Assembly (NCBI RefSeq): GCF_006345805.1 | Contig: NC_043011.1 | Span: 61,392,464-61,456,463 of the forward strand | Reading direction: 5' to 3' | DNA from: Octopus sinensis | Taxonomy: Eukaryota | DNA length: 64,000 nucleotides | The notes under the pieces: generated by a model | Told to the model about the DNA's origin: nothing | Seen by the model: only the letters and a program-made list of their open reading frames with translations | Database searches by the model: none | Made by a program: the position numbers and the translations under genes | Shown here: positions 1 through 64,000 of the stretch, piece after piece | Layout of the letters: every line of letters begins with the position of its first letter | Numbering within the stretch: the first letter of the stretch is position 1

Positions 1-97
1 TCTTGCTGAAGACCACAACTCGCAGCCCGGTCCGCGATTCGATCCCACAACCTCGCGATTGTAAGCTCGACGCTCTAAACATAGAGCCATGCGCCTT
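1..97 (-). mobile_element. tRNA-derived SINE, family A, 5' head (runs off window)
   Basis: Reverse complement reads GGCGCATGGCTC..TTTAGAGCGTCGAGCTTACAATCGCGAGGTTGTGGGATCGAATCGC, with A-box and B-box-like motifs, followed by TTGTGGTCTTCAGCAAGA. Same family as 12566-12894. Confidence 0.75.
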
Positions 98-100
<3 letters not shown>

Positions 101-179
<79 letters not shown>

Positions 180-269
180 TATATACATATATATATATAG
201 ACAGTGAGATAGATAAATACATAGAGTGACAACCATACACACGTGCGCACAGGCGTAAAACATATATGT

Positions 270-315
<46 letters not shown>
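101..315. repeat. (TA)n microsatellites
   Basis: Direct read. Confidence 0.95.
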
Positions 316-317
<2 letters not shown>

Positions 318-674
318 CAGGTTTGCATTATCTGCAATAATATCCTCGGCACACTGCAATAATTGTCTTGAAACTAGTCCAGTTTTAAGTTAATTATTAT
401 CAATGCAGTTTAAATTCTAAATATTTGGCAAACATTTGGAATTTTACCAGAAAACCTGATTTCGTAAACTAGACTACTGAAGATTTATTACAGTTCCGAG
501 ACATATATAGATTCTTTCTTATTTTTATAAATATACTTTTCTTTTTGTTGTGGTAACTAAATTTGTTTCAATTTACTGAGTGAATGTGTTTTCTCCTTCA
601 ACGACAATAACAACAACAAAACCCGTAACAACATTTGTAATAGTAAAAACAACAACAACAATTGCTTCAAAGTT

Positions 675-860
675 TGGCCCCCGACCAGAACTTTTTAGTG
701 GTGGGGAACAATGAAATGCATCGGTCTCTATACTTGACTGATATTTTGCTTTAACGATCCCCAAAGGATGGAAGTCAAAGCTGATCACGGTGGGACTTAA
801 ATTCAGAACGTAAAGAACAGGCCACCGCTAAGCATTTTGTTCGACGCGCTAATGATTCTC
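675..860 (-). mobile_element. SINE family B, degenerate
   Basis: Diverged match to the GATGAAAGGCAAAGTCGACCTCGGCGGAATTTGAACTCAGAACGTA core seen in many copies in this window. Confidence 0.6.
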
Positions 861-879
861 TCTGCCTTAATAATGATGG

Positions 880-1074
880 TATCAAATTTTGCCACAAAAC
901 TAGCCATTTTGGGGGAGGGTATTACATCGTCCCCAGTATTCAGCTGGTACTTAGTTTATCGACCCAAAAAGGATGAAAGGCAAAGTTGATCTCGGCGGAA
1001 TTTGAACTCAGAACGTAGACGGGCGCTAAACATTTTTGCCCGGTGCGCTAACGATTCTGCGAGCGCGTCGCCTT
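880..1074 (-). mobile_element. SINE family B
   Basis: GGATGAAAGGCAAAGTTGATCTCGGCGGAATTTGAACTCAGAACGTA; on the minus strand GAGTTCAAATTCC is a B-box. Confidence 0.85.
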
Positions 1075-1721
1075 ATATAAAATCAAAGCGACCAGTTGCG
1101 GGGCACGAAATAAACAAATGGTGTAAAAAGATTGACCTTCCATATAATAACACTGAGGGTGCCAAAGAAACTGAACGATTTGAGTGACACCAGGATCTAG
1201 CCCGGGTGTTGTGGTTATTGGTATACTTGCCGCCAACAGCCAAACTGTTAAAGAAGATGTTGAAGGATATTGGAACTGCGATGCACACTGTCAACGATTG
1301 TGCATTGTGCAAACATTTTAAACATGATTCTTGATATTTGAGGAGACGGCAAAACACTAAGATAAGATTTTTGCAAACTAGAGTCGAATATCAACGGTTT
1401 AATGTTATTTTGTTATATCGCCAGTGACGATAAATTACATGTGTGTGCGAAATAATAATATATCACAATACCAAAATATAACCGTGTAATAATAAACAAC
1501 GTAACGAGTTGGTTACCAGAACCATTCGCACAATATCGATCCAATGTTTTAACGCAAAACCAATCACGACGCTAACGCTCTCAGAATTCGACCTCAACTG
1601 GTACTCGCACATCTGTTTATAAGACTCGTCCATCTACTGACAGTCACATGCACCGGTGTCAGCTCCCGCCACAACCAAAATTGTTACTCGAATACTTGAT
1701 TGTAGGTACCACAATTTTTAT

Positions 1722-2210
1722 AATTGTTTTAGATGATTATGTTCCGGGTTCAGTCCCACTGCGTGGCACCTTGGGCAAGTGTCTTCTGCCATAGCCTCGG
1801 GCCGACCAATGCCTTGTGAATGGATTTGGTAGACGGAAACTGAAAGAAGCTTGTCGTATATATGCATATATATATATATGTATGTGTGTGTATATGTGTG
1901 TGTCTGTCTTTGTCCCCCTAGCATTGCTTGACAACCGATGCTGGTGTGTTTACGTCCCCGTCACTTAGCGGTTCGGCAAAAGAGACCGATAGAATAAGTA
2001 CTGGGCTTACAAAGAATAAGTCCCGAGGTCGATTTGCTCGACTAAAGGCGGTGCTCCAGCATGACCGCAGTCAAATGACTGAAACAAGTAAAAGAGACCG
2101 ATAGAATAAGTACTGGGCTTACAAAGAATAAGTCTCGGGGTCGATTTGCTCGACTAAAGGCGGTGCTCCAGCATGGCCGCAGTCAAATGACTGAAACAAG
2201 TAAAAGAGTA
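1722..2210 (+). mobile_element. SINE family C, near full length, with tandem duplication of about 118 bp of the 3' tail
   Basis: GTTCCGGGTTCAGTCCCACTGCGTGGCACCTTGGGCAAGTGTCTTC head, internal (TA)/(TG) tract, and the AAGAGACCGATAGAATAAGTACTGGGCTTACAAAGAATAAGTC...GAAACAAGTAAAAGAG tail present twice. Confidence 0.9.
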
Positions 2211-2764
2211 AAAAAGTATGTATCCATAAAGAGACAGATGTTCCCTAGGCCATCTAAACGTTGACCAAGTGGGACATCCAGATTATAAGAGCCAAATCGA
2301 AAGAGTATCATACAATACCAGTACTCCACTGGTAGTCGCAATAGCAGAGGAGAAAAGAGCAATGTAGGCTGGAGCGGTTTCACTCAGCTACTCAGCATCA
2401 CGCGGTCTGGAAATTGAAACAACGAACTTAGGATGTTGAGCTGTGGTTCACACGCCTGAAGTCTCAGTAGAGTCTGGAATATGTTTTCAGACGTTTTGCC
2501 GTCAATATGGCACTACTGCAAAAAGCGTTGGCATTTTACAGTGTTAATTGGCTGTTTCCATGCCAAATGATGTGATGGGACAGAAAGAAGTGGATGAAAA
2601 TAATCAAACGACTGGAAGAAAGAAGAAAAAAACACACAAAGAAGAAATATTCATGTTTGCGAAGAATATAGCTAAAGATGCGACGAAATATTTAATTGAT
2701 CTCATGCTATGCGGAAATCGAAGGCCACTCGATACCTAACAAACAAACTTGAAAATATGCAAGT

Positions 2765-3068
2765 TTCACACACACACACACACAGAGAAAAACACAGAAA
2801 CACATAACACACATATACCACACACACACACACACACACCACACCCACACACACACAGAGAAACACATAACACACATACACCACATACACACACACACAG
2901 AGGAAAACATAACACACACACCACACACACACACACACAAACATATGTATAGTTTTCGGAATATATATTACTTTTCTTTGCAGAGTTTAAGCCGCCCACA
3001 TATATTGTATATTTCTATGTGCATATGTATGCACATAGGTATACACAACACACACAAACACACACATA

Positions 3069-3118
<50 letters not shown>

Positions 3119-3320
3119 ATATGCATATATATATATATATATATACATATACATACATATGTATATACAAACATATATGCATACATATAACATATATATA
3201 TGTGTGTGTGTGGGTGTGTGTGTATACATACGTATATGTATATATGTATATGTATGTATGCATGTCTATGTGTGTGTGTATGTGTGTGTATGTGAGTGTA
3301 TATTTACGTGTGTGTGTGTT
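2765..3320. repeat. Compound (CA)n/(TA)n/(TG)n microsatellite
   Basis: Direct read. Confidence 0.95.
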
Positions 3321-5964
3321 CTCTTCAATTTTTAATTATTAGAAATCTTCTTGTAAGGAAGGAGCTTGTTATTAACAATGATACAACGATCCATCTTCAA
3401 AACCTAGATGCAAAAAAAAAATAAAATTCACATTTTAAACTGCAGAACGATATTGCAATTGAGACACGTTCTGAGTTCAAATTCCATCGAAGTCCACATT
3501 TCTACCGTTCCGCTTTATATATTGTGTTTCCAACGTACCTGTTGAGAAGGTTGGTTTTCTGAAAACCCGACTTAACAGGTGGGTTTCCCCTACTGCCAAT
3601 GCCAACCCTACCAAGTACTTTTGGTGTAAATGTCAATTTATTATCTGAGTATAGAAAATGAAAGTTTCCAAGCATTCCTCCTCATTTATTTTCATGGTCT
3701 TTGGTCTTCAACGATGTACACATAAGCAGAGCACCCGATTTCTGTCACAGTACATACGTATCGTCCTGCCTGTCCCAAACAATATTTGGTCAATTACGCT
3801 TAGGCTTGGTAGAAGTTTTGAAAGAAATGCTTCCCTAATATTCCTTGTGCCGATGTGTTTCTTATATATGTTATGTATTCAATAACAGGGTTCCCTATAA
3901 AATAGGGTTCTCTATATTTATCACAGACCTAACTTTACCTCCGAGATGCCGTTCCATATTATTTAAACAATGCCGTGTCGCTTTGGGAGGTAGCAGCTTG
4001 ATGACAATTTTGGGGAGTTTCAAATGATATCCGTGATATCTTCCACAGAAATGTGACATCGTCAACATTTTCGATGTCTCTTTTGCATATTTGTTATTTC
4101 GTAACAAACTCCTTCTCTTGGATTGCAAACGTATTGCCTTCGAAGTATGATGCGATATCGCAGACATCTTTCGTCCAGTAGTTCCGGTGTGAATGTTAGA
4201 TGCGCATTCCTGCTTCTTTAAGATTTGTCAGTAGCGCGTTGCCACTGCTAACCGCAGGCAAGAACAAATTCTATCGCTTTTGTGTTTTCCTATTCAATAC
4301 ATTCATAAGTAATGTTATAGCCGGACGAACATAGCGTTTAATTTGCCTTTTCCAATGTATTTGTACTAAGTATGATACACACATATAGCTATGACATAAT
4401 ACGGATTGTTTACCCAATCGCTTTTCAAAGCACACTTCTAAGATGTTGTAATCAATACTTCGTATTTGTATTGATTTCAGTGGAACAATATATATATATA
4501 TGTATATGTGTGTGTGTGTGTATACATACATATATACATGCATACATGCATACAGAGGGAGAGAGAGTGGAGAGAGACAGAGAGGGAGAGGGGTGGGAGT
4601 GTAGATTGTTCATGTTTTTTTTTCTTTTTTGTTTGCCGAGCGTTTTCGAACTATTAAGTACGAATAATTCTTTTGGCCAAATTCCATCGGTATTTTCAGC
4701 TGAAAATGTTATAATTAAAAGCATCTGCTTCTCTGCATCAGAAACGCTTCCAGTTTAGATCTTTAAAGTGTTAACAAAGAAATTACATGTTATAGTTTTC
4801 TTTGTTCTTGTAGACTCAAGCATACGAGCAGGCAAGATGCTTTCTTGTTGTTGCTGTAAGTTACAGGAATGAGCAGCTGAGACAACAAATATTTACCTTC
4901 CCACGTGGTAAATCCAGCAAATATCTGTGAGATATAAAATCAAGTCTTTCTTTAACCAATTTATATTATCACCAGCTTTCTATTTTAGTCTTGATTTTTC
5001 TTTCTTTTTTTTTTATTTCATTTCAGCCGACACAGTAGTTTTGTTATCAAAATTTGTTTAGAACTTTGCTACAGTTCATTCTTTCCACATGCCTGCTCAT
5101 CATTTATTGCTATGTCTTAGAGGAATTGATTTAAACAGCTTGATTAAATCTTATGTATAATACCTAGTCAAAGAATATATAAACCATTACGTTCTGCCGA
5201 ACCAGCGCTTTCATTTTTGGCAACAATATCTGTCTCCGTTATGGCAAACCAGTTTGGTAAGTTCAGTTTGCCTTCTACAATTCTTTAAATGGGAGACGTA
5301 TGTGGTGTCTTGTATAACTTTCTATAACCCGTATACCAATATTAAGCCATTAAGTCTATTCTTGGTTCTTTCCCATTACACAAATTTACTGCAGACGGAA
5401 AACATTCTGGAGTCGATAGAATATGCTTTAATCTTGTGTTTGTACTGTAATCTTTCCACATTAATTTTTTTCTTCATAAATATAATATATGAGAGTTTCT
5501 TTTCCTTCTAGACTTTACGCCAAAATCGTTTTAAATCCTCATGAGGAAAATTTTATTTCATTGAAATATCTTCCTTCCTCAGATATTATATTCAGGGGCA
5601 ACCTTCTCTTAGCTGATAATTGTCATCACCAAGGGAATACCACTAAGTGCGTCTGTTCAAAAATTCATGCTATTAATTTCCCGCCAAAAGTTTACTGAAT
5701 CACTGTAGATTTTGGTAGGTTTTTTCAAAAATTTACTTGTTGCGTGTAATGAACTTACTGACACGTTACATGTTACGTTTGAATATTAGATTCTACGCTG
5801 ACGGATATTAGAATATTATTTTTTTCTTAGATATGCAGATGGACGCTGAAGGTAGGCTATATTAGAATGATTGCGCTTGCATATAGAATGGTTTTCTTGT
5901 CCAATACGTTCATTATGAAGTTTCGAAATGATGCTAGAGAAAACATAGGCAAGTCTTACTATGA

Positions 5965-6450
5965 TCGTGTGTATGTGTGTATTTGCGTGTATGTGTATGT
6001 ATGTGTGTATATGTGTGTGTATCAGTCTGTGAGTGTATGTGTGTATGTGTGTGTATGTGTATGTGTGTGTATGTGTGTATGTGCGTGTATGTGAGTATGT
6101 ACGTGTATGTGTGTATATGTATGTATGTGTGTGTATGTGTGTATGCGTGTGTGTATGTATGTGTGTATGTGTGTATGTATATGTATGTATATGTGCTTGT
6201 ATGTGTGTGTATATGTGTATGCGTGTGTGTATGTATGTGTGTATGTGTGTATGTGTGTGCATGTATGTGTATGTGTGTATGCATGTGTGTGTGCATATGT
6301 GTATGCGTGTGTGTATGTATGTGTGTATCTATGTGTTTTATGTGTTCGTCTGTATGTGTATGCATGTGTGTGTATGTGTGTGTATGTGTGTGTCTGTGTG
6401 TCTTATGTGCGTGTCTGTATGTGTGTATGCCTGTGTCTGCGTGTGTGTGC
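5965..6450. repeat. Degenerate (TG)/(TA)/(TGTA) compound microsatellite
   Basis: Direct read; accounts for all overlapping ORFs here. Confidence 0.95.
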
Positions 6451-6836
6451 TACTCTTTCTACTAGAATGCTAAAATAGTTCCTATACTATAAGCCTGCAC
6501 CATTGTTATATGCCCAAAGCCCTCCATACCAAATTCCTGTCGAGAACTAATAGCTGCTAATTAACTCAAAATAAATTCCGCTATCATTTGATTGGTTCCA
6601 TTCAATAAGCAAGAGCCATGCTCGATCACGCCTCTACAGATTCTGGTTGATCATATCGATTCAATTCTTTTGTATGATGATTGGTATATCGATCTCGATT
6701 TCGTAAATTCAAATACGATAAGCAAAAGTTCGCCACAAGCTTACAAAGATATAATCTGCGGTTACATCAAGATGTTTTTGTTCATGCAGCGTCATTAATA
6801 GACACGAACAAGTATATATATATTCCAGGCAGTGAT

Positions 6837-6839
<3 letters not shown>

Positions 6840-6888
<49 letters not shown>

Positions 6889-6936
6889 TAATAATAATAT
6901 AATAATAATAATAACAATAACAACAACAAGAACAAC

Positions 6937-6992
<56 letters not shown>

Positions 6993-7104
6993 AAGACAAA
7001 TACAAACAAGAAATCATACTACATAACAAATATGAAGAAGAAGAAGAAGAAGAAGAAGAAGAAGAAGAAGAAGAAGAAGAAGAAGAAGAAGAAGAAGAAG
7101 AAGA
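6840..7104. repeat. (AAT)n-(AAC)n-(AAT)n-(AAG)n trinucleotide array
   Basis: Direct read. Confidence 0.95.
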
Positions 7105-8043
7105 AAACAACAAAAGCTATAAAGCAAATGAAATCAAAACTAAAACTAGAACAGCAACGGACCATGATAAAACGATGGCAAGAAAAGCCCCTTCATGGCA
7201 AGTACTGGACTAAACTAAATGCAAAAGAAATAGACAAAGAAAAATCCCAGCAATGGTTGAGAAGCTCAGGACTCAAAGCAGAAACAGAGGGATTTTTGAT
7301 TGCAGCACAAGACCAAAGCCTCCCCACCAGAAATTACCAAAAACATGTAATGAAAAGAAATATAACAAGTAACTGCAGAATATGTGAAGATGGACAAGAA
7401 ACAATAAATCATATTATCTCTGGCGGCCCAGTCCTGGCTAAGAAGGAATATATTCACAGACATGACAGAGTTGGAACCTACATACACTGGAAGCTATGCC
7501 AACATTATGGAATAACAACAGAAAAAAGATGGTATAGGCACACACCTATAAAGGTCACAGAAAACGAGAAAGCAACCATATTCTGGGATATGCCAATACA
7601 CACAGATAGAAAAATTAAGGCCAACAGACCACATATAGTTGTCAGAGATCATGAAGAAAAATAATGCTTTCTAATTGATGTATCAATACCAGCAGATGGC
7701 AACGTGTCTCTAAAAGAAATGGAGAAACTTTCAAAACACAAAGACCTGGAAATAGAGGTAACTAGAATGTGGAATCTAAAAACAGAAACAATTCCTATTA
7801 TAGTAGGTGCATTAGGCATGATAAAAAAATATTCAGACAAATACATAACAAAAACACCAGGACTTACAAACACATATAACATACAGAAAATTACACTACT
7901 AGGCACTGCACACATCCTACGCAGAACACTTTCCATACAATAACCATCAGAGCATCACAAAAAAATCACAGCACATACCCAAGGCACACAGAGCTGCGCT
8001 CGGTAGTGAAGTGAAAGCACGCTATAAAAATAAAACTACTGAA
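7105..8043 (+). mobile_element. 5'-truncated non-LTR retrotransposon with restriction-like endonuclease (R4/Dong-type); zinc knuckle, RLE and 3'UTR
   Basis: ORFs 7032-7664 and 7704-7943: KPLHGKYW, KAETEGFLIAAQDQSLPTRNY, CRICEDGQETINHIISGG (CCHC, last C mutated), RHDRVGTYIHWKLC, IFWDMPIHTDRKIKANRPHIV (PD mutated to PH), LIDVSIP..KEMEKLSK, IPIIVGALG. One in-frame stop at 7662-7664. Ends in (AAT)n. Confidence 0.9.
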
Positions 8044-8048
8044 TGATG

Positions 8049-8121
<73 letters not shown>
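8044..8121. repeat. (AAT)n
   Basis: Direct read. Confidence 0.95.
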
Positions 8122-8122
<1 letters not shown>

Positions 8123-8129
8123 GACAAAA

Positions 8130-8305
8130 TACCTTAGGAATGAGAACCCTGGTTTGAAATTTCCCCAGGTCACCTGTTGAAGGCTGGGAGGTGTATCAGC
8201 CAAACCATTGTGTTAACAACAAAAAAGATGAGGACAAATATCCGTCAAATGTAAATAACGTAAATAATGTACGTAATTCCTCATCTCTCAAATATAGAAC
8301 TGAAT
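8130..8305 (+). mobile_element. Short repeat, probable PLE terminus, with degenerate hammerhead motif
   Basis: 8171-8213: CAC CTGTTGA A GGCTG ggaggtgtat CAGCC AAACC ATT GTG. Helix II GGCTG/CAGCC is intact; core positions are mutated. Confidence 0.45.
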
Positions 8306-9149
8306 TTCAGTCCATATATTAAATTACGTTTGAAGATGATACACTGCATAGCATGGTTGATCTATACTTACGTCTTATATATAAAAACGAATGTGGCAGT
8401 CATGGATGGAGATGCACTTGATAATAAGTGTACAAGAAAGAAATAACTTACAACTAAATAACAATGACAGCTGAATCTGCTGCCATTACAACAACAAAAA
8501 CTACAACAATTCTTCACTTTGTAAACATCAAAATCTATTTTGAAATCAGGTTTATATTTTTGTTGTTTCATTTAAAAGAAAAGAACAATTTTTCTTCAAT
8601 TGAAATTGCATTTCTTTGGGTTTTTTGTTGTTTTTTTTGTATTTAGAAGCAAAAATGTACACTTTAATTATTATCGTCATCATCGCTTTTATTAACGTTG
8701 TTCTTGTTTTTTTGTAGTTGTTGTGTTTGTTGGTATCGTGGAAGTCGAATTCGTCTTTCCAGCCATTGTCGTTTGTCTGTTGTTACTGCTGCTACTGCTG
8801 CTGCTGCTCCTGTTGTTCTTCTTCTTCTCCTCCTCCTCCTCCTCCTCCTCCTCCTTCTTCTTCTTCTTCTTCCAATCAGGACTCACACCGTTAGCCACAA
8901 AGAATAACCTCTAATTCGAGCCTACTCTAAGCTACTAAGAATGCGTGTGGCAACTTCAAGATCCACCCACCACACGCGATAGACTGGCGGTTGCACGGGC
9001 GCGAAAGCTACGTAATTATCCTCATTCCGTAAACGCTGGCTTTTGACGGGTGGCGAGATGAACCATAGTCGGGTACAGAGGATTCGCAATCTAGACTAGG
9101 ATCTGAAAGTTTCCACTCCGTAGTGGGTTACATCATGGTTCCTCTGCTT

Positions 9150-9345
9150 TGTGGCAGAAGTGGGAAGAAAGGGTGAGAGAAAGTTGAGGGGAAAGAGTAC
9201 AGCGCGGGTGTCACTGCCACTCCTGCCGGAGCCTCGTAGAGCTCAGGTGTTTTTGCTCAATAAACACTCACAATGCCCGATCTGGGAATCGAAACCGCGT
9301 TCTTACGACCGCGAGTCCGCTGCCCTAACCACTGGGCCATTGCGC
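9150..9345 (-). mobile_element. SINE family D (tRNA-derived)
   Basis: Reverse complement GGGGCGCAATGGCCCAGTGGTTAGGGCAGCGGACTCGCGGTCGTAAGACGCGGTTTCGATTCCC; matches 35217-35495. Confidence 0.85.
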
Positions 9346-9919
9346 CCCCACACTGCTGTTGTTACTGCTGTTGATGTTGGTGTTGTTCATGGTTTTAATG
9401 TTGTTGCTTGTATAGGCCAGCCCGGGGAGCCGAGACAACCTGTTATGGTAATCCTCAAAGAAGTCCACATTTTCTACTCCGTCGCAAAGAAAAAACAGGT
9501 AAATCTCTCTCCGTCAGATGTCGATCTGTGGCTTTGTTGCGACGCTGCACCTGCACCAACCAAGCCCATCGAATCTATAATCAAAAAGCTCCTCATCCGT
9601 CACCATTTTATATGTCTAACTGTTCAAGACTACATACATTATTTAGTGCTTCCCTATATTTTTTTTTTGCGACAGAATTTGATTTTAAGGAAATTTGGCT
9701 GCAATTATTAGCAATACAAACAACCGCGATAGTGGCACCCATGTTTTCTTTTTTCTTTTTGCTGTTTCGGAAAAAATGATGTAAACTTTGGTTAATGAGC
9801 GCAACGAATATCAATTAACGTAATTGTTCAATTAATTTAATGGATTAATCAGCCAAAAAATTTAATTGAATACAATTTCCTCCTCTCTATTCATTGAGTT
9901 TAAGTTATTGAAGTTGTCG

Positions 9920-11000
9920 AAGAGAAATGTAATGTTTGGTGCTGGCACTCATGCTGCGAAAATTAGACTCATCCACGGCATAACAAAATATTCATTTGTA
10001 ACTAATTTTAAGCAATTAAAATTCTCATGTTGTAGTCCTTATCACTTTTGACCTTTGTGATGCAGGTCGACTAATTGGCGCCTTTCTCAACTGCGCCCCA
10101 CGCATAGTTATCCATAGGATTATAATCGGAGGGATTAGAAGATCAAATGGCGTATAAAGAATCTGATAACAACTTCTGACTCTTTCCAGTGGTATGTCAA
10201 GGTGCTACATCCTGCTACCACACATATAGCCTCTCAGTAGTAGTTCTTTCCAGCCAGGGATTGACCAGTCTCCAGCAGCTTTACAGAGCCATCTAAATTA
10301 AACCTACCGCTCAGTTCAGGGATGTGAGCTGGAATGACGTCACCCTCACTGAAAGCATAAATAGAATTTGACAAGACTTGTTTTACTTGATCCGTAGGAT
10401 GTCATATAGATTGTAGGCCAACCACGTTTCGTTCTGTGTGTTGTGCAACTGGTCCTAACATTTCTTTAGATCTGAGAAGAACCAGATCTTCCTTGGCTCA
10501 ACAGAATGTCTCAGCTCGATCAGAAGCTTCCTTGCCTAGCTCAGGTGGTATTACTTAGCATTGGCTCTTAGAATTTGTCCCTTGTACCTCTTGTACGTGT
10601 GATAGTGAAGATCGTCATTCAGGGTCATCATCATGTTGGCCACACCAACACCTATATGTCTCGTTAGAGCATGGATTCCCTTGCTCAGCTCGTCCATCAC
10701 CTTTTCCTGCAGTTATTTAGATGAACGTTGCTGTGCGGACGCAATCACCATTCTTGCTATGCTTGTTTATTCTTGTTGGCCACGGCTTCGTAGTCTCCGT
10801 TGCAGCTGTCTATGTCACCCCTTACAGCCTTTTCGGTGTTCACAGAGCATTGAGCAGCAGTTACGGGATCGGTAGTTTAATGCCCGGTGAAAATAACCAT
10901 GGTAAAAGTAACTCTTCTTCAATATTCAGTTGCACTCTAATCGTCCGTTTCAGCTAATTTTTTTCTCAAGTATAACTTTAATCAACGCCGTTGACCACTC
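9920..11000 (-). mobile_element. Decayed Tc1/mariner transposase, DD37D (maT)-like
   Basis: Manual minus-strand translation: EPRKIWFFSD.., PWLERTTTERLYVW*QDVAP*HTTGKSQKLLSD.., SDYNPMDNYAWGAVEK. Several stops. Element boundaries approximate. Confidence 0.75.
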
Positions 11001-11254
11001 AGCAATACATCAAGTTCTTCTGAAGTGTCACAAGCGACAGTGACTTGCTAAGAGGTGCCATGTTTTATTTAATTGTCAGAGAAGCCTTTGTGTACTTGAA
11101 CAGTTATAAACACTAACCGACACTTACCTTGGCCTTCCTTATTCATCATCCAGCACAGAAACATGCATAGAAAACTTCGGTTTTTTTTCTATCTCAAGCG
11201 GCTTTTCAGCCCAATATCTACAGGCTATTATTTATGGTTTTATGTGTTTTGAGA

Positions 11255-11410
11255 TAAGTTACATCGACCCCAGTACTCCCTTTATCGGCCCCGAAGGAAT
11301 GACAGACAAAGTTGTTTTCAGCAGGTTTTGAACTCGGAATATAAAGACAAGCGAAATGCTGTAAAGCTGTTTGTCCGGCGAGCTAACGATTCAAATATCT
11401 CACAGCCTTA
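11255..11410 (-). mobile_element. SINE family B, degenerate
   Basis: ATCGACCCCAGTAC..ATCGGCCCCGAAGGAATGACAGACAAAGTT..TTTGAACTCGGAAT. Confidence 0.7.
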
Positions 11411-11800
11411 ATCGTCAACATAATATTAATTAATTGTATGCAATGAAGGGAACCCATAGAACTTGTTTAAGCTTTTAGTTTTGTCATTTTCTTCCTATAA
11501 CATCATAATACTTTGCAACGTTGAGAATTATTAACAAATGACGCTATAAGGTTTCAAGCGAAATGTGTAAACTGATTAATTAATTCGCTTCTGAAATACA
11601 CATTTGAAAAGCATTCGATAATTTCTGCTGTTGCTTTTATATTTGTAAATTTTAAATGAGTTTCTGATTAGATTTAATATTGCTTATTGGAGAATGTATA
11701 AAACACGATTAAAACAACATTTGATATTGAGAAAATAATAATTTCAAAAGTTAGCTACAAGGCTTCATATGTATGAGGAAGGAAATAAAAAAAGTGATGC

Positions 11801-12186
11801 TGTAACGCAAGTGTTTGTCGCATTCGGGTTTCATTAATTAATTTGTAATTTTTCCGAAAAGAATTTAAAGCATGAAATGCGAATTCAGCTGGCCGAACTC
11901 TGGTCATTGCTTTGTTGAGTTTATAACTTTCGTAACCTTGACGCACGTTGGATATACAAGTTAAAGAAGCGGAGGTTAAATCAATGAGTTCACATGACGT
12001 ACTTCGCGAAAGTACCAAAACGCTTGCAGTCGAAGTCTACCAACCTCTACTCTTTAGAAGAGTTCAGCTAGTCCATTCTTCCAATCCCCGAGGAGTGTTA
12101 ATGACTTTCGCCACAGCATCTACCCCTTTGAGACTGAATTCTATTGGGAGTCAATATTATTTTTTATTAATTTTGCTTTCATCACA
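11801..12186 (-). mobile_element. Probable 3' LTR of the adjacent Gypsy-type element
   Basis: On the minus strand a purine tract AAAAGGGGAAAA is followed directly by TGTGATG at 12186. A matching end CGTTACA lies at 11801. The far boundary is tentative. Confidence 0.45.
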
Positions 12187-12540
12187 TTTTCCCTTTTAAG
12201 GTTTTCCTCTTTGGGAAGTTTAATATTTCTTCCGTTTAGGCATTACTTCCAGCCATCCTGTTTGTTTCCTCTTTCTTGTGCTGCTACGACTAGGTTCGAT
12301 TTCTTGTGGCGTTGCAGCATCAAAAGTGTCATAGAACACTTCCATGGGGATCTCTTTTTTTTCCGTATATCTGTTTTCTAGCTGCTTTAAATGTCTTTTC
12401 TGTTCCCAATTTACACCTCTTATACATGTCATTTTGCCTACTCTTTTTGCTTCTACTCCATCTTCCCAACCTTGTCTTCCATTTTTATATATTTTGAAAA
12501 ACACCTTGTCACCGATATTAAAAACTTGTCGCAATTTTAG
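12187..12540 (-). mobile_element. Gypsy-type LTR retrotransposon, integrase C-terminal region and PPT
   Basis: ORF 12220-12534 (RQVFNIGDKVFFKIYKNGRQGWEDGVEAKRVGKMTCI..WEQKRHLKQLENRY) resembles pol C-termini (GDxV..W..G..KRH.NQL). The stop is followed by a PPT. Confidence 0.65.
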
Positions 12541-12565
12541 TGTTTTCCCTATTTGTTTTTTTTTT

Positions 12566-12894
12566 TACAGGTACCAGCTTGTCCAATGAATGACCATGGG
12601 ACTGCACCTAAAATTTACCCTCCGAGGCACAAGTCAGGGCAAGATTATTTGTGGAAGGCTAGCAGTCGCCTATGCATACCGGCCTCCCCTCTCCACACCA
12701 CTGATGTTATCCAAAGGAAAGGCAAAGGGGCCGATACAGATTGGCACCAGTGATGTCGCAACTCATTTCTACAGCTGAGTTAACTGGAGCAACGTGAAAT
12801 AAAGTGTCTTGCTCAAAAACACAACACACAGCCCAGTCCAGGAATCGAACTCACAACCTCACGATCGTAAGCTCTACGCTCTAGCCATGCGCTT
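12566..12894 (-). mobile_element. SINE family A, near full length
   Basis: tRNA-like head (GAGTTCGATTCC B-box on the minus strand), TTGAGCAAGACACT central motif, long tail. Confidence 0.85.
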
Positions 12895-12914
12895 TCACAT
12901 TAAGAAAAAGAAGG

Positions 12915-13046
12915 GGGAGGAGGAGGAATAGGAGGATGAGAAGAAGAAGAAGAAGAAGAAGAAGAAGATGATGAAGAAGAAGAAGTAGAAGAAGAAGAAG
13001 AAGAAGAAGAAGAAGAAGAAGAAGAAGAAGAAGAAGAAGAAGAAGA
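12915..13046. repeat. (GGA)n/(AAG)n
   Basis: Direct read. Confidence 0.95.
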
Positions 13047-14374
13047 ATCGTTCTAATATTGTTATAAGGCCAACTATTTTAAGAAAAGCGATTATTCGAC
13101 CCGTGTACTTGACTAGCTGCTGCTAAAGTTTCTGCTCGCGGCGATGTGGCACTCTCGCAAAAAGTCAGAACCATTTTGTTATTGTGATACAAGAAAAGGT
13201 CGACCTTTAGGAGAGCACTATTTAAATGAACATGACTTGTAAGCATTCGACAAAGGAACGTGAACATATTATTTCAATAGAGAAGCAGATATTTTCTTTG
13301 AGAATTTCAAGGAGAACGTTTATCTGAAAAAAAATAATATTCGTGGTAGAGCTTCTCCTGCTAATGTGTCATATGCATTCACTGCTGGCTATTTGTCTCA
13401 ATATCTATAAACGTAGGAAACCATTTAAGAAAAAAAAAAACGAAAATATTGTATTTTTGTTGGAAATGAAATTCAAAACGAAAGATTTAATGACGAAAAA
13501 CAAGAATATTATTTGTAAAAAACATAAAAATGTAAAACGAAAGAAAGAGAAAGCAGATACTTTTTGCGTTTGAGCTTATATTTTAGTTAGAATGTTGAAA
13601 TACAGCTCAATTGACAAGAGAAACGAAGATTGTAAAATGAGAGAAAAGCGCAGGTAAAACATGAAAAGAAAGCAATTCTAGTGAAAAGCATGAACAAATA
13701 TAATCATTCCGTTGTCAGTTTCGTCTCCTTCCTTGTCATTCATTGTTCCTAGTTGAGCTGTATATAATTAGTTTCTGGTTGCAAACAATACACTAACGCA
13801 GAAGATGCGAGAACATATTGATATGATAAATATATTAGACAGTTCTAGCTGAAAGAAATATTTTTTAATGATATGAACAAAAGTATTTAAGAATCCTTTT
13901 TTTTTATATTATTATTTTATGCGTTTAATTTTGATTATCTTTCATTCCGTCTGTTTTTTCAAAAAGCGCGAAAAGAAAATAGCGTGGCCATTAATTAAAA
14001 AGCCGTGTACGAGTTGAACTTCGATATTTCAAAGAAGGATTAAAGGACTGACGTGGCCAAATTGTTAAAGCATCGAGTGGAACGTTTCGTGGCATTTATT
14101 TCAGTTCTCTGCGTTCAATATCCGTCGGTACCTAAAATAAATAGAGTACTATTTAGTTAGTGGAATCAATTTCTAACCTTCTCTCTCTGAAACAGCAACG
14201 TGGAGGAGTGAAAGGCATGTAGTTTTATAGTTCGGTTTCACGCATTTTTTCTTTTCGAAAACGGTTGACTCGACCTGTAAGAAAGAATGGCAGATTCAAA
14301 GCACAAGGTTTATATCATTTCTAGCATGCCTTCTACTCACAAGAACAACAATATTTAAGAGATGAGAGTTAATG

Positions 14375-14735
14375 GATTGCATCGACCCCAGAGGGATGTA
14401 AGGCATAGTTAGCATCGGTGGGGTTTGACCTCACAACGTAGAGAAAGGAATGATGCCGCTGAGGATTCCTTCGGACGTTTCAACAATTCCGAAGGCTCTC
14501 TGATTTTCTCCGCTTTTATAATCCTTCCTACTCTATGCACAACGCCGGAGATTTCATATGCGTAATTGCTAGTCAATTACATCGACTCCGATGCTCATCT
14601 TGTACTTAATTCATCGATACCGAAAGATGAAAGGCAAAGTCAGCCACGGCAAGATTTGAACTCAGAACATAATGACGGACGAAATGCTGCTAATCATTTG
14701 TCCGGCGTTCTAACGATTCTGCCATCTTGCCACCT
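14375..14735 (-). mobile_element. Two adjacent degenerate SINE family B copies
   Basis: ATCGACCCCAG..TTTGACCTCACAACGTA and GAAAGATGAAAGGCAAAGTCAGCCACGGCAAGATTTGAACTCAGAAC. Confidence 0.7.
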
Positions 14736-14839
14736 TTTCGTCGCCTTAGTAACAATAGCTAAAGCGGCCAACTGGCAGAATCGTAACCACGCCGGGCAAC
14801 ATACACACATCAACACGCAAACATCTGCACGTGTATGTT

Positions 14840-15480
14840 GATGGCATACAACGCCCCAAAGAGGATATTCCAGCTTCGCCCATGTGGGACAAGGGTAACT
14901 GTTTAGAAGTTGATGCTAGAATGGCGTTTCTGATAGTGTGAAAGATTTTGGGATCGCAAGTTGGGCAGCCCATAGCTAGTAAAGTGCTGCTTTGTCACAA
15001 TCTATTATCTTTATTGGTGTAAGTGGATCAGGATCTATGCTAGCAGCAGATTCAAAACCGTCGCAGCAAACAACAAAAGAAACCAACGCCAAAACTAAAA
15101 GACTGAAGTAATTAGACAACATGTGACCAGATTCTAAGGAAGCCTCAGGATGTCAGACACGCTGGAAAGGCAGCTACGATAAATAACGAGCTCGAAAGAT
15201 ACAACGTAGACAGTAAATGAGAGCGGCAGGAATAGGCGCAGAAAGAAGACAGACTACATGTTAGAGGTTGTAGTTGTTTAGAAGAGTCTGAGGAGTCAAG
15301 AGAGGCTGAAGTTAGATTCACAGTGAAGTAACAGTCTACTGAGTACAGTTTAACTTGACAACAAAGGCCAAGAGCGGTTTCTGGTTCTGTGACACGAATG
15401 CCACAGCTGGACAAAATACTGAGGATATTCAAAGGGAGACTGTAGAAGAGAATATCAAGGGAATGCAGGAAGATATTAAG
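14840..15480 (+). mobile_element. RTE-clade LINE 5' fragment (APE endonuclease N-terminus), decayed
   Basis: 15146-15210 translates QDVRHAGKAATINNELERYNVD, resembling RKTAVINNELxRxNVDIAAL. About 15385-15445 translates CDTNATAGQNTEDIQRETV, resembling GDFNAxVG. Boundaries approximate. Confidence 0.55.
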
Positions 15481-15629
15481 ATGAGACCCAGACCAACTCA
15501 GAGCGAAACATTCTCTCAGACATTGAAATCCCTCACACATCAAGTAATTATAAATAATAAACAACAGATGTAGAAATGGGTAGAACATCACTCAATTCTC
15601 TGCTCTAAATGGAGCACTATGTTTCACCG

Positions 15630-15743
15630 ACTGATTGATTGATTGATAGATAGATAGATAGACAGACAGACAGGCAGACAGATAGATAGATAGATACATA
15701 CATACATACATACATACATACATACATACATAGACAGATAGAG

Positions 15744-15783
<40 letters not shown>

Positions 15784-15784
15784 G

Positions 15785-15838
<54 letters not shown>

Positions 15839-15975
15839 CAGATAGATAGATCTATATATAGACAGATATATAGATAGACACACATCCACACACACACACA
15901 CACATACACACACACATACACACACACACATATATATATATATATAAAGAGAAAGAAAGAGAGAGAGAGAGAGAG
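15630..15975. repeat. (GATA)n/(CATA)n/(CA)n/(GA)n compound microsatellite
   Basis: Direct read. Confidence 0.95.
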
Positions 15976-16738
15976 TAGTTCTGAACTAGCGAAACCCAAT
16001 GTCAGGTAAAGAGCGTATCTTTAGAGTACCAAGAAATATAGTCCTTTCGGAGCAGGTAATCAGGACATTTCTCTGTATCTTTGATGATTTGTGTTTCATT
16101 CAAGAGATATCGGCCGCAAATATTATTAAAAGATGATCTTTATCCATCAATAAACCCCCGAGAATGGGGTCACACAGTAGTTACCTAATTTATTATAGGG
16201 AACAGAAAGCTTTGTTTCATTTAAGGTAATGTGGCTACAAAGATAAGCAGCAAATATTAATGTTAAGCAGCGTGTCTCAATTAAGGTAGCAAAATATCAG
16301 TAGAAGTGTGTTTTCAAGGTTGTCGATTGTTCTACCATAACACTGCAAAGAGAAGATAATGAACGTTGTGACGTCCATAGCGAAAATCAATGATGTACGT
16401 CGTGATGTTCGTTATGAAAATCAATCTCATGAAATTTTCAATTATGATAATTGCCAATATATTGGAGTCTCTAAGGCTTGCTAAAGAATGTTTGTTTTCG
16501 ATACAACAAAGACAGTCTCCCGTTGAATATTTGCCGATACATTTGTATGGTCAACAAATGATCGTGTTTGATGTAAATCATGAATGAGAGGCTCTTGATT
16601 GTAATCAGTTAACAAAACGTAGAGCTCGGTTTAAGAAAAAGGGATTAGCATGTTTATGTTGTTAAGAAGTTCGCTTGTCAGTTACGTGTATGTGTATGAT
16701 TGTGTCTGTGTGTCTGTGTAAGTATAAATGTTTGCATG

Positions 16739-16794
<56 letters not shown>

Positions 16795-17020
16795 TATGTA
16801 TATGTTTGTCTTCGTGTTTGCCCCTCATTGCTTCGCAACCAACGTTGGTGTGTTTACGTATCTGTAGTGTTACAGTTCGGCAAAAAGAAGGGGGAGGGAA
16901 AGTACGAAACTTTTTTTAAAAAAGAAAAGAAAAACACCGGTGTTGATTTGTTCGACTAAACCCTTCCACGTGGTGTCCCAACATGGCTGCAGTCCATGTT
17001 CAGATTGAAACAAGTACAGA
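16795..17020 (+). mobile_element. SINE family C 3' portion, diverged
   Basis: CATTGCTTCGCAACCAACGTTGGTGTGTTTACG..GTTGATTTGTTCGACTAAA..CATGGCTGCAGTC..TTGAAACAAGTA. Confidence 0.7.
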
Positions 17021-17418
17021 AGTAAATTAGCAACAGAGGATCGCCTAAGGCAACGATCTTTCGCAATGTTACGTTTATTCTAATAATTCTAAACGCTGTC
17101 AGAGGAAACAGAGGTGATATGAATCCTGCATCAATGGATGAATTCATGGAGTACATCTTTCACAGGGAAACATTTCAACATAACCTGTTGCTACAAACTA
17201 TAATAATGTGATTTCACTCAACTCTATTCTACGTAAAAATATTAAGGACATTATATCAGGAAGAATATTTTAATCATACCATAATGTTAAATCATTGATA
17301 AAATAATCAAAAATGGGAGAATGCATCTGTGGGAAATGATCTACGTATTCGTAAGAATAGTTCATGTAGACTTTTCACAAAACACTACACATTTTTTTCT
17401 CTTTCAAGACCATTTCAG

Positions 17419-17490
17419 TTGAATGTGTCTCCTACTCATCGTTTTGAAGATTGTAAGCATGAAAGAATACTAGCATATATATTTGATGAA
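17419..17490 (+). CDS. Candidate 72-bp phase-0 internal exon (LNVSPTHRFEDCKHERILAYIFDE), unverified
   Basis: Pyrimidine tract TTTTTTTCTCTTTC..TTTCAG acceptor and GAA|GTAAGT donor; only one frame is open. No protein family recognised. Confidence 0.2.
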
Positions 17491-17974
17491 GTAAGTTTGG
17501 AATATGCTGTAAATGATCTCTTAACTGTTTTGGACTATGAGATCACTTGCTGTGATCAAGGCAGAATACTTTTTGCTCAAATTATTATGTCCCAGTTTAT
17601 GAAGACGAAACTCATCTGCATGTGGAAAATATCTACAATTTGTATATTCACTTGGTAAATGATGAAGATGAAATCCAATTCGAAATCATTAGTAGAACAA
17701 TAGACAGTAATGGGGGTTAAGAGCTATGTTTCACTGCGCAGTCAAAATTCAATGGAGGGACTGATACCTACAAATCCAAACTCATTTTGCGAAGTATCTT
17801 TTAGTACGGAGGGGCGGCATTGTGCAAGACCTTTTACAAGGCTCCGAGACTGATGGAAAGGTAGGATAAAGGAAAGTTTCCTCAAACTAAGATAGAGTCG
17901 ACTAAAGGCACTTAATGAATAAACCGTTGATGTTAAACTGGGTGACTGATTAAGTATACCCTCAAGTAAGCCGT

Positions 17975-18190
17975 AATGGGATTTGAACTCAGAGCATAAA
18001 GAACCTGAACAAATACGGCAGGATAACCAGTCTGGCGTTCTTGCAATTCCATCAATTCACCGCCCTCTATCGACGGCCCAAAATATGAAAAGGCCTAGTT
18101 GACCTTTGCGGGATTTGAACTCAGAGCGCAAAGAGCCAGAACAAATAATGAGGAATTTTATTTGACACTTTAATGACTCTGCCAGTGAGC
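17975..18190 (-). mobile_element. Two SINE family B head fragments
   Basis: GGGATTTGAACTCAGAGC occurs at about 17979 and about 18110. Confidence 0.65.
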
Positions 18191-18765
18191 TGCGATGCTC
18201 ACTTCATTGTTTGTAATGAGTTACCCATGCATCACTGCCAGATGCTTCAATCCCAGCACTGACACTGACAAATGTGATGTATAATCGGCCTTTATTTGAT
18301 GCAGATTGCTATTCTAGGAGCTGAGGAGATTTTTAGTTAAATTCTTCCAGAAATAAGGATGGCTGCAGCAGTCTTCCATTATTAACATAGGCTGGAAAAA
18401 ATTCTGCGTTTTGATCTCTTGTGGTTTATCTGTTCCACTAATATGAGAGATCGAATTTGTCTCTGCACATGTCCTACAAAATCTCATACACTTGCGAGCA
18501 CCATGCTAATTGACTGTTGCGGTCTGACGCGAGAGGAATTCTTTTTTATATTTAATTACTTTATATAAGGATTGTATTGGAATTTTTTCTCTTATATCAA
18601 CTCAATACCAAAAGAAGGAAACATTTAACATGTCTGAAAAAAAATTAAAGAATAATTTAGGCAACATGCATTGGTTATCATTCTGAACCATTTTCGCTGC
18701 GATGGAATGATGTATTTCAATATGCAATATATATATATATATATGTGTTTGTGTGTGTGCATCTG

Positions 18766-18840
<75 letters not shown>

Positions 18841-18841
18841 T

Positions 18842-19300
18842 ACATTAGAGATAAAACCACTATTAGGCAAATCAAACAGTGAAAAACATAAACCAAAACA
18901 TAGAAATAAAATTAATTAATATAATATAGAAAATATATAAAATATGAAATCCAAAATTTAAATTGTTTAAATTTAAAGTTGAAATTTTTAAAAATGTTTA
19001 AATTATTAATTTATACTTATGAATTTTTATATATATATTATATATATATATATATATTATTGTTTTTATTTTTATTTTATTTTATTTTTTATCTTTTCAT
19101 TTTTTTAATTATATATTTATTCAACTAATTAATTTTTTAAAAATATACATAGCTATCAAAAAGTATGAAAAAGTGTAATATAGGATAAAAAGTAAAACCA
19201 CTACAATCGTTTCATGCCCAAAACCTAATTCGAATAATTTAAATTCAATTAATAATTCGAATTACGGTTATAGTCAATTTTCAGGTTAATGATAATATTT
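18842..19300 (-). mobile_element. PLE-type terminal repeat (left arm) with degenerate HHR
   Basis: Reverse complement matches 23375-23635 and 47040-47290. HHR-like CTGAAAA (19284-19278) .. GAAAC GATT GTA (19213-19202). Confidence 0.6.
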
Positions 19301-19415
19301 AAATAAATAATCAAATATATTTTAACAATATTTATTTTTTATAAGAAATAAATAAAATAATAATTTTTCTTATGAAGAACTGTATTATAAAACTAGAAAC
19401 TTTAACGATTATGAT

Positions 19416-19671
19416 TATGTCATACAATCGATTTTAATGTTAAATATTAATTTTTAAGTATTAAGTTTTAAGGTAAGAAACCCACAATAATCTAATCTCA
19501 GTTATAGTCAATATCTAATTAACAAAAAAAAAAAATAATATTAATATATTTTTTTGTTAAATATTTAGGTAATTAGATATTGACTATAACTGAGATTAGA
19601 TTATTGTGGGTTACCTTAAAAATTAATACTTAAAAATTTATATTTAACATTATAATCGATTGTATGACATA
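19416..19671. repeat. Inverted repeat, arms about 105 bp, 48-bp AT-rich loop
   Basis: TATGTCATACAATCGATT..ATATCTAATTA (19416-19521) versus TAATTAGATAT..AATCGATTGTATGACATA (19570-19671). Confidence 0.9.
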
Positions 19672-22600
19672 GAGGGGGATTGTATGACAAAGAGGGGGAC
19701 TTGAGAGGTGAAAGGGAAGTAGGAGAGGAAGGAATGTTGAACATACAAGAGGGAGATTTGAGAGGAGAAGGGGGAAGAAGGAGAGGAAGGAATGTTGAAC
19801 ATAACAGAGGGGGATTTGAGAGGGGAAGGGGACGAAAGGGAGGAAGGAATGTTAAACATTCCAGAGGGGGGATTTGAAACGGGAGGGAGAGGAAGGGGAT
19901 GAAGGAATGTTAAACATTCCAGAGAGGGCTACTTGAGAGTGAGAGAGAGGATGGGGAGGAAAGAATGCTGAAAACTCCAGAGAGGGGGATTTGAGAAGGG
20001 AGAGGGAGGAAAGGAATGAAGGAACGTGAAACAATGAAGAGAGGGGGATTTAAGAGGGGAAGGAAAGGAAGGGGAAGGAAGAGTCCTGAACATTCCAGAG
20101 AGGATGAATTAAGAGAGGAAGGGGATGAAGTGGAGGAAAGATTGCTGAACATTCCAGAGAGGGGGATTTGAGAGGGGAAGGGATGGAAGGGTACTAAAAA
20201 TTTTGAAAATTCCAGGGACGGGAGATTTGAGAAGTGAAGGGTTGGAAGGGGCGGAATGAATGCTGAAAATTCCAAAGAGGTGAAGGGGAGGAAAAGGAGG
20301 AAAGAATGATGAACATTCCAGAGAGGGGGATTCGAGATTTGAAGGGGAGGAAGCGGAGGAAGGAATGTTAAACATTCCAGAGAGGGCGTTTTGAGAGTTG
20401 AAGGAGAGGATGGGGAGGAAAGAATGATAAACATTCCAGAGAGGGGGATTTGAGAGTGGAAGGGGAGGAAGGGAGGAAAGAATTCTACACATTCCAGAGA
20501 GGAGGATTTGACAGTGGAAGGGGAGGAAGGGGTGGAAGGGGAGGAAAGAATGCTAAACATTCCAGAGAGGGGGATTTGAGAGTGGAAGGGGAGGAAGGGG
20601 AGGAAAGAATGTTAAACATTCCAGAGAGAGGGATTTGAGAGGTGAAGGGGAAGAAGGGGAGGAAGGAATGTTAAACATTCCGGAGAGGAGGATTTGAGAG
20701 TTGAAGGGGAGGAAGGGAGGAAAGAATGTTATACATTCCAGAGAGGGGGATTTGAGAGTGAAAAGGGAGGATGGGGAGGAAAGAATGCTAAACATTCCAG
20801 AGAGGAGGATTTAACAGTTGAAGGGGAGGGAAAATGATGAACATTCCAGAGAGGGGCATTTGAGACTTGAAAGGGAGGAAGTGGAGGAAAGAATGCTAAA
20901 CATTCCAGAGAGGGGGATTTGAGAGTGGAAGGGGAGGAAGGGGAGGACATAATGTTAAACATTCCAGAGAGGGGGATTTGAGAGTTGAAGGGGAGGAAGG
21001 GGAGGAAAGAATGTTAAACATTCCAGAGTGGAGGATTTAACAGTTGAAGGGGAGGAAGGGGAGGAAAGAATGCTAAACATTCCAGAGAGGAGGATTTAAC
21101 AGTTAAAGGGGAGGAAAGGGAGGAAGGAATGCAAAACATTCCAGAGAGGGGGAATTGAGAGTTGAAGGGGAGGAAGGGGGAGGAAAGAATGCTAAACATT
21201 CCAGAGAGGGGGATTTGAGAGTGGAAGGGGAGGAAGGGGAGGAAAGAATGTTAAACATTCCAGAGAGGAGGATTTGAGAGTTGAAGGGGAGGAAGGGGAG
21301 GAAAGAATGTTAAACATTCCAGAGAGGGGGATTTGAGAGTTGAAGGGGAGGAAGGGGAGGAAAGAATGTTAAACATTCCAGAGGGGAGGATTTAACAGTT
21401 GAAGGGGAGGAAGGGGAGGAAAGAATGCTAAACATTCCAGAGAGGAGGATTTAACAGTTCAAGGGGAGGAAGGGGAGGAAGGAATGCAAAATATTCCAGA
21501 GAGGGGGAATTGAGAGTTGAAGGGGGGAAGGGGAGGAAAGAATGCTAAACATTCCAGAGAGGGGGATTTGAGAGTTGAAGGGGAGGAAGGGGAGGAAGGA
21601 ATGTTAAACATTCCAGAGAGGGGGATTTGAGAGTTGAAGGGGAGGAAGGAAGGGGAGGAAAGAATGTTAAACATTCCAGAAGGGAGGATTTAACAGTTGA
21701 AGGGGAGGAAGGAATGTTAAACATTCCAGAGAGGGTTATTTGAGAGTTGAAGGGGAGGAAGGGGAGGAAGGAATGTTAAACATTCCAGAGGGGAGGATTT
21801 AACAGTTGAAGGGGAGGAATGGGAGGAAAGAATCTTAAACATTCCAGAGGGGAGGAAGGGGAATCTTAAACATTCCAGTTGAAGGGGAGGAAGGGGAGGA
21901 AAGAATGCTAAACATTCCATAGAGGCAGATTTAACAGTTGAAGGGGAAGAAGGTGAGGAAAGAATGCTAAACATTCCAGAGAGGGGGATTTGAGAGTGGA
22001 AGGGGAGGAAGGGGAGTAAAAATGATGATCATTCCAGGGAGGGGCATTTGAGAGTTGAAGTGTAGGAAGGGGAGGAAAGAATGCAAAACATTCCAGAGAG
22101 GGGGATTTGAGAGTGGAAGGGCAGGAAGAGGAGGAAAGAATGCTAAAAATTCCAGAGAGGGGGATTTGAGCGTGGAAGGGGAGGAAGAGTTGGAAAGAAT
22201 GCTAAACATTCCAGAGACGGCGATTTGAGATTGGAAGGTGAGGAATGGGAGGAAATAATGTTAAACATTCCAGAGAGGGGGATTTGAGAGTTGAAGGGCA
22301 GGAAGGGGAGGAAAGAATGCTATACATTCCAGAGAGGAGGATTTAACAGTTGAAGGGGGAGGAAGATGAAGAATGAATGCTAAACATTCCAGACAGCGGG
22401 ATTTGAGAGTGGAAGGGGAGGAAGGGGAGGAAAAATGATGAACATTCCAGAGAGGGTCATTTGAGAGTTGAAGAGGAGGAAGTGGAGGAAAGAATGCTAA
22501 ACAATCCAGAGAGGGGGATTTGAGAGTGGAAGGGGAGAAAGGGGAGGAAAGAATGCTAAACATTCCAGAGAGGGGGATTTGAGAGTGAAAAGGGAGGAAG

Positions 22601-23369
22601 GGGAGGAAAGAATGCTAAACATTCCAGAGAGGAGGATTTAACAGTTGAAGGGGAGGAAGGGGAGGGAAAATGATGAACATTCCAGGGAGGGGCATTTGAG
22701 ACTTGAAAGGGAGGAAGTGGAGGAAAGAATGCTAGACATTCCAGAGAGGAGGATTTGAGAGTGGAAGGGGAGGAAATAATGTTAAACATTCCAGAGAGGG
22801 GGATTTGAGAGTTGAAGGGGAGGAAGGGGAGGAAGGAATGTTAAACATTCCAGAGTGGGGATTTGAGAGTTGAAGGGGAGGAAGGGGAGGAAAGAATGTT
22901 AAACATTCCAGAGAGGAGGATTTAACAGTTGAAGGGGAGGAAGGGGAGGAAAGAATGCTAAACATTCCAGAGAGGGGGATTTGAGAGTGAAAAGGGAGGA
23001 AGGGGAGGAAAGAATGCTAAACATTCCAGAGAGAGGGATTTGAGTGTTGAAGGGGAGGAACGGGTGGAAAGAATGCTAAACATTCCAGAGAGGGGGGTTT
23101 AGAAGGGAATGGGAGGAAGGTGGGGAAATTATGATGAACATTCAAGTGACGGGGATTTGAGATGTGAAGGGGAGAAAGAGGAGGAAGGAATGTTAAATAT
23201 TCCCGAGAGGGGAATTTGAGAGTTGAAGGGGAGGAAGGGGAGGAAGGAATTCTAAACATTCCAGATAGGGGGATTTAACAGTTGAAGGGGAGGAAGGGTA
23301 AGAAGGACTGTTAAACATTCCAGAGAGGGCGATTTGAGAGTTGAAGGGGAGGAAAGAATGTTAAACATT
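19672..23369 (+). repeat. Purine-rich minisatellite, about 59-bp unit, roughly 60 copies
   Basis: Consensus AAAGAATGTTAAACATTCCAGAGAGGGGGATTTGAGAGTTGAAGGGGAGGAAGGGGAGG; the register shifts by 1 base per 60-bp line at 21241-21421. Confidence 0.95.
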
Positions 23370-23725
23370 TAGTTTATTAATTAAATAAATATATAATAGA
23401 AAACAATTTTTTTTAATAATAGTAAAAATAAATATAATATATATCTATAAAAATTTATAAGAATAAATTAATAATTTTAAATTAAAAAAAAACTTTAACT
23501 TTAAATTTAAATAATTTATTTTGAATTTTATATTTTATATGTTTTGCATATTATATTAATTAATTTTATTTCTATATTTTGCTTTATGTTTTTCACTGTT
23601 TGATTTGCCTAATAGTGGTTTTATCTCTAATTTAATATATATATTTATACTGTAAAATTAGATTTAATCCTAAATCTAACATTTTCCTGTTAGTTTTGAT
23701 TTACTCCCTAATATTGTTATTATAT
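23370..23725 (+). mobile_element. PLE-type terminal repeat tail (right arm)
   Basis: TTTTTCACTGTTTGATTTGCCTAATAGTGGTTTTATCTCTAAT..GATTTAATCCTAAATC; inverted copy of 18842-19140 and related to 47160-47350. Confidence 0.65.
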
Positions 23726-23733
23726 ATATTTAT

Positions 23734-23764
<31 letters not shown>

Positions 23765-24884
23765 CTTCTGGAAAGAATATTCTTAAAATGAAAGTGTTCG
23801 CTCTGTTGCTGTTGGCGACCAAGCAGCGCTGTATTCAGCAGACCTACTTAATTCTTTGAACATCAGTCACATGTCAGTTCACATTACCAATGCGGACGCT
23901 AGTAAATCTTGACCACAGAAACCAGCCATTTCAGCAATATATGCTATAGACATTTATCTGCAAATGACACTGACAAATGCAAGTAAAATAACTGGTTTTG
24001 ACGTCGGGCGTGTTTTTCTAATTCTCTAATTCTCCGTATCAACCTGAAGTTATCAGATATAGATTTCTCATTTAATTTAAAACATCCTTTTTCTGTCAAA
24101 CCCGCATTTGCCGCGGAATGCTATTAACCGAAAGCTCTGAGCAAATCTCATTAAAATCTGACATTAACCTCCTTACAACATTGCTCACAAATAATCATAC
24201 GCGTTGCTCTCTGTAGACTTTGGAGGTGATTTTCGCCTGTGTAATTAGGCTTAATTACAAGACGTTAGGAATCTTCCTATGTAGGAAATGGAGAATGTAC
24301 AAAAAATGTCGCGTATTCAAAAGATGGTTTGAATTTGCAAATTTTGCGTTAGTAGAACAGTGTGTTGTCTGGAGAAATATAATACGGTAAAATATATTTC
24401 GTTTTATTAATATTTCGGTTTGTTAAACGACTATTACATTTTCAGTCTGCGTTAATTTTCTTCTTTTGTTCTATCTTTAAAGTTTTCCTCTATTTCGATG
24501 AACATATATTTTTACTGTTTTAATTAAGACAGCAAACGTGTACATGTATATAAATGCATACATACTCATAGCAGACATATGCGTGTATGTGTATAAAACA
24601 TATATGTTATATAATATGAAAATGCAATATTTATAATTATATATTAAAGCGTTAAGCTTGTATCTTATTTATCAAACCCTGTTGGTCTTGAAATTTTATT
24701 CTGTTTCCTTTCTCTATATATGTTTCTATGTGAGTTAGAGGAATAGAAACCGACTAAGGGATAGTACCTATCCAATATAATGCTGGTAGCGTATCCAGTT
24801 ATTCATAACCAAGTGCTAGTTATTGCATGGCAATCTCGCAATTGAGTATTGTATATTGGAGGGGGTAAAATTCGTTTACCCTTG

Positions 24885-24943
<59 letters not shown>

Positions 24944-25046
24944 CATATATTTATATATACACAAATATACTTACACTATATATAATATATATAATATACA
25001 TGCATATACATACATACATACATACATGCATACATACATACATACA

Positions 25047-25104
<58 letters not shown>

Positions 25105-25125
25105 ATATATTATATATATATATAT
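24885..25125. repeat. (TA)n/(CATA)n
   Basis: Direct read. Confidence 0.95.
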
Positions 25126-25126
25126 G

Positions 25127-25291
25127 AATAAATGAAAGAATGGAGTCGAACGAAGATGTTAACAAAATTCCTTTACTCTCGACATATGTTTCGAAGACAA
25201 CATGGTTTCATGGAATGTTGTCTTCGAAACATATGTCGAGAGTAAAGGAATTTTGTTAACATCTTCGTTCGACTCCAGTCTTTCATTTATT
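25127..25291. repeat. Fold-back palindrome: 63-bp perfect arms, 11-nt loop, plus a 13-bp extension
   Basis: 25141-25203 is the exact reverse complement of 25215-25277; contains the HHR 3' half GAAAC ATAT GTC. Confidence 0.95.
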
Positions 25292-26450
25292 GATATATAA
25301 CACACAAATTTCTGCACATGAACCCGGAGTTCTATCCTTGGACAGTTCGCTTCAATCGTGTTTCTGATGTGAATTTGCTACCCTGGTATCGGTTCAAAGA
25401 ATTTTCCATGCTGACGATAAACATAGCATAATTCATTCACCTATTGATATATATATATCTATATATATATATACATACGTATGGATGCACAGAAAGAAAC
25501 ACAGATTGTAATGATCTTTTGCTTGATAACTGACGAGGAAAGAGCTTGTGTGTATTGTGTGTGAATTTTCTTTTCGTTCATTGTTCTGCTGTTGTTTAAA
25601 GTTTGAAAACTACACACACACACACATACACACAGACACACACACATACACATACGCGCAAACCATCTTTTCTGGTTTTATAGAAACCAAAGTTATTTCA
25701 TTATTAGAGAGAAGCATCTAGCATGCATCGTCATTTTACTTAGGTTGCTCATAATATTGCATAATATTTAATTGTATGCTTCACTGATTTTTATTTATAT
25801 ATTTGTGTGTTGTGTGTTTTGTGTTTTGTACAGTCTCTGAAAGATATCAAGAAACTAAAATTATATGTTTGAGCATCGTTTACGAAATGTATGTAGTTAT
25901 TTCTTTAATAATTCCTCTATCGTTTTAGAAACAGCCGTTTTAATAATGGTTTGTTTTTTCTCACAACAATTTTAACTGTATCATTTCATGTAGATTTTCT
26001 TTGACATAGGATCTATTAAATGTATTTTAATAATCATCATTAAATAGACAACTTTTTTTTCACATATTTTAACGTCATCGGCATCAAATATACTAGCGAA
26101 TTAGTGAAGATGTGTACAACGCTGTGTGGTGTGTGTGTATGTGTGTGTCTTCGCAATTTCTAAATCAAGGAACTCAATCTCAGAAATAGAACGGAAACAC
26201 GCAGCAAGGTTAATCTGACGTAATATCTTAATATGTTAGCATGTAATTCTAGTCACTGAGCAATGCTTACGTTCTATCGCTCAGCGTAATTAAAAAGCAA
26301 AACACACACACACACATACACACGTGTGTGTGCAAATGTATAAATATCTATGTATGCATATATCTAAATATGTATATGTATATTTGTATGTATATATGTA
26401 TGTTTATGTATATTTATATATATATAGTATATATATATAAATGTATATAA

Positions 26451-26486
<36 letters not shown>

Positions 26487-26596
26487 GTATATACATATAT
26501 ATATATATATATATATAATATTTATATATATATGTATAATATATATATATATGTATATACATATATATATATATATTTATATATATATGTATATAT

Positions 26597-27049
26597 ATAT
26601 ATTATATACATATATAATTCATAAATGAGGGCAAAGGAAAAAAATCTAATGCCAAATATGCCGAAAAATTGGACATATTGTCCATTAACCATATAATTTT
26701 TTCACAATACACACGCTACTCGAAAAAAGGTCGACAGAAATTTCTAAAAAATTCCATTATTACCATATCGGACCGATTTCAGAGTTAGCTACTAAGAGCC
26801 CTCTCTTCGTCAGTGATACATGTGGCAAAAGAAATAAATGAGATACTTACTCATACCCATAAGTATCTCATTTATCTATTTTGCCACATGTATCACTGAC
26901 GAAGAGGGGGTTCTCTGAAATCGGTCCGATATGGTAATAATGGAATTTTTTAGAAATTTCTGTCGACCTTTTTTCGAGTAGCGTGCGTATTGTGAAAAAA
27001 TTATATGGTTAATGGAAAATATGTCCAATTTTTCGGCATTTATGAATTG
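26597..27049. mobile_element. Large fold-back of PLE-type termini with two opposed HHR motifs
   Basis: 26658-26849 versus 26860-27039, 10-nt loop. HHR on + at 26891-26931 and on - at 26766-26819. Confidence 0.8.
26891..26931 (+). ncRNA. Minimal type-I hammerhead ribozyme motif (predicted)
   Basis: TATCA CTGACGA AGAG ggggtt CTCT GAAA TCG GTC CGATA. Core intact; helix II 4 bp; helix I 4 bp with a closing mismatch. Confidence 0.55.
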
Positions 27050-27152
27050 TTTATAAATTTAACCGTTAAAGGTATTTTTTAATATGCTGGCCATTGATAA
27101 AATTTTTTCGAGAAAATATTTTTTTTCGAAAAGAATTTTATCCTCACATTTG

Positions 27153-27206
<54 letters not shown>

Positions 27207-27509
27207 ATTTAAGAAAAGGTAGGGTATACAATACGACTTGCTAGAACCAGAGCCAATGCTCTAACAAGCCACCATAAAAGTTACGATAAGGTCACACACG
27301 GGCAATGCAATGAACATTTCAAAAATAGGCTTACCCTTGCTTGGAATACATAGATAAGTAATGCATATTTCAATAGCAATTGATTTCACCCTTTGCTTGA
27401 CAAACATGCTTTGCGATCTATTGCTAAAGTATACACTACGTTAGCACATGTGCGTTCCCAACTTTAAATGTCCCGCTCCGTGTATATGTATGTATGCAAA
27501 TAAATAGAC

Positions 27510-27528
27510 AGGGAGATATATAAATAGA

Positions 27529-27603
<75 letters not shown>

Positions 27604-27605
27604 GC

Positions 27606-27637
<32 letters not shown>

Positions 27638-27683
27638 TGATAGATATATAGATAAGTAGATAGATAAATAGATAGATAGATTC

Positions 27684-27747
<64 letters not shown>

Positions 27748-27911
27748 GCAGACAGACAGATAGATAAATAGATAAATAGATAGATAGATAGATTGAGAGA
27801 TACACAGTTAGACGGACAGATAGATAGGTAGATAGATAGGTAGATAGATATATATATATATAAGATAGATAGATAAGTAAATAGATAGATAGATATATAG
27901 ATAGATAGATA

Positions 27912-27973
<62 letters not shown>

Positions 27974-27975
27974 GG
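27510..27975. repeat. (GATA)n/(GACA)n
   Basis: Direct read. Confidence 0.95.
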
Positions 27976-28226
27976 AAATATAGATATAAGTTAGACACTA
28001 CATATAGTACACTATTTAACATAAATACAATCCTGTAAAGCGCGCTCAGTTGAGGCCAGACAAGGTATTTGATGTACATCTCGTCCCACCTACACCTTTA
28101 TCCCCTTCCCTCTCTCTTTCTCTTCCTCTTCATCCCACTTTCCTCCTTCGTCTGCATTTATTCAACCCTTCTACCACAAACCACCCACCGATTATCATAC
28201 CCTGGATATTTTAGGATAACAGGCTA

Positions 28227-28463
28227 ATGAGATTGGTGCATAATTACTGCGGCTTTTTTCAACGAAAACAACAACGATATTTAACAAAAACAATTCAAAA
28301 TGACGGCTTGACTGTCCGCCAAGAAAATAGGAACGAGTAATTGAAGTAAATGGTGAATATGCCCCGGAATAATCATCTAAAGATGTTTTTGTTACGTGTT
28401 GTTCTTGTTTTTTTTTGAATAAAGTTTGTTGAAAAAAGCCGCAATAATTATGCACCAACCCAA
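28227..28463 (+). mobile_element. Mariner-derived MITE with Hsmar1/Made1-like TIRs
   Basis: TTGGTGCATAATTACTGCGGCTTTTTTCAAC versus GTTGAAAAAAGCCGCAATAATTATGCACCAACCCAA|TA. The interior encodes RLDCPPRK*ERVIEVNGEYAPE*, a mariner C-terminus. Confidence 0.8.
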
Positions 28464-29775
28464 TACCTTGCTGTTTACACGACAAAAGCAATTGAACTGG
28501 ATATACCCGTACAACGGAACAGAACCCCTGCAATAGTGTGCCATGTTAAAGGACAACGCTGGTTGGTTTGATGGTGATGATGCTGCTGCTGCTGATGATG
28601 ATGATGATGATAGTGAATGCATCATGTGTTCTTATGTAGATATAAGATTTAACCAAGAATCGCGAATGAATCAAGCCTCCCTTCTTGGGCCAATAAACTT
28701 AAAGTCTACTTTTTTGCAGATGCTAGAAATAGCAGTCAAATCAATGTCCATCGTCTTACACTTTAGCATCTTAAAAAGAAACCATTAGATCATTCAGTTA
28801 TAGAAACACAAGAAGGAATGGTGGTAACGGCTAGAACAGATTTGCCAAGGTTTCTAAAAACCTATGACAAACCCCCACATCAACAACAACAAACAACCTA
28901 TGGACAGTAACAATAACAGTGTGAAGGATAATAACAACAAGTATTCTGCGCATGTTCACCAGATATCATATGGCAGTTGTAAAATAGCAGACAGTTGTAA
29001 ATGAAATGATATTTCTTAAATCCTATCTAGATCCCCGATCCGAATATAGCATAATGAGTTACAAGAGTAGCTATTAAGAATAAAGAAAACAGAATTTATG
29101 TAACAAATAATTCAATCTCTCCTTCGGGTGAAAAACCCAACAAAAAAAAAAGACATCTTATGTATTAAACATAATACACACTAACTAGTGGTTTTATGTC
29201 CTTCAAGAAATCAAAATGGCGGCCAAGACAATCGCCATCAGAACAAATACACGTAAACGTAGAAAGGAATTTAATTCAATTCTCTATGTTAGGAGAGAGA
29301 GAGAGAGAGAGAGAGAGAATAAATTGGAAGAAAACGAGAATAATCATCTCAGAAAGATATAGTTGATTGTTTGATAACGTTTTCAACACCAAATTATGGC
29401 TGTAACCAGTTCCGATAATCAGCCTAGCGTGAAATTAGCATCGAAAAATTGAATAAGATATTATACATTCGGGATGTGGAATAGCAAATTACAAACATTC
29501 GAAGGAACACTAATCTATTTTCTCATCTAAAAAGAAGTATTGGATAAATTTAGCCATTTCTGTCGTAGCACACCTCAAACTGGAGAAGAGGTATAGTGAG
29601 ATGGAAAAGTAAATAAAAAAAAGATACCACAAAACGGTTTTACTTCTTCCTCACTGGAGCCATATATCTGTGAATCAAAAATGGAATTTTTATGCTTGAT
29701 TTCAATTCAGTAAATATGTGCTGCAAACAAATCATAAAAACGTATCAGATAACTGGAAAAGTTTGTGGTGAAATT

Positions 29776-29806
<31 letters not shown>

Positions 29807-32120
29807 CATATATATATATATATATAATATATATATATAATATATTGTTTTATAACATATGTGTGTGTGTGTACTATGGTGTGTTGCAAGCGCGAGAGTA
29901 TTTCAAATAAGGTATATATATTTATATCAGTATGATGTATGTGTGAGTTATGGCGGAAAGACGTGTGGCCTTGGTTCATGATCCCAACTTCGTAAATTCA
30001 ATACCTCGATCCAGTATCGCCTTCTGTTCTTAAGAAACCCATTCCATTTCAAATGGTTCTTGTGTACTCAGTAGCTAATATGTAACTCTTAGGTGTTGTT
30101 TCAGCGGTTTTTGTTCTCGTGTAGTTGCAGTTTAAGCTTTCCATTGGAGCAAGTGTGAGGACCGAGAGAGTGTCTGTGTCTGGCCACAATTGCATATGCA
30201 CCAAACCAATTATGAAAGTCTGTTACATTTTACAGATTTTCCAGTGAGCGCTGATTAAGTTTATGTTTATATACATACTCCCACTTTGATATGAATGTCT
30301 ATATATATATATACATATAAGAGGAATGACCTGTACGTATATACATGTATACATGTTCAATCTCATGCGGACGTCTCGTGTATAGTTCTGTAAATTACAT
30401 TTGCAAAGACGATCACATTGATGAGTTGCGAACAAGTACGTAACGAAACCAGGTTTGTGATTAACCTCTATATTTTGTATCTTTTCATTTGTCTTGCTCG
30501 CTTACGTTCTGGCGTTTGCTAAATTTCCTTGAGAGCATTCCTTTCTTAGTGATAAGACCATAGCGGATCTTCTTCTAGCATAATGAATGTCTACGTACAG
30601 GTTAACCCTCTTATGTGTGTGTAATATAACTTTTTCTGAAACTTCAAATTGTTCAATATGTTAGACCACTGGCTTTAAAATTGATATTAATCAAATTTAT
30701 ATTCAATTTTTCACCCTTATTATTTTTAATTCATATATATATAATATATAGTAGAGATAGAAATATAACAGAATATGCTTAATAGTAGAAAGCAGCCTGG
30801 TTTAGGTTTTTTTTTTAGATGTAAACGAGTCGTGAATGCGCTGACATCTTTATCAAATGCATTCCATCTTTGGTCATTTCGTCTCATAATTTAATGAATG
30901 TACTTAAGACGATACTATCTGATGTGTCCCTATCGTAATTCCCATGTAGAAAAGATTTCTATGGTATCTTTTGGGGCGGTTTAAATTTAGATCATGCATG
31001 GAGGGTAAAAGCGGATTGGTATTTCCATGTACATTTCTGATGGGTCTTATTGTTTCCAAAGGACTTTGGAATGTTGTCTTCATATTGGTAGCTCAGCTGA
31101 AAGAATCTTATCATCGTTTTCTTTTATCTTCACGTTGCCTCAGATCAGTGAGTGGCGTTAGGAATTATTTTCGTCTTGTAAAAGGCAGTAATAATTCTTC
31201 CAAATTTCCCCCACAAAATGTTTCTCGATCTTGCTTTGGCATTTTCCTGTTGAAAAAGTTCATCTGAAATTATAGTTCATTTTGAGTTACAAATTTGTGT
31301 AATGAAGATATTCAGCTAGTCAAAGTTTCTAGTAAAATCCTCTGTTTCTCCACCTGGTGCTTACAGTCATGTCCCCCTCGTGCGGAGCTTGATAGTTGTA
31401 TGATTGGCTGGGCAATATTTCTTGGCTACCGTTAGAATTCATGGCATTTCCAAACTGGATTGCAGATCACTTACCTGGATTTGTCTTTATTTCTTCGAAT
31501 AATTTCCAACATTTAGTTTTCTATTTTGGCAGATATGTCCACTATATTCCATCGTATTACTTCTTTGAATGGTAAATCTTGTATATATTGAATACGGACC
31601 ACAAAAGGATAAGAGTAGAAGTCATTGAAACTCTCTGCTCGACCGATTACCTGTTCTCTATTTTGACTGATCTGTCGTTGCTGATAGAATCCGACTTTAT
31701 TCCAGAAGATAACAAGGTATTGGTATTGGCGTGTGTTGCGAAGCTTCTAAGTGCTTGTGTATGCTTGTGTGTATGTGTGTGGCTGTGCTTGGGTGACTGG
31801 CTCTTTGATTCTTTTATAAATACACATCATTGCAGCACCATGCCTGGCATTGGCAACATCTTCGAAAAGCCGACTGCAATACTATGAAATTATAATACTG
31901 CGATACGTTTTTTTTTCCACATGCTATTTAGAAACAAATCCGTTTATTAATACGTGAACCTGCAATCGTGGATTTCACAGATCTTTGTCGCAGTCATGCT
32001 TTAATGATAACACAACACAAATAAAAAAACAAACGCACAAACACACATACGCACACGCGCACGCAACACAGACATATACATGCATCCATAAACACATACA
32101 CACTGTATACACACACACAA

Positions 32121-32190
<70 letters not shown>

Positions 32191-32270
32191 GTATACGTAT
32201 GTATATATATATATTCAATATTTTATATCCGGATATATATATATATATATATAAAATTTAATCCAAACAA

Positions 32271-32470
32271 GAAAACAAAAACAAAAAACAACAACGCAAG
32301 GACGTGGAACAAATAAAGTATTATTGGACGATCAAGAAAGAAGGGAAGAAGGAGGGTTTGACGTTTCGAGCGGAGCTCTTCGTCGGAAACATAGGAGAAG
32401 GAAAGATCCCGAGAAGGGAAGACAGGGGAAAAGAACCGCTAGTGATACAGACGAGGTCACATACTATATA
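32271..32470 (-). mobile_element. PLE-type terminal fragment
   Basis: Short repeat-like segment between (TA)n tracts that carries the HHR at 32356-32390. Confidence 0.55.
32356..32390 (-). ncRNA. Minimal type-I hammerhead ribozyme motif (U4C variant)
   Basis: Minus strand GTTT CCGACGA A GAGC tcc GCTC GAAAC GTC AAAC. Helix I GTTT/AAAC, helix II GAGC/GCTC, palindromic ACGT helix III, GUC cleavage triplet. Confidence 0.65.
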
Positions 32471-32479
32471 TATATGTTA

Positions 32480-33800
32480 GGGTGATACAAAAAAGGGGGC
32501 AATTTTTTTTGTTTCAATTTTCAGAGAGACACCCTCCTATTTTATTCATATTCCTAAGAAAGCATTGTATGCGAACTTTGGGGTTGAAAAAGAGAAAATT
32601 TCAGAGGTTGTTGCTAAGCTTTAAAAATAAATGTATTTCAGTTTGTGTTCAAAACTTTTTTGTTGATATTTTCGCTGGAACGGCTTTGATATGTACCTAG
32701 TTTGAAAGAAAAAAACGATGGCATTCTAGGCTATAGTACGTAGTGAGTTACAGCGTATATCGCGTTAACTTCTTTTTATGTGGAAGTTACCCCAGTCGGT
32801 ACATCATAACCACTTATGTAAGTTTTTTTGTTTTTTGTGAAGCAAGAATAATGTTTTCTTGTTTTTCTTTGAGAGTGACAATCAGTAACTTTTAACAATT
32901 CGAAGAAGGTATCGTTCCTGCTCTTCCTCATTGGTTATCAGTTTGTTGTATTCCTCCGTCAGTCGGGCGTCTCTTTCCGCAATGTCGTTTACCACTTTGA
33001 GTCGATATGCGATACCTCTTGCATTCGCATAACATTCATCATCATTCCATTCTTCTGTATTTTTTCTAAAAAGAAAGAGCAAGGCACCTCCAGGATTTCA
33101 AAGAATCTTTTTGTGTTGGCAGTAATGAAATCCTGCAACTGTTTCTGCTGATCCAGGATTTATTGATATTGATGCTTGTTTGCTTGGTTTTGAGTCAACG
33201 GGTTTCTGCAGAGCATCCTTCATTTTGTTTTTTGTTTCATGCAAAACAGCTGAATCAAAAACTGCAAGCGCCACAAGTTCCTCGGAGAGGTACCACAAAT
33301 ATCTCAAAAACTTATCAAGTGCAGCACTTGCAATTTTGTCATCCTTTTGCTTGCAGAGCAGCAGACTTTGCACATTATGCAAATCTGAACGGGGGGCGCA
33401 TGAGGGTATGGGTGCCAGGTATCACGATCTGATGTATGTCGCAGCTGAAAAGCAGCAAATATCTTTCAGTCCATTTTCCTCTCTCTCTCTCAGTTAGTTT
33501 AAACTGAGATTTAAACATTCAAGTTTTAATGCAGTAAATTAGCTTTTCCGTCCATCATATTCTGTCATAACCACCCGGTGCTTTAAAACTGATTCCTGAC
33601 TTTGGGTTACTACTGAGAATAACGAGCGTTAGCTCGAGCAATTCCTTAAGATCACCATGAATCTGTTGTTCATTAAGCAAGCTTGAGCAAATTGAATCAT
33701 TTATCCAGCATCTGAAATTTTTCTGCAATGTTAGGGCCATCTGTTAATGTTTCGTAATTGTTTTTGTCAGTTTCCACTCGCTTTGCTTTGAATCCCTTAA
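32480..33800 (-). mobile_element. Decayed DNA transposon with DDE-type transposase C-terminal half (family uncertain; Spy/PIF-related suspected)
   Basis: ORFs: GDLKELLELTLVIL..ISFKAPG, LWYLSEELVALAVFD, LKVVNDIAERDARLTEEYN. Possible terminus GGGTGATACAAAAAAGGGG at 32480. Confidence 0.6.
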
Positions 33801-34043
33801 ACAGTTGCATGTCAGGGCCAGTAGAAGGCAAAGATTATGGCAACATTCACCAACTTAAACAAAGAGACAGTCAAGACAACATCCCGAAGTTGTCTTGAGG
33901 CTGTGGTTCAAGAAAATGCCGTTGATGTTCAATAAACTTACTCGTTAATATTTCAAGATATTTTTATGTAATTTTGGTAAATATATCTGCTAAAATGCTA
34001 TGTCAGTGTTATTTTCATGTTTGCGTAATTTAGACCAGAATTG

Positions 34044-34044
<1 letters not shown>

Positions 34045-34115
<71 letters not shown>

Positions 34116-34174
34116 TATACTTATATATATATATATATATATATAGATATATATACATATACTTATATATATAT

Positions 34175-34230
<56 letters not shown>

Positions 34231-34380
34231 TATATATATATATATTATATATATAAGCAGGGATCACCACCATCCCCTGCCGTATATATACTTATATATA
34301 TATATATAGCAGGGATCACCACCATCCCCTGCCGTATATATATATATATATATATATAACACATATACTTATATATGCGT
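34045..34380. repeat. (TA)n array containing two copies of a 29-bp GC-rich insert
   Basis: AGCAGGGATCACCACCATCCCCTGCCGTA at 34256 and 34308. Confidence 0.9.
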
Positions 34381-35063
34381 GTGTGTATCATATATCACAC
34401 ATCATACATACGCATGCGTTTGTAAATCAATTTCCGTATGTGTAATTAAGAGGTAAACCATTTAGCCTTACAAATGCAAATATATTGCTGTTTGGGTGGG
34501 AATAATTTTGCAATAAATATTGTCGACCTCATATTTTGCACTCAGCTTATCCAAACATTATTCTTGCTGCCAACAAATATTCTCCATTAGTATACGTATT
34601 TATTTCGAATAAATGGCAAACTGTCCCATAAAAATCTGGACGTCCTTGAATACACATTCCTTTGCTGTGGTTTGCTATGCTGAATATATTAAGTAATATA
34701 CGATAATAATACTCTATACTGTACCCATAATGTATTCCACTCGTCCAGAAGAATGTTGCTTTAAGTATTCCAATGAAAATATTGTAATTTTTTCACATTT
34801 TCATATACGTTTACGTGTATGTGTATGCGTGTGTATCAAGAATATAAAATAGTACATACATAAGCATCCACTATGCGTGGGTAATTCGCTGAAATATATG
34901 TAAGTCACCATCGGGTGCTTCTTTCTGGGTTTCTCCCACATTCTTATCTCTCTTCCTCCATTCTTTCTATACAGTTTCTGTGCATCGGTCCAAGGTGTGT
35001 TTGTTGATAGATTCAACAACACGCGGCGCTGCGGGGCTCAATATATCCAGAAATTATTTTTAT

Positions 35064-35094
<31 letters not shown>

Positions 35095-35111
35095 GTTATA
35101 CAAACACACAC

Positions 35112-35154
<43 letters not shown>

Positions 35155-35184
35155 ATGTATTTATATATATATATATATATATAT

Positions 35185-35216
<32 letters not shown>

Positions 35217-35219
<3 letters not shown>

Positions 35220-35495
35220 CGCAATGGCCTAGTGGTTAGGGATGCGGACTCGCGGTCGTAGGATCGCGGTTTCGATTCCCAGACTGGGCGATGTGAGCGT
35301 TTATTGAGCAAAAACACCTAAAGCTCTACGGCAGGGGATGGTGGTGATCCCTGCTGTACTCTTTCGCCACAACTTTCTCTTACTCTTTCTTCTGTTGGCC
35401 TTCTCGCTTAGCCAGCGGGGTGGCGTCATTTGGAGGCTAAAACAATGCGAAGCGCATTGTGACTAGCAACGTGTAGCAACATCTGATAGCCTGGT
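35217..35495 (+). mobile_element. SINE family D, near full length
   Basis: GGGCGCAATGGCCTAGTGGTTAGGGATGCGGACTCGCGGTCGTAGGATCGCGGTTTCGATTCCC head; begins right after (GA)n. Confidence 0.85.
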
Positions 35496-35556
35496 CGATC
35501 ACATACACATGTATAAATGCATATATATATATATAGATAGATAGATAGATGATATA

Positions 35557-35590
<34 letters not shown>

Positions 35591-35847
35591 CATCTATCTA
35601 TCTATCTATCTATCTAACTATATATATAGTTATATTTCGGGATGGTCGGTATTGCTTTCATTATCCTTTTCCAGATAATGGACATAATGGTTTCTCTCAT
35701 TACCCAAATATGTAATTAACATTGTGAAAGTAATCGTGCATTACCAGTTAGCTATAAGGTGTAAACCATTCCTTTTACTATCTAATATACACACACACAT
35801 ACACGTACACGTGTGTGGGCCTATATATCTTTATTTTTCCAGGTTAT

Positions 35848-35915
35848 GTTCTTACTGATGAGTGGAGAACATGGTAATGCATGATGACCACGAAATCATG
35901 AATGGTATACGACTA
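35848..35915 (+). ncRNA. Candidate type-I hammerhead motif with intact core
   Basis: CTGATGA (35855) GTGG..CCAC GAAA TCA tgaa TGGT A. Helix II GTGG/CCAC; helix III 4 bp; GUA triplet; helix I weak. Confidence 0.45.
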
Positions 35916-36825
35916 AACCTTTTTTTATTGAACGAATTTCTCCTAGTTTTCATTCCTTCGATGTCGGCGCATGTCTATACTTATTGCAGTACTTTGACTT
36001 TAGAGTCCCATTAAAGCGTGTAGCTTTTATGCAGAGAAATAGCCCTTGATATTATGTATGTATATATGCATGGTTCATATATATATATATAATTAGATTA
36101 GTTAATTTAAGGTCTCAATTTACGTTGTGCTGAAGAGTTCGGAAAAGAGCGAAATAGTGTTCTCCATAGACCCCAGAAACTTTAAAGATTTTTATCTCAT
36201 AAAAAAAAACAAAGAATTATATGGACATATATGTATGGTCTTTTCACTCTTCGATAATGGCTCCTCGACATAAGAATAAACTTAGACGCGCTTCGCTCCT
36301 CTTACGTAGCAATTCCTAATAATTCAACGTCGTATATCAGAACAGACTGACATGAAATATAAACGGGACTACTAAAATGAAAGTAATTGCTATTTTATTC
36401 CCTTCATCAGATAAATGAAACAAACGACAGTAGTTTTAATTACAATAGTGACTTCTTATGACTATTTTCCGGAGTGTGGCTTACAATATAGGAATTCAAT
36501 GACTGTGCTCTGATGACATACTGATCGAACATAAAGAGGCAGCGTCACTCAGAGAGGCTTCTTCACCATTTCCTTTTACCAAACTGCACACAATCACTGC
36601 TGCTCCCACATTTTAACAGTGTAATTATTTCCATGAGACAAAGCAATCAATGGATACGAAGAGCAATTACAAATTACTATATTACAGAAGCATCGAGCTG
36701 GCAGAATCTTTAGCTAATCGAACCATACACTTTGCAGAATTTCTTGCGGCTCTTTATGATTCTACGTTCAATACCCGATGTAAGCGACTTTGCTAGTTAT
36801 CTTTTATAGGTTGATAAAATAAATA

Positions 36826-37165
36826 CTCTGTTGTGTCTGGGGAGAGTCATTCTCTTTTAGTGCCTTATTATTTAACACACTCACCGGTAAAATTTCCACT
36901 TATTTCTTATTTTTATTTTCTAAAATTTTCGTTGTTTCTTGCAACCTTTTCAATAGTCTTGACTCTGTCCATTGACCCGCACACATGCGCACAAACAAAC
37001 AAAAGGGAACGCAGTTTAAATAACGGACAGAGTCAAGACTATTGAAAATGTTGCAAGACGCAACGAAAATTTTAGAAAATAAAAGTAATAAGTGGACATT
37101 TTACCGGTGAGTGTGTTAAATAATAAGGCACTAAAAGAGATTGACTCTCCCCAGACACAACAGAA
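36826..37165. mobile_element. TA-flanked MITE with TIRs of about 143 bp (Tc1/mariner-type TSD)
   Basis: TA|CTCTGTTGTGTCTGGGGAGAGTCA .. TGACTCTCCCCAGACACAACAGAA|TA; spacer about 55 bp. Confidence 0.85.
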
Positions 37166-37410
37166 TATGCTTCAACACACGAACTCATATAAATAATCTT
37201 GCAAACCAAATCCAAGAACGAAATAAAATAAATACTATTTCATCACCTGTGTGGATGAAATGAACTTATGCCGTCCTCTAAAATCGCTGGCGCTGTGCCA
37301 TAATGTGAATCTAACTATAGTTAAATTATCTTAGATATATTATTTTCGATAACTATTCTATTGTGTAGTAATAAATCTCTTGTGTGTACATACATTTCTG
37401 TGCAGATTCT

Positions 37411-37824
37411 TATGTCTTTATTGCCCAGAAAGGGCTAAACATAGAGGGTCAAAGAAGGACAGACAAAGGGATTAAGTCGATTGCATCGACCCCAGTGCGT
37501 AACTGGTACTTAATTTATCGACCACGAAAGAATGAAAGGCAAAGTCGACCTCGGTGGAATTTGAACTCAGAACGTAACGGCAGACGAAATACCTATTTCT
37601 TTACTACCCACAAGGGGCTAAACACAGAGAGGACAAACAACGACAGACAAACGGATTAAGTCGATTATATCGACCCCAGTGCGTAACTGATACTTATTTA
37701 ATTGACCCCGGAAGAATGAAAGGCAAAGTCGACCTCGGCGGAATTTAAACTCAGAACGTAACGGCATACGAAATACCGCTAAGTATTTCGCCCGGCGTGC
37801 TAACGTTTCTGGTAGCTCGTCGCC
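37411..37824 (-). mobile_element. Dimeric SINE family B insertion with 15-bp TSD
   Basis: TTCTGTGCAGATTCT at 37396-37410 and 37825-37839 flanks two tandem, non-identical units. Confidence 0.85.
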
Positions 37825-38439
37825 TTCTGTGCAGATTCTAAAAATGAAAAGCGCTGCACAAGGTTAGAAGGTATAGTAGTAAGAAATTTTGTTTGACACT
37901 TCGTTGTGGTACGATGCCATTGCCTAAGGGTATCAAACCCGAGACTATGTAGTTGTGAAGTGTAGCAATTAACCGTCTCGCTAACTTAGAATATAAACAC
38001 ATAAAACTACTTAATAGCTTAATCTATACCATTTTTTGCTTGAATATCAATCTGTCCACACCACCATGCCTGCATCTGCGCTGCCATTTCTTTTGCCATA
38101 TTCCAAATGTTTTTGTTACGTCGCAAATCATTTGTGGAATAAAGCATATCAGCTTTGTATTATCCATTCATTTTTTGCCATCTCCAGTATCCAATTTGTT
38201 GTGTCTTGATATTGTGTGGAATACTAAAATGCCGATATTTTAAAATGATAACAAGAGAAGATGCTGACTAACTATCGTCGTACAATAACGCCAACAGTTT
38301 TTATTTAATAAGAACAATTAAAATTAATTCGATTTACACTAAAGTAATTCTAATTAATTAGATAGAAGACTGCTTAAATTTCATATTTATTAAAAAAATG
38401 TTTTCAAATTTAAACACTTAAGTAATGTATTGGTTTCGT

Positions 38440-38642
38440 ATTTCGGCAAAAGTTCATAAATTTCGGGGGAGATATTTGGGTAAGGCGATTTCATCGACCT
38501 CAATGCTCAACTGGTACTTGTTTTATAGAGCCAGAAAGGATGAAAGGCAAAGTGGAGCTCGGCGAAGTCAGAACGTAAAGATAGATGACATGCCGCTAAG
38601 CTTTCTGCCCGGCCTGCTAACGATTCTTCTAGCTCGCCGCCC
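38440..38642 (-). mobile_element. SINE family B
   Basis: GAAAGGATGAAAGGCAAAGTGGAGCTCGGCGAAGTCAGAACGTA..CTAGCTCGCCGCC. Confidence 0.8.
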
Positions 38643-39324
38643 TACACACTGCAGTAATATATTGGTCCATGCAAACATTTTCACGGCTAGCATTGTTCTC
38701 ATCACGTCGGGGTCACCAACTTTTAGCCGTAAATATAAATTGCGGTTTAAGGTCTGATATATTATGTCCCCTGTTAAATGACCTCAGAATAGATATCAAT
38801 AAACAGATTCAAAGACAATTTGCAATTGACTGCACGGAAATATTCATTACTATTGCTAAAATTAAATACAGCAAACTGGCAGGGCATTAATAATTGTCAA
38901 TACATTGTATGGTTTCAAACGCTCAAAAAATGAAGATAAAATGTCAGCAAAACCTAAAACATAACATTACACAAATTCTGGCTACAATTCTATTTAAATG
39001 TTGGTAAAACGCTACGCATGACGAACAGAATTCTGGTTTGAATTCTGTTCAATGTAAAAACTGCAAAGTGAAATCAAACTGCTCTCACATCAAAGATCAC
39101 AGGTCGCTCGTAGCAAATCTCACCAACCGCGGAACTTAGCTGAGCAAGACATCCCATTTTATAGCTGATGCACAGACGGTAGGTTAATCCATTACGTTAA
39201 GGGTTGGATGGTCAGAGTAAATCTAAATGGACCTGACCATCACGTGGTAAAACAAAATGAGTAGTAAAAGTAAAACGCCACAATGTGAGCAGCCAAAGTT
39301 CAAGAGTGATCATGCTTCCGCTAC

Positions 39325-39478
39325 AGTTCTAAACTTTGGCACAAAGCCAGCAATTTCGGAGACAGGAAAGTTGATTACGTCGACCTCAGAACTCAACTGA
39401 TACTGTTTTTATCGACCCCGTCAAGAGGAAAGGCAAAGACAACCGCACCGAAATTTGATCTCAGAACGTAAACTGCAG
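39325..39478 (-). mobile_element. SINE family B, degenerate
   Basis: TTTTATCGACCCCG..AAAGGCAAAGACAACCGCACCGAAATTTGATCTCAGAACGTA. Confidence 0.7.
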
Positions 39479-41689
39479 GAATTTTTTGAAAGGAAAACAA
39501 ATCATCAAAATTGTTTCACATCTGAAAGAATTTATCGAAGCGACATTATGAATAATGAATTTTTGTCTTTAAGAAAACTAAATTTGGTAGGTGGTTTTAA
39601 TGCGATCATTAACCTTGGTATATGTCTTTTTAATTTCTATAATTTCTTACTTCAAAGTGATTTAATTAGATATCAGCCTGCTCTAACATACCACTGTTTC
39701 ATTAGTCTGCTGTAAGTCTTACAGTGTATGCAATCTGGCAGAGTTATTCTCTTTCATGTAATAGTTTGTTAATAACGTATAATCTTTTTTACATAGATGT
39801 AATAACTGTTCCATGCAATAAAATGATCTTTCATTTTTCATTTTTCAGTTTACAGTTTACAGTTTATTATAAACTAATCTGTAAACGTGCTGACACAGTA
39901 AATCTGAAGATTAAAACCCGTTCAACAAATACACAAAGCTTTAAGAAGTTCATTTAATTCAGTTTGTATCTTTAAAGTCTTAGAACTGTCTAACTCGCGT
40001 CATCACCGTCGAAAGACTTCAATTTGTATCACCATTGTCCACCATTTTGAATTGACGTCATTTAGGTCGACTGCATGTGTGTGCGCGTTTGCATGTGCGA
40101 GTGTATGTGAGTGTGCGCGTGTATGTGTGTGTTTGTGAGCGCGCGTCTATGTGTAGGTGTGTTTAGCTACATTTTCTATAAGAAACAGAATATACATTTT
40201 ACTTGATTCTATACGAAATTTAAAAAATATATATATATATTTATACAGTAACCGTGGATTTTCAGTTAAAATGTGTGAAAATCACTGGAGTTTAATGCGA
40301 TTAAAAAGCAAAAAAAATATAAAAGAAAGGATACAAAATGTAAAGCGAATATTTTAATCGCGTAATTTGTGGAAAATCGAAAGAAAGTTGCACTGGCTAA
40401 GAGCCTATAACTAAAGCCTCATCACTTGCTTCCTGTTGATAATGAACGGATATTGGCAGGATATAGTCGTTTCATATCACTTAATTAAACCAATGGCTAT
40501 CACTCTCTTACGCATCAATAACCACTGACAGTTAGTTCAGTAAATCTATCCGGTAGACAGAGATACGATGGAATGTCTGTATTAGTTAAGAGGCAAACAG
40601 GCCAGTTCTCAGCGGAGCCTGCAACTCAAATAACACTTAACGGACGTTTGTTCAATAATGGACAAAAGCAATATTAGAGTACTTGATAAATCCACTGTTG
40701 TGTTTATCTATTTAATATAATTATTCAGAGATGTTTTCATTGAAGGTTGCTTTTTTTTTAATTTTTCCTTTTTTCTTGTTCTACTTCCATTAATAAATAT
40801 TCTGACAAACGTTAATTACAGTCATTATCAGACAGAAATAACCCGAAACAAACTAACGATTTAATTAAATGATAATTAACTATTAGCTTTGCTTCGAACT
40901 GTAATATTACTGCAAAAGACAGAACGGCAGATGTTTTGGGTTTTTTTCACTTTCTTTATTTTGATTTATTACTTCAGTTCTATTGATATGATTAAGCCCA
41001 GAGAAATTTGATGCGATAGATATGAGATACACTAAAAATAATGCGAGACTTTACTTCGACAAGAGTCAATAAAAGGAATTCTATGCAGCTGAGCTGATAA
41101 ATCTGTTTATGTGACGATCATTTAATAGGCTGTTATATTGTTTGTTGTTATTGTTGTTGTTGCTGTTTGGTCCTTAGCTAGGCCTGGTTAAGCAGACCTA
41201 TGATCAAGGTCGTTCCAGCCAGGGTCAAACACGATATAGCAAAATAAAAGACATTTAGTCTTTTATTCGATATATACCCTGTCCTGAAATCGAAAGCACA
41301 AAATTATGATCTTGAGCCCAACACCCTGACCATTAAACCAAGCGACTCTGCACCGACTGGTACTCGAATAGAACCCACACTCTGAACACACTAAACACTA
41401 AATCACGGCGACGAAACTCCTTAGGCCTATGGTGATCGCTAGGACTCATAAAGCCGAAGCCTGATCTAGTTTTCATGGCTGACTGAAATTACAAGAAGCC
41501 TCTTTGAACATAGGCTCAGGACCAGGGTGTCCTGAAGTGTAGAATGGACCTGGGATTGCAGCCCCTAAACACATTTCGCCCTCACATTGATGCCTTTGAG
41601 TGGGAACACATTCTGTCGCATGGTTAAGTTTCCAACTTTTGCAGAAACTCATTTGTTCATTTGAATGTGCGGAAACAACATGAAATGAG

Positions 41690-41785
41690 GTGTTTCATTG
41701 GAGAACATAATGCATTGCCTATTCTGGGATTCGAATCCACAATCTTACCATCGTGAGTGGATCACCGTAACCACTAGTCCACGCG
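41690..41785 (-). mobile_element. tRNA-derived SINE head fragment
   Basis: Minus strand GCGTGGACTAGTGGTTACGGTGATCCACTCACGATGGTAAGATTGTGGATTCGAATCCC. Confidence 0.55.
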
Positions 41786-42414
41786 GCTTCACATTATTCG
41801 CAAAACGACTATTTGTTCATTTGAAACGTTTATGCGGACACAATAGTGCAGAGATAAACCTCTTGAACATAAATACCTATTTTCTCTAGTGGGGGGATTC
41901 ACACATATGTTACGACATTAAGAGTCCGTTTTAAAACTATTTTATCCGGTTAAACTAGGCTTTTACAATTAACAATCGCAGAGATAAAAATTAAATGGCA
42001 GAGCCACGCGCTATTTTTATCGGGTATAAAGTAGTTAATTAAGCATTAGGCGTTTAATGAACGTCAGATGAATATCTCCAAGATGGGCTGCCGATCAACA
42101 ACAGGTAACATTATCGGAAGACGTGATGTATATCACTTTGAAGTAAAGCGGAGAAGTCGTGGATGGAATTCAGTTAATAGTTTTCAATACGAAAGAAAAA
42201 AAGCTTAAAGCTGATTCGAAATCGAGATAAATAAAAAAACAAAAAAAAAAACAAAAACAAAAGAATCAAAACTGACAGATCGATATGCTATCTGTTCGAG
42301 CATCTCTCTACTTCTCAGCATGTCACTTTTATCAATCAGTTGTAACTATTAGACAGAACGATGTATTGACGTATTTATCAATCTGCAAGTTAAATTTACC
42401 GCATATGCATTTAT

Positions 42415-42563
42415 GCTGTTGTTGATGATGATGATGAATGATGGTAATGATGATGATTGTGGTGGTGGTGGTGGTGGTGGTGGTGGTGTGGTGGTGGTGA
42501 TGTGGTGGTGGCCGTAATGGTTGCGGTGGCGGAGATCGTAATGATAACGATGGTGGTGATGAA

Positions 42564-42602
<39 letters not shown>

Positions 42603-42942
42603 GATGACGATGACGACGACGACGACGACGATGATGATGATGATAATGTCGGTAGTGGTGGGGTTGTTGCTTTTGTGGGGACAGTGCTGGAGATGAGACT
42701 GGTAATGACGCAGAAGAAGAAGAAGAAGAAGAAAGAAGAAGAGAAAGAAGAAGAAGAAGAAGAAGAAGAAGAAGAAGAGAAAGAAGAAGAAGAAGAAGAG
42801 AAAGAAGAAGAAGAAGAAGAGAAGAAGAAGAAAGGAAGAGGAAGAAGAAGAAGAAGAAGGGGAGGGAGAAGAAGAAAAGAAGAAGAAGAAGAAGAGAAGA
42901 AGAAGAAGAAGAAAAGAAGAAGAAGAAGAAGAAGAAGAAGAC
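42415..42942. repeat. Compound trinucleotide array (TGA/TGG/GAT/GAC/GAA)
   Basis: Direct read. Confidence 0.95.
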
Positions 42943-43720
42943 CCCTCAAACAACCAGCAATCACCGGTCATTCCTTTTCTCGTTCACGTCTTCCCCGCCG
43001 TTCCCAAAGGAGAGTGTAGGCGTGTCCAACTTGTCAGTCAGCTTGCAAGACATTCCAGCTGAGAAGCATTTGAAACGAAATGCTCAGGGCCATGCTTGAT
43101 AATGTCGTCCAACAAAAGCAATATCCGAGAAAAGAAAGGAAATGTCATGCTTAACTTTACATTCGTGATCAGAGATGGCCCCTGGCCAAATTTAATAAAA
43201 GGACATTATTTGCACCAATTCTCTTTTTACCCAAAGACACAAACTGAAGATTCGTGATCTCAGTTTTGTTGCCCTACCCTCTTCTTCATATTTATTCAAC
43301 AGACATAAAGTATTTCTGATATGTTTTTTAATGGCTTCTTCATTGGTTTTAGCGAAAAGCTTTTAAAAGTCTATACAATTCACTTAAAGATATTTTATTT
43401 TTAAGACAAATTTTGTGTTTTAAGTTTATTTATGAGGATGTAATTACTTATTTGTGTGCGTATATATAAATGTATATATATATATATACACCCATATCTG
43501 TGTATGAGTGTGTGTCTACTTTGGGTGTGGTGTGAATGTATATGCGTGTGTGCAAATGCGTGTGTAGAAATTTTGTGCGTTGAAACCCATCGTGTAATCT
43601 ATATACATTTTCAAATCATCAAATTTCCAAGTTATTTATTGCACATGCATACACACACACACAAGCTCATACACACATGTGCACATGCGCGCACGCACAC
43701 CACACACACGCACATGTATA

Positions 43721-43763
<43 letters not shown>

Positions 43764-43812
43764 GTATAGAGAGAGAGATGTATGTATATGTGTGTGTAAA
43801 TATATATATATA

Positions 43813-44907
43813 TAAACTTAGATAAACTTAGATATGTTTCGACCAGAGATTGGTCCAGGCCATGTCTAACTTAATAGCACCACCTGATAGGATTATTCGA
43901 ATCCTGTTTAAGTCAAGTTTTGTTCAAGTAGTGAGTTCTTGTTGGCTGAGTTGTATCCAGTTTTGTTCAGTAGTGAGTTCTTGTTGGTGAGTTGTATCCA
44001 ATTATGGGTGGCTTGTCTGGTATTCTTTGAAGGAATCTATCCAGACTCTGTTTGAAGTTGATGGGATCCTTTTCTCTTTGATCTCCCTCGGGACAATGTT
44101 AAATAGGGCAGGGCCTGTTGAGGAAAAGAATTATGTTGCAGTGTACATGTATGTTGTGATCTTGAATTTGGCAGGGGACGTATAGCCGTGGTCCAAGTCT
44201 CGGATGAACCTTGAAACTAATGTTTAGGTCGTTTGGGCAAAGTTGGCGGTATATTTTCCACATCGTACAAATGATGTACCGCTCACGGCGACGCTGGAGG
44301 GAGTAAAGTTTCAAGGCTTTAAGGCGATCCCAATAGTCGAGAGCAGCCATGCCTTCAATTTGTTTAGTGAGAGCCCTCTGGGGTGACTCAATTCTGGAGA
44401 TGTTTTGTCTTGTGTGAGGAGACCACAGTGGGCAGCGGTATTCAAGGTGTGGCCGTACAAAGGATGAAAAAAGTGGTATGATGACACCTTGTTCTCTGGA
44501 CCGGAAAGTTCTTAAGATCCAGGAACTCATCCTACGAGCTGTATCAACCTTCTTGTTGATGTGTGCACTCCGACTGAGATCGTCATCAACAATTACACCC
44601 AGGTCTCTGATATTGTTAGAGGCTGTGAGCGGTTCCCCTGAAGGAAGAGAGTATGGTTGTTTTAGTGAGGAATTTCTTCCAAAATGCATCAGCTCAAATT
44701 TTCCCTCATTCAGTTGCATTTTGTTTCTGTCTGCCCATTGACTCACAGCATATAGGTCAGACTGGAGTTGAGTTCGGTCTGCTTCTTCATTGACGATTTG
44801 CTGGAGCTTAGTGTCATCAGCGAATATTTTCACTTTGCAGTGATGTACGACACTGGAAAGGTCGTTTACATAAATTATGAAGAGTAGCGGACCTAAAACA
44901 GTCCCCT
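43813..44907 (-). mobile_element. 5'-truncated CR1/L2-group LINE: RT C-terminal half, 3'UTR and tandem tail
   Basis: Open frame QGTVLGPLLFIIYVNDL..KIFADDTKL..FVRPHLEYRCPLWSPH..LYSLQRRRERY. The minus-strand 3' end has the hairpin GACC-AATCTCT-GGTC and a (TCTAAGTTTA)2 tail. Confidence 0.9.
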
Positions 44908-44967
44908 ATATATATATATGTAACAATGATAAATATCAAAGTGAGTTATATACAGTAGCGGTAACAC

Positions 44968-45119
44968 ATCGTGACGTATTTTTGCCATTTCAATACTGAC
45001 AGGACACAGAAAGTGTGTCTATGGCCAGCTGGAGGAGTGTGTCCTCCTGGGGCTAAAAACTACAGTAGCATCCACCCTTAGGGGTTAGCCATATTGAAAT
45101 GGCAAAAATACGTCACGAT
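44968..45119. mobile_element. 152-bp MITE-like element with perfect 28-bp terminal inverted repeats
   Basis: ATCGTGACGTATTTTTGCCATTTCAATA versus TATTGAAATGGCAAAAATACGTCACGAT. Confidence 0.7.
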
Positions 45120-45589
45120 ATATATATATATATATATATATATGTATACATGTATATGTATGTAGGTATATATATTTTAGGTTTTAAAACTTTACGTTTA
45201 AAGGATAACAGGTTTTATTGCCATATCGTATTTCACAACAACTTCTGTTATCTTCAAGAAGCATTTATATTTTCCCTTCCTAAATTATAATTAGAATAAA
45301 TCTATCAAGCGTACTGAAACATTCAGCTCGCTTTGAAAACACGGAGTGGTAATACCTTGAATAAAGCCGCGTGCTGCAGGGATACTTATAAGCTGGATGG
45401 AGTTTTAATGCAACAGAGCCGAAGGGATGCAATTAAATGCCATATCTTAGGAGGATGTGTTCAGTAGAAACACGTGTCGGGCCATATAAGGATGTATAAT
45501 TTTCCATTCTTATTCTTAATGCCTTGTATATACATGTACATATATGTGTGTATGTGTATGTGTACATATATACAGAGAGAAGTATATAG

Positions 45590-45595
45590 ACAGAC

Positions 45596-45687
<92 letters not shown>

Positions 45688-45690
45688 GAA
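45590..45690. repeat. (GATA)n
   Basis: Direct read. Confidence 0.95.
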
Positions 45691-46035
45691 TCGATGAATT
45701 GAGGTACGAGTGTATACGTGTGTGTGACACAATTTTCTGGGATACACTGAATGTTCATTAACCAAATACAGAAGTAAGCGAAGGACAATTCAAATCAACA
45801 GATATTCAACATACTTAATATTTGGTAATTTAAAAACCGCAACACATCAAATTAAGTGGAAATTTTGAGAGAAAAAGCAAACTTGCCCTGTATCAATTAA
45901 ATCTGAAATGTATACGTTATGCAGGCCGGAGACGGTTGTTATATACTATTCTACGAAAGCATCATGTACTTGAAGAACTGCCAGCAATATATTTGAACGG
46001 GCTAACATTTCATATAATATTTGTTGCAGTTCAAG

Positions 46036-46249
46036 GCGGCCAGCTGGCAAAAACGTTAGGACGCCGGGCGAAATGCTTAGCGCTATTTTCGTCTGCCGTT
46101 ACGTTCTGAGTTCAAATTCCGCCGAGGTCGACTTTGTCTTTCATTCTTTCGGGATCGATGAATCAAGTATCCCTTGCATACTGAGGTCGATCTCATCAAC
46201 CGGCCCCCTTTCCCCAAAATTTCGGGCCTTGTACCTAGAGTAGAAAAGA
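46036..46249 (+). mobile_element. SINE family B, full length, with degenerate 19-bp TSD
   Basis: ATATTTGTTGCAGTTCAAG (46017-46035) versus ATATTTGCTGAAGTTCAAG (46250-46268), 17/19 identical. Confidence 0.9.
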
Positions 46250-46451
46250 ATATTTGCTGAAGTTCAAGCATCCTAACAAATTCACTTGAATAATTACTTA
46301 TCTTATATCTTCATTAGCTCTTAATTATCTTTAACCGAGTAAAAAGCAATTTTAAGTTCGTATATATTTAATTATTAACAATATATATATTTTTAGCTTG
46401 GTATAGCTTCGACAAATCTTTGGTTGAAACATATCTACGTTGTCTAATATA

Positions 46452-46993
46452 CGAGGATGAGTCAAAATGTAATGCCATTTTGTTTAGAACAAGTATAACT
46501 ACCAACACAGGAACATGTATCATACATCAAAATGAAGCGGGTCCTCTGTGGATCGCATCCCTACTTTTCAACATAGTCACCGTTTCTCTCAATAGCAATG
46601 TTCCACCTTCGAATAAGCGCATGTATCCCTGCCCTGTAAAGTTCTTCACTGCAGTTTTCACTTCCTCGTTACTGGGCTATCATCGCCACTGGACAATCAT
46701 CTCTTCGGCCCCATGAAAGAGGGTTTGAGAGGCAAACATTATTCTAGTGACGAGGAAGTAAAGAACTGTAGTGAAAAAGTGGCTCAAAGAACAGTCAACA
46801 TAATTTAACGTGGCAGGGATACACGTTCTCATTTGAAGGTGGAGCATTGCTATTGAGGGAAACGGTGATTATGCTGAGAAGTAAGGATGTGTTTCACAGA
46901 GGACCAGCTTCATTTTGATGTATGATACATGTTCCTGTGTTGGTAATTATACCTGTCCTAAACAAAGTGGCATTACTTTTTGACTCACCCTCG
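46452..46993. mobile_element. Mariner-derived element built from two opposed 3' ends, TA TSD
   Basis: TA|CGAGGATGAGTCAAAA .. TTTTTGACTCACCCTCG|TA. The interior gives LDNHLFGPMKEGLRGKHYSSDEEVK; the left arm is an inverted copy of the transposase C-terminus plus TIR. Confidence 0.85.
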
Positions 46994-47039
46994 TAAATAT
47001 AAATAAATAAATATATCTATATATATACATAAAAAGATA

Positions 47040-47350
47040 AATATTTCAATTAACCTGAAGATTGACTGTAACCATAACTCGAATTAATACGAATTGTACA
47101 GCCATGAAACGATCGTAGTGTTTTACTCTTTATCTTTTATTAAACTTTTAATACTTTTGATATATTTTAAAAATAATATAAATTAATTAATTTTATGTAT
47201 TGGCTTATATTTTTCATTGTTTGATTTGCCTAAGAGTGGTTTTATCTCTAATTTAATATAATATAATATAATATATTTTACTATAAAATTGGATTTAATC
47301 CTAAATCTGATTTTTCTCTGTAAGTTTGGATTTATTCCCTAATATTTTAT
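47040..47350 (+). mobile_element. PLE-type terminal repeat with HHR motif
   Basis: CTGAAGA (47055) T TGACTGTA..TACAGCCA T GAAAC GATC GTA (47117), followed by the tail shared with 18842 and 23540. Confidence 0.65.
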
Positions 47351-47819
47351 TATATATATATATATACATACAAATATATACATGTATGTATGTGTGTATG
47401 TTTGTACGCATGCATGTGTGAATACAAACACGTATCTTTTCTATGTGGCTTTGCGCATTAATGTAGTATATCTGCCGAAATATTCATACGGGGCGAAAAA
47501 TTGTTAGTATAGTATGTATGTGTATATGTAGACACATACATAGAATATATAAATATATATGTGTGTATTTATGCCTATATACATACACACACACACATGT
47601 AAGTAGATGTGCGTGTGTGCGTGTGTGTGCGAGTGTGTATGCGTGTGAGTGTGTAAACACTAGAAATTAAATAGTTTTGCTAGTGTAACTTTATATATAA
47701 TGGAGATGTTGTAGGAAGCAGTGCAATGTTTTTAAATATTTAAACAAGAAATAGTATTCCCACTTGATTTCAAAAACCATGTGATTTAAATGTGTGATAT
47801 TTATATATTTATATAACAG

Positions 47820-47950
47820 CGTGTTCGTTCTAAGTATATATGTATATATATGCATTCATATATACATATATTTATATATTCATATATACATATATATTTA
47901 TATATATATATATGAATATATATGTATATATGTACATATATACATATATA

Positions 47951-48026
<76 letters not shown>

Positions 48027-48220
48027 ATTCTATCTATTATCTATATATATGTGTGTGTCTGTGTGTATGTATGTATATATGTTGTGTGTATGCGTATATG
48101 TACATATACCTATACGAATACATATTTGTAGTCATTCATACACATACACACACACAAACACAATAGATATATGTATACATCATCGATTTTATATATATAC
48201 ACATATATATACATACATGG
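47820..48220. repeat. (TA)n/(TG)n compound
   Basis: Direct read. Confidence 0.95.
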
Positions 48221-48410
48221 AGACATGGAGACATGTTGCTTGATAATAAATTATTTAAATTACGGTAGAGTGTGAACATATTTCCTTGCATAAAACAGCG
48301 AACCAAATAGAAAGCATTTCATTTCGCAGGAGAAACCTGCAGGGAACCGATGTGTTTAGGAATGAAAGTCTTTGACGTTTGACGTTGTTCTCATAAAACG
48401 CCCACAGAAC

Positions 48411-48460
<50 letters not shown>

Positions 48461-48469
48461 TATATATAT

Positions 48470-48560
48470 ATAACGGGCTTCTTTTAGTTTCGATCTACCA
48501 TATTCATTCACAAGGATTTGGTCGGCCCGAAGCTATAGTGGAAGATATTTGCCCAAGATG
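48470..48560 (-). mobile_element. SINE family C fragment
   Basis: ACGGGCTTCTTTTAGTTTCG..GGTCGGCCCGAAGCTATAGTGGAAGATATTTGCCCAAG. Confidence 0.7.
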
Positions 48561-48584
48561 TGTGTGTGTGTTTATGTGTGTGTA

Positions 48585-49383
48585 GGAGATCTGATCAATA
48601 AGTATCCGTACTGTTGCCATGGTAACGACGCCAAAGTATGGAGATTGAAGCTGTTTGGCACAGATTGACCTTGAACTCTGCTGTGCATGCGCATTAAGTT
48701 TTAATGTTCTAGCTCACTTCAGCTGTATACAGCAGTGCTTGGAAGGAAGATGTGTATCGTGTGACAGAAGCATTGACCATGATACAGAAAATTGATTAGA
48801 AGATCTGCGTTCTCATCACAACCAAGGAGATTTTATTCAAGTGAATCCCGAGTGTCTTTTTGGTCAGCTGAAAGTAGTTTTGGCAAAATATTGGCGTCTC
48901 ATGCTCAACTTTTCAGTGTTAATGGACTGAACTGAACTGCAACGAATCTGCACACACTCGCGGATGGTAATTCAACGATTTCCCCTCAGATATGGGTTGT
49001 TTTTCTCAGTCATGATGATTGAGGCTCTTCCAGAACATTCGTCAATATCGACACTTTTTTCAGCCATCTTGGAAACATCAGAACCACTCGTACACTTGTG
49101 TGCGGCTCATACATTCCTCTCCATACATCTTCTGCAACTTTGCGTAGGCCTCTGAGCAGGTGTCATTATGACAACTTTCTCTGTCATGGTCAATGCGACG
49201 ATCACACGCTACACACTCTCCTTCCAAGCATTGCTGTAAATAGCAGAAGGGAGCTAGGGCGTTAAAATTTGGTGCTCATGCACAAAAGAGTCTACGGTCA
49301 ATCTTTGCCATGGCGACTTCACCCTGCGTGCCTTAGCTTCGTTAGTATGGACAAAAGTCCAGATACTTACTGATTAGATTTCG
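48585..49383 (-). mobile_element. Internally deleted mariner with both TIRs and TA TSD
   Basis: TA|GGAGATCTGATCAATAAGTATCCGTAC and CCAGATACTTACTGATTAGATTTCG|TA. The interior has frameshifted N-terminal transposase remnants similar to 58860-59050. Confidence 0.8.
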
Positions 49384-49414
49384 TATATATGTATGTATAT
49401 ATATATAGAGAGAG

Positions 49415-49451
<37 letters not shown>

Positions 49452-49531
49452 TATATATATAGAGAGAGAGGCAGAGAAGAGAGAGACAGACACAGATATG
49501 CACATACTCATATATACATACACATATATGT

Positions 49532-49594
<63 letters not shown>

Positions 49595-49597
<3 letters not shown>

Positions 49598-49749
49598 CGG
49601 AGATGTACTTGCATAGCGAGTGCCTTGATCTGAGATCGTGTGCTGGAACGAAAACAATTGCAGCGTGGAAGGTCTTTATAAGCCATTTGTTTTCGTTCCA
49701 GCACACTATCTCAGATCAAGTCACTCGCAATGCAAGTACATCTCCGTAA
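49595..49749. repeat. Fold-back hairpin, arms about 63 bp
   Basis: TTACGGAGATGTACTTGCATAGCGAGTG..GGAACGAAAACAA versus TTGTTTTCGTTCC..CACTCGCAATGCAAGTACATCTCCGTAA, with few mismatches. Confidence 0.9.
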
Positions 49750-49842
49750 ATCCAAAAGCTTGAGCCAGGCTACCAAAACTTTGAGGAAAGCCGTTACTCG
49801 TTGCTTGAGAAAAGTAACAGCTAAGCAACAGCTTCATTTCAT

Positions 49843-49932
<90 letters not shown>

Positions 49933-50214
49933 AGCATATATAGGTAGAAAACTTGATGGAGAGTATAGTGCTCGAATACCAAAGAACGAGGGCATGATTT
50001 CCGTCAAAGCTTAAAAGATTTCACAAACTATTACGCAAAATTTCCCGCACTCAATCATTAGTCAGTCGTGAGCATTTTGAAATATTGCATTGTTGTAAGT
50101 AGTGAATATTCACGCCTATCTGACAATCGGCTATTTGGAATTCTGGGTAATACTTTCTGAAGTTTTCTATTCATCTTCCATCTTCAATGAAAAAAAGATA
50201 TACATGTCTGTGCG

Positions 50215-50226
50215 TGTGTATGTATG

Positions 50227-50306
<80 letters not shown>

Positions 50307-50621
50307 TATATATATATATATGCAAATATATTATATATGTATGATTATATGTAGATACACATATACATATAGTTATATATACACACATATATACATCTAT
50401 GTATATACATATGTATAAAGAAGTACGTATGTAAATGTAATTCTTTATTCAAGCATATGTGCTTCTCTGCGTAGCCGTTATTTAAAAGCCACATAAAATT
50501 AATGGCGTGTATAAAAGTGTGATACGCAAATCGCCCAATATGTACATCCGTGAATATATATATATATATATATATAGGCACACACACACACATATATACA
50601 TACTTGAATACACACGCATAC

Positions 50622-50656
<35 letters not shown>

Positions 50657-50660
50657 CTCC
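50215..50660. repeat. (TA)n/(CA)n/(TG)n
   Basis: Direct read. Confidence 0.95.
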
Positions 50661-51027
50661 GTAGGCGCTTGTTTTCTGCGTTTATCTTCATGTATATGAA
50701 AAGCTCACTGGCAAGGGGTGGTCTAAGGTCTAGAACATGAAAGTATCGATCAAACTTCAATCTTTCTAAATTATTGCTTTATTGAGGACATAAAATGTAT
50801 AAGAAACAAATAATAGACATAAATTCGATAAAAAAGAATTCCTCTTTTGTGTCTTTATTTCAGTCCATCGAAGTTAATCTGTGCCGCGGTTTTTTTTTAT
50901 AGGAAACACTATTGAGAATATATGAGGTGGGGTTTATTGTTTCTTCATCTTGTCTTAACTTTGGCTTTGAAGTCTCTTATCGACAATTTCTTTAACAGCG
51001 TCTCATCTTATGTCTTCTTGTACCTAA

Positions 51028-51500
<473 letters not shown>

Positions 51501-51939
51501 TGCTTTTATATACCCACATTGCCATATATAGAACACAATTGCACTGACAGATATATGCAAACACGCAAGCACACACACTACACACGAACGCAAAAATGCA
51601 TGCATAGGCAAAGGCGTAATGGTAGATTTAATGTTGTTACATCCTGAAATTTAAAGAGTGATTCAAAATCTGTGCTGGCGAATTTCATAGAATGATATTC
51701 TCGAAAGGTGACTCTCAAGCTTTTTACCTTTGACAAAAACTAATCAGGTATATTCCGTGTCTCAGAGAAGTTCTCACTTATTCCAATCCTTAAAGCCTGA
51801 CTACGTTGTGTCCTCGACCCTTTTACACATACTAACGCCAGGTGTTTATTTTATGCAACTCTTTCTCGAGCTGAAAAAATTGTGAGTCACGGACATAGAG
51901 ACATTCAAATATGCATACATAAACATCTATTCTTTTCTC

Positions 51940-52025
51940 TTCTACTCTAGGAACAAGGCCCGACATTTTGGGGAAGAGGGCCAGTCGGTTAGATCGACCC
52001 CAGTACGCAATTGGTGCTTAAATAT
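51940..52025 (-). mobile_element. SINE family B 3' part
   Basis: CTTCTACTCTAGGAACAAGGCCCGACATTTTGGGG..GATCGACCCCAGTACGCAA. Confidence 0.75.
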
Positions 52026-52096
52026 ATAAACATATATTGATAGACAAACAAATAGATAAATAGATAAGCACATATGTATGTATCTATCTAAGTACC

Positions 52097-52179
<83 letters not shown>

Positions 52180-52254
52180 ATATCTATCTATCTATCTGTC
52201 TGTCTGTTTATCTATCTAAATATTATCTATCTATACATACACTTATACCATCCA

Positions 52255-52590
52255 CATGGTTCCGGGTTCAGTCCCACTGGGTGGCATCTTGGGCAAATGT
52301 CTTCTACTATAGCCTTGGGCCGACCAAAGTCTTGTGAGTGGATTTGTTAGACGGAAACTGAAAGAAGCCCGTCGTATACATGAATATGTATGTGTATGTG
52401 TGTATGTGTGTGTCTGTGTTTGTCCCTCTAGCATTGCTTAACAACCGATACTGGTGTATTTATGTTCCCGACACTTAACTGTTGGCAAAAAGACCGATAG
52501 AATAAGTATTAGGCTTACAAAGAATAAGCCCCGGTGCTCCAGCATGGCCGCAGTCAAATGACTGCAAGAAGTAAAAGAGTAAAGAGAATA
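52255..52590 (+). mobile_element. SINE family C
   Basis: ATGGTTCCGGGTTCAGTCCCACTGGGTGGCATCTTGGGCAAATG..CAGCATGGCCGCAGTCAAATGACTG..AAAAGAGTAAAGAG. Confidence 0.9.
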
Positions 52591-52823
52591 CCTATCTAAG
52601 TATCTATCTGTCTATACATACACTTATATATATAAGTACACACAAACACACACCATGCACACACTCTCTCACACACACACATATATAGACGTGCTAGTTT
52701 CTGGTTCGGTCCTACAGCATAACACTTTGGCTAACTGTTTTCTACTATTGTCATGGTCCGACAAATTGTCATGGAATTTGTTTGACGGAAACTATGTGGA
52801 ACCCTCCTATATATATGTATAAG

Positions 52824-52935
<112 letters not shown>

Positions 52936-54129
52936 GCCCATTAAATATCGCCGAGAAAATAAAGGCCTGCTAAAGACTTTACAAGATAATACTTGCGGAA
53001 AATGACATGTTGATGTATCGAACTCGAAACATCGCGTTTGCGGTGCGTGCTTCTTAACCGCGTAGTATTATCTGTGCTTATTAATATTTTTCTTTCTCTT
53101 GGATATAAACCACATATAATATATATTCTTGATAACGGCTTTAAGCAAAAATATAACAGAATTTATTGACAATGCAAAAAATAACAAGAATTAATCTGCT
53201 TGTTCAAGAGACCTCGTAAGAAGATAAAAAAATTCACATTAAAAACCAATATCCTACACTACACATATAAACAGAACGAAAGCAGCTAATAACTACTGCC
53301 ATAACTTAATCTTTTATTGACAATGTTGAAAAGGCATTAAATAAATAAAAGCCAAATTTTTTTATACGTGTCAAAGCGATGCTATTTTTGAAGCGAATTT
53401 TGATAATGAAATTTGCTTCTTTTATGAGAAACTTGTGTTTGTCTTTTGGTATAGACATTCTAAATTTGGGGTCGAAGGTTTTAGATAAACATGTATGTGT
53501 ACCATATTCAACAGACAGGAGTAAATTAACGTCTTTCTTTCTTATACTTGTTATATATGAAAAAAAAAATGAAGATTGCTCACGTATATAAAGTGATGAA
53601 AACTGAAAAAGATAATTCTTTGAACTATCTCGTCGCGGACGAGGCTAGAGACCACTGTATCATAAGAGACTATACTGAATGAATAAAAAAAAGGGTCCTA
53701 CAAATTCAGATGGCGATTGGCAGAAACATTGTGAGAGAGAATATCATAAACCTGAGGGAAACAAGACGGTGGGTGTGAGATTCAGAGAACAACAATTCGA
53801 GGAACGAAACAGGAATCCTAACTGAAAAACGATGTGTCTGGTGAAAGAAGCGGCAGAGATGTTTAAATGTCTTGACAGAGGTGTTAGAGTATAAATGTCA
53901 CCAGAACAATGCGATTTGAAGTACTTAGAGGAAAGAAAACGAACATGCATTTCAACAATGAGACAAAAATCACAACGTATTCAAACGAAGAGGCCACAAA
54001 GTATTAAAATCTCGATTCTGAATTCGAGAAAACAAGTTAACACATTCAGAAGAAGTACCAGCACAAAGATAAGAACAATATCCGATGCAAGAGTTTTACT
54101 TCCCAAAAATACTCTCAATTGATAAGAGA

Positions 54130-54480
54130 CTTTTGCTGATGAGATGGAAAATAATGCTCGATTTTATTTACTAATTCTTCTAAATAGGTTTTAATAAGAC
54201 TTGAAATTTACTGACAAACGTCTTCAGTCAATGAATCATTTCAAAATTTCTTTTCGCGACAGGATTTTGTTTTTAAAGATCCAGTCCCCTTCTGGAATCA
54301 AGAATCATATCCCCTGGGCCTTACAGGGACTTTCTTTAGCGAGTTCATTTCATGAAAGATTCCTGCTTCGCTGAAAAGCCTCTCCAACGATTTTTGATCG
54401 TCAAAACACTTGAAAAATGCCGGCTTCTTGATTATTTTCTGAAAAGTAATCATGCAGTTCATCTTTCGGCTCAACCGATT
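54130..54480 (-). mobile_element. Decayed hAT (Charlie/Buster-like) transposase fragment
   Basis: Frameshifted minus-strand translation: KDELHDYFSENNQ, FFKCFDDQKSLERL..AGIFHEMNSL, KSL*GPGDMILDS, IFKNKIL. Resembles LADIF..LNxLNxSLQG. Confidence 0.5.
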
Positions 54481-54735
54481 TATAATTCAATGATTAACAT
54501 CCTATTGTATATTGTTAATCCTGTATTATATTTCCTCTGATTTGTATTCTTCCAGATGTCGAAAAGTTCTTGAAGTATGATTGAATATATGTACATGAAA
54601 CTCATACAAAGCACCACACTGCCATCTGTTGACTTGTAACCACATAAGAGCGATCAACAAACACTGATAGTATTGCATCTGCACTTATGCTTCATGTACT
54701 TCTGCAGCTCCTTTTCAACATCACATTAACGATAC

Positions 54736-54794
<59 letters not shown>

Positions 54795-54846
54795 TAATAA
54801 TAATAACAATTATGATGATGATAATAATAATAAGAAGAAGAAGAAG

Positions 54847-55323
54847 AACATGCCTCCTCATTGATATGACTATCCCAATCGATATAAACGTATCTGTCAA
54901 GACCTACCAAAACCTGAGCAAATATAAAGATCTTGAAATAGAAATCAGCAAAATGTGGAACCTGAAGACTAAAACAATACCTGTTGTCATAGGTGCCCTG
55001 GGAATGATAGCAAAAGGGGCTGATTGCTACCTAACTCAGATACCAGGAAACCCCAAAATGGCAGAAATTCAAAAGATAGTGTTCATGGGAACTGCTCATA
55101 TCCTACGCAAAATACTTTCTTTGTAATCTCAAGTTTTAAAACAAACATAATTTCCGTATGTCTTTTTTTTAGACATTCACTAGTACAATACTAAATACAA
55201 AACCAAATATATGGCACACTAGGCATAACAACAACAACACAAACTTCCAACCTGTTGTCTCTTGAGGTCTCTGGGTGAAACTTGGAGCCAACTTGTACAA
55301 ATATAAAGCAAAAGGAAAACATA

Positions 55324-55324
<1 letters not shown>
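54847..55324 (+). mobile_element. Heavily 5'-truncated R4/Dong-type RLE retrotransposon (second family)
   Basis: TCLLIDMTIPIDINVSVKTYQNLSKYKDLEIEISKMWNLKTKTIPVVIGALG..MGTAHILRKIL; flanked by (AAT)n-(AAG)n on the 5' side and (AAT)n on the 3' side. Confidence 0.9.
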
Positions 55325-55360
<36 letters not shown>

Positions 55361-55363
55361 TAA

Positions 55364-55426
<63 letters not shown>

Positions 55427-55952
55427 TAATATTCTAAAAGCAATTTCGTTTTGTCATGTCAAACATCTATTAATATACTTTGAGACACACTAATCAAAAC
55501 ACACCTGCATTCTTTACTTCAGGTGTGGTAGAATTCTTCAAGTTGTGATAGAATTTCCCTTTAGGGATTATATTTATAACTGACATGAAGGAGGCTTAGA
55601 AGAGACAACCAAATTTATTACTTTTAATGATGGAAAGAAAGCAAATATACTCTTCTCATATTTAGAATATGAAAAGATATATAAGCTAGTCTATTGAACA
55701 GCGACATTTTTGATTGAGAAATCTAATGAAATAATTTCCAATATGGACGCCGTTATCTCTCACAGTCTGTCATTCTGAAAACAGTGAGAAAGACTTGCAG
55801 TTTCGACCGGCATATTAGAAAGTTGACAGATATTGAAAGCTTGGAGATAATGCAATTTATTAGCAGACTTATGTAATGCAGACATTGCTTACTTACCGAT
55901 ATAAACGAGTTACAACCAGAATCGCTCTCGCCCTCTCTCTTTCTCTCCATCT

Positions 55953-56011
<59 letters not shown>

Positions 56012-57471
56012 CTCACCAACGTCTGTTTCATTTTGGTTCTCTCTCTAACGTTACTTCTTTCTTATCCTCCTTATCATCCTTTGTAGCAATCTCAGTTTTT
56101 ATGTATTTATAATATTGGGCGATTCTTTCGATATCCAGCTCGTTGGTTCTGCTCTAACACATAAATATTTTCGTTTAGTCAAAGCCTGTAATTTTAAGAT
56201 CTATTAGAGTAAAGAATGATTTGGATCGTGCACTTGTTAACGAGATGGGACAGTGACGTAGAAGAGCGCTGTTCCTTTGCTTAAATTGATGCAAATAACA
56301 TTTGTAACGGGTTTTGAAATGGTTCGCAATGCGATCTCTATAATCCCCTTTTTAATACCAACCAAGATGCACAATAAATAAGTGATCTTATCGGTTAAGG
56401 AGAGGGATTTTTTGATAGCAACAATTTGCCCTTTGAGGTAAAAGATATACAGATCTGTGTACTTCGGTTGTAGAATGTGATCTAGAAAGCAATGATATCG
56501 AAGAATAAGTAGTAGACTTTAATGATATGAGTGTTGATGTAGCGATGGAAGGTGTTATCAATCAAGAAGCAGAAATTTCTATGTTCGAATAATATATTGG
56601 ATTAAATCAGCTTATTTTCATCTGCAACCCCACTCTTGTATAAAGGCAGTTTCCATTTTTTACACAATCGGAATTCAAATGTTATGAGAATTACTTTTTG
56701 TCTTAATATTTACTTGCTAAATGTAGTAATTTCTCTCGCAAAATTTGATGCTTACGAAAGAGATCCTTGTTGATTGAAGGATAGAAGTCTCCTATATTGA
56801 ATTCAGTAACACTACAGGATTAAATGCCTTAATGGACGGCTGTTGTGCTGTAACGTTACGCTCCTAGATTTAATAACGTCGTAAATAAGTTTAATGCCTG
56901 TTCTGAAATTGCTTCTGGATATGTTGTTTAATTTATATTTTTATGTTGGAGCGTCAATTCGTCTGATAATTGGGTAATGTAAGGTGTGCGCATGACGAGG
57001 CATCCCCCGTGATCTTGTCCTGGTTGTTAGGAAAGTTGTTCCTTCTCTTTTATATTAGTAGATTCGATTGTGATGAGGTATGTTTTGTTGCAAAGTATTC
57101 GGACGAAGGGTACATTCTCAAGTATTATAGGTAATTATATAATGTTTTCTAAAATGATTTAAGGTTGTCTATAGATCTCATCTTTTATAACATGGCGCTG
57201 AGGTCGGATGTGAAGATTTTTGAGGTCCTCCATCTGGGTGCAGTCCCTTGATTTGGGTGCACTACGGCTTTTTGTATACCAGTGCCCTAATAATTCTTGA
57301 CATCTCTGGTGATACTCTTCATCAGAGACTAGAAGAGAAGCGTAGACAAATGAAATGGGAGGAAAGATAAGGAGAAATCTACACCAGCAATGAAGACGGA
57401 TGTTCGCATGACATGTCTATTACGGTGGAATTACTCGCTTTTTTTAAAGGATTGGCCATTGAAAATATATG

Positions 57472-57775
<304 letters not shown>

Positions 57776-57776
57776 A

Positions 57777-57884
<108 letters not shown>

Positions 57885-58148
57885 CTTAGAAACAGTCTGA
57901 CTCAGCGCCCATGACTTAGGTGTTGCAGGCGAGTAAACTGTGCATGAATGGACATTTACCACACGCCAACCAATCATCAAGTCTTGCGGAACTGAGTCAA
58001 CCAGTCATTAACAATATATGCAACGACTACCAAATGTGTTGGTGCGTGAGTGCTCTTTATTTTCACTTTCTCACTGACTCGTGTGTGTGTGTGTCTATAT
58101 GTGTTGCGTGTATGTGTGTGTGCAGACTGCCAAATATACATGTATATA

Positions 58149-59050
58149 CGAAGTCTGATCAATAAGTATCCGGCCTGTTACTACAGTAACAGAACTATAA
58201 CACGTACCAATTTGGCATTTAATCTCCTTCAGTGTACGAAGCCACACACTTAATCCAGCACTGTTTCCATCGATGGAAGCATTCCTGGAACTCGTTTTCT
58301 GGGAGAATCAGCAGCTGCCTCGTCTCATTCAGTTTGATTTCCTCAGCGAACTGAAATCCTCCTTTCAAGCAGGATTTCATTTTTGCAAAAAGGGAAAAGT
58401 CGCAGGGAGTGGGATCTGGGGAATAAGGTGGTTATCGAATCCGAACAATGCTGTGTGTAGCCAAAAACTACAGCACAAACTGCGCTGAATGGACAAGTGC
58501 GTTGTCATTGTGCAACTGCCACTCACCGGACTCGTGCAGTTGTGGCCTTTTCCGAGGAACAACATCCCACAAACGCCGCGAAACATCACGGAAGTAATCC
58601 TTGTTTACTGTCTGTCCAGGTGGAGCGTACTCATAATGAACAATCCCCGTGTAGTCGAAGAAAACGGTCACATTGTTTCGACTTATTCGTGCTTTCTTCG
58701 GTCACGGAGAAGTTGGGCTCTTCCAGTGTGAAGACTGAGCCATTGACCCACGATTCATCACCCATTATAACCGTTTTCAAAAAGTTTTCATCGTTCTGGA
58801 CACAATTAAGGAGATCTTGTGCAGCATTTTGGTCTGTTGAAAGTTGTTTCGGCACAAACTTGGCAGACATGCATCCTATAAGGCAAACTTCAGCGATAAT
58901 GGACTGATCAGAACCGCAACTAATCTGCACATCCTCTGACAACTCAGGGTTGGTGATTCGACGATTTTCCTTCATAGCTGCAAGCACATCTGCAATGTTT
59001 TTCTTAGTTCTGCTGGTTGCGATCTCCTAGAACGCTCGTCACTATCGCGG
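58149..59050 (-). mobile_element. Mariner (DD34D) pseudo-transposase with 3' TIR, 5'-truncated
   Basis: TA|CGAAGTCTGATCAATAAGTATCCGG TIR. Motifs VIMGDESWV, HNDNALVH and PPYSPDPTPCDF, with 34 residues counted between the 2nd and 3rd Asp. Stops and frameshifts present. Confidence 0.9.
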
Positions 59051-59189
59051 AGTAGATAAAACCGGGGACAACTGATGAAGGGAATGTTCTTTATGTTGTA
59101 TGCCTCGTTTCTCCATTTTTTCATGTCTTTTTTATATCCTGTACCCATATATGCATGTACATATACATATATATGTAGGCATGTTTATG

Positions 59190-59203
59190 TATATGTGTAT
59201 ATG

Positions 59204-59286
<83 letters not shown>

Positions 59287-59317
59287 TATATATATATATA
59301 TTATAAATATATATAAG

Positions 59318-59361
<44 letters not shown>

Positions 59362-59378
59362 CATACATACATACATAC

Positions 59379-59452
<74 letters not shown>

Positions 59453-59671
59453 GGATTGATAGATAGATAGATGAGATGGAGACCTCTATCTTTTTGAATC
59501 ATCAGAAATTTAAAAATTAAAGGAGGTTTAGCGTCCAAAAAAGACACCGTTATTCTTTATCATGTATGGAGTATATAATAGAACCTCGGTTTACGAACGC
59601 CTCTGATCACAAATAAATCGTGTCTTACATATATCTATCTATCTATCTATCTATATATCTATCTATCTATC

Positions 59672-59730
<59 letters not shown>
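59190..59730. repeat. (TA)n/(GATA)n/(TCTA)n
   Basis: Direct read. Confidence 0.9.
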
Positions 59731-60369
59731 CACGATTTTTTCGCTTTCAGAGTTGTTCCGGAACTGAGGCACTACAGTATTTTCTTCGTCTCTCTACAAA
59801 ATCGTTTACTAATCAATATGTACGATGTGTATGCGTGTGTGTCTGTGTGTATGTGTATATGTGTGATTCTGCGTCTGTGTGTGTGTGTGCGACAGACACT
59901 CATTTATTTCTTATGTTTACCATTCTGTTACTTCATACATTCCATTACAACAAATTATATTTCTCTTCCTGTTTATCCTTTTCATATCCTTATATCTTTC
60001 TGCCTATCTGTTTGTCTGTCTGCCTCGCCCTGTCTCTGTCTCTGTGTTTCTCAATCTCCCACTTTCTCTCTTACTCTCTTACTCTCTACTCTCTTTCTCT
60101 CCTATTCACAGAATCACTCTCCCTACCTCACCCACTTCCTCTCTATTACATCTATCAATATTTATCATTCATATATAGACTCTTGTCTTAAGTGTATCTC
60201 ATACTATTAATACTTCTAACTTAGAAAGAAAATAAAATCAAAATGAAGACAAAGCTGTGTATTTGCCGAGTGGCGGCATAATGTGTACTTAAAACGAAAT
60301 CTAGTTCTACCACGGATTTCCCGCCAGCCATACTGAATTACAAACATTCAGTGATGAGGCAGACGTGAA

Positions 60370-60515
60370 AACAACACTAACATCAACAACAACAACAACA
60401 GAAGCAGTAACAACCATCACCACCACCACCACCACGTCAACAACAACAATGATAATAATAATGAATATTACCTCTACTACTACGACGACTACTACTACAA
60501 ATAATAATAATAATA

Positions 60516-60550
<35 letters not shown>

Positions 60551-60640
60551 TAATAATAATAATAAGGATGATGATAATGATGATGATGATGATGAGGATG
60601 ATGATGATAACAACAACAAAAATAACGAAGAAGAAGAAGA
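60370..60640. repeat. Compound trinucleotide array (AAC/ACC/ACT/AAT/GAT/AAG)
   Basis: Direct read. Confidence 0.95.
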
Positions 60641-60898
60641 AATGTGTAAACACAGCAGATATCAAGTAAAAAAATTAGTTTTTGGTAATAATGATAATTT
60701 CTATTTTTTATTAGCCACGAGGGATCGCGATCGATGAGTTTCCAAAACTAAAAAACTTTTACTAAAGATGGAAAAAAATCGTTGAGAAAAAAGAACAGGT
60801 TTACACGTTGCAAAGAGACGGGCAAGGGTTGTTATATAATATATGGAAAGATGAAGAATTTTCAAGGTGCACGTAGTCGCGCACACACCTTTTATATA

Positions 60899-61005
<107 letters not shown>

Positions 61006-61061
61006 ATAGATAGATAGAAAGATAAATAGACAGACAGACAGATAGATAAATCGATAGATAA

Positions 61062-61146
<85 letters not shown>

Positions 61147-61206
61147 GATGACTAAGAACTCCAAAAGCTATTTTTATTCTCTCTCTCTCTTTATTTTCTC
61201 TTGTTC

Positions 61207-61242
61207 CTCTCTGTTGAAGAGCGTATGCTCGAAACGTAAAAG
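61207..61242 (+). ncRNA. Degenerate minimal hammerhead motif in PLE-type terminus
   Basis: CTCT CTGTTGA A GAGC gtat GCTC GAAAC GTA AAAG. Core A6 is mutated to T; helix II intact; palindromic ACGT. Confidence 0.5.
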
Positions 61243-61309
61243 CCGTTCTCACCTTCCCGAGCGTTAAACTAATACACCTGAAGAACATATCCAAGGCATC
61301 TGTCCCTGT

Positions 61310-62135
61310 TATATGGATGGCTAATTCAAAAGCATGGGTTACTGTTCTTCTTGTTAGAGATTGATTCTTCAATCATTTTATCCCAGCAGCAGAGAAGTAT
61401 TGTAAGGAGAAGGGGATTCCTTTTAAGGTTTTACTTATCTTAGATAATGTTCGTCGCCACCCGCAAAGCATCGTTGATTTTGACACCAACATTACCTGGT
61501 ATACCTCCCTTAGAATGCCAAGTCTCTTCTGTAACGAATCGATCAGGTAATACTTGCTGTCTTCAAGCGCTAATATATGAAGCGTACGCTGTGGCAAGCA
61601 ATAGGTGCAACTGATCCTGATGAGTCCACCATACTTCGTGACTTTGTGAAGAGATACGATATTTACAAAACTGTACTGAACATCCCAGCGGCAAAGAATG
61701 ATATACAGAGCACGGCTATGAATGGTGTACAGAAGAAGCTATGCCCGCAATTCGTGAATGATTTTAAAGGGTCTGATAATGTTGCCATCAGCAAAACGTT
61801 GGTGACTACGAGCAAAGAACTGGAAATGAATTTGGAAGAGGAGGATTTCACAGATTTATTTGAAAAAGACAAGCAACCTCTGACGAACGAGGATTTGATA
61901 GTTCTTCACACGCAGCAAAATAAAGAAGAAGAATAAGAAGAAGTCAAGCCTGAGCCACGTCGGTTTACCATTAAGAAAATGCAGCAAGCATTTGCATATC
62001 TTGAAAAAGGTCTTTCTATGTTCGAGGATATGGATCCAAATGCTCGACGCTTTTCCAAGATTACGGGGACTTGCCACGAAGCTTTAGCTCCTTATAATGT
62101 AATCTTTGAGAAAAAGAAGACAGTTCAAGGAACTC
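61310..62135 (+). mobile_element. Tigger/pogo (DDE_1) transposase, decayed C-terminal half
   Basis: WMANSKAWVT..FIPAAEKYCKEKGIPFKVLLILDN..HP; ORF 61577-61936 LRDFVKRYDIY..MNGVQKKLCPQFVNDFKG..LTNEDLIVL. Confidence 0.8.
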
Positions 62136-63019
62136 TCAACTGGTTTTTAAGCATATCGAACAGCGAGAATAGCCAGATTCAGCTGTTAATGTTGACAATC
62201 CACAGCCATCTACGTCTGCGATGTACACCACAAAATTGTATGTGTGTACTGGTAAATTTAAAATAGTTTAGTATTTTTACTATTGCCAAATAATAATAAT
62301 TAATGAATTTGTTTTTTGAAGATTAAAAAAAGGCTTTTATTTTACCATATCTTATTGCAAACTGCATTTACCATGACTTATTGTATTTTACCATGTCTTC
62401 TTGCAAACTGCATTTCTGAATAAAGCGTCTGCGATGTACGGTAAACACCAAATTGTATTCGTAAATTTAGATTACTTTTTTTCACTGCGTTTTTATTAAC
62501 CATGTATTATTGAAGATGCATTCATGAATAACGTACAGAACTGTGTATGTTTATTATGGTTTTAGCCAAGAGACAAGTAAATTCGGCCTAGCCTAGCCTA
62601 GAGACAAGTTAATTCGACTTAAGTCGTGACTCCTGGCAGCAATTAACGACGTAGGGTGAAGTATTCCTGCATATGGAATCTGAGCAAAAAAGGTAACTAG
62701 TAACTTTAGCTGTGGCTGTCCAGTTTTAGTCGCGAAATAACACTGCCTTGGGCTTGTTAATGCTGACTGCTTTCATACCGTGGGAGTTTATGTCAGCACC
62801 GAGGAATACTAACTGTGAAGAACAGATTCTCTGAAAATGACATACAAAATAATTAATGTAACTAATGAAACAAGAAAAATAAAAGGCAAAAGACAAGCAT
62901 ACAGCTGTCCTAATTACACTGATTGCAAGGCAATCAGCATCGTCCTTCATGCAAATTATATCTTGAGGCGAGAAGCGATGTAGCATCATCAACAGTAATG
63001 ACTGTAGTAATAAGACTAA

Positions 63020-63252
63020 TTACACTGATGATGATGATGATGGTTGTGGTGGTGGTGGCAGTGGTGGTGATGGGGGGGGACGGTGGTTGTGGTGGTGATT
63101 ATGATTATGATGATGACGAAACTATTTTGATCGTAAAGTGCAAACTGAAAGCTAACCGCAAATAATTATATACTAAGGAAATATAACCAGTTTCAGTAAT
63201 AATAATAATAATAGTAAATAATAACAATAATAATAATAATAATAATAATAAC

Positions 63253-63298
<46 letters not shown>

Positions 63299-63372
63299 TA
63301 ATAATAATAATAATAATAGTAATGCTAATGATGATGGTGATGGTAATGGTGGTGGTGATGATGATGATGATG
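63020..63372. repeat. (GAT)/(GGT)/(AAT)n arrays
   Basis: Direct read. Confidence 0.95.
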
Positions 63373-64000
63373 TCTAGTGAACACTGCAACAAGTATGGAC
63401 TGTGCATTGGATAATGCAAAGTATGATAATGCAAAGATCCTATGGGATTTTATGATTCAGTGCGACCATGAGATAGAGAATAGGAAGTCAGACGTTAATT
63501 GAGAAAGAAAACAAACTATGCTGGATCATAGAGATAGCATGCCCAGCTGACAACAATGTATGCAATAAGGAAGAAAGAAAAGTCGAGAGAAAATGGATTG
63601 AACGACACTCCATAATTGATAGCACTACAATTTCTTCCATACATCATGACACACCTAGTATATTTGGTGAGCTAATATATTTACACTGCTTTGTATATTG
63701 ATTCTTATTCTGAGTGACATGACAGGTTAGCATGAGAAGTTAAGCAGTTGTGGTCGCTGAAAAAGGTGGTAGTAGTACCAATAATTGTCGGAGCCCTGGG
63801 AACAGCAAGCAAAAATCTTGAGAAATACATGGGACAAATAGGGGCTGCAATAAGAGTGGAGCACTTGCAGAAAACAGCACTGCTTGGAACCGATCGAATA
63901 CTCCGGAAGGTGCTCGAAAAATAAGAGGTGTTACCTAAGTTCACTGGTATAGAACAGCTAACACCGTTCTAGATCTCCAGCGTTAGAAGCTGTACAACTA
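63373..64000 (+). mobile_element. R4/Dong-type RLE retrotransposon 3' fragment (third family), interrupted
   Basis: NAKILWDFMIQCDHEIENRKSDV, CWIIEIACPADNNVCNKEERKVER, an insert of about 127 bp, then HDRLA*EVKQLWSLKKVVVVPIIVGALG..KTALLGTDRILRKVLEK*. Confidence 0.85.

What the first reader, a model, noticed from the sequence alone, without database searches (positions are those of the whole stretch)
18842..23725. Composite of about 4.9 kb: inverted PLE-type arms enclosing a hairpin and a G-rich minisatellite
Seen: 18842-19140 is an inverted copy of 23375-23635. Both arms have CCTAATAGTGG where the 47.2-kb relative has CCTAAGAGTGG, and both contain an AT-rich stretch of about 200 bp that the relative lacks. 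The left arm continues into an HHR-like motif. Very AT-rich arms switch abruptly to a 78%-purine (consensus unit) array. Established: PLE insertions often carry an inverted terminal repeat at the 5' end. Inference: this is one PLE-derived or foldback-like unit that captured or incubated a satellite, potentially a vehicle for satellite dispersal.
Basis: partly seen in the sequence, partly recalled or inferred. Interest (0 to 1): 0.7.

Follow-up and report, generated by a model that had tools for sequence, protein, structure and literature searches.

The report
Satellite array flanked by inverted repeats
A 3.7-kb block of a 59-base purine-rich tandem repeat and a 256-base foldback lie between two inverted copies of a small AT-rich mobile-element relic inside a (TA)n microsatellite of an animal genome. 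The layout is real and resembles a Penelope-type retroelement insertion, but nothing shows that the whole unit moves or spreads the repeat.

Summary
The structure is real. Two inverted arms (18826-19061 and 23415-23649) are 87% identical over about 237 bp, and 97% in the 74-column 3' core. They enclose a 256-bp foldback (19416-19671) and 64 monomers of a 59-bp, 77%-purine repeat (19691-23368).

The arms belong to a dispersed AT-rich family with a third copy at 47038-47355. They lie head-to-head with 3' ends outward. The left copy is the fuller one and the right copy is 5'-truncated. Both outer ends abut (TA)n.

This matches published Penelope-like (PLE) insertion architecture, but none of it is decisive:
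- No hammerhead ribozyme is found by Rfam, only a loose motif that is mutated in the left copy.
- No PLE ORF is present.
- About 4 kb separates the two 5' ends.
- Only the right arm carries the family's last ~90 bp, so the inverted-repeat ends are not element ends.

The monomer resembles nothing else in the window, and no second array was found in any searchable collection. Decayed edge monomers and a homogenised centre indicate growth in place.

Verdict: observation confirmed, PLE-type origin plausible, "vehicle for satellite dispersal" untested. It is a new instance of the known association between mobile elements and satellites. Interest is modest.

The parts
18727..18840 (.). Left flanking (AT)n microsatellite, about 57 units, abutting the 3' end of the left arm
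   Evidence: TRF; sequence
18842..18944 (-). Left copy, 3' core ('tail') of the family. It contains CCTAATAGTGGTTTTATCTCTAAT and ends in the (AT)n tract without the ~90-bp 3' extension
   Evidence: nhmmer 18845-18944, E 6e-23
18945..19153 (-). Left copy, AT-rich segment (209 bp) absent from the 47-kb copy
   Evidence: blastn breakpoints; alignment
19154..19304 (-). Left copy, 5' 'head'. It is homologous to 47038-47161 and carries the degenerate hammerhead-like motif CTGAAAA...GAAACGATTGTA
   Evidence: nhmmer E 1.8e-42; 71% identity to the 47-kb copy; no Rfam hit
19305..19415 (.). AT-rich spacer (87% A+T) of unassigned origin. Weak low-complexity similarity to the 47-kb copy's upstream flank reaches about 19343
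19416..19671 (.). 256-bp foldback. Arms are 19416-19527 and 19564-19671 (95-96% complementary) with a 36-nt loop
   Evidence: The sub-threshold MIR2599 match (41 bits against a gathering score of 120) reflects only the hairpin shape
19658..19699 (+). 20-bp tandem duplication (x2.1) spanning the junction between foldback and array
   Evidence: TRF; sequence
19691..23368 (+). 59-bp purine-rich satellite of 64 monomers. The last monomer is cut at 45 nt. Edge monomers are decayed, the centre is homogenised, and there are multi-monomer block duplications
23369..23530 (+). Right copy, AT-rich segment, 5'-truncated. Solid homology to the left arm starts at 23415
23531..23631 (+). Right copy, 3' core of the family with CCTAATAGTGGTTTTATCTCTAAT
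   Evidence: nhmmer E 4.7e-23
23632..23720 (+). Right copy, ~90-bp 3' extension shared with 47253-47355 and absent from the left arm
23721..23764 (.). Right flanking (TA)n microsatellite, about 22 units
   Evidence: TRF
47038..47355 (+). Third, solo family copy (head, core and extension, without the AT-rich segment). It is followed by (TA)n and preceded by a mariner-derived foldback MITE

Best explanation
Two sister copies of a short, AT-rich, non-coding retroelement-like repeat sit head-to-head, with 3' ends outward, inside a single (TA)n microsatellite. The left copy is the fuller one. The right copy is inverted and 5'-truncated.

The most likely history is a Penelope-type insertion. In that mechanism both strands of the cut target are extended by reverse transcription, which yields an inverted pair with an optional 3' 'tail' at one end. 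Unrelated filler would have been trapped where the two 5' ends were joined: a foldback, and a seed of the 59-bp purine-rich repeat.

The 59-bp repeat then grew in place to 64 monomers by unequal exchange and slippage.

Shown here: the anatomy, the sister relationship of the arms, the 5' truncation, the asymmetric 3' extension, the (TA)n on both sides, and the decayed-edge, homogenised-centre profile of the array.

Inferred: the PLE-type enzyme, the single insertion event, and the capture of filler at the junction.

I see the composite as a structural by-product with no demonstrated function or mobility as a unit.
For: - Arms: 87% identity over 237 columns, E 1.6e-79. In the core, L=R but not rel at 8 sites, L=rel but not R at 2, R=rel but not L at 0, of 74 columns.
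- Inverted homology is limited to family sequence and the outer flanks are unrelated.
- The left copy has the head (nhmmer E 1.8e-42). The right copy lacks it and starts inside the AT-rich segment.
- The 3' extension is present only on the right arm and the solo copy.
- (TA)n lies on both outer sides of the composite and after the solo copy.
- Published PLE traits (PMC8557442): an inverted 5'-truncated copy at the 5' end, an optional tail at one end, and (TA)n as the preferred target of Naiad PLEs, which lack canonical HHRs and abound in invertebrates.
- A purified PLE protein cleaves and extends both DNA strands and starts reverse transcription at two internal sites, which explains the optional tail (PMC11167929).
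- Array profile: the first 11 monomers are 71-86% identical to the consensus, the centre 88-98%, the last five 73-95%. Blocks 24-26 = 30-32 and 19-21 = 51-53 are duplicated.
- The foldback arms (95-96%) and the arm cores (93-97%) are similarly diverged.
Against: - No hammerhead is detected by covariance models at E <= 10 in any copy. The head RNA does not fold better than shuffles (z 0.21 and -1.95).
- No RT or GIY-YIG ORF lies in the composite, and none was seen among window ORFs of 70 aa or more.
- In PLEs the inverted copy is described as immediately adjacent. Here the 5' ends are about 4 kb apart.
- The optional extension is ~90 bp, not 30-40 bp. It is bracketed by (TA) runs, so a simple deletion also explains its absence on the left.
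- Only one outgroup copy is available, so two independent insertions from one subfamily cannot be excluded.
- The origin of the monomer is unknown.
Confidence: 0.4

Rival explanations
1. Two independent insertions. The family is a SINE-like or 5'-truncated LINE-tail repeat whose partner targets or ends in (TA)n-type microsatellites. Two copies of one young subfamily landed, by chance in opposite orientation, on either side of a resident satellite and foldback.
For: - There are three family copies in 64 kb, so a second copy within 5 kb is not rare.
- Every copy, including the solo one, is followed by (TA)n, so (TA)n may be a property of the family.
- The 5' ends of the two arms are not adjacent.
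- The satellite and the foldback are unrelated to the arms.
- Foldbacks are common in this window: 26653-27044 and 46447-46998.
- From my own knowledge, unverified here: LINEs of the R4/Dong group insert into simple repeats.
Against: - Neither arm has (TA)n on its inner (5') side, while the composite as a whole has it on both sides.
- The arms are much closer to each other than to the third copy.
- The 3'-ends-out orientation is one of four possible arrangements.
Confidence: 0.3
2. The 4.9 kb is a single mobile composite, PLE-derived or foldback-like, that carries the satellite as cargo and can seed arrays elsewhere.
For: - The whole unit is bracketed by (TA)n.
- The arms are sister copies.
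- Carriage of satellites by mobile elements is known in molluscs: Helentron non-autonomous elements (PMC7492417, title and abstract).
- Some PLE families are lengthened by tandem repeats (PMC8557442).
Against: - There is no second array, solo monomer or second composite in the window. Nothing was found in the protein database or in the DNA collections, though those collections hold hardly any animal DNA.
- The inverted-repeat ends are not equivalent: the left arm lacks the ~90-bp terminus.
- Decayed edge monomers point to a long residence and growth in place.
Confidence: 0.12
3. The array is the 5' part of the left, fuller copy. A full-length family member would read, on the minus strand: tandem array, foldback, spacer, head, AT-rich segment, core. 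The right arm and the 47-kb copy would then be ordinary 5'-truncated copies, and the right arm would abut the left copy's 5' end directly, as in PLEs.
For: - It removes the 4-kb adjacency problem.
- Both other copies are 5'-truncated at different points.
- Retroelements with 5' tandem arrays exist, for example mouse L1 promoter monomers (my own knowledge), and some Chlamys PLE families contain tandem repeats.
Against: - Homology between the left copy and the 47-kb copy fades within about 40 bp upstream of the head. It does not resume beyond the mariner insertion (20 of 300 shuffles score as high).
- Nothing else ties the spacer, foldback or array to the family.
Confidence: 0.1
4. A DNA-level palindrome. 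Breakage and fold-back repair duplicated one resident family copy in inverted orientation, and the foldback at 19416-19671 marks the original axis. The satellite later replaced part of the right arm.
For: - The inverted repeats are nested (outer arms and inner foldback) and similarly diverged.
- There is weak similarity between the family head and the foldback arms: a shared 12-mer ATTGACTATAAC plus CGATTGTA (14 of 500 shuffles score as high).
Against: - The two axes are 1.7 kb apart.
- Outer homology ends at the family boundary rather than at arbitrary flanking DNA.
- The head-foldback similarity is marginal and was noticed post hoc.
- It needs an extra replacement event involving an unrelated satellite.
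Confidence: 0.08

Closest known systems
Penelope-like element (PLE) insertion units, especially (TA)n-targeting Naiad-type PLEs and their non-autonomous derivatives (PMC8557442; PMC11167929)
   Same: Head-to-head inverted pair with 3' ends outward; one copy 5'-truncated; an optional 3' extension at one end only; (TA)n on both sides; no canonical hammerhead; non-coding.
   Different: No RT or GIY-YIG ORF and no autonomous partner identified. The two 5' ends are about 4 kb apart rather than adjacent. The extension is ~90 bp, not 30-40 bp. There is no partial tandem (pLTR). The interior is an unrelated satellite plus a foldback.
Satellite-carrying non-autonomous elements of molluscs (Helentron-derived and tandem-repeat-containing MITE-like elements; PMC7492417)
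   Same: A short mobile-element framework flanks an internal tandem array, and the concept is of mobile elements dispersing satellite seeds.
   Different: From my own knowledge: those elements have directly oriented left and right modules, a few monomers of about 150-190 bp, and many dispersed copies. Here the arms are inverted copies of one sequence, the unit is 59 bp repeated 64 times, and only one locus is known.
SVA-type composite retrotransposons (an internal VNTR between retroelement-derived modules)
   Same: A G-rich minisatellite is embedded between retroelement-derived pieces, and the array length is free to vary in place.
   Different: SVA modules are collinear, end in poly(A), and are mobilised as one RNA with target-site duplications (my own knowledge). 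None of this is shown here.
Foldback (FB-type) transposons
   Same: Long terminal inverted repeats around a variable middle.
   Different: FB inverted repeats are themselves built of tandem subrepeats and have equivalent ends (my own knowledge). Here the arms are unique-sequence copies of a dispersed family, the ends are unequal, and the tandem repeat lies in the middle.
Non-LTR retrozymes (tandem 150-450-bp repeats carrying type I hammerheads; PMC7229834)
   Same: AT-rich, non-coding, about 300 bp. The 47-kb copy has a motif with a one-base-pair helix III capped by a palindromic GAUC loop and a U-U at the base of helix II. Both traits are described for weak animal hammerheads.
   Different: The copies are not in tandem, no hammerhead is found by Rfam, the left copy has A in place of the conserved G8, and helix I is poor.

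Membership tests
Penelope-like element (autonomous) | A single ORF encoding RT plus a GIY-YIG endonuclease | tested here: not met
   The only ORFs of 120 aa or more in 18842-23725 are two low-complexity readings of the satellite. The satellite ORF has no homologues. Pfam on 10 window ORFs found only RVT_1, zf-RVT and a mariner transposase, and no GIY-YIG.
PLE-type insertion unit (non-autonomous or truncated) | An inverted 5'-truncated copy next to the 5' end of a fuller copy, with 3' ends outward | tested here: inconclusive
   Orientation and truncation fit. The two 5' ends are about 4 kb apart rather than adjacent.
PLE-type insertion unit (non-autonomous or truncated) | An optional short 3' 'tail' (30-40 bp) present at one end only | tested here: inconclusive
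   A ~90-bp extension is present on the right arm and the solo copy and absent on the left arm. The length differs, and a deletion between the flanking (TA) runs is an equal explanation.
PLE-type insertion unit (non-autonomous or truncated) | Partial tandem copies forming pseudo-LTRs | tested here: not met
   No direct repeat of the family lies in or beside the composite. A possible repeat of the terminal motif about 99 bp apart is marginal (5 of 500 and 68 of 500 shuffles).
PLE-type insertion unit (Naiad-like) | Insertion bias for (TA)n microsatellites | tested here: inconclusive
   (TA)n lies on both outer sides of the composite and after the solo copy. With three copies I cannot separate a target preference from an element tail.
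PLE-type insertion unit (non-autonomous) | 3'-end sequence shared with an autonomous PLE of the same genome | not testable with these tools
   The source genome is not in any searchable collection.
Hammerhead ribozyme (type I, including minimal PLE variants) | Conserved core CUGANGA...GAAA, a UH cleavage site and helices I-III, scored by covariance model | tested here: not met
   No hammerhead family matches at gathering score or at E <= 10. The 47-kb copy matches a hand-made pattern (1 hit, 0.03 expected, designed post hoc). The left copy has CUGAAAA, with G8 changed to A. Folding z-scores are 0.21 and -1.95.
Non-LTR retrozyme | Head-to-tail tandem units of 150-450 bp, each with a type I hammerhead | tested here: not met
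   Family copies are solo or inverted, never tandem, and no hammerhead was detected.
Foldback (FB-type) transposon | Terminal inverted repeats built of tandem subrepeats, with equivalent ends | tested here: not met
   The arms are unique-sequence copies of a dispersed family. The right arm extends ~90 bp past the inverted repeat.
Satellite-carrying Helentron/MITE-like elements | Collinear left and right modules around a few monomers; many dispersed copies | tested here: not met
   The flanks are inverted copies of one sequence. There is a single locus in the window and none elsewhere. Genome-wide copy number could not be tested.
Satellite DNA (tandem array evolving by unequal exchange) | Head-to-tail monomers, a homogenised centre, degenerate edges and block duplications | tested here: met
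   There are 64 monomers. Identity to the consensus is 71-86% at the left edge and 88-98% in the centre, and multi-monomer blocks are duplicated.

The most novel reading that the evidence does not exclude
The composite is a mobile, non-autonomous PLE-derived inverted dimer that carries a 59-bp G-rich repeat in its interior and seeds arrays of it across the genome. That would be an invertebrate, PLE-driven counterpart of SVA-type or Helentron-type satellite carriers.
Probability: 0.12. Interest if true: 0.55.

Novelty: new member of a known kind. Interest (0 to 1): 0.3.

Why it matters
If other arrays of this repeat turn out to share the same arms, this would be a concrete case of a Penelope-type retroelement seeding satellite DNA. 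That route has been documented so far mainly for Helitron/Helentron elements, MITEs and SVA.

As it stands, it is one well-resolved example of how an inverted retroelement pair, a foldback and a tandem array can pile up inside a single microsatellite. It is useful for repeat annotation and as a caution for assemblers. It has no shown function and does not bear on a long-standing open question.

Tried and rejected
1. Rfam at gathering score on the whole window, and at E <= 10 on 18000-24500, 46950-47400 and 19120-19330. There was no hammerhead; the hits were hairpin- or microsatellite-driven sub-threshold miRNA matches.

2. Fetching other arrays through the protein databases. The 216-aa satellite ORF is not on record and has no homologue.

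3. Exact-pattern scans for the arm core and the monomer in metagenome contigs (twice), genome contigs (twice) and viral contigs (once). All returned zero.

4. Identifying the organism.
   - Three window ORFs are not on record.
   - The best RT relative is 72% identical, on an unnamed contig of GCA_024449705.1.
   - Literature searches for that accession, for SINE-like strings and for the repeat sequences found nothing.
   - My recollection that the SINE-like units are octopod is unverified and is not used as evidence.

5. Derivation of the monomer from the arms, foldback or 47-kb copy. Local alignments score no better than shuffles.

6. The idea that the foldback arms are diverged copies of the family head. 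Support is marginal: z about 2.2, with 14 of 500 shuffles as good, and 41 of 500 for the 47-kb head. I do not rely on it.

7. The idea that the right arm is cut exactly at the start of the AT-rich segment. I rejected this after a global alignment showed the first ~50 bp to be unalignable.

8. The idea that the 47-kb copy continues upstream of the mariner insertion into spacer or foldback homology. This is not supported.

9. G-quadruplex potential. There are no canonical G4 motifs with loops of 1-7 nt. There are 33 pure-purine tracts of 20 nt or more, against 10 in the rest of the window. Triplex-forming potential is therefore only an inference.

10. Helitron reading (5' TC, 3' CTRR plus a hairpin). 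The ends read CTAA|T, but no convincing 3' hairpin exists, and Helitrons do not make inverted pairs. I rejected this by inspection.


Full report
**What is there**

The region was read directly and analysed for repeats. From left to right it contains:
- an (AT)n tract, 18727-18840;
- a minus-strand copy of a short AT-rich repeat, 18842-19304;
- an AT-rich spacer, 19305-19415;
- a 256-bp foldback, 19416-19671;
- 64 head-to-tail monomers of a 59-bp purine-rich unit, 19691-23368;
- a plus-strand partial copy of the same AT-rich repeat, 23369-23720;
- a (TA)n tract, 23721-23764.

A third, solo copy of the repeat lies at 47038-47355 on the plus strand.

**Check of the observation**

The inverted arms are far beyond chance:
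- The ungapped core is 132 nt at 93%.
- Gapped blastn gives 87.3% over 237 columns, E 1.6e-79.
- The 24-mer around CCTAAKAGTGG occurs exactly three times in the window, with T in both arms and G at 47229. The expected count is 0.00.
- Both arms carry an AT-rich segment that the 47-kb copy lacks: 209 bp on the left and about 162 bp on the right, 75% identical over ungapped columns. The inner ~50 bp of the right one is not reliably alignable.

The array is called by TRF with period 59, 62.5 copies and score 4182. My segmentation gives 64 monomers, 3678 bp, 76.6% purine (consensus 78%), G 40% and C 7%. The arms are 87-88% A+T and the array 53%.

The foldback folds at -99 kcal/mol as single-stranded DNA, z = -22.9.

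**Anatomy of the family**

Aligning the three copies splits the family into four parts:
- a 5' head (19304-19154 on the minus strand; 47038-47161);
- the optional AT-rich segment;
- a 3' core of about 100 bp, present in all three copies (nhmmer E 1e-21 to 5e-23);
- a ~90-bp 3' extension, found only on the right arm (23632-23720) and the solo copy (47253-47355).

These assignments rest. Three consequences follow.

First, the arms are sister copies. Among 74 comparable core columns, 64 are invariant. In 8 the two arms agree against the solo copy, in 2 the left arm agrees with the solo copy, and in none does the right arm. That is 97% identity between the arms, against 86-89% to the third copy.

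Second, the right arm is 5'-truncated. It has no head and begins inside the AT-rich segment. The left arm is as complete as the solo copy at its 5' end.

Third, the ends of the inverted repeat are not the ends of the element. The right arm runs 90 bp further, and the left arm stops in a (TA) run. This excludes a classical transposon defined by terminal inverted repeats.

Inverted homology is confined to family sequence. The flanks beyond the two microsatellites show no similarity, inverted or direct. The arms are therefore element copies, not an arbitrary segmental inversion-duplication.

**The hammerhead claim**

Rfam finds no hammerhead at gathering score in the window. It also finds none at E <= 10 in 18000-24500, 46950-47400 or 19120-19330.

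By hand, the 47-kb copy reads CUGAAGA, then 43 nt, then GAAAC-GAUC-GUA. A pattern written after seeing it matches only there (1 hit, 0.03 expected).

[quoted passage not shown] Against that:
- helix I is poor;
- the head RNAs do not fold better than shuffles (z 0.21 and -1.95);
- the left-arm copy has CUGAAAA, which loses the conserved G8, and a non-palindromic GAUU loop.

At most this is a decayed relic. It cannot carry the classification.

**The array**

Identity to the consensus is 71-86% for the first eleven monomers, 88-98% through the centre and 73-95% for the last five. Several monomer pairs are identical, and blocks are duplicated (24-26 = 30-32; 19-21 = 51-53). There is no array-wide higher-order period. 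This is the usual signature of growth and homogenisation in place by unequal exchange, with old, stable boundaries.

The monomer has no significant similarity to the arms, the foldback or the solo copy. No solo monomer occurs elsewhere in the window.

A 20-bp tandem duplication (19658-19699) spans the junction between foldback and array.

The array has 33 pure-purine tracts of 20 nt or more and no canonical G-quadruplex motif.

**The foldback**

It is unique in the window. Its arms share a 12-mer and an 8-mer with the family head, but alignment scores are only marginally above shuffles (14 of 500).

Two other foldbacks lie in the same 64 kb, at 26653-27044 and 46447-46998. Finding one inside the composite is therefore not remarkable in itself.

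**Searches for relatives elsewhere**

- The 216-aa reading frame through the array is not on record and has no homologue among 5.8 billion proteins.
- Exact scans for the arm core and the monomer in the metagenome, prokaryotic-genome and viral collections gave nothing.
- Literature string searches gave nothing.
- The source genome is not in the collections, and the organism remains unidentified.

The window is a microsatellite-rich animal sequence with mariner, LINE-type RT and SINE-like fragments.

**Interpretation**

Several features together match the published description of PLE insertion units: a fuller copy plus an inverted 5'-truncated copy with 3' ends outward, an extension at one end only, (TA)n on both outer sides, and no canonical hammerhead.

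Craig et al. (PMC8557442) describe:
- inverted 5'-truncated copies at the 5' end;
- a tail often present at one end only;
- (TA)n as the preferred target of Naiads, which lack canonical hammerheads and abound in invertebrates;
- PLE families lengthened by tandem repeats.

Frangieh et al. (PMC11167929) show that a purified PLE protein cuts and extends both DNA strands. It starts reverse transcription at two internal sites, which explains the optional tail.

I therefore favour, at about 0.4, a PLE-type origin of the inverted pair, with foreign filler at the 5'-5' junction that later expanded. The fit is imperfect:
- the 5' ends are about 4 kb apart;
- the extension is about 90 bp;
- no pseudo-LTR is present;
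- no PLE protein is nearby;
- a deletion between (TA) runs explains the missing extension equally well.

The main rival (0.3) is two independent hits of a microsatellite-associated SINE or LINE-tail family around a resident satellite.

**Comparison with known systems, and verdict**

Associations between mobile elements and satellites are well documented. Examples are Helentron carriers in oysters (PMC7492417), tandem-repeat MITEs, the SVA VNTR and foldback elements. This locus fails the defining features of each of these and of retrozymes (see the membership table). It fits only the loose architecture of PLE insertions.

It is a new instance of a known kind of arrangement. The interesting part, dispersal of a satellite by a PLE-derived unit, is untested.

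Noticed in passing
window 46447-46998: Mariner-derived foldback MITE. It has 197-nt arms at 87% identity, the terminal sequence TACGAGGGTGAGTCAAAAAGTAATG at both ends, TA on both sides and a remnant of the transposase C-terminus. It sits directly 5' of the 47-kb family copy.
   Followed up: partly
window 26653-27044: A near-perfect foldback of about 390 bp (132-nt arms, 97% complementary, 128 nt between them, the middle also palindromic). It is unrelated in sequence to the 19416-19671 foldback.
   Followed up: partly
window 1978-2208 and 37411-37777: Tandem duplications of SINE-like sequence (112 bp x 2.1 at 97%; 184 bp x 2.0 at 88%). A related SINE-like stretch lies at about 46030-46200.
   Followed up: no
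window 44102-44905 (-): LINE-type reverse transcriptase fragment (Pfam RVT_1, 32 bits). The closest database protein is 72% identical, on a 934-bp contig of assembly GCA_024449705.1, whose organism I could not identify.
   Followed up: partly
window 58222-59026 (-): Frameshifted mariner transposase remnants (Pfam Transposase_1 on 58471-58701).
   Followed up: partly
window 7034-7661 (+): A (GAA)24 tract runs into an ORF that carries a zf-RVT match just below the Pfam cut-off (24.2 bits against 27.5), which suggests the C-terminal part of a non-LTR retrotransposon ORF.
   Followed up: partly
whole window: Very high microsatellite load: 118 TRF rows in 64 kb, including many (AT)n, (GATA)n/(TATC)n, (AAT)n, (AGA)n and (TG)n tracts. 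Many of the long 'inverted repeats' reported between 45 and 60 kb are simply complementary microsatellites.
   Followed up: no
window 23608-23647 vs 23707-23746: The family's 3' core terminus and the end of the ~90-bp extension share a motif (TTTGATTT..CCTAATAKTG..TAT + (TA)n) about 99 bp apart. This is marginally significant in the right arm (5 of 500 shuffles) and not significant in the 47-kb copy (68 of 500).
   Followed up: yes
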